DNA from: an uncultured delta proteobacterium
Lineage (GTDB): Bacteria > Myxococcota > Myxococcia > Myxococcales > Myxococcaceae
DNA length: 64,000 bases
Reading direction: 5' to 3'
Assembly: GCA_963776345.1 (NCBI GenBank)
Contig: CAVZMH010000019.1
Coordinates: 224,001 to 288,000, forward strand
Position numbers and translations under genes: made by a program. This document shows positions 1 through 64,000 of the stretch, piece by piece. The stretch's first letter is position 1; each line of letters opens with the position of its first letter. Below the pieces are notes generated by a model. That model had not been told where the DNA came from. It made no database searches and worked only from the letters and a program-made list of their open reading frames with translations.

Positions 1-1184
1 AGGAGCTGGCCCAGTCCATCTGCCACGAGGCGGGGAAGCCCATCACCCTGGCCCGGGCCGAGGTGCGGCGCGCGGTCGAGGTGTTCCGGCTGGCGGCCGC
101 CGAGCTCAGCCGCTTCGGCGGCTCCATCGTCCCGGTGGACCTGGACCCCGGCGCCGAGGGCGTGGAGTGCGAGATCCGCCGCTTCCCCGCCGGGGTGGTG
201 GTGGGGATCGTCCCCTTCAACTTCCCGCTGAACCTCGGGGCCCACAAGGTCGCCCCGGCGCTGGCGGTGGGCGCGCCGATCGTGGTCAAGCCGCCGCCGC
301 AGGCCCCGACCGCGCAGCTGCTCCTGGCCGAGCTCGCGCAGCAGGCGGGCGCCGACCCCGCGGCGCTGCAAGTGCTCACCTGCGACAACGCGGTCGCCGA
401 GCGGCTGGCGACCGACCCCCGGGTGCGGATCCTCTCCTTCACTGGGAGCGCGGCGGTGGGCTGGGCGCTGAAGCAGAAGGCCCCGGGGCGGGTTCTCCTC
501 GAGCTCGGCGGCAATGCCGCAGCCCTGGTGGGCGCCGACGCCGATCTGGACTGGGCGGCCGAGCGCTGCGTGGCCGCGGGGTTCGGCTACGCAGGCCAGG
601 TCTGCATCAAGGTGCAGCGGGTGTTCGTCGAGGCCGAGGCCCACGCCGCATTTCTCGAGGGGCTGCTCGCCCGCGCGAAGGCCGTGCCCACCGGGGACCC
701 CGCCGACGAGCGCACGGTGTGCGGCCCGGTCATCGACGACCGCTCCGCCGAGCGCATCGACGCCTGGGTGGACGAGGCCGTGGCCGGCGGGGCGCGGGTG
801 CTCAGCGGACGGCGCCGGGAAGGGCGGGTGCTGCAGCCCACGGTGCTCGCCGACGTGCCGGAGGAGTCCCGCGCGGCGCGGGAGGAGATCTTCGGCCCCG
901 TGGTCGCGGTGTGGCCGGTGGCGGACTGGGAGGCAGGGCTCCGGGCGGTGAACACGGGGGCCTACGGGCTCCAGGCCGGCGTCTTCACCCGCGAGCTGCG
1001 GCGGGTACGCCAGGCGTTCCACAGGCTCGAGGTGGGCGGGGTCATCGTCAACGACGCGCCGAACCTCCGCAGCGACAACATGCCCTACGGCGGCGTGAAG
1101 CGGAGCGGGCTCGGCCGGGAGGGGGTGCGCTACGCCATGGACGAATTCACCGATGCGCGGGTCCTGGTCACCCGGGCGCGCTGA
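1..1184 (+). CDS. Aldehyde dehydrogenase family protein (5' end lies outside the window)
   Basis: Frame is open from base 3 (ELAQSICHEAGKPI). ALDH motifs PFNFPLNL, FTGS, LELGGN, GQVC (catalytic Cys), EEIFGP, PYGGVKRSG. Confidence 0.93.
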   Translation, partial: ELAQSICHEAGKPITLARAEVRRAVEVFRLAAAELSRFGGSIVPVDLDPGAEGVECEIRRFPAGVVVGIVPFNFPLNLGAHKVAPALAVGAPIVVKPPPQAPTAQLLLAELAQQAGADPAALQVLTCDNAVAERLATDPRVRILSFTGSAAVGWALKQKAPGRVLLELGGNAAALVGADADLDWAAERCVAAGFGYAGQVCIKVQRVFVEAEAHAAFLEGLLARAKAVPTGDPADERTVCGPVIDDRSAERIDAWVDEAVAGGARVLSGRRREGRVLQPTVLADVPEESRAAREEIFGPVVAVWPVADWEAGLRAVNTGAYGLQAGVFTRELRRVRQAFHRLEVGGVIVNDAPNLRSDNMPYGGVKRSGLGREGVRYAMDEFTDARVLVTRAR

Positions 1185-1193
1185 GGCGACCTG

Positions 1194-1616
1194 ATGGCCA
1201 CCTACCGCTGTCCGTCGTGCGGCGCGTTCAACCGGGTGGGCGCCGGGAGTGGTACCCCGGTGTGCGGCCGGTGCAAGCAGCCGCTGCCCACCAGCGGCGC
1301 GCCCCAGGACGTCGACGGCGCCGCGCTCGCCCGGGCCATCGAGGCCTCTCCGGTGCCGCTGCTGGTCGACTTCTGGGCGCCGTGGTGCGGCCCCTGCCGG
1401 GTGGCGGCGCCGCTGTTCGACCAGGTGGCGCGGCGGCTCGCGGGCGAGGCGGTGGTCCTCAAGGTCGACACCGAGGCGAACCCCGACGCCGGGGCACAGC
1501 ATCAGATCCGCGCCATCCCCACCGCGGTGCTCTTCAGCGGGGGGCGCGAGCAGGAGCGCCGGATGGGCGTGCAGCCGGCGCCCTCGCTCGAGGCGTGGCT
1601 GCGCAACGCGGGCTAG
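1194..1616 (+). CDS. trxC: Thioredoxin with N-terminal zinc finger (TrxC/Trx2 type)
   Basis: Two CxxC motifs (CPSC, CGRC) followed by the DFWAPWCGPC active site and IPT cis-Pro motif. Confidence 0.88.
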   Translation: MATYRCPSCGAFNRVGAGSGTPVCGRCKQPLPTSGAPQDVDGAALARAIEASPVPLLVDFWAPWCGPCRVAAPLFDQVARRLAGEAVVLKVDTEANPDAGAQHQIRAIPTAVLFSGGREQERRMGVQPAPSLEAWLRNAG

Positions 1617-1641
1617 GGCCTGGCCCGCCCGGGGGCCCTGC

Positions 1642-1872
1642 TCAGGTCTTCGGCGCGGACGGCCCGGACGAGCCCTTCATCGGCGCGCCGAGCAGCGGCC
1701 CGATGAGGCAGATGTTGAGGAGTCCGGTGGCGATCGGCAGCAAGCCCACCACCGCGAGGATCGTCCCGGCCACCCCCTGCACCACGGACAGCCCGACGTA
1801 GATCAGTACTCCACCGGCGACGACGCGCAGGCCGCGTCCTATCGGGGTGGCCATCCATTCGGCGAAGTGCAT
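1642..1872 (-). CDS. YgaP-like/DUF2892 small membrane protein
   Basis: 76 aa, two hydrophobic helices, GRGLRVVAG...GLLPIATGLLNIC pattern. GGAGG RBS upstream. Confidence 0.75.
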   Translation of the reverse strand: MHFAEWMATPIGRGLRVVAGGVLIYVGLSVVQGVAGTILAVVGLLPIATGLLNICLIGPLLGAPMKGSSGPSAPKT

Positions 1873-1903
1873 GGGACTCCTCCGCGAAGACCCGCTTCCA
1901 GGC

Positions 1904-1932
1904 TGAGAGCCAGGGTGTCACGTCCTGGGTTC
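1904..1932 (-). promoter_or_regulatory. Putative ECF promoter A (GAACC-N17-GCTCTCA) upstream of the YgaP-like gene
   Basis: Minus strand reads GAACC caggacgtgacaccctg GCTCTCA; the motif recurs at three other sites in this module. Confidence 0.7.
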
Positions 1933-1980
1933 GGGAGGAGGCGAAACTTGCGGCACGGCGTGGTTACACTCCCGGGCGTC

Positions 1981-2784
1981 ATGGCGCGGACGGACGAGGA
2001 GCTGCTGCAGGCGGCGCGGGCAGGCGATGACCAGGCCCTGGAGGCGCTGCTCGCCCGGCACGAGCAGAAGGTCTTCCGCTTCGGCCTGCGGATGTGCGGC
2101 AACGAGGAGGACGCCCGCGACGTGCTTCAAGAAACGCTGCTCGCCGCCTTCAAGGGCGTTCGCCAGTTCCGTGGCGACGCCCAGCTCTCGACCTGGCTGT
2201 ACCAGGTGGCCCGGAGCTTCTGCACCAAGGCGCGCCGCCGCGGAGCGGGCGAGCCCGCCCGGCACGAGTCGCTGGAGGGCGCCGCCGCGCGGGAGGTGAG
2301 CGTTCCGGCCTCCGGCCCCGACGAGCGCGCGCATGCCCGCGAGATGGCCCGGGTGCTCCAGGAGGCGCTGCTGGCGCTCCCGGAGTCCCAGCGGGAGGTG
2401 GTGCTCCTCCGGGACGTGGAGGGCCTCAGCGCGGAGGAGGCCGCACGGGTGGTGGGCATCGAGGTGCCGGCGCTCAAGAGTCGGCTGCACCGGGCGCGGC
2501 TGGCGATGCAGGACCGCATCGCAGGGCTGCTCGGCGCCGACTCCGGCCACCCCGCGGCCTGCCCCGAGCTGGCGCGCGAGCTGCTCACCCGGGACGAGGA
2601 CGAGCTGGACCAGGCGGCGTGTGCGCGTCTGGAGCACCACCTCGAGCGCTGTGCCCACTGCGGTCCGGCCTGCGAGGAGCTGAAGCGGTCGGTGTCCCTC
2701 TGCAAGGCGCTCCCCGGCGGCGGGGTGCCGACCGAGGTGCAGTCGAGGGTGCGGAACGCCCTCCGTGCCGCCGTCCAAGGCTGA
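1981..2784 (+). CDS. ECF sigma factor with fused C-terminal ZAS/zf-HC2 zinc-binding domain
   Basis: Region 2 (DARDVLQETLL, FRGDAQLSTWLYQVA), region 4 (LPESQREVVLLRDVEGLSAEEAA..KSRLHRAR), then C-x19-C..HLERCAHC (HxxxCxxC). ATG at 1981. Confidence 0.88.
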   Translation: MARTDEELLQAARAGDDQALEALLARHEQKVFRFGLRMCGNEEDARDVLQETLLAAFKGVRQFRGDAQLSTWLYQVARSFCTKARRRGAGEPARHESLEGAAAREVSVPASGPDERAHAREMARVLQEALLALPESQREVVLLRDVEGLSAEEAARVVGIEVPALKSRLHRARLAMQDRIAGLLGADSGHPAACPELARELLTRDEDELDQAACARLEHHLERCAHCGPACEELKRSVSLCKALPGGGVPTEVQSRVRNALRAAVQG

Positions 2785-2796
2785 GCCGCCCTTCGC

Positions 2797-2825
2797 GAAC
2801 CCAACGCCTCGCTCCCGGGCTCTCA
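2797..2825 (+). promoter_or_regulatory. Putative ECF promoter B (GAACC-N17-GCTCTCA) upstream of the second thioredoxin
   Basis: GAACC caacgcctcgctcccgg GCTCTCA, followed by GGAGG at 2832-2836. Confidence 0.7.
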
Positions 2826-2844
2826 TGCTCCGGAGGTGATCGCG

Positions 2845-3300
2845 GTGGACGTGTACCGTTGTCCCGGGTGCGGCCACTTCGCGCCCGTCGACGCCGAGGC
2901 TCCCAGCGTGCACGGATGCCCGGGGTGCGGTGGGGCGGTCTCCGCCGAGGGAGACCCGCAGGCCGTCTCGCTCACCGCGCTGGGTGAGGCCATCCACGCC
3001 GCCCCCATCCCGCTCCTGGTGGAGTTCTGGGCGCCGGACTGCGAGCCGTGTCTCGCCTCTTCCCTGGTGCTCGACGCGGTCGGCCACCGGCTCGCGGGCG
3101 ACGCCGTGGTGCTCCGGATCGACGTCGAGGAGAACCCCGAAGCCTGCGAGGCGTACGGCGTCCTGGCCGTGCCCACGGTGGTGCTGTTCAGCGCCGGGAA
3201 GGAGCGAGGTCGCCGCGTCGGCCCGCTCCAGGCGCGGGCGCTCGAGGAGTGGGTCCACACCGCCGGGCGGGCCCCGCTCGCTCCCGGTGCTCGCGCCTGA
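2845..3300 (+). CDS. Thioredoxin paralog with zinc finger and atypical CEPC active site
   Basis: CPGC x2, EFWAPDCEPC, VPT. GTG at 2845 follows GGAGG and aligns with the start of the 1194 paralog (the ORF track starts it at 2836). Confidence 0.8.
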   Translation: MDVYRCPGCGHFAPVDAEAPSVHGCPGCGGAVSAEGDPQAVSLTALGEAIHAAPIPLLVEFWAPDCEPCLASSLVLDAVGHRLAGDAVVLRIDVEENPEACEAYGVLAVPTVVLFSAGKERGRRVGPLQARALEEWVHTAGRAPLAPGARA

Positions 3301-3330
3301 CCGGGGGCAGCCCCGGGGCCCACCTTGCCG

Positions 3331-4252
3331 CTACTTCCCGGGAGCGCCGGCCTTCTGAACCGCTTCGGGGACGGTGTCCCATTTCCCGCGCACGTCGATG
3401 GCCTGGATGCACTCCGCCTCGCACCGCACCGAGTGGGGCTTCCCGCCCTTGATCCAGTAGAACGAGCCAGGCGGCAGCCTGGTCTCCTTCCCGTCGACGG
3501 TAAGAAGGACGGTGCCCGAGAGGACGTACCCGCCGTGATCCGACGTGTGGTGGTGCGGGCCGCCGTCGAAGTTCTTCGCGTACTTGAGGAAGAAGTGACT
3601 GGGCCAGGTGACCCGTCTTCGGGTCACCTTCGACCACCGCCTGCCAGGCCCCAGGCCTGCTCGGGTTCTCGTTCCATTTCGAGATCGCCCGGAACGACGA
3701 GCGTCGCTCCGGTCAGTCCACGACGAACCATGCGCAACCCCCTTCGGAGGCGCGCAGGTTGCCAATCCGCGATGCTCGTCCAGAGCGAGATCGCTGCGTG
3801 CAGGGCGACAGAGCCACGCGCTGGGGCGCTGGGCACAACCCGGGAGGCGTCGGCAGAGCCGCTCGCGGTCAGGTGTCCCATTTCCCGCGCACGTCGATGG
3901 CCTGGATGCACTCCGCCTCGCACCGCACCGAGTGGGGCTTCCCGCCCTTGATCCAGTAGAACGAGCCAGGCGGCAGCCTGGTCTCCTTCCCGTCGACGGT
4001 GAGGAGGACGGTGCCCGAGAGGACGTACCCGCCGTGATCCGACGTGTGGTGGTGCGGGCCGCCGTCGAAGTTCTTCGCGTACTTGAGGAAGAAGTGACTG
4101 GGCCCCGTCTTCGGGTCACCTTCGACCACCGCCTGCCAGGCCCCGGGCCTGCTCGGGTTCTCGTTCCATTTCAGATCGCCCGGAACGACGAGCGTCGCGC
4201 CGGTGGTGCTCTCCTCGGCGCTGGCGACCAGTTCACGACGAACCATGCGCAA
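3331..4252 (-). pseudogene. Cupin-domain protein (DUF4437-like) present as two imperfect tandem copies, neither complete
   Basis: Cupin motifs PHHHTSD..GYVLSG and GSFYWIKGGKPHSVRC. Copy 3869-4252 lacks the C-terminal tail; the copy ending at 3331 is frameshifted at its N-terminus. Confidence 0.65.
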
Positions 4253-4394
4253 CCCCCTTCGGAGGCCCGCAGGTTGCCAATCCCGCGATTGCTCGTCCAG
4301 AGCGAGATCGTTGCGTGCAGGGCGACAGAGGCACGCGCTGGGGCGGCGGGCACAACCCCGGGGGGGGGCGTCGGCAGAGCCGCTCCGCGGTCAG
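3373..4394. repeat. Head-to-tail direct duplication of ~500 bp (about 3373-3872 and 3873-4394)
   Basis: Long identical stretches (gtgtcccatttcccgcgcacgtcgatgg... to ...gcggtcag) differing mainly by small indels. Confidence 0.92.
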
Positions 4395-4626
4395 CGCTCT
4401 CGCCGGCCATGTCCGCCGGCCCACCGGACGACCGTGCCGATTGCGATTCCGGAGGTGGCGTCGACGCGTCCAGGGCAGATCCTCGCCATGACGCGCTCCT
4501 TTCGGCCCCGTCCGGACGCGCTGCCGGGCGCCACTCGGTGGCACCATGCCAGAACGCCCGCCGCGGCCGTCATCCCCCGGCTTGCCCACGCGAGAGCTTC
4601 CGCGCCGGTCGTCGAGCTCCCCGGCG

Positions 4627-7600
4627 TTACAGGGGCTTGGGGCTCAGCGCTCCGTGCGCTGGCGGAGCGGCGGAGGGTTCCATCACCACCACCGGCGCGC
4701 CCGGCCCGAGCGCGAACCGGCGCGCGAGCACGGTGTAGAGGACCGGCACTGCGATGCGTGAGAGGAGCGTCGCCGCCACCTCTCCGGCCATCATGCTGAT
4801 CGCCAGCCCCTGGAAGATGGGATCGGCCAGCATCACTGCGCTCCCCACGACCACCGCCGCCGCGGTGAGCAGCATCGGCCGGAAGCGGACGACACCCGCC
4901 TCCTCCACCGCCGCCTCCAGCGGCATCCCCTCCGAAATCTTGAGGCGGATGAAGTCCACCAGGATGATGCTGTTCCGGACGATGATGCCTGCCCCGGCGA
5001 TGAAGCCGATCATGCTGGTGGCGGTGAAGAACGCCCCGAGCAGGCCGTGCGCCGGCAGGATGCCGATCAGGCTGAGGGGGATCGGCAGCAGCACCACCCA
5101 GGGCACCACGAAGCTGTCGAACCAGCCGACGACCAGGACGTAGATCAGCACCAGCACCGCGGCGAAGGCCAGACCGAGGTCCCGGAACACCTCCAGCGTG
5201 ATGTGCCACTCGCCGTCCCACTTCATCGACAGCTTCTCGGTGTCGGCGGGCATGGAGAGGCCGTACCGGGGCACCGTCTCGCCGTGCGGGTGAAGGGCGT
5301 CGAGCTTCCGGTTCAGGTCCATCAGCGCGTAGACCGGGCTCTCCTCCTTCCCCGAGAGCTCGCCGAAGACGTAGCTCACCGGCTCCAGGTTCTTGTGGAA
5401 GCGACGGCTCGCCCCCCGCCTCGGCCGGGCGGACCAGCGTCTCCAGCGGGACTGCCCCGCGCTCGCCCTGCACGGGGATCTGCAGCAGATCGCCCAGGCG
5501 GGCCCGCTGGGCAGGCGCGAGCCCGAGCACGATGGGAACCCGGGTGGTCCCCCGGTCGGTCCGCACCGTCCCCAGCTCCGTCGTGGGCTGGGTCAGCGCC
5601 AGCGCCTCCACCACCGCGGCCGGGTTCACGCCCTGCAGCGCCGCCCGCTCGCGGTCCACCCGGAGCAGGGTGCGCGGGGTGACCGGCTCGAGCGACGAGT
5701 CCACGTCCACCACGCCCGGGGTGCTGCGGAAGGCGTCTCGCACCTGGGCGGCGTAGGCGTCGCGCTCGGCGCCGCTCGGTCCGTAGATCTCGGCCACCAG
5801 GGTGGCCAGGACCGGCGGCCCCGGGGGGATCTCCACCAGCCGGAGCCGGGCCCCGAGCGGTGCGGTGACGGCGGTGAGCTTGGGGCGGAGCGCGCTCGCG
5901 ATCTGATGACTGGAGCGCTTCCGCTCGTGCTTGCTCGCCAGCTGCACCGCGAGGTCCACCTGCTCGGGCGATCCGCGGAGGAAGCTGTGGCGCACCAGGC
6001 CCACGAAGGTGAAGGGGGCCGGGGTGAGCGAGTGCACCTGCACCGAGTGCACGTCAGGGTCCTCCATCAGCGTCCGCCCCAGGCGCTCGCCCACTGCCAG
6101 CGCCTGCTCCCGGGTGCCCCCGGCCGGCAGATCCACGAAGACCTGGAACTCGGATTTGTTGTCGAAGGGCAGCATCTTCACCCGGACGAAGCCGATTCCG
6201 ACCAGAGTCACCGCCCCGGCGAAGAGGGCGAGGATCAGCGCCAGGAAGCCGAGCCGGGCCTTTCCCGAGTGGAGCAGGGTGCGGATGATCCGGCGGTAGA
6301 GCCGCGTGGACCAGGTCTCGCGGGGGACGTCGGACGCGACCTTGTGGTCGTGGCCCAGCAGGCGCAGCGCCGCCCAGGGGGCGACCACGAAGGCCACCGC
6401 CAGCGAGAAGAGCATCGCCAGGCTGGCCCCCGTGGGGATGGGGCGCATGTAGGGCCCCATCAGCCCGCGGACGAAGGCCATGGGGAGGATGGCGGCGATG
6501 ACCGCGAAGGTCGCGAGGATGGTGGGGTTGCCCACCTCGTCGACCGCGTTGAGCACCGTGCGGGCGAGCCCGGTCTTCCGGCCCGGCTCGAAGAGGTGGC
6601 GGTGCACGTTCTCCACCACCACGATCGCGTCGTCCACCAGGATCCCGATGGAGAAGATCAGCGCGAAGAGGGTGATCCGGTTCAGGGTGTGGCCGAGCAG
6701 CTGGTTGATGACCAGGGTCAGCGCCAGGGTCACCGGGACGGCGATCCCCACCACCACCGCCGAGCGCCAGCCCATCGCCAGCCACACCAGGGCCACCACC
6801 GAGAAGGTGGCCACCAGGAGATGGCGGATCAGCTCGTTCGAGCGCTCGCGGGCGGTCTCGCCCGAGTTCCGGGTCAGCTCGGCGTGGACGCTGGCGGGGA
6901 TGAGACCGCCGCGCAGCGCCTGCAGCTTGGTGTTCACCTGGTCAGCGAGGATGGTGGCGTTGGCCCCCCTCCGCTTGGCCACGTCCACCGAGACCGCCTG
7001 CTCGAAGCCCGGGTGCTCCCTGCTCGCGGTGAGGACGATGGCCGGATCGCGCTCCGGCCCGTCGGTCACCTGCGCCACGTCGCCGAGGAGGACCGGCCGT
7101 CCGCCGCGGCGGGCGACCACCAGGCGCTGAAGCGCCTCGGGGCCGCTGACCGCGCTGCTGGCCGAGAGCTCCACCCGCTTGCCCTGGTCCACCAGGCTTC
7201 CGGCGGGGGCCTCGGCGTCGGTGGCCTGGAGCGCCTGGCGGATCTCCCCGAGCGAGAGGTCCAGCTCGCGGAGCCGCCTCGGATCGGGCTCCACCCGGAC
7301 CACCCGGCGTGCCCCGCCCAGCACCTGGACCTGGGCCGCCTCGGGGATGCTCCCCAGCTCCCGGGCCACCTCCTGGCCGAGCTGGCGAAGGACCCCCGGC
7401 GCCAGGTCGCCGCCGTGGAGGGTGACCGTCACCACCGGCACGTCGTCGATCGAGAGCAGGGTGACGGTGGGCCGTCCGGCCCGCGGCGGGAACAGCTCGG
7501 GATGGGCCTCGAGCTCCTGGCGCACCTTCACCAGGCTCGGCTCCAGCGGCTCGTTGACCTTGAAGCGGGCGGTGAGCAGCGCGCCGTCGCTGGCGCTGGT

Positions 7601-7870
7601 CGAGTAGACGTACTCCACGCCGGGGATGCCCCACAGCCGGTGCTCCAGCGCGGTCGTCACCTCGGACTCCACCTCGGCCGGGGAGGCGCCGGGGAGGGGG
7701 ACGAAGACGTCCACCATCGGGACGATGATCTGCGGCTCCTCCTCGCGGGGCGTGGTGAGCACCGACGCCACGCCCACCACCAGCGCCGCGCCCACCCCGA
7801 GCACGGTCAGCCGGGAGTTGATGGTCTTCGCCGCCAGTCGGCCGGCGAGACCCGCGCGCGGCTCAGTCAC
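4627..7870 (-). CDS. RND efflux transporter permease (AcrB/AcrD/AcrF family), one frameshift near 5400
   Basis: [47 protein letters not shown]. The two ORF halves join at ...[14 protein letters not shown]. Confidence 0.9.
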
Positions 7871-8855
7871 CCGCCACCTCCACCCGCTGCCCGTCACGGA
7901 GCCCCGCCGGGCCGTCGATGATCCGCTCGCCGGGCGCGAGGCCGGCCAGCACCGGAAGCTGATCTCCCTCGGGCTCGCCGAAGCGCAGCCAGCGGAGCGT
8001 GGCCCGGCCGTCGGAGACGACGAAGACCCCGCTCAGGTCTCCGCGCTGGACCAGCGCCGTCCGCGGGACGACCCGCCGGGGCCCGCCGGCGCCGCGGATG
8101 CCGATCCGTCCGAAGTCGCCGCTCCGCAGCGCTGGCGCGTCCTTCGTCGGCCGGGCCCGGAAGGCGCTCCGGTGCGAGAGCGGATCGCCTCCCGACGAGA
8201 GCGCCACCAGCGCCGCCGTCCCCTGGAGGGTCCCGACGCGGAACGGCACCTCGGCGCCCACGGCCAGACCCGCGCTCTCCGTCTCGGAGAGCGTCCCGGT
8301 GAGCTCCAGCGCGGTGCCGTCCAGCTCCACCAGCGGCGCGCCGGGACCGACCAGCGCGCCCCGGCTCACCCACTTGCGCTGCACCACCGCATCGAACGGC
8401 GCGCGGATCGCGGTGTCCGCCAGGGTGGCCCGCGCGGCCTCCACCCGGGCCACCGCCTCCGCCCGTGCGGTCATCGCCGCGTCGATCTCGGTGGCGGTCG
8501 CGGCGCTGGCCGACCTGAGCGACTGGATGCGCCGGACCTGGGACTCGGCCACCTCGAGCTGGCTCTCCGCGGCCCGGAGCGTCGCCTGGACGTCCTCGCC
8601 GGAGAGGCGCACCAGGACGTCTCCGCGGCGGACGCGTGCGCCCTCGTTGACCGAGAGCTCGGTCACCCGGGCGGAGACGCGGGTGGCGAGCACCGCGTGG
8701 TCCACCGCACTGACGGTGGCCGGGACCCAGGTGCGCTCGCCGAGATCCTCGGAGGGCACCAGCCGGACCTTCGCCGCCGGAGTCTCCGGAGCGGGCGGCG
8801 GATGGCTGGCGCTGCAGCCGGCCACGAGCAGGACGAGAACGGCGAGTGGCTTCAC
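7863..8855 (-). CDS. RND periplasmic adaptor (membrane fusion protein), lipoprotein
   Basis: Lipobox LVAGC, lipoyl-like VNEGARVRRGDVLV, IRAPFDAVV, VPRTALVQRG, GLAPGERII. Overlaps both neighbouring genes. Confidence 0.88.
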   Translation of the reverse strand: MKPLAVLVLLVAGCSASHPPPAPETPAAKVRLVPSEDLGERTWVPATVSAVDHAVLATRVSARVTELSVNEGARVRRGDVLVRLSGEDVQATLRAAESQLEVAESQVRRIQSLRSASAATATEIDAAMTARAEAVARVEAARATLADTAIRAPFDAVVQRKWVSRGALVGPGAPLVELDGTALELTGTLSETESAGLAVGAEVPFRVGTLQGTAALVALSSGGDPLSHRSAFRARPTKDAPALRSGDFGRIGIRGAGGPRRVVPRTALVQRGDLSGVFVVSDGRATLRWLRFGEPEGDQLPVLAGLAPGERIIDGPAGLRDGQRVEVAGD

Positions 8856-10165
8856 GGGCGGACTCCTTCGACGGGTTGACCCGAGGCGTGCTCCAGCTCC
8901 GCCCGGGCGAGGCGGGCCTGCAGCGCGCTGCGCAGCAGTAGCGCCCGCGCCGAGGTCAGGCCAGTCTCGGCATCCAGCAGCTCGGTGAGTGGAATCAAGC
9001 CCTGGCGATGGCGCGCCTGGCGGAGCGTGCGGGTCTCCTCCGACGCCGTCACCGCGGTGCGGGCGGCCTCGAGCGCCGTGCCCGCGGCGGTGACCGAGGC
9101 CCTCGCCTGCTCCAGCTCGGCGTTCAGCATCCGGTCCTGCGCGACCCGCCGGGCCTCCGCGGCCGCGCGGGCGGCGTCGGCGGCGTCCGCCGCCTTGAAG
9201 CTCGCGACGGAACCTCGCCACTGGAGGACCAGGAAGCCCATTCCCCAGACGTTTCCCTCGTTGACGCCGGCGCGCTCGGTGGCCACCCCGCCCTGCAGCG
9301 CCAGGGTGGGCCAGAGCAGTCCGTGGGCCTCGTCCGCGGCGGCGACCTGGACGGCCACGTTGGCGCGCGCCGCCTTCGCCTCGGGACGCTCCTCGACCGA
9401 GGCCTCGGCCTGGGCCTCCGGCGGGACCAGCGGAGTCACCAGCGTCCCGGGCGCGGCGTCCTGCCCGACGAGGAGCATGAACCCGGTCCGGGCCTGGGCG
9501 AGCTGGCGCATCGCCGCCGCGCGCTCGGCCTCGGCCTGCGCCCGGTAGGCGGTGCTCCGCGAGCCCTCGGAGGCCAGCAGGAGGTCCTGCGCGACGCGGG
9601 CGTGGACGAAGGTCTCGGTCTCGCGCGCCGCCCGCACGGCGTCGTCGGCGTAGGCCAGCGCCTCCTCGGCCGCGCGGACGGAGAAGTAGGCCCGGAGCGT
9701 CTCCAGCGCGACCTGGGCCTGCATCACCTCCCGCGAGGCCTGCTCGGCGTCGGCGCCGGCGTGGGCCCGTCGGCTCGCCGCCCAGAGCGCGGGCGCGATG
9801 AGCGGCTGCTCCACCACGGCCGAGAGGCCGAAGCTGCCGAGCGCGGTGGGGGTGTTGAGCCGGGCGGGATCGAAGTCGGACGCCGTCACCTGGCCCTGGT
9901 CCAGGAGGAGCGCGAACCGGTGCGAGGGCTGGGAGGTGACGGTCCCCGTCGCCCCGAGGACGACGGTGGGTCCGAGGGACCAGTCCGCCGCCTCGGCGCC
10001 GCGGGTGGCGGAGGTGGCCTGGGCGGAGGAGGCCTGGAGCCGGGCCTCGTGGTTCCAGGCGGAGCGGATGGCATCGGTGACGGTCAGCTCCGGCGCGGCG
10101 AGCGCGGCCGGGGACGCGAGGAGCCCGGCGAGCAGGAGCCCGGAGGTGGTGGCGCGAGGTGTCAT
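8852..10165 (-). CDS. TolC-family outer membrane efflux protein
   Basis: Signal peptide, alanine-rich helical repeats, RQGLIPLTELLDAE motif; first gene of a TolC-MFP-RND operon. Confidence 0.85.
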   Translation of the reverse strand: MTPRATTSGLLLAGLLASPAALAAPELTVTDAIRSAWNHEARLQASSAQATSATRGAEAADWSLGPTVVLGATGTVTSQPSHRFALLLDQGQVTASDFDPARLNTPTALGSFGLSAVVEQPLIAPALWAASRRAHAGADAEQASREVMQAQVALETLRAYFSVRAAEEALAYADDAVRAARETETFVHARVAQDLLLASEGSRSTAYRAQAEAERAAAMRQLAQARTGFMLLVGQDAAPGTLVTPLVPPEAQAEASVEERPEAKAARANVAVQVAAADEAHGLLWPTLALQGGVATERAGVNEGNVWGMGFLVLQWRGSVASFKAADAADAARAAAEARRVAQDRMLNAELEQARASVTAAGTALEAARTAVTASEETRTLRQARHRQGLIPLTELLDAETGLTSARALLLRSALQARLARAELEHASGQPVEGVRP

Positions 10166-10175
10166 GGGCGCCGGC

Positions 10176-10203
10176 TGAGAGCCGGGACCGCCCCCGGAGA
10201 TTC
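10176..10203 (-). promoter_or_regulatory. Putative ECF promoter C (GAATC-N16-GCTCTCA) directly upstream of the TolC gene
   Basis: Minus strand reads GAATC tccgggggcggtcccg GCTCTCA, ending 10 nt before the ATG at 10165. Confidence 0.6.
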
Positions 10204-10217
10204 GCGCCCGGCTGCGG

Positions 10218-10246
10218 GAACCCTCCAGGCCCCGGCCCGGCTCTCA
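10218..10246 (+). promoter_or_regulatory. Putative ECF promoter D (GAACC-N17-GCTCTCA), divergent from C, with no obvious downstream CDS
   Basis: GAACC ctccaggccccggcccg GCTCTCA. Confidence 0.6.
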
Positions 10247-10323
10247 GGTCCGGGAGCTCGGCGAGCCGGGACGGTCCGGCGGTCCGGACCCGTGCGTCGT
10301 TTCCCCCTCGACGCAGGTCCGTC

Positions 10324-10479
10324 TCAGAGGACCGCGCCGTTCCGGCCCCGGGCGCCCTCCATGACCGGACGTAGCGCCGCCAGCCCGAGCATCGCCACCG
10401 CGAGCGGGCGGGCCCGGGGCCGGGAGGCGCGCCAGCGGGCGGCGACCACGCCCACCGCGACGTGTCCGAGCGTGGCCAT
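10324..10479 (-). pseudogene. Short ORF resembling the N-terminus of a membrane metal-dependent hydrolase (YdjM-like), apparently truncated
   Basis: MATLGHVAVGVVAARW... start, coupled to the upstream gene by an overlapping TGA/ATG; only 51 aa and lacks downstream LPD/HRG motifs. Confidence 0.35.
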
Positions 10480-10922
10480 CAGCGGCGCACGAGGCCGCGC
10501 TCGAGCCGCTCCACGACGCCGAGGAGCGCGGGCCGGTCCACGCGCCCCCCGGTCGCCTCGGAGAGCGCGAGCAGCTGCTCGAGCACCCAGCGCGACACGA
10601 GGAGGAGCAAGGGGCGCTCCCGCTCGGGGATGCCGGCCTCCTGGTACCGCCGGTTGCGCATGTAGTCGTCGTAGGCCTCGTGCTCCCGTCCCAGCTCCCA
10701 GCGGACGAGCCGGAGCGCCGCGGAGAAGACCGCCGGCGAGGGACGGGGCGCCTCTGGCCCGAGGAGCGCGGCCACGCCGGCTCCGGTCCGCTGGTCGATC
10801 TCCTCGACGGGGAGCGGCCAGCGTCCGAGCTCGTCGAGGAGCAGCCGCGCCGCCTCGGCTAGCAGATGTTGCTGCAGAGGCACCGGCTTCTGGTCGAGGA
10901 TGCGCTCCCAGCGATTGCTCAC
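10479..10922 (-). CDS. Hypothetical protein
   Basis: 147 aa with protein-like composition (MSNRWERILDQKPVPLQQHLL...), GGAGG upstream of the GTG. Confidence 0.65.
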   Translation of the reverse strand: MSNRWERILDQKPVPLQQHLLAEAARLLLDELGRWPLPVEEIDQRTGAGVAALLGPEAPRPSPAVFSAALRLVRWELGREHEAYDDYMRNRRYQEAGIPERERPLLLLVSRWVLEQLLALSEATGGRVDRPALLGVVERLERGLVRR

Positions 10923-11071
10923 TGCCCCACCTCCGGACGACGCACGCTGGCCACGGGAGCCCCCAGCGTGTCCATGGCTGCGGTCCGCCGTCCAGTCCCC
11001 GGGCGAGTGTTTCCCGCGCGTCACGTGGGCGACCGCTTGCGCCGCTCCCCCGCGCGAGGGACAGATCCCCC

Positions 11072-12559
11072 ATGCCCGACGCACGCAGCCTGACGCCCCG
11101 GCTCCCCGAGCCCAAGCTCCTGATCGACGGTGAATCGGTGTCTCCGGCTGACGGCGGGACTCTCCCCATCACCAACCCCGCGACCGGGGAGACCTTCTTC
11201 CACGCCCCCGCGGCGGGCATCGCCGACGTGGACAAGGCCGTCCACGCCGCGCGCCGGGCGTTCGAGTCCGGCCCCTGGTCCCGGATGAGCCCCGGCGCCC
11301 GGGGCAAGCTGGTGCGCAAGCTGGCCGAGGCGCTGTGGGAGCGGCGGGAGGAGTTCGCGCTGGTCGGCTCGCTGGAGAACGGGAAGACGTTCGGCGAGGC
11401 CATCCGCGGCGACGTCGCGCCGGGGAGCGCCACCCTGGCCTACGCCTCCGAGTGGTCGAACAAGATGGCTGGCGAGGTGCTCCCCGTCGACGGGAGCTTC
11501 CTCACCTACGTGCTGCGCGAGCCGCTGGGCGTGGTGGCCGCCATCGTCCCCTGGAACTACCCGACCTGCCTCGCCTGCTGGAAGCTCGGGCCCGCGCTGT
11601 CCACCGGCTGCACCGTCATCCTCAAGCCCAGCGAGCTGACGCCGCTCACCGCGCTGAAGCTCGGCGAGCTGGCGCGCGAGGTGGGGTTCCCGCCCGGGGT
11701 GCTCAACGTGCTCCCCGGCTACGGCGCCCCCACCGGCGAGGCGCTGGCCCGTCACCCGGACGTGGACAAGATCGCCTTCACCGGCTCGGTGCGCACCGCG
11801 CGGCGGCTGCTGCACGCCTCGGCGGACACCAATCTGAAGAAGCTCACCCTCGAGCTGGGCGGGAAGAGCCCCCAGGTCATCTTCGCCGACGCCGACCTGG
11901 GCCGCGCGGTCGAGGCCTGCTTCTGGGGCATCTTCGGGAACAAGGGCGAGGTCTGCAACGCCGGCAGCCGGGTGCTGGTGCACGCCCGGGCGCACGACGC
12001 GTTCGTGGAGAAGCTGGTGACCCGGGCCCGGCAGATGGTGGTCGGCGACCCGCTCGACGCGCGCACCGAGATGGGGGCCCAGGTGAGCGCGCACCAGCTG
12101 GAGACCATCCTCGGCTACGTCGAGTCCGGGAAGAGCGAGGGCGCCACCCTGGCCTGCGGCGGCGAGCGCGACCGCGAGGGCCTCAAGGCCAGGGGCAACT
12201 TCCTCAAGCCCACCGTCTTCGTGGACGTGCAGCCCCACATGCGCATCGCCCAGGAGGAGATCTTCGGCCCGGTGCTCTCGGTGATGCGCTTCGAGGACGA
12301 GGCACAGGCGCTGCGGGTGGCCAACGGGACCTCGTACGGGCTCGCGGCGAGCATCTGGACGCGCGACGTGGCCCGGGCCCATGCCCTGGCGAGGAAGGTG
12401 CAGGCCGGCGTGGTGTGGATCAACTGCTTCAACGAGTTCGACGACGCGGCGCCCTTCGGCGGCTACAAGGAGTCCGGCTGGGGCCGCGACCTCTCCGCGC
12501 ACGCGCTGGAGAACTACACCCAGCTGAAGACGATCTGGACGCACCTCCCGGAGGTCTGA
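11072..12559 (+). CDS. NAD(P)-dependent aldehyde dehydrogenase (PuuC/betaine-aldehyde-like)
   Basis: IVPWNYP, FTGS, LELGGKSP, GEVCNAG, EEIFGPV, PFGGYKESGWGR. Confidence 0.93.
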   Translation: MPDARSLTPRLPEPKLLIDGESVSPADGGTLPITNPATGETFFHAPAAGIADVDKAVHAARRAFESGPWSRMSPGARGKLVRKLAEALWERREEFALVGSLENGKTFGEAIRGDVAPGSATLAYASEWSNKMAGEVLPVDGSFLTYVLREPLGVVAAIVPWNYPTCLACWKLGPALSTGCTVILKPSELTPLTALKLGELAREVGFPPGVLNVLPGYGAPTGEALARHPDVDKIAFTGSVRTARRLLHASADTNLKKLTLELGGKSPQVIFADADLGRAVEACFWGIFGNKGEVCNAGSRVLVHARAHDAFVEKLVTRARQMVVGDPLDARTEMGAQVSAHQLETILGYVESGKSEGATLACGGERDREGLKARGNFLKPTVFVDVQPHMRIAQEEIFGPVLSVMRFEDEAQALRVANGTSYGLAASIWTRDVARAHALARKVQAGVVWINCFNEFDDAAPFGGYKESGWGRDLSAHALENYTQLKTIWTHLPEV

Positions 12560-12562
12560 GCC

Positions 12563-13984
12563 ATGCCCCGCGCCGCCGGCCGTGCGACCCGAGCCACCGC
12601 CCGTGCTCCCAGGCAGGTCCGGACACCAGTGGATCCGGTGGAGCCGGTGCTGCGCTGGCTGGCCGACCACCGCGCGACCCAGGTGAAGATCGCCGGGGTC
12701 GACCTCGACGGGGTGCTGCGGGGCAAGTACGTCAGCCTGGACAAGTTCGCCTCGGTGGCCCGCGCGGGCCTGGGGTTCTGCGACGTGGTCTTCGGCTGGG
12801 ACCTCGCCGACGAGCTCTACGACAACGCCCGGGTCACCGGCTGGCACACCGGCTATCCGGACCTCCAGGCGCGGGTCGACCTCTCCACGGCGCGGATGAT
12901 TCCCTGGGAGCCGGCCACCGCCGCCTTCCTGCTCGACTTCGTGATGCCCGACGGCTCGGACTACGCCCCGAGCCCCCGGGCGCTGCTCCGGCGGGTGGGG
13001 CAGAAGGCGAGGGCGCTGGGCTTCCTCCCCAAGTTCGGGAGCGAGTACGAGTTCTTCATCTTCCGCGAGACGCCCGCCTCGCTGCGGGCCAAGGGCTTCC
13101 AGCAGCTCGAGCCGCTCACCCCGGGGATGTTCGGCTACTCCTGGCTCCGCACCTCGCAGAACTCGGACCTGGTCCACGCGCTGCTCGACGGGTGCAATGC
13201 CTTCGGGCTCGAGGTCGAGGGGTTCCACACCGAGACCGGCCCCGGGGTGTACGAGGCCGCCCTTCGCTACGACGTGCTGGAGCCGGCGGCAGACATGGCG
13301 GTGCTCTTCAAGTCGGCGGTGAAGGAGATCTGCGCCCGGGCCGGGCTCACCGCCTGCTTCATGTCCAAGCCCAGCGCCCGGCTCCCCGGGTGCTCGGGAC
13401 ACGTGCACCAGTCGCTGTGGAGCCTGGACGGGAGCCGCAACGCCTTCCACGAACCGCGGGCGACCCGCGGGATGTCGCGGACCCTGCGGCACTACCTCGG
13501 CGGGCAGCTGAAGCTGATGCCCGAGCTGACCGCGCTCTACTGGCCCACCATCAACAGCTACAAGCGCAGCGTGGAGAACACCTGGGCCCCGACCGCGGCG
13601 AGCTGGGGACGCGAGAACCGCACCTGCGCGCTGCGGGTCATCGGCACCGACCCGAAGAGCACGCGGGTGGAGTTCCGGCTGCTCGGCGCGGACATGAACC
13701 CCTACGTGGGCATGGCCGCCTCGCTGGCCTCCGGCCTCTGGGGCATCGAGCACCAGGTCGAGCCGGGAGAGCCGGTGACGGGAAACGCCTACCGGAGCGA
13801 TGCCGCCCCGCTGCCGCGCAACCTGCGCGACGCCATCACCCTCCTCGACCGGAGCACCGTCGCCCGGGAGCTGCTGGGCGAGGAGTTCGTCGATCACTAC
13901 CTCCGCACTCGCACCTGGGAGGTCCGGCAGTACGAGCGCGCCGTGACCACCTGGGAGCTGGAGCGATACTTCGAGCTCGCCTGA
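12563..13984 (+). CDS. Glutamine synthetase-like gamma-glutamyl-amine ligase (PuuA/GlnA4-like)
   Basis: DLDGVLRGK, EYEFF, HTETGPGVYE, FMSKP..GCSGHVHQSL, WGRENRT, RVEFR. Start could be 12629. Confidence 0.88.
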   Translation: MPRAAGRATRATARAPRQVRTPVDPVEPVLRWLADHRATQVKIAGVDLDGVLRGKYVSLDKFASVARAGLGFCDVVFGWDLADELYDNARVTGWHTGYPDLQARVDLSTARMIPWEPATAAFLLDFVMPDGSDYAPSPRALLRRVGQKARALGFLPKFGSEYEFFIFRETPASLRAKGFQQLEPLTPGMFGYSWLRTSQNSDLVHALLDGCNAFGLEVEGFHTETGPGVYEAALRYDVLEPAADMAVLFKSAVKEICARAGLTACFMSKPSARLPGCSGHVHQSLWSLDGSRNAFHEPRATRGMSRTLRHYLGGQLKLMPELTALYWPTINSYKRSVENTWAPTAASWGRENRTCALRVIGTDPKSTRVEFRLLGADMNPYVGMAASLASGLWGIEHQVEPGEPVTGNAYRSDAAPLPRNLRDAITLLDRSTVARELLGEEFVDHYLRTRTWEVRQYERAVTTWELERYFELA

Positions 13985-13986
13985 CC

Positions 13987-15177
13987 ATGGAAACGCCCTT
14001 CTTCGACCTGCCGGCCACGCCGCGCGTCACCGTGATGTCCTGGCCCACCCGCATCGTGCTCGGGCCGGGCGCCCTGAAGCGGCTGCCGGACGAGGTGCGG
14101 CGGCTCGGGCTGCGCCGCCCCCTGCTGGTGACCGACGCCGGGGTGGTGAAGGCCGGGCTGGTCGACCGGGTGCTGGCGGTGCTCGGCGAGGCGGGCATCG
14201 TCCACGTGCTCTTCGACCACGTCACCCCGGATCCGACGGAGCCGGACGTCTTCGCCGGGCTGGAGGCCTACCGGAGCGGCGGCTGCGACGGCATCGTCGC
14301 CCTCGGCGGCGGCAGCCCGCTGGACGCCGCGAAGCTGGTGCAGCTCCTCACCACCCATCCGCCCCCGCTCAGCCGCTACGACGACGCGACCGGCGGAGAC
14401 CGGTTCGTCACCCATCCGCTTCCCCCGCTGATCGCCATCCCCACCACCGCCGGGACCGGGAGCGAGGTGAGCCGGAGCGGCGTCGCCTTCCTCCAGGACA
14501 CCGGGCGAAAGACGGTCATCTTCGCGCCGGCGCTGCTGCCGCGCGCCGCGATCTGCGATCCGGAGCTGACCTACGGGCTGCCCCCGCGGGCCACGGCGGC
14601 GACGGGGCTCGACGCCTTCACCCACTGCCTCGAGGCCTACCTGAGCAACGGGTTCCACCCGCTCGCCGACGCGGTGGCCATCGACGGCATCGCCCGGGTG
14701 GCGCGCGCGCTCCCGGTGGTGATGCAGGAGCCGACCCATCTCCAGGCCCGGATGGACATGATGATCGCCGCGATGGAGGGGGCGATGGCGTTCCAGAAGG
14801 GGCTGGGGAACGCGCACGCGCTGGCGCATGCGCTCACCCCGGTCGCCGGGCTCCACCACGGGCTGGCCAACGCGGTGGTGCTACCGTCGGTGATGGCGTT
14901 CAACCGCGGCTCGGCGCGGGCGCGGCTGGCGTGCGTGGCGGTGGCGATGGGGGAACCGTCGGGCGCCTCGGACGAGGTGCTCGCCGGACTGGCCATCGAG
15001 CGGGTGCGCACGCTGGTCTCGGACGCGGGGCTGCCCACGCGGCTGTCCGACGCGGGGGTGAAGGAGGCGGACCTCGAGCGCATCGCCGCGCTCGCCTTCC
15101 GCGACGCCTCGCACCAGGGAAATCCCAGGCCGACCACCGAGGCCGACCTGCTCGACATCGCCCGCGCGGCGCTCTGA
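13987..15177 (+). CDS. Iron-containing alcohol dehydrogenase
   Basis: GGGSPLDAAK, IPTTAGTGSE, DAFTHCLE, HALAH, HHGLAN. Confidence 0.93.
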   Translation: METPFFDLPATPRVTVMSWPTRIVLGPGALKRLPDEVRRLGLRRPLLVTDAGVVKAGLVDRVLAVLGEAGIVHVLFDHVTPDPTEPDVFAGLEAYRSGGCDGIVALGGGSPLDAAKLVQLLTTHPPPLSRYDDATGGDRFVTHPLPPLIAIPTTAGTGSEVSRSGVAFLQDTGRKTVIFAPALLPRAAICDPELTYGLPPRATAATGLDAFTHCLEAYLSNGFHPLADAVAIDGIARVARALPVVMQEPTHLQARMDMMIAAMEGAMAFQKGLGNAHALAHALTPVAGLHHGLANAVVLPSVMAFNRGSARARLACVAVAMGEPSGASDEVLAGLAIERVRTLVSDAGLPTRLSDAGVKEADLERIAALAFRDASHQGNPRPTTEADLLDIARAAL

Positions 15178-15258
15178 GCGCCGCCCAGGTCGAGCTCAGT
15201 CCCCCGCACCAGGGGGACGCCTGGGAGGACCGGCGCAGGGGCGCCGGGTCGATGAGGC

Positions 15259-15765
15259 TCAGCCCCCCGGCCGGTTCGTCGCCGCCGGCGAAGACGGGCC
15301 CGGGACCAGCGCTCCCGGCCTCGGCTCGTTCGTCTCGCTGGGGATGAAGTCGATCGTCTCCACCACCACCTTGCCCGGCAACCGGAAGTCGATCGGCTTG
15401 AAGCTCGGGCTGGCCATCTCGTTGAGCTGGTTGGCCACGCTGGCGGCCTCCAGCCGCTGGTCGGAGAAGAAGATGTGGATCTTCACCGGACCCTCCTCGG
15501 CCGGGATGCGGTACGCCTGCCCGAGCACCGGATCTCCGGCGGGACATCTCACCGAGACGTTGCTCTTGCTCATGGTGAGCTGACGGACGACGCCCTTCCC
15601 CGAGTGGGTGAACACCAGGCAGTACTCCATCTGGCCCTCGCCGGGGACGAACTGGACGGTGTCCCCGGAGATACGCCGGAGCTCCATGCGCTGCGTCGGC
15701 ACACCCGAGCGGGCGCATGCGACCAGCGCCAGAGCGACTCCGGCCACGACATGACGGCTGTTCAC
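15259..15765 (-). CDS. Hypothetical lipoprotein
   Basis: Lipobox ALALVAC; GC-biased codon usage. Confidence 0.7.
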   Translation of the reverse strand: MNSRHVVAGVALALVACARSGVPTQRMELRRISGDTVQFVPGEGQMEYCLVFTHSGKGVVRQLTMSKSNVSVRCPAGDPVLGQAYRIPAEEGPVKIHIFFSDQRLEAASVANQLNEMASPSFKPIDFRLPGKVVVETIDFIPSETNEPRPGALVPGPSSPAATNRPGG

Positions 15766-15787
15766 GACTCTCCCCTTTCCCGCAGCC

Positions 15788-17620
15788 TCAGCGCGGCTGT
15801 CGCGCCGCGCGTCGGTAGACGACCACCTGCGGCGTCTCGTCGAGGTACAGGCCCGTCGAGGGAACCCACGTCCCGAAGGCCTGCCAGACCAGGACCTCCT
15901 GCTCGCGGAACTCCTGGTGGTACTGGACGGCGGCGAGGTCCGCGTCCTCGGGGCCGCCTGCAGGCACAACGTCCGAACGCAGCATCGCATTGCGCTGGTA
16001 ATCGCGGAAGGAGAGCCCGTTCACCTCGTGAAGCCACACCCGCGCACCTGCCGGCGCGCTCGCGTCGATCCAGGGGAGCACGCCGGTGACATTGTTGCTC
16101 CAGTACTGACGCTGGAGCCCGAGGCTCGCCGCGCCGGGAGCTCCGCCTGCCAGCTCGCCATAGGCCGACGTGCCGTACGGGTGCACATGGACGGTCAGCG
16201 TGAGCGCCGGAAGCAGGACCACTGATGCGAAGGTGATGCTGGCGATCATGCCATGTCGCACCGGGAGCCTCGTCGCCGCCGCCAGCCCGCCGGCCGCGCG
16301 GTCGAACTCCCGGCCGGCGAGGAGCGCGAGGAACGGCATCGAGGGAAGCCAGTGCTTCACCCCGCCGAAGTGCGGCACGTCGGGGAGGCTGATGAGGAGG
16401 ATGGAGAAGAGCGCGTTGACGCCGAGCAGCCACTCGGTCCCGCCGCCGCGCCCCACGCGGCGCCCGAGCGCCGGCACGAGGTCGCCGAGCGTCCGCGCCC
16501 CCGTGCGGAGCAGCCCCACGCCCATCGGCAGGAGCAGCGAGACGGGGAGGGTGAGCGCGGTGACCACGAAGACGTAGGGCAGCGGGAACGGCGGCGCGCG
16601 CAGCACCTCGCCGAGGTAGGTCCAGGCGTAGTGGACGTGCGTGGCGTGGAAGTCGAAGTACCAGGCCAGCCGGTCCACCGGATGGAGCCAGAGCCAGGGC
16701 CAGTGCAGGTAGAAGACCGCCGGGCCGACGAGCCCCATCGCCACCAGCGGGGCCACCCGGAGGAAGGCCGCCGTGTCGCGCGCGCGCAGCTGCCCGGCGA
16801 GCGTCGCCAGGCCGGCGACGAGCGCCACCACGCCGAAGGTCTGCGGCGACAGCAGGCCCCACGACTGCACCAGCCCGCGCCGCCCGTTCACCATCAGGAG
16901 CAGGAGCAGGAAGCCGAGAAAGGCGACCGCGCTCTCGCCCATCCGGACCAGGAGGCGACGTCCCTCCGCTCCGGCGACCCGCCACGCGGCGAGAACGCCG
17001 AACGGGGTGAGCACCAGCGGGAGGAAGAAGGCGTTGTGCTTGGTGGCGAGCGCCAGGCCGAAGGCGAGCCCGGTCCAGGGCGCGAAGCGCAGGTCCTCCT
17101 CGGCGCGCCAGAAGAGGTACACCACCAGGAGCCACATCGCCGCCACCGGCATGTCGAAGCAGGCGAGATGGGCGTGAAAGAAGTGGCGGGGAACGAGGAA
17201 GAACGAGACGGCGGCGAAGACTCCGGCCCGCCGGCCCCACAGCGCCGAGCCCCAGGCGTGGAGCAGCGCCGGGATGAGCGCGGCGACGGCGAACGCCGGC
17301 AGCCGGAAGCCGGCCGCGGGCCGGACCCACCCGAGCATCGAGTGGAAGAGCGCGTGCGACCATCCGAAGAGCGACTTCATGAGCATCGGGTGCTCGTGGT
17401 TGAAGTCGAAGGCCTGCGAGATGGCCGCGTCGCTCAGCGCCGCCGCCGGGCGATGGAAGAGGAGCGTCCACCAGCGGGAGAACTGCTCCGCCGCCGCGAA
17501 GTAGACGCTCTCGTCGCGGACGAAGCCCACCGGGCGCTCGGTGGCCCAGAGCACCGCGAAGGTGACCAGTCCGAGCCCGAGCGCGATGCGCCGGTCCGTC
17601 GGTGTGGGCGCCCGGCTCAC
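15788..17620 (-). CDS. GT-C fold membrane glycosyltransferase (ArnT/PMT-like)
   Basis: RDE acidic motif after the first TM helix, NHEHPMLMK, multiple TM helices, ATKHNAFF. Confidence 0.8.
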   Translation of the reverse strand: MSRAPTPTDRRIALGLGLVTFAVLWATERPVGFVRDESVYFAAAEQFSRWWTLLFHRPAAALSDAAISQAFDFNHEHPMLMKSLFGWSHALFHSMLGWVRPAAGFRLPAFAVAALIPALLHAWGSALWGRRAGVFAAVSFFLVPRHFFHAHLACFDMPVAAMWLLVVYLFWRAEEDLRFAPWTGLAFGLALATKHNAFFLPLVLTPFGVLAAWRVAGAEGRRLLVRMGESAVAFLGFLLLLLMVNGRRGLVQSWGLLSPQTFGVVALVAGLATLAGQLRARDTAAFLRVAPLVAMGLVGPAVFYLHWPWLWLHPVDRLAWYFDFHATHVHYAWTYLGEVLRAPPFPLPYVFVVTALTLPVSLLLPMGVGLLRTGARTLGDLVPALGRRVGRGGGTEWLLGVNALFSILLISLPDVPHFGGVKHWLPSMPFLALLAGREFDRAAGGLAAATRLPVRHGMIASITFASVVLLPALTLTVHVHPYGTSAYGELAGGAPGAASLGLQRQYWSNNVTGVLPWIDASAPAGARVWLHEVNGLSFRDYQRNAMLRSDVVPAGGPEDADLAAVQYHQEFREQEVLVWQAFGTWVPSTGLYLDETPQVVVYRRAARQPR

Positions 17621-18526
17621 GGCGGCGCCCCCAGTCCGCGGAGGCGGACGCAGACCTGGCGGTCCTGCGGGTTGCCGGTCTGCACCCGGAGGGTCCACGG
17701 GCCGGGCGCCGAGGAGGGCGACTCGCCGCGGACGAAGCCCTCGTGTGCGCCGGGGACTCTCAGGATCAGCGCGCCGGCAGGGCTGTCGAGCCGGAGCTGC
17801 ACGTCGGCGCGCCCGGCGAGCCAGGCGTGCTCCCAGGTGACGCCCGCCTCGAGGAGCAGCGCATCTGCCGGCGGCGCCTCGGGTAGCCGGACGGCGAGCG
17901 TGCGTCCACCGCTCGGTGGTACCAGGAAGAGACAGCGCACCGGCTGGTACAGCACCTCGTGCCAGGCCACCTCCACCGTGGCGTCGAAGGGACAGAGCAC
18001 GCGCGCCCCGGCGCGCTGGCAGGGCAGGGGCGCCGCGCCGGGCCCCTCGACCGTCACCTCGAGGCGGTCGAAGGCGTCCACCGCGGAGAGGAGCGACCGT
18101 GCGCGCCCGGCCGTTCCGGTACGGGGTCAAGGTGAGCGGCCCGAACTGGCGCAGCGCTCCGAGGGGCGTGCGGTCGGGAAGGAAGTGCCGGCGGAAGTCC
18201 GCGTCCGGCGTCCGGGGAAGCCGCTCGTTGGCCAGCACCCAGATGCGGGGGTGGGCGACCAGGTCGTCGGCGGTGTCTCCGAGGTACCCCACCACCGGGA
18301 GGTCCGGCGGGAGGAAGAGCCGGGCGCGCTCCGTCCACCAGGGGTGCAGGAGCACCACGTCGCCCGGCGCGCGCGCGCTCGCCAGCGCCTCCGCCACCGC
18401 GCGGTAGTCCGCGTCGGAGGGAAAGGCGCGAGGCAGTTGCAGCTGGAACCCGAGGCCGAGCAGCGCCACGAGCACCAGCGCCAGCGCGGGCGCGGCGGTG
18501 CGAAATCTGTGGGCCGTCTCGTTCAC
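17617..18526 (-). CDS. Hypothetical membrane-anchored protein, frameshift near 18090
   Basis: N-terminal TM helix. The 18526 ORF continues plausibly in the 17617-18081 frame, whose stop overlaps the GT start (GTGA). Confidence 0.6.
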
Positions 18527-18558
18527 GCCGGCGGCAGACGCTTTAGCATCCCGGTGCC

Positions 18559-19542
18559 ATGCTGGCCCTCATCCTGACTGGAGTCCTGCTCGCCGAGCCG
18601 GTGGCCGTTCCCATCCCGGGCGGGGAAGGCGGAATCGGCTTCGACGATCTGGTCTTCTCGCCGCCGCTCCACCGCTTCATCGTGCCCGGCGGACGGACGG
18701 GGAGCGTCTTCCTCCTCGATCCGGCGACGCGCCACCTCGAGTCCGTGGGCGCCCTGAGCAAGCTGCCCTCCTGGACCGGCGGGCACGGGCAGGGGGTGAC
18801 CTCGGCCGACGCCCGTCCAGGAACGCTCTTCGCCGCCGATCGCACCACCAGGCGGCTGTTCGCCCTTCCCCTCGGCGGGCCCGGCCCAGTCGCCGAGGCG
18901 CCGCTCGAGGGCGGCCCGGACTACGTCCGCTGGGTCGAGCCCACCCACGAGGTCTGGGTCACCGAGCCGGGCAAGAAGTCCATCGAGATCTTCCGGTTCG
19001 ACGCCGGACCGGCTCCGGCGCTGGTCCGCGCCGGCCGCCTCGAGGTGCCCGACGGCCCCGAGTCGCTGGTGCTCGATGTCGCGCACGGCCGGGCCTTCAC
19101 CAGCACCTGGCACGACCAGACGCTGGCGATCTCGCTCCGCGAACGCAGGGTGGTGGCGCGCTGGAGCAACGGGTGCAAGGGCGCGCGGGGGCTGGCGGCG
19201 GATCCGGACCGGGGTCTGGTCCTCGTCGGCTGCGAGGAGGGTGCGGTGACGGTCGTCGACACGGCCCACGGCGGCCGGCTCGCCGGCCGTGCGCGGACGG
19301 GTGAAGGCGTGGACGTCATCGCCTACGACCCCGTCGCCCACCGGCTCTACGTCCCTGCCGCCGACGCAGCCCGGCTCGAGGTCTTCGAGGTCGGCCAGGA
19401 TGGCTCGCTTCGTGCGCTCTGGCAGGCACGGACGGCTGCCGAGGCCCACTGCGCGGCCGCGGACGGAGCGGGGCACGTGGTGGTCTGTGACCCGAAGGCA
19501 GGCCGCCTCCTGCTCTTCGAGGAGGGCAAGAGCGCTCCGTGA
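18559..19542 (+). CDS. Secreted YncE/YVTN-like beta-propeller protein
   Basis: Signal peptide; GFDDL, repeated DP-x-x-x-R-L-Y/F-V blades. Confidence 0.75.
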   Translation: MLALILTGVLLAEPVAVPIPGGEGGIGFDDLVFSPPLHRFIVPGGRTGSVFLLDPATRHLESVGALSKLPSWTGGHGQGVTSADARPGTLFAADRTTRRLFALPLGGPGPVAEAPLEGGPDYVRWVEPTHEVWVTEPGKKSIEIFRFDAGPAPALVRAGRLEVPDGPESLVLDVAHGRAFTSTWHDQTLAISLRERRVVARWSNGCKGARGLAADPDRGLVLVGCEEGAVTVVDTAHGGRLAGRARTGEGVDVIAYDPVAHRLYVPAADAARLEVFEVGQDGSLRALWQARTAAEAHCAAADGAGHVVVCDPKAGRLLLFEEGKSAP

Positions 19543-20297
19543 CCCCTCGCGCCCGGCCCCATGTGCCGCGCGTCGTGGGCCGCTCGGCGCTCCTGCTCAC
19601 GGTCCTCGCCGCCGGGAGCGCCCGGGCCTACCGCCCCTTCGACCAGACCGATGCGGACGTGGCCGAGCTGCACGTCATCGAGCTGGAGATCGGTCCCACT
19701 CAGCTCCAGACGGCCGCGGGGCGCACCTCGCTCGTCCCCACGTTCATCTTCAACCTGGGGGTGCTGCCGAGCTGGGAGCTGGTCGTCGAGGGTCTGGGCA
19801 GCGGCATCGTCCTCGGTTCGCGCGAGCCGGCCGACGTTGCCCAGCTCGAGGTGGGCGTGTCGATGAAGGGAGTGCTGCGCCAGGGCAGCCTGCAAGGTTC
19901 GGAGGGCCCGAGCGTGGCGATCGAGCCCGAGCTCCTGCTCCCCGCCACCGCCGGGCCCTCGGGGTTCGGGGTCGCCGCGGGGGTCATCGTCTCGCAGCGC
20001 TGGACGGCGCTCACCGTCCACCTGAACCTCGTCCCGGCCTGGTCCAGGGCCCACCGGTTCGCCGCCCTGGCCGGCGTCATCGTCGAGGGTCCCTCGGCCT
20101 GGGTGGTCCGGCCGGTGGCCGAGACCTACGTCGAGGCCGAGCGCGGCGAGCCCTCGGTCACCGTCTCCGGGCTCGCCGGGCTCATCTGGCGGGTGTCGTC
20201 GCGGGTGGCGGCCGATGCCGCGCTGCGGGTGGCGACTGTGTCCGGAACAGGCGTGCTCGAGGTCCGCCTGGGCTTGACCTGGGACCTTCCCCTCTGA
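19539..20297 (+). CDS. Putative outer-membrane beta-barrel protein
   Basis: Signal peptide, RPFDQTDA N-terminus, amphipathic strands, GLTWDLPL C-terminus. Confidence 0.6.
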
Positions 20298-20322
20298 CAG
20301 TGGAGGAGCGCCGACCGTCCGC

Positions 20323-21975
20323 ATGCCCCGAGCCGCGGCCAGAGACTCTGCCGAGCTGAAGCGCGCACGCGACGCGTACGCGCGCCGGGCGTGGGAGGAC
20401 GCGTACCAGCTCTTCTCTGTGCTGGATCGGGCCTCGCCGCTCGGTGCCGAGGAGTTGGGCCTGCTGGCCTGGGCGGCCGGGATGAGCGGGCGTACCGACG
20501 AGCAGCTCTCCGTCCTCGAGCGGTTGCACCACCAGTTCCTGGAGGACGGGGACCCGCTCCGGGCGGCGCGGGCGGGGTTCTGGCTCGGCTACCGGCTGAG
20601 CGCGCTCGGGAAATTCGGCGAGGCCAGCGGCTGGTTCGGCCGGGTGGACCGGCTGCTCGCCCGGGAGAGTCGTCCCTGCGTCGAGGCCGGGTACTTGAAG
20701 CTCCCGGCCGCCCACCGCCACCTCGCTCGCAACGAGTGCGACGAGGCGTTCGTGGCGGGCGCCGAGGCGGCGAGCATCGGCGAGCGCTTCGCCGAGCCGG
20801 ATCTGGTCGCGCTCTCGCGGAGCATCCAGGGACGCGCGCGCCTGCGGCAGGGGCGAATCCGCGAGGGCCTGGCGCTGCTCGACGAGGCGATGGTCACGGT
20901 CGGCACCGAGGGCCTCGCGCCGGTGGTCCCGGCGCTCGTCTACTGCACGCTGATCGACGGATGCCGGCAGGTCTACGCGCTCGACCGCTGCCGCGAGTGG
21001 ACCTCGGCGCTGGCCCGCTGGTGCGACGCGCAGCCGCAGCTGGTGGCCTTCAGCGGCATCTGCCAGGTCCACCGGGCCGAGGTGCTGGAGCTCAACGGCG
21101 AGTGGGACGCCGCGGCGGAGGAGGCGCGCCGGGCGTGCGAGCGCCTCGGGGTTGCGCCCGACCGGGTGACCGCGCCTGCGGCGTACTACCAGTGCGGTGA
21201 GATGCACCGCCTTCGCGGCGAGATGGAGCAGGCGGAGCAGGCGTACCGGGCGGCCCACGAGTTCGGGCGCGCACCGCAGCCGGGCCTGTCGCTGCTCCGG
21301 CTGGCGCAGGGAAAGCCCGATCCGGCGCTGGCGTCGATCCGGAGCACGCTCGCCGCCACCGCCGAGCCGCTCCAGCGGGCGAGGCTGCTGCCGGCGGCGG
21401 TGGAGATCGCCCTCGGCGCGGGTGACATCGAGGGCGCCGCGGAGGCGACGTCGGAGCTGGAGCAGATCGCCTCGAGCTTCGAGTCCGAGGTCCTGGTGGC
21501 CATGGCCGCGCACGCCCGCGGGGCCGTGCTCCTGGCGAGGGGGGACGCCCGCCGGGCGGTCGATTCCCTGCGCTCGGCGCTTGCGGTCTGGCAGCGGGTG
21601 GGGGCCCCGTACCTCGCCGCGCGGGTGCGGGTCGCCATCGGCGTCGCCTCCCGGGCGCTCGGCGACGAGGACGGGGCGGGCCTGGAGCTCGACGCCGCGC
21701 GGAAGGTGTTCGTCGAGCTGGGTGCCCAGCCCGACCTGGCGCGGCTGGGGGCGCTCGGGACCGACACACGGGCGGAGCGCCCGGACGGGCTGACCGCGCG
21801 CGAGCTCCAGGTCCTCGGACTGGTGGCGACGGGAAAGACGAACAAGGTCATCGCCCGCGAGCTGTTCCTCAGCGAGAAGACGGTCGACCGCCACCTGAGC
21901 AACATCTTCCTCAAGCTCGGCGTGTCCTCGAGGGCGGCAGCGACGGCGTACGCCTTCACCCACAAGCTGGTCTGA
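20323..21975 (+). CDS. LuxR-family regulator with TPR-like helical region
   Basis: C-terminal [48 protein letters not shown]. Confidence 0.9.
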
Positions 21976-21981
21976 CCGGGC

Positions 21982-21999
21982 ATGGGGGAAATCCCCCAT
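21982..21999. promoter_or_regulatory. Inverted repeat ATGGGGGA-AA-TCCCCCAT, probable LuxR operator
   Basis: Perfect 8-bp arms between the regulator and the monooxygenase gene; degenerate second copy at 22018-22035. Confidence 0.55.
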
Positions 22000-22085
22000 C
22001 GGCCTCGACCCCGAAGAATGCAGGGTTCTCCCGACGCGGCCACCCTTGCCGGGCGCGTACATCGCTCCGTGGGTTCAACCGGAGG

Positions 22086-23306
22086 ATGGTCATGCGGAAC
22101 GAGGAATCGATTGAGCAGGTCTCCCCGCTGGTGGTGGAGGAGGGCCAGGCGCTGGAGGCGCTGGAGCCGCGCGCGAGGCGGCGGGCCGGAGCGGAGGCGG
22201 AGGAGCTGGACGTCGTGGTCATCGGCGCGGGCCAGGCCGGGCTCTCCGTCGGCTACCATCTCGCCTGCCGCGGGGTGCGGAAGTTCCTCATCCTCGACGC
22301 GAACGGCCGGGTGGGCGACGCGTGGCGCCAGCGCTGGGACTCGCTGCGGCTCTTCTCCCCGGCCCGCTACAACGGCCTCGACGGGTTGCCGTTCCCCGCC
22401 CCCCCGCGCTCCTTCCCGACCAAGGACGAGATGGCGGACTACCTCGAGGCGTACGCGCGGCACTTCCGGCTCCCGGTCCGGAACGGGGTCCGGGTGGACG
22501 GGCTCTCTCGCTCGGGAGACCGTTATCTGGTGACCGCGGGCAAGCGGCGCTTCCTGGCGCGCGAGGTGGTGGTGGCGATGGCGGGCTACCAGAGGCCGAA
22601 GGCGCCTTCCTTCGCCGGCGAGCTCGACCCGGGCATCATCCAGATCCACTCCGCCGAGTACAGGCAGCCCGCGCAGCTGCGGCCGGGCAGGGTGCTCATC
22701 GTCGGCGCCGGCAACTCCGGCGCGGAGATCGCGATCGAGCTCCGGCGGGCGGGGCACGAGGTGGTGGTGGCGGGGCGCGACGTGGGAAGTGTCCCGTCCT
22801 GGTTCCAGAACCCCCTGTCACAGGTGCTGTTCCTGCCGCTGCTCTTCCGGGGCATCTTCCACCGGCTGCTCACCGAGTCCACGCCGGCGGGACGGAAGGC
22901 CAAGGCCCAGCAGCACGGGAAGGGAAATCTGCTGATCCGCACGCTCCCCAAGCACCTCGCCGCGGCCGGGGTGGAGCGCACGGGCCGGGTGCGCGGGACG
23001 CAGGACGGGAAGCCGGTGCTCGAGGACGGCACGGTGCTCGACGTCCAGAACGTCATCTGGTGCACCGGGTTCCACCCGGGCTTCTCCTGGGTCGACCTCC
23101 CCGTGCTCGACGATCACGGCGAGCCGCGCCAGCGCCGGGGCGTCGTCGCCGAGGCCCCGGGCCTCTACTTCGTCGGCCTGCACTTCCTGTACGCGATGTC
23201 GTCCTCGATGATCCACGGCGTGGGCCGGGACGCGCGCTACGTGGCCGAGCGGATCGCCGAGCGGCTCGCGGCTGAGCCGCCGGCCCGGATGGCGACCGCG
23301 GCATGA
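22086..23306 (+). CDS. Flavin-containing monooxygenase / FAD-NAD(P) oxidoreductase (CzcO-like)
   Basis: IGAGQAG, WDSLRLFSP, IHSAEYR, VGAGNSG, IWCTGF. Confidence 0.88.
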   Translation: MVMRNEESIEQVSPLVVEEGQALEALEPRARRRAGAEAEELDVVVIGAGQAGLSVGYHLACRGVRKFLILDANGRVGDAWRQRWDSLRLFSPARYNGLDGLPFPAPPRSFPTKDEMADYLEAYARHFRLPVRNGVRVDGLSRSGDRYLVTAGKRRFLAREVVVAMAGYQRPKAPSFAGELDPGIIQIHSAEYRQPAQLRPGRVLIVGAGNSGAEIAIELRRAGHEVVVAGRDVGSVPSWFQNPLSQVLFLPLLFRGIFHRLLTESTPAGRKAKAQQHGKGNLLIRTLPKHLAAAGVERTGRVRGTQDGKPVLEDGTVLDVQNVIWCTGFHPGFSWVDLPVLDDHGEPRQRRGVVAEAPGLYFVGLHFLYAMSSSMIHGVGRDARYVAERIAERLAAEPPARMATAA

Positions 23307-23406
23307 GATCCCCCTGGGCTCACCTGCGACGGGTCCAGCGTCGGGTGCGAGCCGGAGAGCTCCGCGCGGACCTCGTCCTCACGGTGTACCGCGGAGAGAA
23401 GTAACT

Positions 23407-23919
23407 TCAGGACTTCGCGAGCCGGATCTTCTGCTCGCTCTTGTCGCGGCAGAAGGTTTCGAAGAACGTGTCACCCGACTCGTAACTCATCGTCCAGGGC
23501 GGGTACATCGCGCACCGCGGGTCCAGGCAGTGGTGCAGCTCCCAGGTGTGGCCGAGCTGGTGCATCGCGTGGCGGGCGATGAGCTTGAGGCCCGCCTCGG
23601 GGTCCTTCACCGCGGCGCTGGACACCAGCGCGCGCGGTCCGTTCTGGTCGGCGAAGCCCGAGCAGGGGACGTCGCCGGAGAGCAGCGCGCGCGGCTTCAG
23701 CCTCCGCGAGGTCAGGTAGAGGATCTTGTCGTCGGCGTAGGCCCGCGGCGAGGGCAGGGCCCGGAGCAGCTCCCGGGCGTCGAAGGGCTCGCTCTGCCCG
23801 GAGGGCAGCGGCATCTCGTCGGCGTGCTCGCAGCCGACGCCGAACGCCGCGTAGAGCACCTTGCACAGCCGGTCGATCACCTTGGGGTCGTAGGCGTCGA
23901 GGGTCACCAGTCGGATCAC
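23407..23919 (-). CDS. carG: CarG zinc-binding partner of CarD
   Basis: Metzincin-like HQLGHTWELHHCLDPRCAM with Q replacing the catalytic E; directly downstream of carD. Confidence 0.88.
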   Translation of the reverse strand: MIRLVTLDAYDPKVIDRLCKVLYAAFGVGCEHADEMPLPSGQSEPFDARELLRALPSPRAYADDKILYLTSRRLKPRALLSGDVPCSGFADQNGPRALVSSAAVKDPEAGLKLIARHAMHQLGHTWELHHCLDPRCAMYPPWTMSYESGDTFFETFCRDKSEQKIRLAKS

Positions 23920-23941
23920 GGGTGTGGTCTCTCCCGGGGGG

Positions 23942-24826
23942 CTACTTCTTCTTCGCCGCCTTCGCGTGCTTCTTGGCTGCCGGCTTCGCAGCGGGCTTCT
24001 TCGCCGCCTTCACCGGCTTCTTCTCGTGCTGCGGCGCGGGCTTCTTCGCCGCCTTCACGTGCTTCTTGGCCGCCGGCTTCGCGGCGGCGGGCTTCTTCCG
24101 GGCCGGAGCCTTCTTCTCGGCCTTGCCGGCGGCCTTGGCTTTCGGCGCCGGCTCGGCGGCCACCTCCGGCTCCACCTCGGCCCCCTCCGGCTCAGCCTCC
24201 GCCTCGGCGCCGAGGTCGATGTCGCCACCGAGGCCGAGCAGGTCGTCCCCGAGCTCCATTCCCTCCTCCTCGCCGGCGGCGGTGCGGAACTCCTCCGCCG
24301 TCCGCTTCGGCCGCTCACGGCCCGGCGGGAAGAGCACCACGTCGACTGAGTCCTCGGCGTCCACCTCGGCCAGGTCCAGGCTCGCCGCCAGCTCGGCGAC
24401 CAGGAGGTGACGGGCGTTGTCGTACAGCTCCCGCTCCTTGGTCGGCAGCGGGCGCAGCTCGGAGAGCACTTGCAGGCCCTTCACCACCTCGGCCAGGCCC
24501 ATCAGCCCGCCCTGGCTCATGCGCTCCACGTTGGTGCGGGCACGCTGCTTCCAGTCGAGGTTCGCCTTGTCGCTGTCCGAGCGCAGGAAGGAGAACATCC
24601 GGTCCACCTCGGGCCGGTCGGCCACCTTGCGGAGACCGATCGAGCGGACCTTCGCCTCCGGGACCATCACCACCGCGCCGTCCTCCTCGCGCTTCATGGT
24701 GACGAAGGTGAGCGTCTGCCCGGCGACCTCCTTCGACTCCACGCTGGTCACGCGGCACACGCCCTGGTTGGGGTAGACGACGCGGTCCCCGACGGCGAGC
24801 GTCAGAGGCGAAGCTGTCTCGGGCAT
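23942..24826 (-). CDS. carD: CarD global regulator (CarD/TRCF domain, acidic region, H1-like K/A/P tail)
   Basis: VGDRVVYPNQGVC, DWKQRAR, acidic stretch, KKPAAK/KAAKK tail; carG adjacent. Confidence 0.92.
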   Translation of the reverse strand: MPETASPLTLAVGDRVVYPNQGVCRVTSVESKEVAGQTLTFVTMKREEDGAVVMVPEAKVRSIGLRKVADRPEVDRMFSFLRSDSDKANLDWKQRARTNVERMSQGGLMGLAEVVKGLQVLSELRPLPTKERELYDNARHLLVAELAASLDLAEVDAEDSVDVVLFPPGRERPKRTAEEFRTAAGEEEGMELGDDLLGLGGDIDLGAEAEAEPEGAEVEPEVAAEPAPKAKAAGKAEKKAPARKKPAAAKPAAKKHVKAAKKPAPQHEKKPVKAAKKPAAKPAAKKHAKAAKKK

Positions 24827-24841
24827 GTCGAGGGCGAGGGC

Positions 24842-25243
24842 CTACACCATCCCGATGCTGGGCGCGAGCGCGTCGGCGTTGGCGATGCGCTCGGCGACGA
24901 GCTCCAGCAGGGCCCGCGGGTCGAAAGGCTTCCCCAGGCTCCAGCGGGCGTGCTCCTGGAGGAAGCGCTCCGCCTCGCCGTCGAAGACACCCCCGGTGAG
25001 GAAGACCATCCGGGCCGCGACCTCCGGCCGGCTCACGCTCAGACGAGCGTGGAGCTCGATCCCGGTCATCTGCGGCATCATGAGATCGCAGAGCACGGCG
25101 TCGAACCGGCCGGCCTGGAGCATCGCCAGCGCGCTCCGGCCGTCGTGCGCCACGTGGACCTCGTGTGCGCGGGCGAGCAGCCGCCGGGCGGCGCTCGCCA
25201 CCAGAGGCTCGTCGTCGACCACCAGCACCCGTGTCGGCCGCAT
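24842..25243 (-). CDS. Single-domain response regulator
   Basis: VLVVDDE, CDLMMP, FLTG, KPF. Confidence 0.88.
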   Translation of the reverse strand: MRPTRVLVVDDEPLVASAARRLLARAHEVHVAHDGRSALAMLQAGRFDAVLCDLMMPQMTGIELHARLSVSRPEVAARMVFLTGGVFDGEAERFLQEHARWSLGKPFDPRALLELVAERIANADALAPSIGMV

Positions 25244-25319
25244 CGCTCCTGGCCGTTGCGAACCCGGGGCCAGCGAAGAAGTGGCGCGGATGCCACGGCT
25301 TCCCGCTACGGGCCCCCGG

Positions 25320-26729
25320 TCAGCGCCGGGCGGGTGAGTCGCCGCCGACCTGCGGTGAGGCGGGCAGCTCGGCGCGCAGCTGCACCGTCGTCCCCGAGCG
25401 CCCGTTGATCTCCCCGGTCCAGTCGAGGCGACCGGCCATCTTGAGCCGGACCTGGTGCGGCCGATCGGCGTCGAGGTGGGTGATGCGGAGCGGCGTGGTC
25501 CCGGGCACCGGACTCCCGTCCAGCTCCACGGCGGCGCCGGTCGGCTCGGAGCGCAGCTCGAGCTCGAACGTCGGGACCTGCCCCAGCACCGCCGCCACCA
25601 CCGTCCCGAGCACGAGGGCCACCCCGAGGAGGGCCACCAGCTTCCAGGGCCGGGTGCGCCCCGGCGGGGGCGGCTGCACCGCGGCGGTGGTCAATGACGG
25701 CACGGCCTCGGGCGGCTCGTCCGGCCGGGTCCCCTTGCGCCACTCCGGCACCGATTCGAGCAAGGCGCGCGGCAGCTTCACCTCGTGGCCCTCGGCGAGG
25801 AGCTCGGGCTCGAAGAGGAAGGCCATGAAGTCGCTCACCGCCGGCGGCCGCGGGCCGAGCGCGTGCAGCGCGTCCGCCAGCGCGTGCTCCAGGTCCTGGG
25901 CGGAGGCGAAGCGATCCTCCGGGGCGTAGGCCATCGCCCGGAGCAGCGTCGCCTCCAGCGCGGGCGAGATCCGGGGGTTGACGCTCCTCGGCGCGGGGAA
26001 CTCGCCCCGGACGATGCTCCGCATCGCCGGCACCATCTTCCCGAGGTGCGGAAGGCGGCCGCAGAGCATCTGATAGAGCACCACCCCGGTCGCGTAGAGG
26101 TCGGTCCGGAAGTCCACCGGCTCGCCGCGGGCCTGCTCCGGCGAGAAGTAGGGGAACTTCCCCTTCACCCCGGTGGCCTGCATCACCGCGTCGGTGGCGT
26201 TGCGCACCCGGGCGATGCCGAAGTCGACGATCTTCACCTCGCCGGCGTAGCCGAGCAGCACGTTCTGTGGCGAGACGTCGCGGTGGACGATCTGCAGCGA
26301 GCGTCCGCGCTCGTCGACCCTGGAGTGCGCGTAGTGCAGCCCGCGGCACATCCCGATGCCGATCAGCAGGGCGATGGGCTCGGGGAGGAAGGGGAACTGG
26401 AGCGCGTGCGCCCGCCGGAGCACGCGGCTCAGCGGTTGGCCGTGCACGTACTCCATGGCCAGGAAGTACTCGCCGTCGATCTCCCCGAAGTCGAAGACCT
26501 GGGCGATGTTCCCGTGGCTGAGGGACACCGCGATGCGCGCCTCGTTCACGAACATCGCGACGAAGGCCTGGCTGTCGGCGAAGGCGGGGAGGATCTTCTT
26601 GATCACCACCGGCTTGCTCACCCCGGCCATCGCCTGGAAGCGCGCGCGGTAGAGCTCGGCCATCCCGCCCACGGCGAGTCGCTCGAGGAGCTGGTACTTG
26701 CCGAAGTCGACCGAGACCGGAGAGGGCAC
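25320..26729 (-). CDS. Ser/Thr protein kinase with TM helix and C-terminal PEGA domain
   Basis: GGMAELY, IKKI, HRDVSPQN, DFGIAR, YFSPEQ; TM helix; SEPTGAAVELDG..GTTP. Confidence 0.92.
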   Translation of the reverse strand: MPSPVSVDFGKYQLLERLAVGGMAELYRARFQAMAGVSKPVVIKKILPAFADSQAFVAMFVNEARIAVSLSHGNIAQVFDFGEIDGEYFLAMEYVHGQPLSRVLRRAHALQFPFLPEPIALLIGIGMCRGLHYAHSRVDERGRSLQIVHRDVSPQNVLLGYAGEVKIVDFGIARVRNATDAVMQATGVKGKFPYFSPEQARGEPVDFRTDLYATGVVLYQMLCGRLPHLGKMVPAMRSIVRGEFPAPRSVNPRISPALEATLLRAMAYAPEDRFASAQDLEHALADALHALGPRPPAVSDFMAFLFEPELLAEGHEVKLPRALLESVPEWRKGTRPDEPPEAVPSLTTAAVQPPPPGRTRPWKLVALLGVALVLGTVVAAVLGQVPTFELELRSEPTGAAVELDGSPVPGTTPLRITHLDADRPHQVRLKMAGRLDWTGEINGRSGTTVQLRAELPASPQVGGDSPARR

Positions 26730-26794
26730 GCCTGGAGACGAAGGCTAGCATCCGCCCCGCGTTCTCCGGTGAGCGGCGCGCGCGCCGATCGGGC

Positions 26795-27592
26795 ATGCTG
26801 CGCAGCCGTTCCGTGCGACGCGCGATCTCTCTCGTCTTTTCATGGGTGTGCGTCGTCGGCTCCGGGTGCGAGGAGCGCAGTGCGCCCCCGCTGTCCTCGC
26901 TGGCGCCCGCCCCGCTCCAGCCGCTCGGTGCAGCCGCAACGGATGCGGGGACGGATCCCCACCGTCTGGCCCCCGCTGCGGTGTGGGGGGCTCCCCTCCC
27001 CGGCGGTGCGGTGCGGGTGACCTTCCGCAGCGGCCAGGCGCAGGTGGGGGCGACCGTGGCATCGCTCGTTGCCGACGCGGGCGTGGCGCCGCTGCTCGCG
27101 GCGATCGCCAGGGGCCCAGCGCTCCTGGTGCCGGACGACGAGGTCTACATGGCCGAGGCGGCGCCGCTGCTCGCCGCGCTCGACGACGCGCACGTCCCGA
27201 CCTGGCTCCTTCACCCCGGCGGCGCGGTCGCCTTCCGGGTCGAGCTCCGCGACGAGCGCGCCTTCGACGCCTGGCTGGACGCGCCGACGGCCGGCAAGCT
27301 GCGGGTCATCCAGCGGCAGGACGGGCTGGAGCTGGTGAGCGGCATCGGGAAGCTGCCCGGGCCGGACCCCAACGGGCCCACGGTGCCGGTGCGCGGTGGC
27401 CGGCTCGACGTCGCCACCGCGCGCGAGGGGCTGCAGCGGCTCCAGCTCCGGTTCCACGCACCCGACGCCTGCCTGGTCCCGTCCTTCGGGACCGAGCTCC
27501 GCGCCGTGGCCACCGTGCTCTCCGCGTTCTGGGCCGGCCCCAAGCAGCCGCTCTTCGAGCGGGTGTGCCTGGTGTACCCGCGCCCGCGGTGA
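26795..27592 (+). CDS. Hypothetical exported protein / lipoprotein
   Basis: Hydrophobic N-terminus ending in GSGC; GC-biased coding frame. Confidence 0.6.
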   Translation: MLRSRSVRRAISLVFSWVCVVGSGCEERSAPPLSSLAPAPLQPLGAAATDAGTDPHRLAPAAVWGAPLPGGAVRVTFRSGQAQVGATVASLVADAGVAPLLAAIARGPALLVPDDEVYMAEAAPLLAALDDAHVPTWLLHPGGAVAFRVELRDERAFDAWLDAPTAGKLRVIQRQDGLELVSGIGKLPGPDPNGPTVPVRGGRLDVATAREGLQRLQLRFHAPDACLVPSFGTELRAVATVLSAFWAGPKQPLFERVCLVYPRPR

Positions 27593-27672
27593 GGATGGAC
27601 GCCTCGGCGCTGGAAAGACCCGGTCGGTTCGGCTATCCGTTGACTCCAGAATCAGTCTCTCCGAGGTGCTCC

Positions 27673-29475
27673 ATGGCCGCCGTGCTCCAGCCCACCCATC
27701 CCGCCGCCGTTCCCCAGGGAGGCGGCTTCCTCTTCCAGGAGGCCGGCAGGACGCGCATCACCTCGCCCGAGACCTTCACCGAGGAGCAGCGGATGCTCTT
27801 CCGGACGGCGCTGCAGTTCTGTCGCGAGCAAGTGCTGCCGCAGGCCGATGCCATCGAGGCCAAGACGCCGGGCCTCCTGCGCTCCCTGCTGACCAGGGCG
27901 GGCGAGCTGGGCCTCCTGATGGTCGACATCCCCGAGCGGTTCGGCGGGCTGGGCGGCGACAAGACCACCTCGCTCCTGCTGGCCGAGGCCAACTCGCTGA
28001 TGGGGAGCTGGAGCGTCACCTTCGCCGCGCACACCGGCATCGGCACGCTGCCCATCGCCTGGTTCGGCACCGAGGCCCAGAAGGCGCGCTGGCTGCCGAA
28101 GCTGGCCACCGGCGAGCTGGTCGCGGCCTACGCCCTGACCGAGCAGGGGAGCGGGAGCGACGCGCTGGGGGCGAAGACCAGGGCGGTGAAGAGCCCCGAC
28201 GGCAAGTCGTGGATCCTGAACGGGAGCAAGCTCTACATCACCAACGCCGCGTTCGCCGACGTGTTCGTGGTCTTCGCCAAGGTGGACGGCGAGCACTTCA
28301 CCGGCTTCGTGGTGGAGAAGGGGACGCCCGGGCTGACCGTGGGGCCCGAGGAGCACAAGATGGGCATCCGTGGCTCGTCCACCTGTCCGCTGTACTTCGA
28401 GGACGCGCGCATCCCGGCGGAGAACCTGCTCGGGGAGATCGGCAAGGGACACAAGATCGCCTTCAACATCCTCAACCTCGGGCGGCTGAAGCTCGGGGCG
28501 GGCGTGCTCGGCGGGATGAAGATCCAGCTCGGAGGCGCGCTGCGTTTCGCCGAGGAGCGGAAGCAGTTCAAGACCCCGGTGGCCCGGTTCCCGCTGATCC
28601 GCGAGAAGCTGGCCCGGATGGCGGGGTGGATCTACGCCATCGAGTCGATGACCTACCGGACGACGGGGCTCATCGACGCGCTGCTGGCCAGCCAGAAGGC
28701 GGGCGCCGAGGACGACGCGAAGACCATCGCCGCGATCGAGGAGTTCGCGATCGAGTCGTCGATCATGAAGGTGATGGGGAGCGAGGCGCTGGGCAACCTC
28801 GTCGACGACGCGGTGCAGATCCACGGCGGCGCCGGCTTCATCCAGGAGTACCCGGTGGAGCGGGCGTACCGGGACGCGCGCATCAACCGCATCTTCGAGG
28901 GGACCAACGAGATCAACCGGATGCTGGTCACCGGGATGCTGCTCAAGCGAGCGGTGAAGGGGAGCCTCCCGCTGTTCGCCCAGGCCGAGGCGGTGGAGAA
29001 AGCGCTCGCCGAGAAGCAGCTGCCCGCGCCCTCGGGGGGTGACGCGCTGGCCGGCACGGCCCGGGACGCGGAGGCGCTGAAGATGGCGGCCCTCTACGCG
29101 ATGAAGGTCGCCACCGAGCGGTTCGGGACGGAGATCGAGAAGCACCAGGAGGTGATGGCGGCCATCGCCGACGTGGTGATGGACGCCTACGCGGTGGACT
29201 CGATGGTCGCCCGGACGCGCCAGGCGGCGTCGGCGGCGGGGCTCGATCCGGTCCGGGTGGCGATGACCCAGGCCTACGCCGCGGACGCGATCGCCCGGAG
29301 CGGCGAGCGGGCCCGCCGCGCCCTCTGCGCCTCGAGCGAGGGGAGCGCGCTGGAGACGCACCTCGAGCGCATCGCTCCGCTGTTCGCCTTCCGGCCGTTC
29401 GATCCGGCGGCGCTGCGCGAGACGGTGGTCCGCGCCGCGGAGGAGGCCGGCGGCTACCCGCTCGCGCTCGCCTGA
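27673..29475 (+). CDS. Acyl-CoA dehydrogenase (long FadE/VLCAD-like)
   Basis: YALTEQGSGSDA, LNGSKLYITN, KMGIRGSST, QIHGGAG, RIFEGTNEI. Confidence 0.93.
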   Translation: MAAVLQPTHPAAVPQGGGFLFQEAGRTRITSPETFTEEQRMLFRTALQFCREQVLPQADAIEAKTPGLLRSLLTRAGELGLLMVDIPERFGGLGGDKTTSLLLAEANSLMGSWSVTFAAHTGIGTLPIAWFGTEAQKARWLPKLATGELVAAYALTEQGSGSDALGAKTRAVKSPDGKSWILNGSKLYITNAAFADVFVVFAKVDGEHFTGFVVEKGTPGLTVGPEEHKMGIRGSSTCPLYFEDARIPAENLLGEIGKGHKIAFNILNLGRLKLGAGVLGGMKIQLGGALRFAEERKQFKTPVARFPLIREKLARMAGWIYAIESMTYRTTGLIDALLASQKAGAEDDAKTIAAIEEFAIESSIMKVMGSEALGNLVDDAVQIHGGAGFIQEYPVERAYRDARINRIFEGTNEINRMLVTGMLLKRAVKGSLPLFAQAEAVEKALAEKQLPAPSGGDALAGTARDAEALKMAALYAMKVATERFGTEIEKHQEVMAAIADVVMDAYAVDSMVARTRQAASAAGLDPVRVAMTQAYAADAIARSGERARRALCASSEGSALETHLERIAPLFAFRPFDPAALRETVVRAAEEAGGYPLALA

Positions 29476-29490
29476 GCAGGTCGCGTCCGC

Positions 29491-30024
29491 TCAGGTCTCG
29501 ACCTGCATCGGCGGCTTGCCGAATCGCGCCGCGGGTTGCCCCGGGATCGGCCCGGCGCGCCGGGGGAGCAGCATCGCCCCGAGTCCGCTGGCGAGGGTGA
29601 GCGGGAACACCGCGAACCACCCCAGTAGCGGCACCACGAAGAGCAGAGCGAGCACCCCCCCGCCCCGGAGCACGCGCCTCCAGGGCAGGGTGTCATCCAC
29701 CGGAGCGGCGAGGCCGGTGCCGATCAGGTCCGCGAGGCCGGCCGAGCCGAGCAGCGCCACCACCAGCGGGACCATCAGCGCCGCCCCGGTCAGGAGCTTC
29801 ACCCCCGGATGCGGCGCGTGCGCGAAGGCGGCGAACACCAGACCGACCGGCACCAGCGCAAGCAGGCCGACCAGCGTCGCCGCCACCGGCCGCGTGGCGT
29901 AGGTCCGGTGCGCGCGCTCCACCGCGGGCCGGAACAGCGCCACCGCGGCCAGCCAGTAGGCGTTCAGGGCCAGGGAGGCCCCGACGACGATGAGGAACCA
30001 GAAGAGGATGTCGGCGAAGTTCAT
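29491..30024 (-). CDS. Hypothetical integral membrane protein
   Basis: MNFADILFWFLIVVG..., about five TM helices; ATG overlaps the upstream stop. Confidence 0.7.
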   Translation of the reverse strand: MNFADILFWFLIVVGASLALNAYWLAAVALFRPAVERAHRTYATRPVAATLVGLLALVPVGLVFAAFAHAPHPGVKLLTGAALMVPLVVALLGSAGLADLIGTGLAAPVDDTLPWRRVLRGGGVLALLFVVPLLGWFAVFPLTLASGLGAMLLPRRAGPIPGQPAARFGKPPMQVET

Positions 30025-30447
30025 GGCGTCTCGGTCCGGCGGGAGGTGAAGGGGAAGTCGAGCGTCAGCTCGGGCCAGCGAGCGACCGCGGCGAGCGCGG
30101 ACTGCGCGGGGGGAAGGGCAGGGCGCGGAGCCACCGGGGCCGGCGGGAGGCGCGGCGGATGCGGAAGCTCGCGGCGGAGGGACACGACGCGGGCGGCGAC
30201 CCCGTCCACCCTGGAAGGAGATCGGCCCCGGGAAGAGCAGCACCGCCGCTGCTCCGGCCGCGGCGAGCGTGGCGAGACCCGCCCAGGCGAGGCGCTCCGG
30301 CGTGCGGGGTCGTGCGGCTGCCCGGGCGAGGAGACCCCGGCGCCCCACGCGCTCCACCCAGGCCGCGGCCATCGGAGCGCTCGCCGTCCCGGGCCTGCGC
30401 CTCGCCGCGTCCACCAGCCGTTCCCACCGACGGTCGAGGTCACTCAC
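30021..30447 (-). CDS. Putative anti-sigma membrane protein, frameshift near 30215
   Basis: Follows the ECF gene; single TM helix; the C-terminal half is in the 30021-30443 frame. Confidence 0.5.
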
Positions 30448-31057
30448 CGGAGCCCTCCCCCGGGACGGAGAGGAGCCGCCGGGCCGCCTTCTGCAGGCGC
30501 CGTCGCGCCCGGAACGCGCGCACCTTGAGCGCCGTGCGGCTCCGGCCGGTGAGCGCCGAGACCTCCTCCAGCGAGCGCTCCTCGAGCGAGAGCAGGGTGA
30601 GGAGCAGCCGGTCCTCCGCCGGGAGCTCGGCCAGGAGCGCCTCCACCGCGGCGCGCGCGCCGAGCACCTCGTCCGCCCGCGGCCCCGGATCCACGAGCAG
30701 CGAGCCGATCCACTGCAGCGCCTCGGCGGAGAGCGGGAGCGCCGGAGCCCGGCGCCGCTCCGAGCGGAGCGCGTCGCGGCAGAGGTTGATGGTCAGCCGC
30801 GACAGCCAGTGCTCGAAGGGAATCCCGTCCTGCTCCCGGTAGCGGTCGAGGCGGATGAAGAGGGCGAGGAAGACCTCCTGCACCAGGTCGTCCTCCGGCA
30901 CCGTGCGCGGCCGGTGGGCGCGCACCAGCCGGCGCACCAGCGGCTCGCAGTGCCGGACCAGCCGCTCCGCCGCGAGCCTCTCGCCCCGGCGCACGCCGTC
31001 GAGACACGGCCCGAGCTGCAGGGGCAGGTCCGCAACCGCTGGACACGAGGCAGCCAT
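30440..31057 (-). CDS. ECF RNA polymerase sigma factor
   Basis: DDLVQEVFL, FEHWLSRLTINLCRD, LPAEDRLLLTL..SLEEVSALTG..KVRAFRAR. Confidence 0.9.
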   Translation of the reverse strand: MAASCPAVADLPLQLGPCLDGVRRGERLAAERLVRHCEPLVRRLVRAHRPRTVPEDDLVQEVFLALFIRLDRYREQDGIPFEHWLSRLTINLCRDALRSERRRAPALPLSAEALQWIGSLLVDPGPRADEVLGARAAVEALLAELPAEDRLLLTLLSLEERSLEEVSALTGRSRTALKVRAFRARRRLQKAARRLLSVPGEGSGE

Positions 31058-31070
31058 CCACGACTCGGAG

Positions 31071-31095
31071 AACGACGGGTTCGTCGAGCGGTTAC
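31071..31095 (-). promoter_or_regulatory. Possible autoregulatory ECF promoter (GTAAC-N16-CGTT)
   Basis: AAC...CGT spacing typical of ECF promoters, just upstream of the ECF start. Confidence 0.4.
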
Positions 31096-31113
31096 GTCCG
31101 CCGAGCCTTCTCC

Positions 31114-31296
31114 TTGCCCGGGCCGGAGAGGCCGTGGAGCGACCTGGCGGTAAGGCCGCGAACCGACTCGGGCCGATCCGCGGACTGGCGCCACGCGCTC
31201 CTCCTAGCCCAGGGCGTCGACGTCACCCGGCGCGGCGTGGCCAAGTGCCGCGAGGTGCTCGGAATCCCTCCGGTGCACGAGCGCAGGCGCCCCTGA
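31114..31296 (+). pseudogene. Degenerate sigma-54 C-terminal DNA-binding domain (RpoN box) fragment
   Basis: PERPWSD...LLAQGVDVTRRGVAKCREVLGIPP.HERRR resembles the RpoN C-terminus PLSD...GIxIARRTVAKYRExLGIP..xxRRR. Confidence 0.55.
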
Positions 31297-31329
31297 GCGG
31301 AACGCCCGGTCGCGCACCCGAGGGGAGTG

Positions 31330-32160
31330 CTATGGAGCGTAGCCGCTCGCCGGGCTCCGGAGCCGCCCGCGCACGCTCTCCAGCGCATTCCGGTACAGCC
31401 GGTCGTCCTTCCTCGAGAGCGCCTCGACGTAGAGCGCCTCCGCCCGCTCCCAGTCCCCGAGCGCCTCGAGCACCAGCCCGAGGTCGTACGCGGCCGCCGC
31501 CAGCTCCGGATGCCGGGCGTGCACCGACTCGAACGAGGCGCGGGCCTCCTCGAGCTCTCCGCGCGAGGCCGCGGTCGCCCCGGGCTGGAGCAGCGGGCTG
31601 TCGACGTCGAGCTCCACCTCCTCCACCCGGGGCCGCGGGGCGAGCGCGCGCAGCAGGTCGTCGACCGCCCGGAGGCTCGACTCCACCAGGAGCTGTGACT
31701 GGCCGGCGTGCGCGACGTCGGACGCGCTCTCGCTCCCCTCCACCAGGCCGCCGGTCTCGTACGGCTCGCTCCACGGTCCGTCGGGCGTGCGGGCCACCCG
31801 GGTGAGCAGCCGCACCCGGGCCTGCGGCTCGGCCCCGCCGCCGTCGGTGCGCGGCGAGGCGAAGCTCCACTCGGCCACCTCGAGCACGACGTACGCGCGG
31901 CGGCCGCTCGCATCCACGGGCTCGCCCGGCCTCCAGGCCTCCACCTGGAAGAAGCCCTGCCGCGCGGCGCGGCCCTTCAGCGTGTGCACCACGACGGAGG
32001 GAGCGTCGCCCGGCCCGTCCACCCTCACCAGCGAGAGCACGCGGGCGCGCGGCCCCAGGTCCACCACCGCGGGGGCGGGGCGGGCGACGCGCATCGTCGG
32101 GGCGCATGCTCCGAGCAGGAGCAGGCACGCGGCAGCGCTACGGCATCCTCCCCACCGCAT
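31330..32160 (-). CDS. TPR-containing lipoprotein
   Basis: Lipobox LLLGAC; AAAYDLGLVLEALGDWERAEALYVEAL TPR. Confidence 0.7.
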   Translation of the reverse strand: MRWGGCRSAAACLLLLGACAPTMRVARPAPAVVDLGPRARVLSLVRVDGPGDAPSVVVHTLKGRAARQGFFQVEAWRPGEPVDASGRRAYVVLEVAEWSFASPRTDGGGAEPQARVRLLTRVARTPDGPWSEPYETGGLVEGSESASDVAHAGQSQLLVESSLRAVDDLLRALAPRPRVEEVELDVDSPLLQPGATAASRGELEEARASFESVHARHPELAAAAYDLGLVLEALGDWERAEALYVEALSRKDDRLYRNALESVRGRLRSPASGYAP

Positions 32161-32854
32161 CCATCCCAAAGGTCAGCTCCGCCTGCCAGGGCCCCGCCGG
32201 GAACCCGTCCAGCACCAGCACCCGGTCGAGCGCCCGGAGCGTCTCGAGCCCGAGCCTGCCGAACTCGATTCCGACCGCCGGGTGGGTCTTGGGGCGGGAC
32301 GTCCCGTTCGTCGCCCAGACCACCGCGCCGTGGAGCATCAGACGTCCGGTGTCGAGCTGCAGCTCGAGCAGCATCGGCACCCCCAGCCGGGCGTCGCGCG
32401 GGAGATCGCCCGTCTCGAGCTCGACACCGGCGCCGCCGCGCGAGAGGTCCCGCACGCTCCACTGCTGCGTCGTTCCCTGCGCCTTGAGGTGCACCGGGAC
32501 GCGCGGGTAGCGCCGCGACTTCTCGTTGCGGTGCGCCTCGAAGAGCTTGAGCAGCGCGGCGTCCAGGCCCTTCCGGCTCCGCCCGGGCACGTACCGGATG
32601 TTCAGGAAGTACTCGCCTGAGGCCGAGCGCCGGACGTCGACCACCTCGCCCAGCACCTCCACCGGATGCGAGACCGACTCGGCGGTGAGCTCGAAGAGAA
32701 ACTTGGTGCCGCGCTCGAGCGGCCGCTGGCTGGGCAGGGAGACGCCGCCCTTCCCGACGCTCTTGGTGAACGCCTGTAGCAGCGACTCGGGGCTCCGGTA
32801 GGAGATCCGCAGCCTTACCGGCTGGATCGAATGGGGAGGATCCGGAGCGCTCAT
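32138..32854 (-). CDS. Tandem PilZ-domain protein
   Basis: Degenerate N-terminal PilZ; second domain has RRYPR and DLSRGG c-di-GMP motifs. Confidence 0.82.
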   Translation of the reverse strand: MSAPDPPHSIQPVRLRISYRSPESLLQAFTKSVGKGGVSLPSQRPLERGTKFLFELTAESVSHPVEVLGEVVDVRRSASGEYFLNIRYVPGRSRKGLDAALLKLFEAHRNEKSRRYPRVPVHLKAQGTTQQWSVRDLSRGGAGVELETGDLPRDARLGVPMLLELQLDTGRLMLHGAVVWATNGTSRPKTHPAVGIEFGRLGLETLRALDRVLVLDGFPAGPWQAELTFGMDAVGRMP

Positions 32855-32935
32855 CCGCGAACTCCAAAGTGCCCGGAAAGTCGTGATGCCCACAAGCCCC
32901 GCGCGTGTCAGGGCCCTCCTCTTTCTGGATCGCTC

Positions 32936-32970
32936 GTGGAAAGAAGTGGTATGGAGTGGATCAGCAGGGA
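32936..32970 (+). promoter_or_regulatory. MraZ operator: GTGG(A/T) direct repeats at 10-bp period
   Basis: GTGGA (32936), GTGGT (32946), GTGGA (32956), degenerate AGGGA (32966), just upstream of mraZ. Confidence 0.75.
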
Positions 32971-32991
32971 TCTCCAGCGGCAAGGCCACGT

Positions 32992-33456
32992 GTGTTCCGG
33001 GGCGTCTACGAGCACCAGATCGACGCGAAAGGGCGGACCAGCCTCCCGGCCAAGCTCCGGGAGACGCTGGTGGGCGCCTACGACGAGCGCCTCATCGTCA
33101 CCACCGCCCTGGACCCCTGCCTCCATGCCTACCCGGTGCGGGAGTGGGAGCTGCTCGAGGCGTCGCTCGCCACGCGGAACCCGATGGAGCCGGGCGTGAA
33201 GACGCTGATGCGCCTCTACGTGGCGCCGGCCCAGGAGTGCCCGGTCGACAAGCTGGGGCGAATCCTGATCCCGCCCACGCTGCGCGCCCACGCCGGCCTG
33301 GAGAAGGACGTGGTCTGGGCGGGGATGGTGAAGGTCATCGAGGTGTGGAGCCGGGACGGCTGGCGCCGGGCGCAGGAAGACGCCCGCGGCGCGGCCGACT
33401 CTGCAGACGTGATGCGCGTGCTCACCGAGCTGCGCCAAGGAAGGGAGCAAACGTGA
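32992..33456 (+). CDS. mraZ: Division/cell wall cluster repressor MraZ
   Basis: [14 protein letters not shown] and DKLGRILIP (DxxGR twice). Confidence 0.95.
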
Positions 33457-33842
33457 GCAAGGCGGCGAAGAAGGAGCGGCGGAACGAGCTCGAGCCCTCG
33501 CTGAGGCTGAAGCACACCACCCTGTCCTGCATGGGCGAGCTGGATCGCGACGCGCTCCGGGCCATCCGCGACCGGATGCTGCGCCTGCTGGATCAGGGCT
33601 GCGTCTGGCTGGTGCTGGACCTCAGCGAGGTGAGCCACATGGACTACCGGGGAGTGCCCTGGCTCGTCTCGCAGGCCGAGGACTACCGGCGCCGCGGCGG
33701 CGACGTGAAGCTCGCCGGCGTCTCGCGCTACCTCCTGGCCATCCTCCGCGCCGCGGGGGCCCACGACGCGTTCGAGATCTACTCCGACGCCGGCGACGCC
33801 CGGGAGGCGCTCAGCCAGGGCCAGAACGCCTGGCTTCATTGA
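33453..33842 (+). CDS. STAS-domain (anti-sigma antagonist-like) protein
   Basis: [31 protein letters not shown]; overlaps mraZ and rsmH. Confidence 0.82.
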
Positions 33843-34786
33843 CGTCCGGCTCCACCGGCGAGCCTCGGCGTCCCTTGTCGTTCGTCCACGAAACCGTCCT
33901 CCGCGACGAGGTGGTTCAGCTCTTGAAGCCAGTTCCCGGAAAGCGCCTGGTGGATGCGACGCTCGGCGGCGGCGGGCACGCCGAGGCCCTGCTCGCAGCC
34001 GGGGCCGAGGTCATCGGCGTGGACAGGGATCCGACCGCCGTCGCCGCGGCGCGCGCCCGCCTGGCCGGCTCCGAGCGGTTCCAGGCGGTGGAGGGACGCG
34101 CCGGCGAGCTCGAGGCGCTGCTCGGCCCGATGGGGCTGCTCCCGGTGGATGGCGTGCTGCTCGACCTGGGCGTGAGCAGCCCGCAGCTCGGCACCCCGGG
34201 CCGGGGCTTCAGCTTCCAGGCCGACGGTCCGCTGGACATGCGGATGGGGCGTACGGGCGAGACCGCGGCGGAGCTGATCGCCCGGCTGTCCGAGCCCGAG
34301 CTGACCGCCGTGCTCCGCGACCTCGGCGAGGAGCCCTTCGCCAGGCCCATCGCCCGCGCCCTGAAGCAGGACCTGCCCATCACCACGCTCGCCGCCGTCG
34401 AGTCGGTGAAGCGGGCGGTGCCGCGAAGGGCCTGGCCGTCGAAGGTGCACGTGGCGACGCGGACCTTCCAGGCGCTCCGCATCGCGGTGAACGACGAGCT
34501 GGGCGAGCTGGACCGGGTTCTCTCGGCGCTGCCCCGGCTGCTCCGCGTCGGCGGGCGGGCGGCGGTCATCGCCTTTCACAGTCTCGAGGACCGCGCGGTG
34601 AAGCAGGCCTTCCGCGCGCTCGAGGGCCGCTGCACCTGTCCGCCGGGGCTTCCCGTCTGCGCCTGCGGTGCGCAGGGCACGTTCAAGGTCCTGACCCGCA
34701 GGGCGGTGCAGGCCTCGGACGCCGAGGTCGAACGCAATCCCCGGGCGCGCAGCGCGCGGCTCCGGGCCGTGGAGAGGGTGGCATGA
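33839..34786 (+). CDS. rsmH: 16S rRNA m4C1402 methyltransferase
   Basis: [44 protein letters not shown]. Confidence 0.96.
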
Positions 34787-35166
34787 TCCGGAAGTCCGGG
34801 AAGGGGCGCCGGGTCTCCCTCGGCGCGGTGCTGGGGCAGATCTTTCCGGTGGCGCTCTGCTGCGGGCTGCTGGCCGCGGTCGGCATCCTCCACGTGGCCT
34901 CGCGCAGCCAGGTGGTGGACGCGGCGTACCGTCTCTCCGCGCTCGAGGCCGAGAGCCGCACGCTCGCCCTGGCCAACGACCGGCTCAAGCTCGAGCTGGC
35001 GACGCTCAAGCGCCCGGCCCGTCTCGAGGCGCTCGCCCGCGGCCAGCTGGGGATGGCCCCGGCGGCCGCGTCGGCCGTCGACTCGGTCGCCGCCCGGCCC
35101 GCGCCGGTGGCGGTGCACGCGGCCGAGGGTCGCCGCACGCTGGCCGACCGCCGCTCGCCGCGATGA
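34783..35166 (+). CDS. ftsL: Cell division protein FtsL
   Basis: TM helix plus leucine zipper and ARGQLGM; lies between rsmH and ftsI. Confidence 0.85.
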
Positions 35167-37166
35167 TCCCTCGCCGGTCCTCCGAGCATGGGCGGCCTCC
35201 GGCCGAGCTGACGCGGTGGACCCGTGCCCGGGTGCTCCTGATGGGCGGCCTGCTCATGGCCACGCTCGGGGCGGCGCTGGTGCGCGCGGTCAGCCTTCAA
35301 GTGCTCCAGCGGGCCCGGCTCTCCTCGATGGCCACGGACCAGTCGGTGCGGGAGATGGAGATCCCCGCCCGCCGCGGCGACATCTACGACCGCCGCGGCA
35401 TCCCGCTGGCCCAGAGCGTGGAGGTGGACTCGCTCTGGCTCGACCCCTCGCTGGTGCCGGACCTCCCGCGCGCCTCGCGCGAGCTGGCCCGGGCGCTGCG
35501 CCTCGACGCCGCCGAGCTCCAGGCCCGGCTCGCCCGCGGCCGCCGCTTCGCCTGGGTGAAGCGTCAGGTGACGCCGCAGGAGCTCGTCGCGGCGCAGCGG
35601 CTGGACATCCCCGGCCTCGGCGTGGCCAAGGAGCCCAAGCGCTTCTACCCGCAGCGCGAGCTCGGGGCCCAGGTGCTGGGAGTGGTCGGCACCGACGGCC
35701 ACGGGCTCGAGGGCCTGGAGCTGGCCTTCGAGGACGAGCTGTCCGGGCAGAGCGAGAAGGTGCAGGGCACGCGCGACGCCCGCGGGAGGAACCTCCTGCT
35801 CCAGGGCGCGCCCGAGGCGGTGGACCGGCAGGGCGCCACCGTCACCCTCACCCTCGACCGCCAGGTGCAGTACGTCGCCGAGAAGGCGCTGGACCGCGCG
35901 GTCGAGGAGAGCAAGGCCATCGGCGGGATGCTGGTGGTGCTGGACCCCCGCACCGGCGAGCTCCTGGGCATCGCCCAGTCGCCGCGCTTCAACCCCAACG
36001 CCCCGGCGCCCGGCATCGCCGCCGGCGCGGTCCGCGACCGCCCGGCGCTCGACACCTTCGAGCCGGGCAGCACCTACAAGGCCTTCGTCGCCGCCGCTGC
36101 GCTCGAGGACCGGGCGGTCCGCCCCGAGGACACCTTCGACTGCGAGGGCGGCAGCTGGGAGGTGGGCCGGCACGTCATCCACGACACCCACCCGCACGGC
36201 ATGCTGAACCTCGCCCGCATTCTCGCCGTCTCCTCGAACATCGGCGCCGCCAAGGTGGCCCAGCGGCTCGGGCGCGAGGGGATGATGCGGGCGGCCCGCC
36301 GCTTCGGCTTCGGCGAGCGGACCGGGCTCGCGCTCCCCGGCGAGGGCCGGGGGAGCATCCCGTACCCCAAGGCCGAGGTGACCCTGGCCACCCAGGCCTT
36401 CGGGCAGGGGCTGAGCGCCACCGCGGTCCAGGTGGCGGCGGCGTACGGCGCGCTGGCCAACCGGGGCGTCCTGATGCGCCCGTACCTGGTCGCGCGGGTC
36501 ACCGACCCCGATGGGGTGGTGCTGCTCGAGAACCAGCCCACCCCGGTGCGTCCGGCGGTCAGCGAGCGGACGGCCCGGATGGTCCTCCAGATGCTCGAGG
36601 GGGTGGTCCAGAAGGACGGCACCGCCCCCCGCGCCGCGCTGGAGGCTTACCGGGCGGCCGGAAAGACCGGGACGGCGCAAAAACCCGACCCCGTTGCACG
36701 CGGCTACTCCGAGAAGCGAATCGCCAGCTTCGCCGGCATCGTCCCGGCAGACGACCCCCGGCTGGTCATCTACGTCATGGTGGACGAGCCCAAGACGGAC
36801 GTCTACGGCAGCGTGATCGCCGCCCCGGCCTTCAAGGAGGTCGCCACTGCGGCCCTCCCCTACCTGGGCATCCCACCGTCGCTTTCCGTGCTGGCGGCCG
36901 CCAAGAAGGTTCCCATCCCACCCCCGATGCAGGTAAAGGAGGAGCCCGCCGCGGCCCAGCCGGTCACCGAGCGGCTGGAGCAGGGGAGTGTGTCGGTCCC
37001 GAACGTGCAAGGACAGGTGGGTCGTGACGCCGTGGCGCGGATGCTGGCGACGTCCCTGGAACCCAGACTTCGTGGCAGTGGACGGGTGATGGCGCAGTGG
37101 CCCGCACCGGGCGCGCACGTGGCGCGCGGGGCGAGAGTGACGCTCGAACTGGGCGCCGCACCCTGA
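35163..37166 (+). CDS. ftsI: FtsI/PBP3 transpeptidase with C-terminal PASTA domain
   Basis: RRGDIYDR, EPGSTYK, SSN, GKTGTAQK; VPNVQG...QWPAPG PASTA domain. Confidence 0.94.
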   Translation: MIPRRSSEHGRPPAELTRWTRARVLLMGGLLMATLGAALVRAVSLQVLQRARLSSMATDQSVREMEIPARRGDIYDRRGIPLAQSVEVDSLWLDPSLVPDLPRASRELARALRLDAAELQARLARGRRFAWVKRQVTPQELVAAQRLDIPGLGVAKEPKRFYPQRELGAQVLGVVGTDGHGLEGLELAFEDELSGQSEKVQGTRDARGRNLLLQGAPEAVDRQGATVTLTLDRQVQYVAEKALDRAVEESKAIGGMLVVLDPRTGELLGIAQSPRFNPNAPAPGIAAGAVRDRPALDTFEPGSTYKAFVAAAALEDRAVRPEDTFDCEGGSWEVGRHVIHDTHPHGMLNLARILAVSSNIGAAKVAQRLGREGMMRAARRFGFGERTGLALPGEGRGSIPYPKAEVTLATQAFGQGLSATAVQVAAAYGALANRGVLMRPYLVARVTDPDGVVLLENQPTPVRPAVSERTARMVLQMLEGVVQKDGTAPRAALEAYRAAGKTGTAQKPDPVARGYSEKRIASFAGIVPADDPRLVIYVMVDEPKTDVYGSVIAAPAFKEVATAALPYLGIPPSLSVLAAAKKVPIPPPMQVKEEPAAAQPVTERLEQGSVSVPNVQGQVGRDAVARMLATSLEPRLRGSGRVMAQWPAPGAHVARGARVTLELGAAP

Positions 37167-37183
37167 GCAAGGACCTAACGTAA

Positions 37184-38689
37184 ATGAAGTTGACCGAAGT
37201 GTTGGCGGGGATTGGTGCCGAGCAGCAGTCCGGCTCCCGGGCGTCGCTCGAGGTGACGGGCGTGGCCCATGACTCGCGCAAGGTGACGCCGGGCACGCTG
37301 TTCGTCGCCTTCCCGGGCGCCACCACCGACGGGGCCAATTTCGTCGCCGAGGCCAAGCAGAAGGGCGCGGTGGCGGTGGTGGCCCAGCGGGCGGTGCAGA
37401 CCGAGGGCCCAGTGTTCCAGGTGGTCAACGCCCGGCAGGCCCTGGCGCTGATCGCCGCCAACTTCTACCGGAAGCCGGCGAACGAGCTGATGCTGCTCGG
37501 GGTCACCGGGACCAACGGGAAGACCACCACCACCTGGCTGCTGGAGTCCATCTGCGCCGCCGGCGGCGCGGCCACCGGGCGCATCGGCACCATCGACACC
37601 CGCTTCGCCGGCCGCTCGCTCGAGCCCACCCACACCACGCCCGACGCGCTCGCGCTGCAGGCGCTCTTCCGGGAGATGGTGGACGCCGGCACGGACACGG
37701 TGGTGATGGAGGTCAGCAGCCACGCGCTCGACCAGGACCGGGTGCACGGCCTGACGTTCCGCGCCGCCGGCTTCACCAACCTGAGCCGGGATCACCTCGA
37801 CTACCACCCGGACATGGAGGCCTACTTCCAGGCCAAGCGGAAGCTCTTCAGCGAGAACCTGAGCCCGGGCGGCGTGGCGGTGGTGAACGGCGACGACACC
37901 TACGCCGCGCGCCTCTACAACGAGGTCCGCTCCAGCAAGCGGATGGCCTGGAAGTTCAGCCGGAGCGGCGGGGAGATCTCCGCCGCCGGCGTCGAGTACT
38001 CGCTGGCCGGCATCAAGGCGACCCTCAAGACGCCGGCGGGCGACATCGCCATCCAGTCGGCGCTGGTCGGCCCGCACAATCTGGAGAACATCCTCGCCGC
38101 CGCCGGCATGGCGCTCGGGGCGGGCTTCAGCCGCCAGGACGTGAAGGAGGGCCTCGCCCGGATGAAGGGCGTGCCGGGCCGGATGGAGCGCATCGAGGCC
38201 GAGGGGCGGGTGGCCCTGGTCGACTACGCGCACAGCGACGACGCGCTCCGCCGCTCGCTCGAGGCCGCGCGCACCCTCGCCCGGGGCCGGGTGGTGGTGG
38301 TGTTCGGCTGCGGCGGCGACCGCGACAAGGGCAAGCGCCCGCTGATGGGCCAGGTCGCCGCGGAGAGCGCGGACCTGGTGGTGGTCACCAGCGACAACCC
38401 ACGCACCGAGGACCCGGACGAGATCATCTCGCAGGTCACCGCCGGCGTGGAGAAGGCCGGGCTCCGCCGGATGAGCGCCGGCAAGGCCAAGAGCGGCGAG
38501 CGCGGCTACCTGGTCGACGCCGACCGGCGGGCGGCCATCGAGCTCGGGGCGTCGCTCTTGAAGGAAGGCGACGTGATGCTCGTCGCCGGCAAGGGCCATG
38601 AGGGCTACCAGCTCGTCGGGACCGAGAAGCGGCCCTTCGACGACGTGGCCGAGGCCCGCGCCGCGCTGACCAAGGCCGGAGCAACCTGA
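37184..38689 (+). CDS. murE: UDP-MurNAc-tripeptide synthetase (meso-DAP type)
   Basis: GTNGKTT, EVSSH, DHLDYH, DYAH, DNPR, AGKGHE. Confidence 0.96.
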   Translation: MKLTEVLAGIGAEQQSGSRASLEVTGVAHDSRKVTPGTLFVAFPGATTDGANFVAEAKQKGAVAVVAQRAVQTEGPVFQVVNARQALALIAANFYRKPANELMLLGVTGTNGKTTTTWLLESICAAGGAATGRIGTIDTRFAGRSLEPTHTTPDALALQALFREMVDAGTDTVVMEVSSHALDQDRVHGLTFRAAGFTNLSRDHLDYHPDMEAYFQAKRKLFSENLSPGGVAVVNGDDTYAARLYNEVRSSKRMAWKFSRSGGEISAAGVEYSLAGIKATLKTPAGDIAIQSALVGPHNLENILAAAGMALGAGFSRQDVKEGLARMKGVPGRMERIEAEGRVALVDYAHSDDALRRSLEAARTLARGRVVVVFGCGGDRDKGKRPLMGQVAAESADLVVVTSDNPRTEDPDEIISQVTAGVEKAGLRRMSAGKAKSGERGYLVDADRRAAIELGASLLKEGDVMLVAGKGHEGYQLVGTEKRPFDDVAEARAALTKAGAT

Positions 38690-38699
38690 CCGGGCGCAG

Positions 38700-40094
38700 A
38701 TGGCCGCCGAGCCGCGGTTCACCCACGCGGAGGTCCTCGCCGCCACCGGGGCACGCCCGACCGGAACCCTGTCGTCCGGGTTCGAGGGCGTCTCCACCGA
38801 CTCGCGGACGCTGACCCCGGGTGCGCTCTTCGTGGCGCTCCGGGGCGAGCGCTTCGACGCGCACGACTTTCTCGCCGACGTCGCCGCCCGGGGCGCGGCG
38901 GGCGCGGTGGTCCAGTTCGGCCACCCGCGGTCGGAGATCCCCCCCGGCTTCCCCCTCTACGAGGTGTCCGACACCCTGCAGGCGCTCGGGGCGCTGGGGC
39001 GGTTCCACCGGCGGCGGTTCCGGCTGCCGCTCGGCGCGGTGGGCGGGAGCAACGGGAAGACGACCACCAAGGAGATGGTGGGGGCCATCCTGGCGGTCCG
39101 CGGCCCCGCCCTGAAGACGGAAGGGAACCTCAACAACGAGGTGGGGCTGCCGCTCACCCTCCTCCGCCTTCGCTCCGAGCACGTCGCGGCGGTGGTGGAG
39201 CTGGGGATGAACCACCCCGGGGAGATGGCGCGGCTCACCGCCGTGGCCGAGCCGGACGCGGCGCTCATCACCACCATCCAGCCCGAGCACCTCGAGGGGC
39301 TGGGGAGCATCGAGGGCGTGGCGGAGGCCGAGGGCGAGCTGTTCGCCGGACTCGCCGCGCGGGCCATGGCGGTGGTGAACCTCGACGACCCCCACGTCAC
39401 GCGCCAGGGGGCACGGGCCCGGGGGCCGCGGCGGACGTTCGGGCGCGCGGCCGCCGCGGACGTGCGCCTGGTCGAGGCGACGCCTCGCGGGAAGAGCGGC
39501 CTCTCCCTGGTCATCGACGCCGGGGGCCGCCGCTGGCCGGTGTCGCTCGGCTTCGTCGGCGAGCACAACGCGCTCAACGCCACCGGGGCCTTCGCCCTGG
39601 CCACCGCGCTCGGGTACCGCCCCGAGGAGTGCGTCCAGGGGCTCGAGGCGGCCCGGCCCTACGCCCGGCGGCTCAACGTGGTCGAGGCGGCGGGCGGCTG
39701 GACGGTGGTGGACGACTGCTACAACGCCAACCCGGCCTCGATGGCGGCGGCGCTGGACACCGCGCGCACCCTCGCCGGCGGGGGCCGGGTGGTGGTGGTC
39801 CTGGGCGACATGCTGGAGCTCGGACCCGGCGAGCAGGAGGAGCACGTGGCCCTGGGTGCGCACGTGTCGCAGGTCGCCGGTCTCGCGGCCTTCCTCGGCC
39901 CCCGGAGCGCCTGGGCGGCGGGGGCGGCGCGGGGCATCGAGTCGGCACACTTCCTGGAAGTGCAGCCCCTCTGGGACTGGCTCGGCCCCAGACTGCGGCC
40001 GGGTGACCTCGTCCTGGTGAAGGGGAGCCGCGGCATGCGTCTGGAGCGGATGGTGGAAAAACTGACCGGAGTGGCGGCTTCCGGGGGACACTGA
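38700..40094 (+). CDS. murF: UDP-MurNAc-pentapeptide synthetase
   Basis: GSNGKTTTKE, GNLNNEVG, ELGMNH, YNANP, LGDMLELG, KGSRG. Confidence 0.96.
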   Translation: MAAEPRFTHAEVLAATGARPTGTLSSGFEGVSTDSRTLTPGALFVALRGERFDAHDFLADVAARGAAGAVVQFGHPRSEIPPGFPLYEVSDTLQALGALGRFHRRRFRLPLGAVGGSNGKTTTKEMVGAILAVRGPALKTEGNLNNEVGLPLTLLRLRSEHVAAVVELGMNHPGEMARLTAVAEPDAALITTIQPEHLEGLGSIEGVAEAEGELFAGLAARAMAVVNLDDPHVTRQGARARGPRRTFGRAAAADVRLVEATPRGKSGLSLVIDAGGRRWPVSLGFVGEHNALNATGAFALATALGYRPEECVQGLEAARPYARRLNVVEAAGGWTVVDDCYNANPASMAAALDTARTLAGGGRVVVVLGDMLELGPGEQEEHVALGAHVSQVAGLAAFLGPRSAWAAGAARGIESAHFLEVQPLWDWLGPRLRPGDLVLVKGSRGMRLERMVEKLTGVAASGGH

Positions 40095-40112
40095 CCCCCC
40101 CCACCAGCGACC

Positions 40113-41279
40113 GTGCTCTTCCTGCTCTACGGGCTGCTCCGGGATTCCCAGGCGCAGCGGCTCCTCAACTTCCTCCGCTACCCGACGTTTCGCATCGTCG
40201 CCGCGGGCGTGGCGGCGCTGCTCATCGGCCTGCTCTGGGGCCGGCGCTTCATCGAGCAGCTGCGCCTCACCCAGCACGGGCAGAGCAACGTGCGCGAGGA
40301 CACGCCCGACCGGCACCAGTCGAAGAAGGGCACGCCGACGATGGGCGGCACGCTGATCCTGGTCTGCATCGGATCGGCCACGCTCCTCTTCGCCGACCTC
40401 TCGTCGCGGGTGGTGTGGGTCGCGCTGCTCTGGACCTTCGGGTACGGCTTCATCGGCTTCCTCGACGACTGGCTGAAGCTGTCCAAGCGGAACAGCAAGG
40501 GGCTCGCCGGCCGGAAGAAGCTCCTCTTGCAGACGCTGTTCTACGCGGTGGGCATCTTCGGCATCCTCTGCACCTGGAAGGGCGGGGTGCCGCACCTCCT
40601 GATCGAGACGCGGATCACCGTCCCCCTCATCCCCACCCGGCACTTCAACCCCGACCTCGGCTGGGCCTACGTCTTCTTCGGCTGGGTGGTGGTGGTCGGG
40701 ACGTCCAACGCGGTGAACCTCACCGACGGTCTGGACGGGCTGGCCATCGTCCCCACCATCGTCGCCGCCGCCACCTTCGCCATCCTCTGCTACGTCGCTG
40801 GCAGCGGTCTGCACATCGCGGACGTGGTGGAGGTGGCCGGGCAGCCGCGGCTGGTGAGCACGCCCCTGTGGCGCTACCTGGGCATCCTCCCGGTCACCGG
40901 CGGCGCCGATCTGGCGGTGTTCTGCGCCGCGGTGGTGGGCGCAGGTCTGTCCTTCCTCTGGTTCAACACCTACCCGGCCAGCGTCTTCATGGGCGACATC
41001 GGCTCGCTGGCGCTGGGCGGGGGGCTCGGCGGCCTGGCGGTGCTGAGCAAGAACGAGATCGCCTCGGCCATCATCCACGGGGTGTTCCTGGCCGAGGCGC
41101 TGTCGGTGATGATCCAGGTCGCCTCGTTCAAGATGACCGGACGGCGGGTCTTTCGCATGGCGCCGGTGCACCACCACTTCGAGCTCAAGGGGCTGAGCGA
41201 GCCGAAGATTATCGTGCGCTTCTGGATCGTCTCCATCGTCTGCGGCGCGGTGGCGCTGATGACGCTCAAGCTGCGCTAG
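40113..41279 (+). CDS. mraY: Phospho-MurNAc-pentapeptide transferase
   Basis: KKGTPTMGG, NAVNLTDGLDGL, FMGDIGS, APVHHHFE. Confidence 0.97.
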   Translation: MLFLLYGLLRDSQAQRLLNFLRYPTFRIVAAGVAALLIGLLWGRRFIEQLRLTQHGQSNVREDTPDRHQSKKGTPTMGGTLILVCIGSATLLFADLSSRVVWVALLWTFGYGFIGFLDDWLKLSKRNSKGLAGRKKLLLQTLFYAVGIFGILCTWKGGVPHLLIETRITVPLIPTRHFNPDLGWAYVFFGWVVVVGTSNAVNLTDGLDGLAIVPTIVAAATFAILCYVAGSGLHIADVVEVAGQPRLVSTPLWRYLGILPVTGGADLAVFCAAVVGAGLSFLWFNTYPASVFMGDIGSLALGGGLGGLAVLSKNEIASAIIHGVFLAEALSVMIQVASFKMTGRRVFRMAPVHHHFELKGLSEPKIIVRFWIVSIVCGAVALMTLKLR

Positions 41280-41292
41280 GCGGCTCCCGCTC

Positions 41293-42654
41293 GTGGACCT
41301 CCAGGGACGGACGGTGTCGGTGCTGGGCGCGGGAAGGAGCGGGCTCGCCGCGGCCGAGCTCCTCCTCTCGCGCGGGGCCCGGGTGACGCTCTGGGACGAG
41401 CGCCCCGCGGCCAGCCTCGGCGCCGAGGGGCTCGCCGGGCGCGGGGTGGTGCTGCGCGGGGGGACGCCGCTGGGGGACGTCGACCTCGGCCGGCCGGACC
41501 TCCTGGTGGTGAGCCCCGGCGTCCCGCTCCGGCTTCCGTCCATCGTCCGCACCCGCGAGGCGGGCTGCGCGGTGTGGGGCGAGGTCGAGCTCGCCGGCCG
41601 CTTCCTCCCGACCGGCGTGGCGGTGCTCGGCGTCACCGGGACCAACGGCAAGAGCACCACCACCGCCCTGCTGGGCGCGCTGTGCGAGGCCGGCGGGCTG
41701 CAGCCCTTCGTCGGCGGCAACCTCGGCACGCCGCTTTCGCAGGCGGTGCTCGGGCCGCCGCGCCGGACGTGCGTGCTCGAGCTGTCCAGCTTCCAGCTCG
41801 AGGGGATGGACTCGGTGCGAGTCCACGCCGCCGCCGTCCTGAACCTCACGCCGGACCACCTCGACCGCTACGACGGGATGGAGGACTACGCGGCCGCCAA
41901 GGCGCGCATCTTCCGCAGCCAGGAGTCGGGCGACGTGGCGGTGGTGAACGCCGACGACCCCTGGACGGTGGGGATGCTCGCCGGCGCCCGGGGGCGACGG
42001 TTCGGCTTCACCCTCCGGCCCGGCCTCCCGCCACCGGAGGGGCTCCTGGGGCTGGCCGAGCCGATCGAGGGCGGCTTCCAGTTGGGCTTCGCCGGGGTGA
42101 GGCTCCGGATCGCCAACCGGGCGCTCCGCGGCGCGCACAACCTGGCCAACGCCATGGCCGCCTCGCTCCTCGCCTTCCACGCCGGGGTGCAGCCCGAGGC
42201 GCTCCAGGCCGGGCTCGACGCCTTCCCCGGCCTCCCCCACCGGCTGGAGTCGGTCCGCACGCTGGACGGCGTCGAGTGGGTGAACGACTCGAAGGCCACC
42301 AACGTGGACGCGGTGCTCACCGCGCTGACCGCCTTCCCCCCCGGCCAGCGGCTGTGGCTGATCGCCGGCGGGAAGGGGAAGGGCGCGCCCTACGCCCCCC
42401 TGGCGAAGGCGTCGGTCGGAAAAGTCGCGGGGCTGCTCACGGTTGGGCAGGATGCCCCTCTCCTGGAATCGGAGTTCGCCGCCGTGTGCCCCGTCCACGC
42501 ATGCGAGACGCTCGATCGCGCGGTGGCGCGTGCGCGGACCCTCGCCCGCACGGGAGAGGTGGTCCTGCTCTCGCCGGCCTGCGCGTCGTACGACCAGTTC
42601 CGCAACTTCGAGCACCGCGGGGACACCTTCCGCGCCCTGGTGGAGGCGCTCTAG
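41293..42654 (+). CDS. murD: UDP-MurNAc-L-Ala-D-Glu ligase
   Basis: GTNGKSTT, ELSSFQLE, DHLDRY, NDSKATN, SPACASYDQF. Confidence 0.96.
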   Translation: MDLQGRTVSVLGAGRSGLAAAELLLSRGARVTLWDERPAASLGAEGLAGRGVVLRGGTPLGDVDLGRPDLLVVSPGVPLRLPSIVRTREAGCAVWGEVELAGRFLPTGVAVLGVTGTNGKSTTTALLGALCEAGGLQPFVGGNLGTPLSQAVLGPPRRTCVLELSSFQLEGMDSVRVHAAAVLNLTPDHLDRYDGMEDYAAAKARIFRSQESGDVAVVNADDPWTVGMLAGARGRRFGFTLRPGLPPPEGLLGLAEPIEGGFQLGFAGVRLRIANRALRGAHNLANAMAASLLAFHAGVQPEALQAGLDAFPGLPHRLESVRTLDGVEWVNDSKATNVDAVLTALTAFPPGQRLWLIAGGKGKGAPYAPLAKASVGKVAGLLTVGQDAPLLESEFAAVCPVHACETLDRAVARARTLARTGEVVLLSPACASYDQFRNFEHRGDTFRALVEAL

Positions 42655-43857
42655 ATGACCGCACGCCGGAATGGGCCGCCCTCGCCGGCGCTCCCCGACG
42701 GCCGCTCCGAGCCGGTGCGGCTGGCGGTGGACCCGGTACTTCTCGGCGCGGTGCTGGCGCTGGTCTCGCTCGGCCTGGTGATGGTGTACTCGGCGAGCGC
42801 GGTGACCGCGGCCGAGAAGCAGGGCAACGGCTTCTACTTCCTCGAGCGTCAGCTGCTCGCGGCCTGCGTGGGCCTGGTGGCGATGGCCACCGCCGTGCGG
42901 ATGGGCTACCGGCGGCTCGCCCGGCTGGCGTACCCGATGCTGCTCCTCAGCATCGTGCTCCTGGTCCTGGTCCTCGTCCCGGGCGTGGGCACGCTGGTGG
43001 GCGGGGCGCGGCGGTGGTTGCGTCTGCCCGGCCTGAGCCTCCAGCCGGCGGAGATCGCCAAGTTCACCTGGGTGGTGTACCTGGCGTACTCCCTGGCGAA
43101 GAAGCGGGAGAAGGTGGCCACGTTCTCCATCGGGTTCCTGCCCCATCTGGCAGTGGCGGGTCTCCTGGTCGTGCTCTGCATGGCGGAGCCCGACTTCGGA
43201 AGCTCGGTGGAGCTGCTGGTCCTGCTGGCCATCCTGCTCTTCGCCGCGGGCACCCGGCTCTGGTACCTGGTGGGCTCGTTGCTGCTGGCGCTCCCGCTGG
43301 CGTACGGGGCCATCGCCCACTCCCCGTACCGGCTGAAGCGCATCACCGCCTTCCTCGACCCGTGGGCGCACCGGCACGACATCGGCTACCAGGTGGCCCA
43401 GTCGCTCATCTCGGTCGGCTCGGGCGGCCTCTTCGGGCTCGGGCTCGGCGAGAGCCGGCAGAAGCTGTTCTTCCTCCCCGAGGCGCACACCGACTTCATC
43501 TTCAGCATCATCGGCGAGGAGCTGGGGCTCGTCGGCGCGGTGGCTACCATCGCCCTCTACGGCATCGTGGTGTGGAGAGGGACCCGGGCCGCGGTCCGGG
43601 CGAGCGAGACCTTCGGCACCTACCTCGGGCTCGGGCTCACCGCGATGCTCGGCGTCCAGGCGGCGGTGAACATGAGCGTCGCCATGGGGATGCTCCCCAC
43701 CAAGGGACTGACGCTCCCCTTCGTCTCCTACGGCGGCTGCTCGCTGGTCATCTCCATGGCCGCCGCCGGCGTCCTGCTCTCGCTCAGCGCCTCGTCCGCC
43801 CCGCTCCGGAACCCTGGCCCCTCACGCGTCCGCCGGATGCAGGAGGCGGCCGCGTGA
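42655..43857 (+). CDS. ftsW: SEDS glycosyltransferase FtsW
   Basis: [36 protein letters not shown]. Confidence 0.96.
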
Positions 43858-44969
43858 GGATGCTGATCGCCGGCGGCGGGACGGGAGGGCATCTCTTCCC
43901 GGGAATCGCCCTGGCGGAGGAGGTCACCACCCGGCATCCGGACAACCGGGTGCTGTTCGTCGGCACGACCCGCGGACTCGAGGCGCGGGTGGTTCCGGCG
44001 GCGGGGTTCCCGCTGAAGACCATCGAGGTGCGGGGCCTGAAGGGCGTGGGGCTCCTCCGGGCGCTCCAGGCGCTCGTCCTCCTGCCGCTGTCGTTCCTCG
44101 TCAGCTGGCGCATCGTCGGCCGCTTCCGGCCCGACGTGGTGGTGGGCGTGGGCGGCTACGCGTCGGGGCCGGTGGTGCTGGCCGCGTGGACGCGGGGCGT
44201 GGCCACCGCCATCCAGGAGCAGAACGCGCTGCCCGGCATCACCAACCGCATCCTCGGGCGCTTCGTGCGCGCGGTGTTCATCGCCTTCGAGCAGGCGCGC
44301 TCCGCGTTCCCGCCGCGGAAGACCTACCTGGTGGGCAACCCGGTCCGGCGCAAGCTGATGGACAACTACCTCCGGAGCCGGTCCCAGGTGCCCGACGGGC
44401 GCTTCCGGCTCCTCGTGGTCGGTGGTTCGCTCGGGGCCCGCGGCCTCAACACGCGCGTGCTGGAGGCGCTGCCGCACCTGGGAGACCTGCGGGCGCAGAT
44501 GGACATCGTGCACCAGACGGGGGCGCTGGACCTGGAGCGGGTCCAGGCGGGGTACGCCGCGGCGGGGGTCCCCGCCGAGGTGGTGCCGTTCGTCGAGGAC
44601 GTGTCCGCGGCCTACGCCCGCTCCTCGCTCGTCCTCTGCCGGGCCGGAGCGACGACGGTGGCCGAGCTGACCATCTGCAAGAAGGCGTCGATCCTGGTGC
44701 CGTTCCCCTTCGCCACCGACGACCACCAGGCGGTCAACGCCCGGGCGCTGGTGGAGGCGGGGGCGGCGCTGATGTTCCGCGAGTCGGAGCTCACCGGCGA
44801 GCTGCTGGCCCGGGAGCTCCGGAGGCTCGCCGCCGAGCCCGAGACCCTGCAGAGGATGGAGCGAGCCGCGGGCGGCCTCGGACGCCCCGAGGCGGCGCGC
44901 GAGCTGGTGGACGTCTGCGCCGAGCTGGTGGCCGGGCCGACCGGCCGCGGACAGGTGGTGCCGCGATGA
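43854..44969 (+). CDS. murG: GlcNAc transferase MurG
   Basis: [37 protein letters not shown]. Confidence 0.96.
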
Positions 44970-46393
44970 CCCGCCGCGCCCCGGTGGTGAGCCTGTTCAA
45001 GACCCGCCACGCGGCGCAGGTGCACTTCGTCGGCATCGGCGGCATCGGGATGAGCGGCATCGCCGAGGTGCTGATCAACCTCGGGTATCGGGTCAGCGGC
45101 TCGGACCTCAAGGAGTCGGAGACCACCCGCCGCCTGCACCGCCTCGGCGCGCGGCTGGAGATCGGCCACCGGGCCGAGAACCTGGTCTCGGCCGACGTGG
45201 TGGTCATCTCCTCGGCGGTCCGGCCGGACAACCCGGAGGTGCTGGCCGCCCGGGCGCGGAAGATTCCGGTCATCCCCCGGGCCGAGATGCTCGCCGAGCT
45301 GATGCGGCTCAAGTACGCCGTGGCGGTCGCCGGCAGCCACGGGAAGACGACCACCACCTCCATGGTCGCCACGGTGATGAACGCCGCCGGACTCGATCCG
45401 ACCGCGGTGGTGGGGGGGAAGGTCAACGTCCTCGGCAGCAACGCCAAGCTGGGCAAGTCGGACCTCATGGTGGTGGAGGCCGACGAGTCCGACGGGAGCT
45501 TCGTCAAGCTGCACCCGAGCATCGCGGTGGTCACCAACATCGACCCCGAGCACCTGGACCACTTCGGCAGCCTGGAGGCGCTCCGGAACGCCTTCGCCGA
45601 GTTCTGCAACCGGGTGCCCTTCTACGGGCTCAACGTGCTCTGCCTCGACCACCCCAACGTCCAGGCGCTTCTGCCCCAGATCGGGAAGCGGGTCGTCACC
45701 TACGGGAGCTCGCACACCGCCGACTACCGGCTGGAGCGCGTGACACTCGACGGGTTCTCCACCCGCTTCCACGCTTTCCGCCGCGAGGAGGCGCTGGGCG
45801 AGTTCACGGTGCGGATGGTGGGCGCCCACAACGCGCTCAACGCGCTGGCGGTCATCGCCGTGGCCGAGGAGATGGAGATCCCCTTGCCGATTGTGCGCAC
45901 CGCCCTGGCCGACTTCGCGGGCGTGCAGCGCCGCTTCACCGTGCGCGGCGAGGCGAGGGGGATCATGGTGGTGGACGACTACGGGCACCACCCGGCCGAG
46001 GTGATGGCCACCCTGGCGGGCGCGCGCCGGGCGTTCGGCCGGCGGCTGGTGGTGGTGTTCCAGCCGCACCGGTACACCCGCACCCGCGACCTCCTGCCCG
46101 AGTTCGCGACCGCCTTCAACGACGCGGACGTGCTGATGGTCCTGGGGATCTACGCGGCGAGCGAGGAGCCCATCCCCGGCATCTCGGGCGAGGCGCTGGC
46201 CCAGGCCGTCCGGAGCCACGGCCACCGGGACGTGACGTACGTCGAGCGCCGGGCCGACGCTGCCGCGGCGCTGCTCCCCCGGCTCCGCGAGGGGGACCTG
46301 GTGCTCACCCTCGGCGCCGGGGACGTGACCCAGGTGGGCCCCGAGCTGCTGCAGCTCCTCGAGCCGGCGCAGCAGGGCGGCCGGGCGGGATAG
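44966..46393 (+). CDS. murC: UDP-MurNAc-L-alanine ligase
   Basis: [37 protein letters not shown]. Confidence 0.97.
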
Positions 46394-46408
46394 CCGCGCA
46401 GGGCTGGC

Positions 46409-46468
46409 GCAACCCAGGAGTTGCATTTCAGCCCAAGGGCGTGCACATTGATGCAACCTGGAGGTTGC
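46409..46468. promoter_or_regulatory. Two GCAAC-N6-GTTGC palindromes, probable ArsR-family operator
   Basis: GCAACccaggaGTTGC (46409-46424) and GCAACctggagGTTGC (46453-46468), immediately before the SRPBCC ATG. Confidence 0.7.
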
Positions 46469-46470
46469 GC

Positions 46471-46947
46471 ATGAACGAGACTGTCCCCGATCGCATCGAG
46501 AAGCAGGTCCTCCTCCGCGCACCCCGCTCCCGGGTGTGGCGGGCGCTCACCGATGCCGGCGAGTTCAACGATTGGTTCAGGGTCAAGCTCCGCGGCCAGT
46601 TCGAGGCGGGCAAGGAGATCAGCGGACCGGTCGCCTTCCCCGGCTACGAGAATCTGACGATGACCGCCTGGGTCGAGCGCATGGAGCCCGAGTCCCTCTT
46701 CAGCTTCCGCTGGCACCCGGCGGCCATCGACCCGAAGGTCGACTACTCGAAGGAGGCCACCACCCTGGTCGAGTTCCGCCTCGAGGATGCGCCGGGCGGA
46801 ACGCTCCTCACGGTGACCGAGTCGGGCTTCCAGTCGCTCCCCGCGGCACGTCGAAGTTTCGCCCACGAGGCGAACAGCGGCGGCTGGGAGAAGCAGCTCC
46901 GGAACATCGAGCGGCATGTCGCCGAGCATCCGTCACCGCGCGCCTGA
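46471..46947 (+). CDS. SRPBCC/AHSA1-like ligand-binding protein
   Basis: APRSRVWRALTD, FSFRW, TLVEFRL, TVTESGF, GGW..QL. Confidence 0.88.
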   Translation: MNETVPDRIEKQVLLRAPRSRVWRALTDAGEFNDWFRVKLRGQFEAGKEISGPVAFPGYENLTMTAWVERMEPESLFSFRWHPAAIDPKVDYSKEATTLVEFRLEDAPGGTLLTVTESGFQSLPAARRSFAHEANSGGWEKQLRNIERHVAEHPSPRA

Positions 46948-47251
46948 GGCGAGCTCGCTCTTCGCCGCGCTCGGGGATCCGACCCGGCTGGCCCTGGTGC
47001 GCCGACTCTCGGTCGAGGGCTTCCTGTCCGTGACCGAGCTCACCGAGGGGACGCGGATCTCCCGCCAGGCGGTGACCAAGCACCTCGGGGTGCTCGCCCG
47101 GGCGGGCCTGGTGGAGAGCGCCCGCCACGGTCGCGAGCGGCTGTGGGCGCTCGCCCCGGGACAGATCGAGCAGGCGCGACGCGCGCTCGAGCGGATCTCC
47201 CGCGAATGGGATGACGCGCTGGGTCGGCTGCGGAGGCTGGTCGAGCGCTGA
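46916..47251 (+). CDS. ArsR/SmtB-family regulator
   Basis: FAALGDPTR, SRQAVTKHL.VL..AGLV, GRER. Confidence 0.88.
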   Translation: MSPSIRHRAPEASSLFAALGDPTRLALVRRLSVEGFLSVTELTEGTRISRQAVTKHLGVLARAGLVESARHGRERLWALAPGQIEQARRALERISREWDDALGRLRRLVER

Positions 47252-47347
47252 CCAGAGCTCGCCTGCACCACGAAGACGGTGCTTGACCACCTCCGGGCCA
47301 GGGCGGCACAAGGGCCGCCCCCGCTGCAGGGGCTCGAGGAGGGTGCC

Positions 47348-48548
47348 ATGCAGGAGAGCTTGCCGACGCTGAAGGGATGTCTCGCCGGGTGCGCGCTGCT
47401 CGCGCTGGCGAGCTGTGGTGGTGGAGGGGCGGCACCTTCTCTGGCGCTGGGCTCGGGCGCGGCCCCGGTCTCGAGCGAGCAGGCCCTCCACTCCGGCGGG
47501 AAGGGGCCGAAGGTCACCCCGCAGACCAGCGGGACGACCCAGAACCTGATCGCGGTCAGCGCGGTCAACGCCCGGGTGGTCTGGGTTGCCGGAGCGGGGG
47601 GAACGTTCGGCGTGACCACCAACGGAGGCGCCACCTGGCACTCCGGCGTGGTGCCGGGAACCGAGGCGCAGCAGTTCCGCGACGTGCAGGGAGTGAGTGA
47701 GAAGGTGGCGTACCTCCTGCAGATTCCCGTGACCGAGGTGGCGCGCATCTTCAAGACGACCGACGGCGGGAAGACCTGGACCGTTCAGCTCGAGGGCGCT
47801 GACGCGAACGAGTTCTTCGACTGCTTCGCGTTCTGGGACGCGAAGAGCGCCATCATGATGGTGGATTCGGTGAACGGCCGCTTCCCGGTTCGCCGCACGC
47901 TCGACGGCCACACCTGGCAGGACATCGGCAACCGGCTGCCCCCGGCGCTGCCCGGCGAGTCCGGCTTCGCCGCGAGCGGGACGTGCGCCGCCACGCAGGG
48001 CCATCGCAGGGCCTGGCTCACCACCGGCGTGCCACCCGCCACCGCGACTGACTTGTGGACGACGCGCATCCTCTTCACCACCGATCGCGGACAGACCTGG
48101 GGCGCGACCACCGCACCGCTGACCGCGGCAAATCAGCTCGTTCGGAGGCGGGTCCAGCATCGCCTTCCGCGACGCACGGCACGGCATCCTCGGCGGTGGG
48201 GACTTCCTTGCCACAGGGGTGGTGCCCAACTTCGCCCGCTCGGGCGACGGCGGGAAGACCTGGACGCTCGGGACCGCGGCCCCCATCGTCGGAGCCATCT
48301 ACGGACTGGCCTATGCGGGTCACGGCAAGGGGGACGACGACGAGGGCGAGCACGAGAACGGCGACGATCACGGCGGGTCGATCCGCGTGGTCGCCACCGC
48401 GCCCACCGGGAGCGCATGGTCGGGCGACGAGGGCCGCACCTGGACGTCCCTCACCGGTCTGAGCGGCCTCTGGGCGGTGGACTTCGGCAGCCAGCAGACC
48501 GGCTGGCTCGTCGGGACGCACGGGCAGATCGTCCGGATCGACTTCTGA
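47348..48548 (+). CDS. Secreted Ycf48/BNR-repeat beta-propeller lipoprotein, frameshift near 48140
   Basis: Lipobox LASC; repeated T/S-x-DGG-x-TW Asp-box motifs spread over two frames. Confidence 0.75.
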
Positions 48549-48768
48549 GCGGGCCACCGTCCGATTGGCGGGCGAGGCTCGGCCCCGGGGGATTGCGCCT
48601 CGGGGGTCGAAAAAGAAAGGAAACGTACCTGACCATTTCCCTCGAAGTGCTCAGGTGACCTGCCGGAATTGTCTCGTCCCGGCAGAGGCACCCACGCACG
48701 GATCAGCCGGCTGATCCGGATGCGCCCCCGACCTGCGGTCGATGAGGCCGCCCGGGCGAGTGGCCCGA

Positions 48769-48899
48769 GCGCATCAGTGGACATAGCAACTTCGAGTGAT
48801 CGCGGGCGGGCTCCTGCATCGCAATCCCTCGAAATCAGGTCGCCGTTCGTGGCGATATCGGTCGGCGACTCTCCGAAGTTGCTATGTCCACGTATGCGC
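48769..48899. repeat. ~130-bp element with perfect 18-bp inverted repeats
   Basis: GTGGACATAGCAACTTCG (48777-48794) / CGAAGTTGCTATGTCCAC (48874-48891), extended by GCGCAT/ATGCGC after a 2-bp mismatch. Confidence 0.8.
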
Positions 48900-49051
48900 G
48901 GGGGCGCCCTGGGAGCAGGAGCCTCCGAGCAGCGGTCGGCCCCCGAGGCGCAGATCAGACCGGGGCGTCCACGAACGGCCCCGGGAAGCCCCCGACGGAC
49001 GGGTCGCCGGGTCCGTCGCGGGTTCGCTGCCGCGGCTCTCGTCCTCGAGGC

Positions 49052-49411
49052 TCATCCCAGCCGCGTCGCCACGAGCGCCAGCGCCGCCGGCAGGCCCTGG
49101 ATGACGAGGATCCGCCGGGACGCCGTCGCTGCGCCGAAGACCGCGGCGATCAGGACGCAGACGAGGAAGAACAGCCGCAGCTGCCCGGCCACCGGCTCGG
49201 GCGCGAGCAGGCTCCACACCAGCCCCGCGGCCAGAAATCCATTGTAGAGCCCCTGGTTCGCCGCCAGCGGCGCCGCCTGCGCGGCGAACTCGGGCGTGGT
49301 GCCGAAGATCCGCCGGCCGGCAGGGCTCTTGAACAGGAACATCTCCAGCACGAGGAACCCCAGGTGCTCGAGCGCGACGAACGCCACCAGGACGTCTCGG
49401 AGGAGGGTCAC
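49052..49411 (-). CDS. DUF1304-family membrane protein
   Basis: EH..FLVLEM, AANQGLYNGFLAAG, QGLPA motifs. Confidence 0.85.
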   Translation of the reverse strand: MTLLRDVLVAFVALEHLGFLVLEMFLFKSPAGRRIFGTTPEFAAQAAPLAANQGLYNGFLAAGLVWSLLAPEPVAGQLRLFFLVCVLIAAVFGAATASRRILVIQGLPAALALVATRLG

Positions 49412-49519
49412 GGCCCCGATGCTCGTCCCACCCTGCCGCACCCGTCCAGGAGAACCGATGGAGCGGGCCCGGCCGAGGACTTGCGTCGGACCCCTCCATC
49501 TGGTTCTCAGGAGGGACTC

Positions 49520-50452
49520 TTGACCGCGCCTTCCATCCCGCCGGCCCGCGCCGGGCTCGTGACCGGCCTCGCCGCGGACGCGAACCCCGGCGAGCCCCTC
49601 GCGCCCTGGACCAGCCTGCGGGTGGGCGGCCCGGCCGAGCTGCTCGTCCGGCCACGCACCCTCGACGCCCTGGTGGCGGTGCTCGCCCGCGCCCGCGCCG
49701 AGGGGCTGCCTGTCCATGTCCTGGGCGGCGGCGCGAACACGCTGGTGGGCGACCTCGGCATCCCCGGCGTCACCCTCAAGCTCCCTCCCGACCTCTTCGC
49801 CGAGGAGGTCCAGCCCGCGGCCTCGGGCGGCGGCCTGGTCACCCTCGGGGCCGGGGCGGCCATCGTCCGGCTGGTCAACGTGATGCGGGCCCGGGGCTGG
49901 GTCGGCGCCGAGTTCCTCGCCGGCATCCCCGGCACCATCGGCGGCGCGGTGGCGATGAACGCCGGGACCAAGCACGGCGAATGCGAGCGAGTGCTGGACG
50001 CCGTCGAGCTCGCCACGGCGGACGGCATCGGCTGGGTCCCCCGGAGCGCGCTCGCCATCCGCTACCGGCACACCGAGCTGCCGCCGGGCGCGGTGCTCAC
50101 CCGCGCCCGCTTCCGTCTCCCGGACGGCGACCTCGAGGCCTCCCGCGCGGCGATGGAGGCGGACCTCTCGTACCGCAAGCGGACCCAGCCGCTGAGCCAG
50201 CCGAACTGCGGCAGCGTGTTCCAGAATCCTCCCGGGGACCACGCGGGCCGGCTCATCGAGTCGGTGGGCCTCAAGGGGACGGTGCTCGGCGGGGCGCAGA
50301 TCTCGCCGCTCCACGCCAACTGGATCGTCAACCTCGGCGGGGCCCGCGCCGCGGACGTGGTGGGGCTCATCGAGCGCGCGCAGCGGCGCGTGCAGGAAGC
50401 GACGGGCATCGTGCTCGTGCCGGAGGTGAAGCGGGTGGGAGTGTTCGCATGA
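49520..50452 (+). CDS. murB: UDP-GlcNAc-enolpyruvate reductase
   Basis: RVGGPA, GIPGTIGGAVAMNAG, TQP..PNCGSVFQNP, HANW; TTG start after AGGAGG. Confidence 0.95.
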   Translation: MTAPSIPPARAGLVTGLAADANPGEPLAPWTSLRVGGPAELLVRPRTLDALVAVLARARAEGLPVHVLGGGANTLVGDLGIPGVTLKLPPDLFAEEVQPAASGGGLVTLGAGAAIVRLVNVMRARGWVGAEFLAGIPGTIGGAVAMNAGTKHGECERVLDAVELATADGIGWVPRSALAIRYRHTELPPGAVLTRARFRLPDGDLEASRAAMEADLSYRKRTQPLSQPNCGSVFQNPPGDHAGRLIESVGLKGTVLGGAQISPLHANWIVNLGGARAADVVGLIERAQRRVQEATGIVLVPEVKRVGVFA

Positions 50453-51369
50453 AGGACAAGCGGATCGGCGTGCTGATGGGCGGCCTCTCCGTCGAGCGGG
50501 AGGTGAGCCTCCGCACCGGCGCCGGGGTCGCCGCGGCGCTCCGAGGCCTCGGCTACACCGTGGTCGAGCTCGACGTGCAGCGGGACGTCGCCGAGCGGCT
50601 CCGCGCCGAGCGGATCGACGTGGCCTTCATCGCCCTGCACGGTCGCTACGGCGAGGACGGCTGCATCCAGGGCCTGCTGGAGTCGATGTTCATCCCCTAC
50701 ACCGGCTCGGGCGTGCTCGCCTCGTCGGTGGGGATGGAGAAGGTCTTCGCCAAGCAGGTCTTCCTCGCCCACGGCATCCCCACCCCCGCCTACCGCACGT
50801 TCGACGGCGCCGAGCATGCGCTGGCCGGTGTCGAGTCGCTGCCCTTCCCCTTCCCGGTGGTGGTGAAGCCGTCGCGAGAGGGCTCGAGCGTGGGGGTGCA
50901 CATCTGCCGCACCGAGGACGCCTACCCGGCGGCGGTGGAGGACGCGGCCCGGCTCGCTGGCTCCATCCTGGTCGAGCAGTTCGTCCCCGGCCGCGAGGTG
51001 CAGGGCGCGGTCCTCGACGACGCCTCGCTCGGGGCGATCGAGATCGTCCCCGCGCACGAGTTCTACGACTACGAGGCCAAGTACGCCGCCGGCAGCGGGA
51101 CGAAGTACCTCTTCCCCGCACCGCTCCCCCCGGACCAGTACGCCCGGGTCAACGAGGTCTGCCTCGCGGCCCATCGCGCCCTCGGCTGCCGCGGCGCCAC
51201 CCGCTCGGACGTCATCGTCACTCCGGAGGGAGGAGTGCAGCTTCTGGAGCTGAACACCATCCCTGGCATGACCCCCACCAGCCTGCTGCCGAAGATCGCC
51301 GCCGGGCGGGGCATCGACTACCCGCAGCTCTGCGAGCGCATCCTCCTCGGGGCCGCCCTCCAGGCCTGA
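50449..51369 (+). CDS. ddl: D-Ala-D-Ala ligase
   Basis: GGLSVEREVS, LHGRYGEDG, EGSSVG, FYDYEAKY, ELNTIPGMT. Confidence 0.96.
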   Translation: MKDKRIGVLMGGLSVEREVSLRTGAGVAAALRGLGYTVVELDVQRDVAERLRAERIDVAFIALHGRYGEDGCIQGLLESMFIPYTGSGVLASSVGMEKVFAKQVFLAHGIPTPAYRTFDGAEHALAGVESLPFPFPVVVKPSREGSSVGVHICRTEDAYPAAVEDAARLAGSILVEQFVPGREVQGAVLDDASLGAIEIVPAHEFYDYEAKYAAGSGTKYLFPAPLPPDQYARVNEVCLAAHRALGCRGATRSDVIVTPEGGVQLLELNTIPGMTPTSLLPKIAAGRGIDYPQLCERILLGAALQA

Positions 51370-51387
51370 GCGGGGCGGAACCGGCCT

Positions 51388-51448
51388 CTACAGGGCTGTG
51401 GCCGAAAACTGGCGCGGTCGCTGATCCGGGCCGACCATGCCCCGGATC
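51388..51448 (+). promoter_or_regulatory. Conserved element / internal promoter upstream of ftsQ (paralogous to 53542-53600)
   Basis: CTACAGG..TGTG..CGAAAACT.GCG...TCCGGG.CCGA..ATG.CCCGGATC is shared with the ftsZ upstream region. Confidence 0.6.
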
Positions 51449-51450
51449 AG

Positions 51451-52266
51451 ATGTCCGGAGTCCTCGCCTCCAGGAACCGGCGCCGCCGCGCCGACGGCGC
51501 AGCTTCCCGTGCCCCCGGTGGCCGGTCGGTCCTGCGCGGCCTGGGAGTCCTGGCGCTCCTGGCCTCGCTCGCCTGGATCGGCCTCCAGCTCGACGGGTGG
51601 GCCTCCAGCTCGCCCCGGCTCGCCCTGCGGACGGTGAGGGTCCAGGGGCTCCACCGGGCCACCGAGCACGAGCTCCTCCGGATGGCCGGCGTGGCCCCGG
51701 GGATGAACCTCTGGTCCCTGGACCCGGCCGCAGTGGCCCAGGCGATGGGCGCCCACCCGTGGGTCCGCACCGTCGAGGTTTCGCGGAATCTGCCGGACAC
51801 CCTGCAGCTCCGGGTCGAGGAGCGCGCGCCGGTGGCCCTGGCCTCGCTCGGTGACCTGTACGTGGTCGACGCCGACGGCGCGCCGTTCAAGCGCGTGTCT
51901 CCCGCCGAGGCGCTCGACCTGCCGCTGCTCACCGGGCTCACCCGCGAGGCCGCGGAGAAGGACCCGGCCGGCACCGCCGCCCGGCTCCGCGAGGCGCTGG
52001 CGGTGGCCGAGGCCTACCAGCGCGCCTTCGAGCGCCCCCGGCTCTCCGAGGTCCAGCTCGGCGAGGCCGGCTTCGCGCTGATCGCCGCCGACGGCGTCCG
52101 GGTCGTGCTCGGCCGCGACGACCTGGACGGCCAGCTCCGGCGGCTGCGCCGGGTCAGGGACGAGCTGCGGCAGCGCGGCCTGCTCGCCTCCGCAATTCAC
52201 CTCGAGAACCGCGTCCGGCCCGGCTGGGTCGCGGTGCAGGTCCAGCCCGGCGCCAGGACGCACTAG
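51451..52266 (+). CDS. ftsQ: Cell division protein FtsQ
   Basis: TM helix, POTRA domain (PWVRTVEVSRNLPDTL..VEER); lies between ddl and ftsA. Confidence 0.9.
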   Translation: MSGVLASRNRRRRADGAASRAPGGRSVLRGLGVLALLASLAWIGLQLDGWASSSPRLALRTVRVQGLHRATEHELLRMAGVAPGMNLWSLDPAAVAQAMGAHPWVRTVEVSRNLPDTLQLRVEERAPVALASLGDLYVVDADGAPFKRVSPAEALDLPLLTGLTREAAEKDPAGTAARLREALAVAEAYQRAFERPRLSEVQLGEAGFALIAADGVRVVLGRDDLDGQLRRLRRVRDELRQRGLLASAIHLENRVRPGWVAVQVQPGARTH

Positions 52267-52293
52267 CCACGAGCGAGAAGGGACGGAAGTCAC

Positions 52294-53526
52294 ATGGCCA
52301 AGCAGAAGGGTGGAGAGATCGTCGTCGGCCTGGACATCGGCACGACGAAGATCTGCGCCATCGTCGGTGAGCTCACCGAGAACGGCATCGACATCATCGG
52401 CATCGGCAGCCACCCGTCCAAGGGCCTGCGCAAGGGCGTGGTGGTCAACATCGAGGCCACCGTCGCCTCCATCCGCCGCGCGGTGGAGGAGGCCGAGCTG
52501 ATGGCCGGCTGCGAGATCACCACCGTCTACACCGGGATCGCCGGCGGCCACATCAAGGGCTTCAACAGCCAGGGCATCGTGGCGGTGAAGGACAAGGAGG
52601 TCCGCGAGGCGGACATCACCCGGGTCATCGACGCGGCGAAGGCCGTGGCCATCCCCATGGACCGGGAGGTGATCCACGTCCTGCCCCAGGAGTTCATCAT
52701 CGACGACCAGGGCGGCATCAAGGAGCCGCTGGGCATGGCCGGCGTGCGGCTGGAGGCCAAGGTCCACATCGTGACCGGCGCGGTCTCCAGCGCCCAGAAC
52801 ATCGTCAAGTGCGCCAACCGCACCGGGCTCAACGTGGCGGACATCGTGCTCCAGCCGCTGGCCTCGAGCGAGGCGGTGCTGGGCGAGGACGAGAAGGAGC
52901 TGGGCGTCTGCCTGGTCGACATCGGCGGCGGCACCACTGACATCGCCATCTTCTCCGGCGGGAGCATCGCCCACACCGCGGTCATCGCCCTGGGCGGCAA
53001 CAACCTGACCTCGGACATCGCCATCGGGCTGCGCACGCCAGCGCACGAGGCCGAGCGCATCAAGCAGCGCTACGGCTGCGCGATGGCGTCGATGGTGGAC
53101 AAGGAGGAGACCATCGAGGTGCCCTCGGTGGGCGGCCGGCAGCCGCGGGTCATCGGGCGCCAGATCCTCTGCGAGATCCTCGAGCCGCGAGTGGAGGAGA
53201 TCTTCCAGCTGGTGCACCGCGAGATCCAGAAGTGCGGCTTCGAGGATCTGCTCGCCAGCGGCGTGGTCATCACCGGCGGCTCCACGCTGCTCGCCGGGAT
53301 GCCCGAGCTCGCCGAGGAGGTGCTGGGCCTCCCGGTCCGCCGCGGGATGCCGCGCGGCATCGGCGGCCTGGTCGACGTGGTGAAGAGCCCGATGTACGCC
53401 ACCGGCGTGGGCCTGGTGGTGTACGGCGCCCGTCACACCGACCGGCGCCTGTTCCGGATCCGCGAGGAGAACGTCTACCGCAAGGTCCGGGGCCGGATGC
53501 GGGAGTGGCTGGAGGAGATCTTCTAG
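52294..53526 (+). CDS. ftsA: Cell division protein FtsA
   Basis: GLDIGTTK, DIGGGTTD, AERIK, ITGG, C-terminal amphipathic helix. Confidence 0.97.
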   Translation: MAKQKGGEIVVGLDIGTTKICAIVGELTENGIDIIGIGSHPSKGLRKGVVVNIEATVASIRRAVEEAELMAGCEITTVYTGIAGGHIKGFNSQGIVAVKDKEVREADITRVIDAAKAVAIPMDREVIHVLPQEFIIDDQGGIKEPLGMAGVRLEAKVHIVTGAVSSAQNIVKCANRTGLNVADIVLQPLASSEAVLGEDEKELGVCLVDIGGGTTDIAIFSGGSIAHTAVIALGGNNLTSDIAIGLRTPAHEAERIKQRYGCAMASMVDKEETIEVPSVGGRQPRVIGRQILCEILEPRVEEIFQLVHREIQKCGFEDLLASGVVITGGSTLLAGMPELAEEVLGLPVRRGMPRGIGGLVDVVKSPMYATGVGLVVYGARHTDRRLFRIREENVYRKVRGRMREWLEEIF

Positions 53527-53541
53527 TCGACGGCGGCGCCG

Positions 53542-53600
53542 CTACAGGCGTGTGTCGAAAACTTGCGGGGGCGGGTCCGGGGCCGATGATGACCCGGATC
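53542..53600 (+). promoter_or_regulatory. Conserved element / internal promoter upstream of ftsZ
   Basis: Second copy of the ftsQ upstream element; TTGCGG-N16-GATGAT. Confidence 0.6.
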
Positions 53601-53628
53601 GGCCGGAATGGCCGGTGGGACGAGGCGC

Positions 53629-54798
53629 ATGGACAACTTCGAGCAGGGCAAGCAGGCCGCGAGGATCCGGGTGGTGGGCGTGGGCGGGGCGGGCTGCAAC
53701 GCGATCAACACCATGATCGCCGCCTCGCTCGACCGGGTGAACTTCGTCGCCGCCAACACCGACATCCAGGCGCTGGCCGCGAGCCAGGCCGCGACCAAGA
53801 TCCAGATCGGCGAGGCCCTGACCAAGGGGCTCGGCGCCGGCGCCAATCCCGAGGTCGGCCGGCAGGCGGCGCTGGAGAGCAAGGACGAGATCGCCCACGC
53901 GCTCGAGGGCGCGGACATGGTGTTTGTCACCGCCGGGATGGGCGGCGGAACAGGCACCGGCGCCGCCCCGGTCATCGCCGAGGTGGCGCGCTCGCTCGGA
54001 GTGCTCACCGTCGCCGTGGTGACCAAGCCCTTCCATTTCGAGGGGAACAAGCGTCGGAAGCAGGCCGAGGCGGGGCTGATCGAGCTCCGGTCGTCGGTGG
54101 ACACGCTGATCACCATCCCCAACCAGCGGCTGCTCGGCCTGGGCGGTCAGTCGATGCCGCTGCTCGAGACCTTCAAGCGCGCCGACGAGGTGTTGCTCAA
54201 CGCGGTGCAGGGCATCAGCGACCTCATCCAGTACCACGGCTACATCAACGTGGACTTCGCCGACGTGAAGACCATCATGAGCGACCGGGGCCTCGCGCTG
54301 ATGGGCACCGGCCGTGCCTCGGGCGAGAAGCGGGCGGTCACCGCCATGCAGCAGGCGATCAGCTCGCCGTTGCTCGAGGACGTGCAGATCGACGGCGCCA
54401 CCGGGCTCCTGATCAACATCACCGGCGGCCGCGACATGACGCTCCAGGAGGTCAACGAGGCCCTGACCCTGGTGCACGACGCCGCGGACGAGGAAGCGGA
54501 GATCATCTTCGGCAGCCTCATCGACGACAACGTCTCGGACGAGGTGAAGATCACCATCATCGCCACCGGCTTCCAGCAGCGCGACGCGCGCCGGCCGACG
54601 CCCGCCGCGGGCCACGCGGTGACCCGTCCCGCGGCCGCCGAGCCCGCTGCCCTGGGGCCGGTCCGGGCCCGCGCCACCGCCCCCGAGCCGAGGCCGCTCG
54701 CGCCCACCCGTCCCCTGAAGGAGCCGTCGCTCCCGCTGGACGAGGATCAGTTCGACATCCCCACGTTCCTGCGGCGCCAGGGCCAGGGCGAGCCGTAA
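53629..54798 (+). CDS. ftsZ: Cell division protein FtsZ
   Basis: [34 protein letters not shown] tail. Confidence 0.98.
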
Positions 54799-54817
54799 CC
54801 GTCCGACCCGGTGGCGG

Positions 54818-55537
54818 TCAGGCCGAGCCGGTGGACCGCCACTTGTACATCCGCTGGCGGTGGCCCGTGCCGTCCAGGGCCGCAAAGAGGTGGCCCCGGA
54901 AGACCATGATCAGGTGGAGCAGGGCCCCCTCCACCAGCGCGGTGAGCACCGTCCCCGCGGTCCCGAGCATGGCGAGCGGGTAGCGGGGCGTGAAGTACCA
55001 GGCCGCGAGTAGCAGGAGGTTGGGGATGCCCCACTCGATCCAGTTCGCCTGGAGGAACCGGATCGACCGCTGGGCCGTCTCCAGACCGCCGTAGCTCCCG
55101 CGCTGGTAGATCACCTCCGGCGCGGCGTTGAGCAGGATGACCGCGGCCAGGAAGAGGAGCTGTGCGAAGACGAACCGCTGCGGCCCGGGAACCATCAGCT
55201 CGATGACCAGCGTGGCCACCCAGAAGACGAAGAAGACGTTGGCCACCGACCAGAAGTACGCCCGGATGCTGCGGCCGAACTCGTCCAGCTTCACCCGTGA
55301 CCTCGCGACCACCTCGCCCAGGAAGTAGAGGTAGCAGCTCGCGGCCGCCGCCCAGATGACCCACACCACGAACTGGCCGAGCCGGCCGAGACCTCCGAGC
55401 ACCAGTCCGGTGGCGAGCGCGTTGGCCTCCAGAAGGCCGATCGGCAGGAGCAGCGTCCAGGCGTTCTTCCCGATGCCGGCCAGGGCTTGCCGGAACGCGC
55501 CGGCATAGATGCGGAGGTAGACGGTCAGGACGTTCAT
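54818..55537 (-). CDS. Hypothetical integral membrane protein
   Basis: Several TM helices; convergent with ftsZ. Confidence 0.75.
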   Translation of the reverse strand: MNVLTVYLRIYAGAFRQALAGIGKNAWTLLLPIGLLEANALATGLVLGGLGRLGQFVVWVIWAAAASCYLYFLGEVVARSRVKLDEFGRSIRAYFWSVANVFFVFWVATLVIELMVPGPQRFVFAQLLFLAAVILLNAAPEVIYQRGSYGGLETAQRSIRFLQANWIEWGIPNLLLLAAWYFTPRYPLAMLGTAGTVLTALVEGALLHLIMVFRGHLFAALDGTGHRQRMYKWRSTGSA

Positions 55538-55635
55538 GGGGCGGGGCGGACCATGTCATTCGATGCGTCACCGTGCCACCCTGATGCTTGCCCCGCCGCG
55601 GGCGAGCGTGGCAGCGTGCGCCGCCCGACGCCGCC

Positions 55636-56986
55636 ATGTTCCGCTCGCTGCTCATCGCCAACCGGGGGGAGATCGCCCGCCGCATCGGCACCGTGGCCCG
55701 CTCCATGGGCCTCCGCACCATCGCCGTCTACTCGGACGCGGACGCCCAGGCGCCCTTCGTCCGGGAAGCCGACCAGGCGGTGCGCCTCGGGCCCGCCGCC
55801 GCCGAAGGACAGCTACCTGAACGTGGAATCGCTGATCCACGCTGCCAGGGAGACCGGCGCCGAGGCGGTCCACCCGGGCTACGGCTTCGTCTCCGAGAAC
55901 GCCGAGTTCGCGCGGGCCTGCACCGAGGCCGGCATCGTCTTCGTCGGCCCGCCGCCCGCGTCGATGGCCCGGATGAAGGACAAGGCCCAGGCCCGTGCCC
56001 TCGCCGCGGGCGCCGGCGTTCCGGTGGTGCCCGGGAGCGACGGGGTGGTGGCCGACCTCCGGGGCGCCAGCGAGGCCGCCGAGCGCATCGGCTTCCCGGT
56101 CCTGGTGAAGGCCGCGGGCGGCGGCGGGGGCATCGGCATGGCGGTGGCCGGCTCGCAGGCCGAGCTGGAGAAGGCCTTCCGCGCCTGCGCCGACCGGGCC
56201 CGGTCCGCCTTCGGACGAGACGCCGTCTACCTCGAGCGCTACTTCCCGGCTCCGCGCCACATCGAGGTGCAGATCCTCGGGGACACCCACGGCACCCTCC
56301 TCCACGTCCTGGAGCGCGAGTGCAGCATCCAGCGCCGCCACCAGAAGGTGGTGGAGGAGGCAGGGAGCCCCCTCTTCCTCGACGGCCGCAACGCCGAGCT
56401 GCTGGAGCGGATGAGCCAGGCCGCCCTCGCCGCGGCGCGGGCCTTCGGCTACGCCAACGCCGGCACGGTGGAGTTCCTGGTGGCGGACGGCGAGTTCTTC
56501 TTCATCGAGATGAACGCCCGGCTCCAGGTGGAGCACCCGGTGACCGAGCTCACCACCGGGGTGGACCTCATCGGCTGGCAGCTGCGCATCGCCGCCGGCG
56601 AGCGGCTGACTGTCCGGCAGCAGGACATCCACCGCAGGGGGCACGCGCTCGAGTTCCGCATCTACGCCGAGGACCCGGTGCGCTTCCTCCCCAGCCCCGG
56701 GCCGCTGAACGTCTTCCGCCCGCCGGAGGGCGACGGCATCCGGGTGGACGCGGGCTACGCCGAGGGCGGAGTGGTGACTCCGTACTACGACCCGCTCCTG
56801 GCCAAGCTCATCGTCTCCGGGAAGAGCCGCGAGGAGGCCATCCAGCGCGCCGAGGGGGCGCTGGAGCGGTTCGAGATCCAGGGGCTGAAGAACAACATCC
56901 CCCTCCACCTGCGCATCGTGCGCGACCGCGCCTTCCAGGACGGCGCGCTCGACACCCACTTCCTGGAGCACCACGCCAAACCCTGA
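55636..56986 (+). CDS. Biotin carboxylase subunit of an acyl-CoA carboxylase, frameshift near 55795
   Basis: LIANRGEIA in one frame; HPGYGFVSEN, RECSIQRRHQK, EMNARLQVEHPV, YYDPLLAK in the next. Confidence 0.9.
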
Positions 56987-57004
56987 TTGAGGAGCGCCCC
57001 GACG

Positions 57005-57217
57005 ATGGACGTCCCCGCCCACATCACCGGCACCGTCTGGAAGGTCGAGGTCTCGGTTGGCCAGGTCGTCACGGCCGGCGAGGTGCTGGTCATCCTCGAA
57101 TCCATGAAGATGGAGATGCCGATCGAGGCTCCCGAGGCCGGCACGGTGAAGGAGATTCGCTGCCAGCCGGCGCAGGCGGTGAACGAGGGCGACGTGCTGG
57201 TCGTGCTCGCGCCGTGA
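57005..57217 (+). CDS. Biotin carboxyl carrier protein
   Basis: ESMKME biotinylation motif. Confidence 0.92.
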   Translation: MDVPAHITGTVWKVEVSVGQVVTAGEVLVILESMKMEMPIEAPEAGTVKEIRCQPAQAVNEGDVLVVLAP

Positions 57218-57984
57218 CCTCCGACGGCAGGCTGGAGCGCTCCTGGCTGCCCGGCGGCGTCCGGGTGCTGACCCTGGAGCGGCCCCGGCGGAGGAACGCG
57301 CTCACCCCCTTCCTCCTCGACGCGCTGGCCGAGGCGCTGACCCCGGACCCGGAGGTGAGGGCGCTGGTGCTCGAGGCGCGCGGCCCGGCGTTCTGCGCCG
57401 GGTACGACCTCTCGCAGCTCGGGGAGGACGCCGTCGCGGACCGGTCGCCCGACGCGCGGATCCAGGAGGTGCTCGCGGTGCTCGAGGAGCACCCGGCGCC
57501 CAGCGTGGCCGTGGTCCACGGAGCGGCCTTCGGCGCCGGGTGCGAGCTGGCCTGCGCCTGCGACTTCCGGGTGGGGACGCCCGACGCCGTGCTGTGCATG
57601 CCGCCGATCCGGCTCGGCGTCGTCTACGCGCCCGACGGCGTGTGGCGGGTTGCCCGGCTCGCCGGGCTGCAGCGCGCCCGCTGGATGTTCCTCACCGCCG
57701 CCGAGGTGTCCGCCCCGGAGGCGCTCGCCTGGGGCCTCCTGGACCTAATAGCCGACGACGCCGCGGCCCGCGCGCACGCCCTCGCCGCCAACCTCGCCTC
57801 GGGCGCGCCGCTGGCCATGGCCGGGCTGCGCCGGACGCTCCGGGCCCTCGGGCGCGCGCCCCTGGACCCCGCCGAGCGCGAGGAGCTGGAGGCGCTCCGT
57901 GCGGACGCCTTCGCCTCCGAGGACGCGGACGAGGCCCGGAGGGCCCTCCGCGAGAAGCGGCCTCCGCGCTGGCGCGGACGCTAG
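57214..57984 (+). CDS. Enoyl-CoA hydratase/isomerase (crotonase) family protein
   Basis: RNAL, FCAGYDL, GAAFGAGCELACACDFR. Confidence 0.9.
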   Translation: MTSDGRLERSWLPGGVRVLTLERPRRRNALTPFLLDALAEALTPDPEVRALVLEARGPAFCAGYDLSQLGEDAVADRSPDARIQEVLAVLEEHPAPSVAVVHGAAFGAGCELACACDFRVGTPDAVLCMPPIRLGVVYAPDGVWRVARLAGLQRARWMFLTAAEVSAPEALAWGLLDLIADDAAARAHALAANLASGAPLAMAGLRRTLRALGRAPLDPAEREELEALRADAFASEDADEARRALREKRPPRWRGR

Positions 57985-58024
57985 GAAACGCCCGGGCTGT
58001 GCGCCCGGGGCGGCTCCCGGTTCG

Positions 58025-58618
58025 TCAGGCGCCGCCGAACAGCTCGGCCATCCGCAGCCGCAGCGCGGAGGCGATCTTGTACAGCGAGCTGATCGAGGCG
58101 CTCGACTCGGCGCGCTCGATCTGGCTCAGCAGCGAGACCGACAGCCCCGTCCGCCGGGCGAGCTGCTTCAGGGTCAGCTCCTGCGACTTCCTGGCCTCGC
58201 GGATGGTCCGGCCGATCGCCCGGTGCAGCTCGGCCTCGGGGTCCTTGGAGAGCCCCTTCTTGGCCAGCGCCGACTCCACCGCGGCGAGCAGCTCCTCCGG
58301 CTCGACCGGCTTCTTCACGTAGTCCGAAGCCTGCGCCTTGAGCGAGGCGACCGCCGTCTCCACCGCCGGGTGCGCGGTGGCCACGATCACCGCGATGTCC
58401 GAGTCGTAGCCGCGGATCTTCTCCAGCAGCTCCGTTCCGGACATCTGCGGCATCATCATGTCGAGGATCACCAGGTGGAAATCCTCGGAGCGGAGCCGGT
58501 CCATCACCTGCGTCGGGTCGGTCAGCGCCACGACCTCGTACCCCGCCTTGGTCAGCAAGAGCTGCAGGTAGTCGCCGGTCTCCTTCTCGTCGTCGACCAC
58601 CAGGATGCGGATCTGCAT
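58025..58618 (-). CDS. digR: Response regulator with C-terminal XRE helix-turn-helix (DigR-like)
   Basis: Receiver domain (VVDDE, LDMMMP, KKP) plus IREARKSQELTLKQLARRTGLSVSLLSQIER. Architecture matches myxobacterial DigR; orthology is not verified. Confidence 0.7.
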   Translation of the reverse strand: MQIRILVVDDEKETGDYLQLLLTKAGYEVVALTDPTQVMDRLRSEDFHLVILDMMMPQMSGTELLEKIRGYDSDIAVIVATAHPAVETAVASLKAQASDYVKKPVEPEELLAAVESALAKKGLSKDPEAELHRAIGRTIREARKSQELTLKQLARRTGLSVSLLSQIERAESSASISSLYKIASALRLRMAELFGGA

Positions 58619-58626
58619 CGCCCCTC

Positions 58627-59913
58627 CTAGCGCTGCGGCATCGCGCTGGAGGCCCTAGCCTTCTTCTGGGCGTCCGAATCCTCAAGGAATTTCTTCACCC
58701 TGGGCACGGCCGGGTCGTCGGCCGAGGCGAGCTCGAGGAACCGGCGGTAGTGGGTCTCGGCCTGGCCGGTGTCCCCACCCCGGGCGTAGGAGGTGGCCAG
58801 CATCAGGTGGCATCGGGGGTGGTTGCGTTCGAGCGCGAGGCAGCGCTCGAAGCGCCCCGTCGCCTCGCCCACGTTCCCCCCATCGTAGAGGGTCTTGCCC
58901 TCGCGGTAGAGCCGCTCGACGTCGGCGGCGCTGGCGGCCCGGGGCTGGGCCTTCCTGGGGGCCTTGAGCGCGGCGGCAATCTCCGCGCGGAGCTCGGCCA
59001 CCTCCGGTGCCCAGGCCCGGCTGCTCCGCGCCGGCGCCAGCTTCTTCAGCGCGGCCGATGGCCGGCCCAGGCCCAGCTCCCGGCGCGCGCTCTTCACCGC
59101 TCGTCCGGCGGCCGCCTCGGCCCGCCACGTCCTCCGCAGACTCTGCGTCTCCGCCTGGTAGGCGCGGTCCCGGACCGAGCCCAGCATCCGCAGCGCCCGA
59201 TCGAAGTCGCGGGCCTCGGCGGCGGCGCGCGCGGCCGCCAGCCACTCGGTGGGGGTGCTCGGGCGCGTGGCGGACACGGTGGGCGGGTTCAGCTCCAGCG
59301 GCGGTGGCTCGGCGGGAGACGGGGGAGGCACGTCCGCCACCACCTCGGGCGTGGGCGGCGGCGGGACCGCGCTGCGGACCCGCGACGCCTCGCCTTCGCG
59401 CGACCGCAGCATCAGCGCGGCGCCGAGCCCGAGGACGAGACCGAGCCCCGCCACGCCCAGCACGCGCCGGGAACGGAAGACCCGGGGCTCGAGCTCGACC
59501 GGAAAGCTCGGCGCCGGCTCCAGCGGGCCAAGGAGCACTGGGTGGGGGGCGGTGTCGGCCAGCACGTCGCCCCGGGCGACGGCCGGGGGCTCGGGCGTCC
59601 GGGGCAGCGGCACCTCGAGCGGCACCCCGTCCGGGCGGAGTGCCACGCCGTAGTCGCCGATCCTCACCAGATCTCCGTCGCGGATCGGGACCGGCTCGGT
59701 GATGCGCACCCCGTTCACCTGGGTGCCGTTGGCGCTCTGGAGGTCCTCGAGCAGGACGGCCCCGCTCCGCTGGAGCAGCCGGGCGTGACGGCGCGAGACG
59801 TTCCGTTCGGGCAGGTGGACGACGTTGTCCTCCCGCCGTCCGATGGTGACTTCCTCGCGGTCGAGGGGGACCTCCTGGCGGTGCCCCTCGTCGTCTTCGA
59901 TGACCAGCTTCAC
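58627..59913 (-). CDS. FHA-domain, TM and TPR-containing protein
   Basis: IGR..DN, VSRRHA, DLQSANGT.VNG FHA motifs; TM helix; C-terminal TPR. Confidence 0.88.
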   Translation of the reverse strand: MKLVIEDDEGHRQEVPLDREEVTIGRREDNVVHLPERNVSRRHARLLQRSGAVLLEDLQSANGTQVNGVRITEPVPIRDGDLVRIGDYGVALRPDGVPLEVPLPRTPEPPAVARGDVLADTAPHPVLLGPLEPAPSFPVELEPRVFRSRRVLGVAGLGLVLGLGAALMLRSREGEASRVRSAVPPPPTPEVVADVPPPSPAEPPPLELNPPTVSATRPSTPTEWLAAARAAAEARDFDRALRMLGSVRDRAYQAETQSLRRTWRAEAAAGRAVKSARRELGLGRPSAALKKLAPARSSRAWAPEVAELRAEIAAALKAPRKAQPRAASAADVERLYREGKTLYDGGNVGEATGRFERCLALERNHPRCHLMLATSYARGGDTGQAETHYRRFLELASADDPAVPRVKKFLEDSDAQKKARASSAMPQR

Positions 59914-59966
59914 GGGTCCACCAGGCCCCTCCCCCGAGCCGGCCCCATGCTACAAGGCGCGGCCTC

Positions 59967-62258
59967 ATGAACGTGAGGGAAGGTGAGGTCCTCCAGCCGG
60001 GCATCGCCGAGTCGCTGCTGGGGGATCGCGTCGTCCGCCATCCGCTCGTCCGCCGCCTGCTCGCGATCGACGCGGAGCGCCGCCTGGTGCTGATGTCGTT
60101 GCTGGTCGGAGCACTGGTGTTCGTTCCCTACGTCGGCGCCGTCGGGCTCTGGGACCCCTGGGAGTCGCACTACGGCGAGGTCGCCCGGGAGATGATCGCC
60201 CGGAACGACTACGTGCATCCGTACTGGGAGAGCAGCTGGTTCTTCTCCAAGCCGCCGCTCACCATGTGGATGGACGTGCCAGGCATGGCGCTGGTCGGGA
60301 CCAACCGGACCGCCGGGAAGCTGGCGCTCTACACCGAATGGGCCACGCGGATGCCCTTCGTCCTCCTGGTGCTCGCCTCGCTGGCGCTGCTGGCGCTCGC
60401 CCTGGGCCGGACGGTGAACCACCGGGTGGGGCTGGCCAGCACGGTGGTGCTCGCCACCATGCCCCTCTTCTTCCTCGTCACCCGGCAGGTGGTCACCGAC
60501 ACGCCGTTCGTCGCCACGCTGATCGCCGCGATGGCCTGCGCCATCATCGCCCTCTTCGACGAGCGGACCCGGCACCGGACCGGGTGGTGGATGGCGTTCT
60601 ACGTGTTCTGCGGGCTGTCCACGCTGGCCAAGGGGCTCCTCGGCGTGGGCCTGCCGGCGGTCATCCTCCTCGCCTACGCGCTGGCCTGCGTCTTCCCCTG
60701 GGACGAGGCGGGCCGCGCCACCCACTGGCGGTGGATGACCAGCTCGGCGTACCGGAAGGCGGTCGCGGCGGGGACGGAGCCGATGCCCGTGCTCTTCGCC
60801 GAGATGTCGCGGATGCGGCTGCTGGCCGGGATCGGGGTGTTCCTGGCCGTCGCCGGTCCCTGGTACGCCGTGATGTGCGCCTTCCCCGACGTGGACAACG
60901 AGGGGAAGACGTTCTTCTACCGCTTCTTCATCCACGACCACCTGAACCGCCTGGTGGAGGGCGTGCACACCACCACCCCGGGCGGGACGTTCATCTACTT
61001 CATCGAGCAGGGGGGTTACGCCATCTTCCCCTGGGTGGCTCTCTTGCCCGGCGCGCTGGCCCTGGTCTCGCCCCTGCGCCTGCGCCAGCTGGACGTGCGA
61101 GGCCGGGTGGCGTTCATCGCCCTCATCTGGGCGCTCTTCACCTTCCTCCTGATGGACGCCTCGGCGACCAAGTTCCACCACTACGTCCTCCCTGTCCTGC
61201 CCGGGGTGGCGATCCTCATCGCGCTCTACATCGACCGGCTGTGGGAGGATGGACCGGCGCCGCACGCGGTGCCGCTGCTGCTCGGCGCGGTGCTGTTCTT
61301 CCTGGTGGCGAAGGACCTCGCCACCACGCCCAAGGACTTCACCGACCTCTTCGTCTACAACTACGAGCGCGCCTACCCGCACGAGCTGGACAGCCGGCCG
61401 GTGGTCTTCGGCTGGTCGCGCCGGCCGCTCATGTCCGGTGACCTGGTCGCCGCGGTGCTGCTCGCGGTGGGCGCCTGGATGACGGTCGGCGCCGGCGGAC
61501 AGGACCGGGCCGAGAAGCTGAAGACGCGGATGCCCGGCCTCCTGGTCGGCGCGGTGGGCCTGACCGCGCTGGGGACGACCAGCATCCCGACCCTGGTGAG
61601 CCCGATGACCGTGCTCGGCTTCCTGGTGCTCGCGGCCGCGGCCCTGGTGCTCTGGGGCGCGATGAGCGGCCCGAGCCCGCACCGCCGCTCGGCGGTCGAG
61701 GTCGCGGTGGTGGGCGCGGTCGTCGGCGCGCTCCTCCTCGGCCTCCCGTCCCTGTCGCCGCGGGTGAACACCCTGGCGCTCAACCTCCGGGCTCCGGTGA
61801 ATCTGAAGATGGGGATGATCTGGGCCTTCACGCTCGGCGGGGTGGCCGCGGCGATCGCGGCGGTGCGGGGGTCGCGCGCCGGCCTGGTGGGGAGCTTCGG
61901 GGCGCTGGCGATGGGGTTCGCGCTCTGGTTCAGCTGGAGCCACTGGGTGGACCTGAGCCACCACTGGACGCAGCGGGACCTGTTCTGGCGCTACTACGAT
62001 CGCCGGAACCCCGGCGAGCCCATCGTCGCGTACATGATGGACTGGAAGGGCGAGACCTTCTACAGCAAGAACACCGTCAAGCAGATCAAGGACAGCCCTG
62101 CCCGCATGGCCGCCTTCGCCAACCTGCCGGGCCGCAAGTGGGCGCTGGTCGAGCACCCGCGGCTGGGGCTGCTCCGCCAGGCGGTGGGCCCGGAGCACCG
62201 CATCGAGCAGGTGGACCGGGATCTCAACGTGAAGTTCGTTCTGGTCACCATCGATTGA
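59967..62258 (+). CDS. ArnT-like (GT-C) membrane glycosyltransferase
   Basis: LWDPWESHYGEVAREM, FFSKPPL, LAKG, TKFHHYVLP; many TM helices. Confidence 0.85.
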   Translation: MNVREGEVLQPGIAESLLGDRVVRHPLVRRLLAIDAERRLVLMSLLVGALVFVPYVGAVGLWDPWESHYGEVAREMIARNDYVHPYWESSWFFSKPPLTMWMDVPGMALVGTNRTAGKLALYTEWATRMPFVLLVLASLALLALALGRTVNHRVGLASTVVLATMPLFFLVTRQVVTDTPFVATLIAAMACAIIALFDERTRHRTGWWMAFYVFCGLSTLAKGLLGVGLPAVILLAYALACVFPWDEAGRATHWRWMTSSAYRKAVAAGTEPMPVLFAEMSRMRLLAGIGVFLAVAGPWYAVMCAFPDVDNEGKTFFYRFFIHDHLNRLVEGVHTTTPGGTFIYFIEQGGYAIFPWVALLPGALALVSPLRLRQLDVRGRVAFIALIWALFTFLLMDASATKFHHYVLPVLPGVAILIALYIDRLWEDGPAPHAVPLLLGAVLFFLVAKDLATTPKDFTDLFVYNYERAYPHELDSRPVVFGWSRRPLMSGDLVAAVLLAVGAWMTVGAGGQDRAEKLKTRMPGLLVGAVGLTALGTTSIPTLVSPMTVLGFLVLAAAALVLWGAMSGPSPHRRSAVEVAVVGAVVGALLLGLPSLSPRVNTLALNLRAPVNLKMGMIWAFTLGGVAAAIAAVRGSRAGLVGSFGALAMGFALWFSWSHWVDLSHHWTQRDLFWRYYDRRNPGEPIVAYMMDWKGETFYSKNTVKQIKDSPARMAAFANLPGRKWALVEHPRLGLLRQAVGPEHRIEQVDRDLNVKFVLVTID

Positions 62259-63175
62259 GCCGCATCGAGGTCCGCTCGCTGTCCAAGCAGTTCGGCCCGC
62301 GCACCGCGGTGGAGGGGCTCGACTTCGACGTCGCCGCGGGCGAGGTGTTCGGGCTGCTCGGACCGAACGGCGCGGGGAAGACCACCACCGTGCGGATGCT
62401 GACCGGGCTCCTCCGTCCCTCGTCCGGACGGGCCACGGTGTGCGGGGTGCCGCTCGACGGCGACGGCGAGGCGCTGCGCTCGCGGGTGGGGCTCCTCACC
62501 GAGCAGCCCGGCCTGTACGACCGGCTCACCGCGCGGGAGAACCTGCGCTTCTTCCTCAAGCTCCACCACCGCGACACCGCCCTGGCCTGGGAGGCGGCCC
62601 GCCGCTGGATGCAGCGCTTCGGGCTGGGCGGCCGCGAGGACGAGCCCTGCGGCACCTTCAGCAAGGGGATGCGGCAGAAGCTGGCGCTGGTCCGGGCGCT
62701 GCTCCACGACCCGCAGGCCATCTTCCTCGACGAGCCCACCAGCGGCCTGGACCCGGAGTCGGCGCGGGCGGTGCGCGAGGCGGTGGGCGAGCTCGCCGCC
62801 GAGGGCCGCACGGTGGTGCTCTGCTCGCACAACATGTCGGAGGTGGAGCGGCTCTGCGCCCGGGTGGCGGTGGTGAAGGGGCGCCTCCTCGCGGTGGGCA
62901 CGGTGCCGGAGCTCCGGCGGCAGACCGGGGTGGTGGAGATCCACGTCGAGGGAAGCGCCGGCGCCGCGGGCGAGGCGCTCGGCCCCCTCGTGCCGCCCTG
63001 CGTGTGGGTGGCCGAGGGGCACGCGCTCCGGGTCACCCTCGAGGGCGGCGTGGCCATCCCCGACGTCGTCGCGCTCCTGGCGCAGGCCCGGGTGCGCATC
63101 CACGCCGTGCTCCCGGCGCAGCGCGCGCTCGAGGACGTCTACCTCGAGCTCACCCGGACGGCGGAGACCACGTGA
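62255..63175 (+). CDS. ABC transporter ATP-binding protein
   Basis: GPNGAGKTT, FSKGMRQK, FLDEPTSGLD, SH switch. Confidence 0.93.
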   Translation: MSRIEVRSLSKQFGPRTAVEGLDFDVAAGEVFGLLGPNGAGKTTTVRMLTGLLRPSSGRATVCGVPLDGDGEALRSRVGLLTEQPGLYDRLTARENLRFFLKLHHRDTALAWEAARRWMQRFGLGGREDEPCGTFSKGMRQKLALVRALLHDPQAIFLDEPTSGLDPESARAVREAVGELAAEGRTVVLCSHNMSEVERLCARVAVVKGRLLAVGTVPELRRQTGVVEIHVEGSAGAAGEALGPLVPPCVWVAEGHALRVTLEGGVAIPDVVALLAQARVRIHAVLPAQRALEDVYLELTRTAETT

Positions 63176-63972
63176 GCTTCCGGACGCACCGGGCGCTGGC
63201 GGTGGCCTGGAAGGAGGCGCTGGACCTCCGGAAGAACCCCGGACTCCTGGCGAGCATGCTCGCCCTGCCGGCGGTTCTGGTGGTCGTCCCGACGCTGGTG
63301 GTGTGGAGCTACGTGCGGCACCCGGACGACGTGTCGTTCCGCACCATCGCGCTCTACTACGATCCCAACCTCCCGCTCTCGACGAACGCGGCCCGCTTCC
63401 TCATCGACAAGCTGCTCGCCGACTGGTTCGGGCTGTTCCTGCTCATGCCGGTGTTCGTGCCGATCCTCATCTCCTCGCAGAGCGTGGCCGGCGAGAAGGA
63501 ACGGCGCACGCTCGAGCCGCTGCTCGCCTCGCCGGTGAGCGCCGCCGAGCTGGTGGCGGGGAAGAGCCTGGCCTCGGTGGTGCCGGCGGTGGCCATCTCC
63601 TGGCTGGCGTTCGTCGCCTTCGCCATCGCGGTGGACGCCGTCGCCTGGCCGCTGGTCCAGGGCCCGGTGCTCCCCAACGCCATGTGGCTGTTCGGGGTGG
63701 GCGTGGTGGCGCCGCTGTTCGCCTTCCTGGGCAACGGCCTGGCGGTTCTGGTCTCGGCGCGCGTGGGCGAGGCCCGGATGGCGCAGCAGCTGTCGGCCCT
63801 GGTGGTGCTTCCGCTGATGGGCCTGGTGGGCGGGCAGCTCGCGGGGTGGATCCGCGCCGGCACCGGGTACTACGCAGTGCAGGGCGCGGTGGTGCTGGTG
63901 CTCGACATCCTGCTCCTCCGGGCCAGCGTCCGGCTGTTCGATCGCGAGCGGCTGGTCAGCCGCTGGACCTGA
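63172..63972 (+). CDS. ABC-2 type exporter permease
   Basis: GEKERRTLEPLLASP...GK motif; six TM helices. Confidence 0.9.
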   Translation: MSFRTHRALAVAWKEALDLRKNPGLLASMLALPAVLVVVPTLVVWSYVRHPDDVSFRTIALYYDPNLPLSTNAARFLIDKLLADWFGLFLLMPVFVPILISSQSVAGEKERRTLEPLLASPVSAAELVAGKSLASVVPAVAISWLAFVAFAIAVDAVAWPLVQGPVLPNAMWLFGVGVVAPLFAFLGNGLAVLVSARVGEARMAQQLSALVVLPLMGLVGGQLAGWIRAGTGYYAVQGAVVLVLDILLLRASVRLFDRERLVSRWT

Positions 63973-64000
63973 AATCTGGGGCCGGGGCGTCCGGCACCCG

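What the first reader, a model, noticed from the sequence alone, without database searches (positions are those of the whole stretch)
1194..10246. Candidate one-component thiol/sulfur-stress regulon: ECF-ZAS fusion sigma factor plus four copies of one promoter motif
Seen: GAA(C/T)C-N16/17-GCTCTCA occurs at 1904-1932(-), 2797-2825(+), 10176-10203(-) and 10218-10246(+). All four are intergenic, and three are correctly oriented just before the YgaP-like gene, the second thioredoxin and the TolC-MFP-RND operon. In the middle lies an ECF sigma factor with a fused zinc domain. Known: ECF promoters have an AAC-type -35 with 16-17 nt spacing, and YgaP/DUF2892 plus RND genes often cluster with reactive-sulfur genes under Cys-sensing ArsR repressors. 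Inference: a self-contained redox-sensing sigma factor drives thioredoxin, YgaP and efflux expression here, and its thioredoxin target may reset it. This is the best candidate for an undescribed system in the window.
Basis: partly seen in the sequence, partly recalled or inferred. Interest (0 to 1): 0.82.

Follow-up and report, generated by a model that had tools for sequence, protein, structure and literature searches.

The report
Self-braked sigma for thiol-sulfur stress
A soil myxobacterium's alternative sigma factor carries its own cysteine-rich anti-sigma tail, and a promoter-like motif that tracks it across Myxococcales sits in front of thioredoxin and sulfide-detoxifying genes, so it likely is a one-protein switch for thiol and reactive-sulfur stress, a role I found unreported for this catalogued but untested family.

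Summary
Observation confirmed. GAA[CT]C-N16/17-GCTCTCA occurs at the four stated sites, and 6 times in the 5.1-Mb genome against 0.43 expected. The sigma (1981-2784) is the reciprocal best match of WP_011419852.1, the published example of fused ECF270, a group catalogued without promoter, context or function. The motif recurs 70 times in 44 of 80 related loci, at spacers 16/17, never inside a called gene. It is about five times denser in genomes with this sigma (15 of 16 informative genera). It precedes persulfide dioxygenase (ortholog of PDB 4YSB), rhodaneses, YeeE/TauE, thioredoxins, a thioredoxin-reductase-like protein, OsmC, YgaP and TolC, also far from the sigma gene. The tail has the CHCC zinc motif plus three extra invariant cysteines and is predicted to clamp sigma2 and sigma4. 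Natural tail-less variants keep motif-like sites and two invariant sigma2 cysteines. Corrections: this genome lacks the dioxygenase; the canonical thioredoxin has no motif; site 4 has no gene; the RND gene is frameshifted; RsrA's redox determinants are mostly absent. No transcription start was seen. New variant of a known kind; signal untested.

The parts
1194..1616 (+). TrxC-like thioredoxin with two N-terminal CxxC and a WCGPC active site; a conserved neighbour but not motif-preceded
   Evidence: Pfam Thioredoxin 1.5e-23; NCBIfam TrxC 108.7 bits, below the 125 cut-off; active site; no PWM site upstream
1642..1872 (-). YgaP-like (DUF2892) membrane protein, predicted target of site 1
   Evidence: PF11127 7.3e-8; the same site-gene pair in L004, L005, L006, L008, L011
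1904..1932 (-). Motif site 1, GAACC-N17-GCTCTCA, about 30 nt before the YgaP start
1965..1970 (+). TACACT 10 nt before the sigma ATG: possible housekeeping -10 box of a near-leaderless sigma transcript; no family motif points at the sigma gene here
   Evidence: sequence; TAnnnT-like words seen by eye before many orthologue starts, not counted
1981..2784 (+). ECF270-type sigma factor, 267 aa: sigma2 and sigma4 (aa 1-186, invariant C39 and C81) fused to a soluble ZAS tail
2548..2784 (+). Fused ZAS tail, aa 190-267: C194, H220, C224, C227 plus invariant C214, C231, C241; four predicted helices
   Evidence: 76 of 76 fused proteins keep all seven residues; profile hits RsiW 2e-6 and RsrA 4.7e-4
2797..2825 (+). 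Motif site 2, 12 nt after the sigma stop and 19 nt before the GTG of the second thioredoxin, with GGAGG between
2845..3300 (+). Second TrxC-like thioredoxin with an atypical DCEPC active site, predicted target of site 2
   Evidence: orthologue with ECEPC and a motif upstream in L004
4627..7870 (-). AcrB-family RND transporter, split by a one-base frameshift near 5401-5414 (intact, 1080 aa, in L004 and L006)
7863..8855 (-). RND periplasmic adaptor (MFP)
8852..10165 (-). TolC-family outer-membrane factor, first gene after site 3
10176..10203 (-). Motif site 3 (N16), 10 nt before the TolC ATG; a site before tolC also in L004 and L006
10218..10246 (+). Motif site 4, back to back with site 3 (14 nt apart, like the divergent pdo/yeeE pairs of relatives), with no protein gene behind it
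10252..10358 (+). Long hairpin starting where a site-4 transcript would start; not found in the 12 other genomes of the genus, no Rfam match
   Evidence: z = -4.72

Best explanation
The gene at 1981-2784 encodes an ECF270-type sigma factor fused to a ZAS-type tail that likely holds it inactive, and GAA[CT]C-N15/16-GGCTCTCA is likely its promoter, so thiol modification of the tail, most likely by persulfides or disulfide stress, would switch on a thiol and reactive-sulfur regulon. Shown: the fusion, eight invariant cysteines, the motif's spacer, position and co-occurrence with the sigma, and the gene classes behind it. Predicted: the tail lies across sigma2 (core-binding helices) and sigma4 (the -35 helix), with C214, C231 and C241 in the interface. 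Inferred: zinc binding, release on cysteine modification, reset by thioredoxin systems, and housekeeping rather than autoregulated transcription of the sigma gene in this genome. Predicted targets in this genome: YgaP, a DCEPC thioredoxin, TolC-MFP-RND, an ArsP-type permease with a small thioredoxin, a small Cys-rich protein, and a small membrane protein with OsmC. Relatives add persulfide dioxygenase, rhodaneses, YeeE/YedE, TauE, SQR-like and thioredoxin-reductase-like genes.
For: Motif: 70 sites in 44 of 80 loci at spacers 16/17 against 7 over 20 other spacers; 0 of 70 inside called genes at 79% called coding, 52 of 70 within 100 nt of a same-strand start; ATG 5-7 nt after the motif in 19 of 70. 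Link to this sigma: among genomes at least 90% complete, 429 sites in 188 sigma-positive genomes (3.08 per 10 Mb, reversed control 0.19) against 39 in 76 sigma-negative (0.63, control 0.34); higher in 15 of 16 genera with a difference, 1 tie. Targets in trans: in G036 the three sites lie 0.4 to 3.8 Mb from the sigma gene and precede rhodanese, DUF6132 and OsmC; 26 of 43 scanned downstream genes from 9 genomes are thiol-disulfide (13) or sulfur transfer/oxidation/transport (13) proteins. The target in locus L039 (M. xanthus) matches PDB 4YSB at E 3e-152, which PMC6060420 names a type I persulfide dioxygenase. A matrix built from relatives alone ranks five of the six strict own-genome sites and one new site as its top six, all intergenic. 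Brake: tail profile hits RsiW, RsrA, RslA, ChrR; complex score 0.73 against best control 0.01, runs agree in at least 66% of contacts, partner pLDDT at least 61; the mark was reached by 116 of 157 solved and 2 of 215 mismatched pairs, and likeness to solved sigma/anti-sigma complexes may explain the pass. Seven natural tail-less sigmas, at least three separate losses on a quick tree, have open frames through sigma4 and a motif-like site beside them.
Against: No transcription start or induction was observed. RsrA's redox determinants (E39, E40, L45, E46; PMC3177212) are poorly kept: 40 of 76 tails have none, 33 one, 3 two, and the closest solved match, RsiW, is redox-insensitive (PMC5358783). 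This genome (98% complete) has no close persulfide dioxygenase (best 30% identity) and no top-ranked site at its nine rhodanese matches, so 'sulfur' here rests on relatives. 22 of 188 well-assembled sigma-positive genomes have no exact site and 28 of 76 sigma-negative genomes have at least one. Kin are not independent, and the order-wide sigma search scored only 7 candidates per genome. The RND target is frameshifted and site 4 has no gene. The full-length model gives no confident domain arrangement (pTM 0.35).
Confidence: 0.62

Rival explanations
1. Same promoter and brake, but the switch is thrown by regulated proteolysis of the tail, as the 2022 review's table proposes for fused ECF270, not by direct cysteine chemistry.
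For: PMC8999054 Table 2 lists WP_011419852.1 under proteolysis; the tail resembles redox-insensitive RsiW most; RsrA determinants are mostly absent; tail-less forms exist.
Against: The tail is soluble, with no membrane segment; three extra cysteines are invariant in 76 of 76 and fall in the predicted interface; no protease family was recognised among the recurring neighbours that were scanned.
Confidence: 0.13
2. The sensor is the C39/C81 pair inside sigma2; the tail only dampens or tunes the response.
For: C39 and C81 are invariant in 76 of 76 fused and 7 of 7 tail-less proteins; tail-less proteins persist beside yeeE, rhodanese or osmC genes with no close tail homologue elsewhere in five such genomes (best E 3.6e-9; 150 of 238-290 candidates scored each). 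A sigma-internal cysteine pair is described for SigK (PMC7826278 passage).
Against: The distance between the two cysteines could not be measured; both may be structural; tail-less forms may simply be constitutive.
Confidence: 0.12
3. The signal is a metal or metalloid (copper, cadmium, zinc, arsenite) bound by the cysteine-rich tail, as in CorE/CorE2, and the thiol genes repair metal damage.
For: Targets include an ArsP-type permease with a small thioredoxin, a heavy-metal P-type ATPase and an RND system; myxobacteria use metal-sensing ECFs.
Against: No CXC linker motif and no short cysteine-rich tail; tail-less variants argue against a tail needed for activation; metal transporters are 1 of 43 scanned targets against 13 sulfur genes; the RND scores higher as multidrug type than as CusA/CzcA.
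Confidence: 0.08
4. The motif is read by another regulator (another ECF, or a repressor) and the fused sigma is only a neighbour.
For: This genome has a split ECF plus ZAS pair on C7 and 12 ArsR-type matches; some Myxococcus and Corallococcus clusters hold a second ECF with a zf-HC2 partner; sigma-negative genomes keep 0.63 sites per 10 Mb.
Against: The split-pair sigma family is present in sigma-negative genomes, where only 2 of 24 loose matches were intergenic and within 100 nt of a gene; the motif is bipartite and not palindromic; the second ECF is in 6 of 80 loci and shows a different upstream word.
Confidence: 0.05

Closest known systems
ECF270, subgroup 2 (Casas-Pastor 2021, PMC7826278; example WP_011419852.1 in PMC8999054 Table 2)
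   Same: Soluble ZAS fused to the ECF in deltaproteobacteria; 44% identity over the whole length, reciprocal best match.
   Different: The classification says context conservation stops at the ZAS and promoter motifs are not conserved; the review gives no experimental data and files the fusion under proteolysis. Here a motif and a regulon are found, mostly away from the sigma gene's own upstream region.
SigR-RsrA of Streptomyces coelicolor (ECF12) and SigW-RsiW of Bacillus subtilis
   Same: CHCC ZAS domain; thioredoxin systems among the targets (SigR); a GAA[CT]-type -35 element.
   Different: One polypeptide; three extra tail cysteines and two sigma2 cysteines; -10 is GGCTCTCA, not GTT; RsrA redox determinants mostly absent; sulfide-oxidation genes in the regulon; no membrane anchor as in RsiW.
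Persulfide-sensing regulators SqrR/BigR/YgaV, CstR and FisR (PMC13467558, PMC7315123)
   Same: The same output genes: SQR-like, persulfide dioxygenase, sulfurtransferases, TauE, YeeE/YedE.
   Different: These are repressors or a sigma54 activator. The 2026 review names three major sensor classes and has no occurrence of 'ECF'.
CorE/CorE2 of Myxococcus xanthus (ECF238) and ECF48/52/53
   Same: One-protein ECFs with cysteine-bearing C-terminal extensions.
   Different: CorE has a tail of about 20 aa and a CXC linker needed for activity; ECF48/52/53 are actinobacterial and mostly membrane-anchored.

Membership tests
ECF270 (subgroup 2) | Sigma core assigned to the group | tested here: met
   By proxy: the best match in G036 is exactly WP_011419852.1 and it returns the window gene as best match, E 1.6e-67 against 1.6e-39 for the next; 44% identity full length.
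ECF270 (subgroup 2) | Score against the ECF Hub group and subgroup models | not testable with these tools
   The models are not held here.
ECF270 (subgroup 2) | Soluble ZAS at +1 or fused | tested here: met
   Fused 78-aa tail ending at the stop codon, no room for a membrane helix; zf-HC2 in 29 of 30 tails.
ZAS (class I anti-sigma domain) | Cx(n)HxxxCxxC motif in a four-helix domain | tested here: met
   C194/H220/C224/C227 align with RsiW C3/H30/C34/C37; four helices predicted; 30 of 30 tails hit TIGR03988 below its cut-off.
ZAS (class I anti-sigma domain) | Structural match to a solved ZAS | tested here: inconclusive
   The single-sequence model without zinc gave only generic helical bundles.
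ZAS (class I anti-sigma domain) | Binds and covers sigma2 and sigma4 | tested here: inconclusive
   Predicted only: 0.73 against 0.01, contacts on aa 12-58 and 119-180; may reflect likeness to solved complexes.
ZAS (class I anti-sigma domain) | Zinc binding | not testable with these tools
   Needs metal analysis.
Redox-sensitive RsrA-type ZAS | Acidic residues before, and L plus a charged residue after, the CxxC | tested here: not met
   Window reads H-L-E-R-C-A-H-C-G-P (1 of 4); 40, 33 and 3 of 76 tails have 0, 1 and 2 of 4.
CorE-like ECF238 | CXC in the linker and a cysteine-rich tail of about 20 aa | tested here: not met
   No linker cysteine; 78-aa ZAS tail.
ECF48/52/53 | Actinobacterial, zinc finger usually followed by membrane helices in a long extension | tested here: not met
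   Myxococcaceae relatives, soluble short tail.
Persulfide sensors (SqrR/BigR, CstR, FisR) | ArsR, CsoR or sigma54-activator fold | tested here: not met
   The protein is a sigma70 r2+r4 protein.
Persulfide sensors (SqrR/BigR, CstR, FisR) | Cysteines react with persulfide and change transcription | not testable with these tools
   Needs mass spectrometry and reporters.

The most novel reading that the evidence does not exclude
ECF270 fusions are a fourth class of reactive-sulfur sensor: a sigma factor that senses persulfide directly through its tethered ZAS tail and its own sigma2 cysteine pair, and in Myxococcales does the job of the SqrR/BigR, CstR and FisR regulators of sulfide oxidation, including the dioxygenase of M. 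xanthus.
Probability: 0.4. Interest if true: 0.85.

Novelty: new variant of a known kind. Interest (0 to 1): 0.68.

Why it matters
It gives an untested ECF group a predicted promoter, a regulon and a signal, all testable in M. xanthus, where a target is the solved persulfide dioxygenase. The known reactive-sulfur sensors are repressors or a sigma54 activator; a sigma factor in that role would be new. It also poses a general question cleanly: how does an anti-sigma let go when it is tethered to its sigma? Natural tail-less variants and a split paralogue supply controls. A compact one-gene sigma switch with its own promoter could also serve as a sulfur or thiol biosensor.

Tried and rejected
Transcription starts: three 2026 RNA runs laid on L125 gave flat depth on both strands and no pile-up at the motif, so they say nothing either way; the supplements of the M. 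xanthus Cappable-seq paper held no match for five target-gene words and its genome-wide data are in ArrayExpress. Fold searches of the tail model found no ZAS, only helical bundles. The full-length model was good for finding sigma homologues only. The sigma70 scan found no promoter in 1600-4700. The looser motif is noisier: five motif-rich sigma-negative genomes were checked by full scoring and do lack the sigma; 20 of their 24 matches lack the extra G (one genome differs between the two sets), so the GG form was used for the profile. That form came from sigma-positive loci, which favours the contrast somewhat. The site-4 hairpin as a conserved RNA was rejected. ECF284 (-35 GAATCCTTT) and ECF285 (DUF2892 at -1) were considered from the supplement and dropped: neither is described with a ZAS. 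The Chlorobaculum ECF-like motif (bioRxiv 10.1101/172254) is described as SigH/SigR-like. The careful tree did not finish; only the quick tree is cited.
Full report
1. The observation. The window has only four GCTCTCA heptamers and each has GAA[CT]C 16 or 17 bases upstream. The genome (G000, 5.10 Mb, 71.7% GC, 98% complete) has 6 matches against 0.43 expected. The two outside the window precede an ArsP-type permease with a small thioredoxin (C1:9631) and a small Cys-rich ORF (C22:306070). A matrix built only from relatives ranks five of these six and one new site as its top six; the new one (C15:367342) lies just before a 73-aa membrane protein followed by OsmC. Site 2 ranks eighth. At 21 bits there are 6 sites against 0 and 0 at control spacers.

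2. The genes. Details change the picture: the WCGPC thioredoxin at 1194 has no site; the one behind site 2 has DCEPC; the RND gene carries a one-base frameshift near 5401-5414 and is intact in L004 and L006. It was the only frameshift among the dozen or so genes compared with close relatives, so a real lesion is as plausible as an assembly error. Site 4 is back to back with site 3, like the divergent pdo/yeeE pairs in relatives, but faces only a non-conserved hairpin and a truncated gene on the other strand. I read it as the orphan half of such a pair.

3. The sigma. Orthologues were found in 250 of 363 genomes of the order (the tally includes G000 and the unpublished G257) and in other orders of the phylum. 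The tail has C194-x25-H220-x3-C224-x2-C227 and three more cysteines; these seven residues, and C39 and C81 in sigma2, are invariant in 76 of 76 fused proteins. A tail profile finds RsiW, RsrA, RslA and ChrR in the PDB. The best match in genome G036 is WP_011419852.1, which PMC8999054 Table 2 gives as the fused ECF270 example, and the match is reciprocal. The supplement of PMC7826278 describes ECF270 as having a soluble ZAS, fused in 60% of subgroup 2, with no wider context and no conserved promoter. That paper notes that ECFs that do not regulate themselves show no conserved motif upstream; in the window no family motif points at the sigma gene, which may be why it was missed.

4. The motif as promoter. 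In 80 loci (the best 80 of 575 matches, 1.33 Mb) there are 70 sites in 44 loci, 18 at spacer 16 and 52 at 17, against 7 over the 20 other spacers. None is inside a called gene although 79% of the DNA is called coding; 52 of 70 have a same-strand start within 100 nt; 19 of 70 have ATG 5-7 nt behind the motif, the geometry of leaderless messages. The consensus widens to (T/C)GAA(T/C)CC(T)(T)(T) ... GGCTCTCA. With G000 and G257 left out, genomes at least 90% complete hold 3.08 sites per 10 Mb with the sigma (188 genomes, reversed control 0.19) and 0.63 without (76 genomes, control 0.34); the contrast holds in 15 of 16 genera with a difference. Limits: kin are not independent, 22 of 188 positives have no exact site, and absence of the sigma was checked by full or deeper scoring in only 10 genomes.

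5. The regulon. First genes within 100 nt of the 70 sites: persulfide dioxygenase 11, rhodanese 10, YeeE-type at least 10, YgaP 7, TolC 2, OsmC 2, and single TauE, SorA-like, YeiH, thioredoxin and other genes; 18 had none called. The dioxygenase in L039 is the orthologue of PDB 4YSB, named a type I persulfide dioxygenase in PMC6060420. Genome-wide, in nine genomes picked mostly for high site counts (three overlap or nearly overlap the 80 loci), 45 of 56 sites lie within 100 nt of a start and 8 inside called genes. Of 43 downstream genes scanned, 13 are sulfur proteins (7 rhodanese, 2 dioxygenase-type, TauE, YeeE, YeiH, SQR-like) and 13 thiol-disulfide proteins (7 thioredoxin, 2 thioredoxin-reductase-like, glutaredoxin, TlpA-like, 2 OsmC). 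For scale, this genome has 9 rhodanese matches in 5.1 Mb. In G036 all three sites are far from the sigma gene. The window's own genome lacks a close dioxygenase, so its regulon is the thiol and transport half.

6. Mechanism. A two-chain prediction places the tail across sigma2 (aa 12-58) and sigma4 (aa 119-180), with C214, C231 and C241 among the contacts: 0.73 against 0.01 for the best of three controls, with at least 66% agreement between runs and partner pLDDT of at least 61. The mark was reached by 116 of 157 solved and 2 of 215 mismatched pairs, and solved sigma/ZAS complexes could account for the pass. Seven tail-less sigmas, chosen from partial matches, end just after sigma4, have no ZAS gene behind them, keep C39 and C81, and sit beside a motif or a one- or two-base variant, mostly before yeeE, rhodanese or osmC; a quick tree needs at least three losses. 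This suggests the core reads the promoter without the tail, which favours a brake over a CorE-type activator. Against RsrA-like sensing, the flanking determinants of PMC3177212 are mostly missing, and PMC5358783 shows that a CHCC domain can be oxidised without letting go. If the tail senses, the three extra cysteines are the likely means. My odds: motif is this sigma's promoter 0.9; tail inhibits 0.8; trigger is direct thiol chemistry 0.65-0.7; persulfide in particular about 0.4.

7. Literature. Seen: PMC7826278 passages, supplement passages and parts 28 and 30 of 36 (the file is cut, and Table S2 and ECF Hub were not seen; they may hold subgroup logos that bear on the novelty claim); PMC8999054 abstract, section 3.5 part 1 and passages; passages of PMC13467558, PMC7315123, PMC5358783, PMC6060420, PMC8844925 and bioRxiv 10.1101/172254; abstract and passages of PMC3177212. 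'ECF270' occurs in the searched text of one paper only, the review. Searches listed no study of this sigma, its motif or an ECF-run sulfide-oxidation regulon; subscription journals are not covered. Three earlier notes of this scan describe what looks like the same or a parallel system in other genomes; they are not independent evidence.

8. Verdict. Real, conserved and well supported as a sigma-promoter pair. The architecture is catalogued; I found no report of its promoter, regulon or tail-less variants. New variant of a known kind, interest 0.68.

Noticed in passing
window 3331-4360: A cupin gene (3869-4252, minus) and its upstream DNA are duplicated in tandem about 500 nt apart; the left copy has several indels and looks decayed. 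The insertion is absent at this place in L004 and L006.
   Followed up: partly
window 10252-10358: Strong hairpin (z -4.7) right behind motif site 4; no Rfam match, not found in the other genomes of the genus.
   Followed up: yes
window 10324-10479 (-): A 51-aa ORF that looks like the truncated start of a membrane hydrolase gene (name recalled, no Pfam hit), suggesting a deletion scar next to site 4.
   Followed up: no
L121:5800-6696 (G000:C7): A split ECF plus 78-aa soluble ZAS pair, the nearest paralogue of the fusion; its sigma family is also present in genomes lacking the fusion.
   Followed up: partly
L156, L157, L158, L159, L160, L161, L162: Tail-less members of the family, 185-198 aa, from several independent losses; one genome (G293) has both a fused and a tail-less copy.
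   Followed up: partly
L039:3695-4970, also L032, L040, L060, L062, L063: A second ECF with a zf-HC2 partner inside the sulfur cluster, preceded by a different word (GGAAC ... GTGTCCT).
   Followed up: no
L087, L088, L170, G000:C15 near L169: The sigma gene, or a motif-led operon, lies next to genes resembling alternative complex III (multiheme cytochrome c and partners; identification recalled, not scanned).
   Followed up: no
L002:7137-7379 and L207:1609-1728: A small Cys-rich protein without a Pfam match follows the motif in two genomes.
   Followed up: no
window 11099-15177: Aldehyde dehydrogenase, glutamine-synthetase-like and iron alcohol dehydrogenase genes in a row, possibly an amine utilisation operon; unrelated to the motif.
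   Followed up: no
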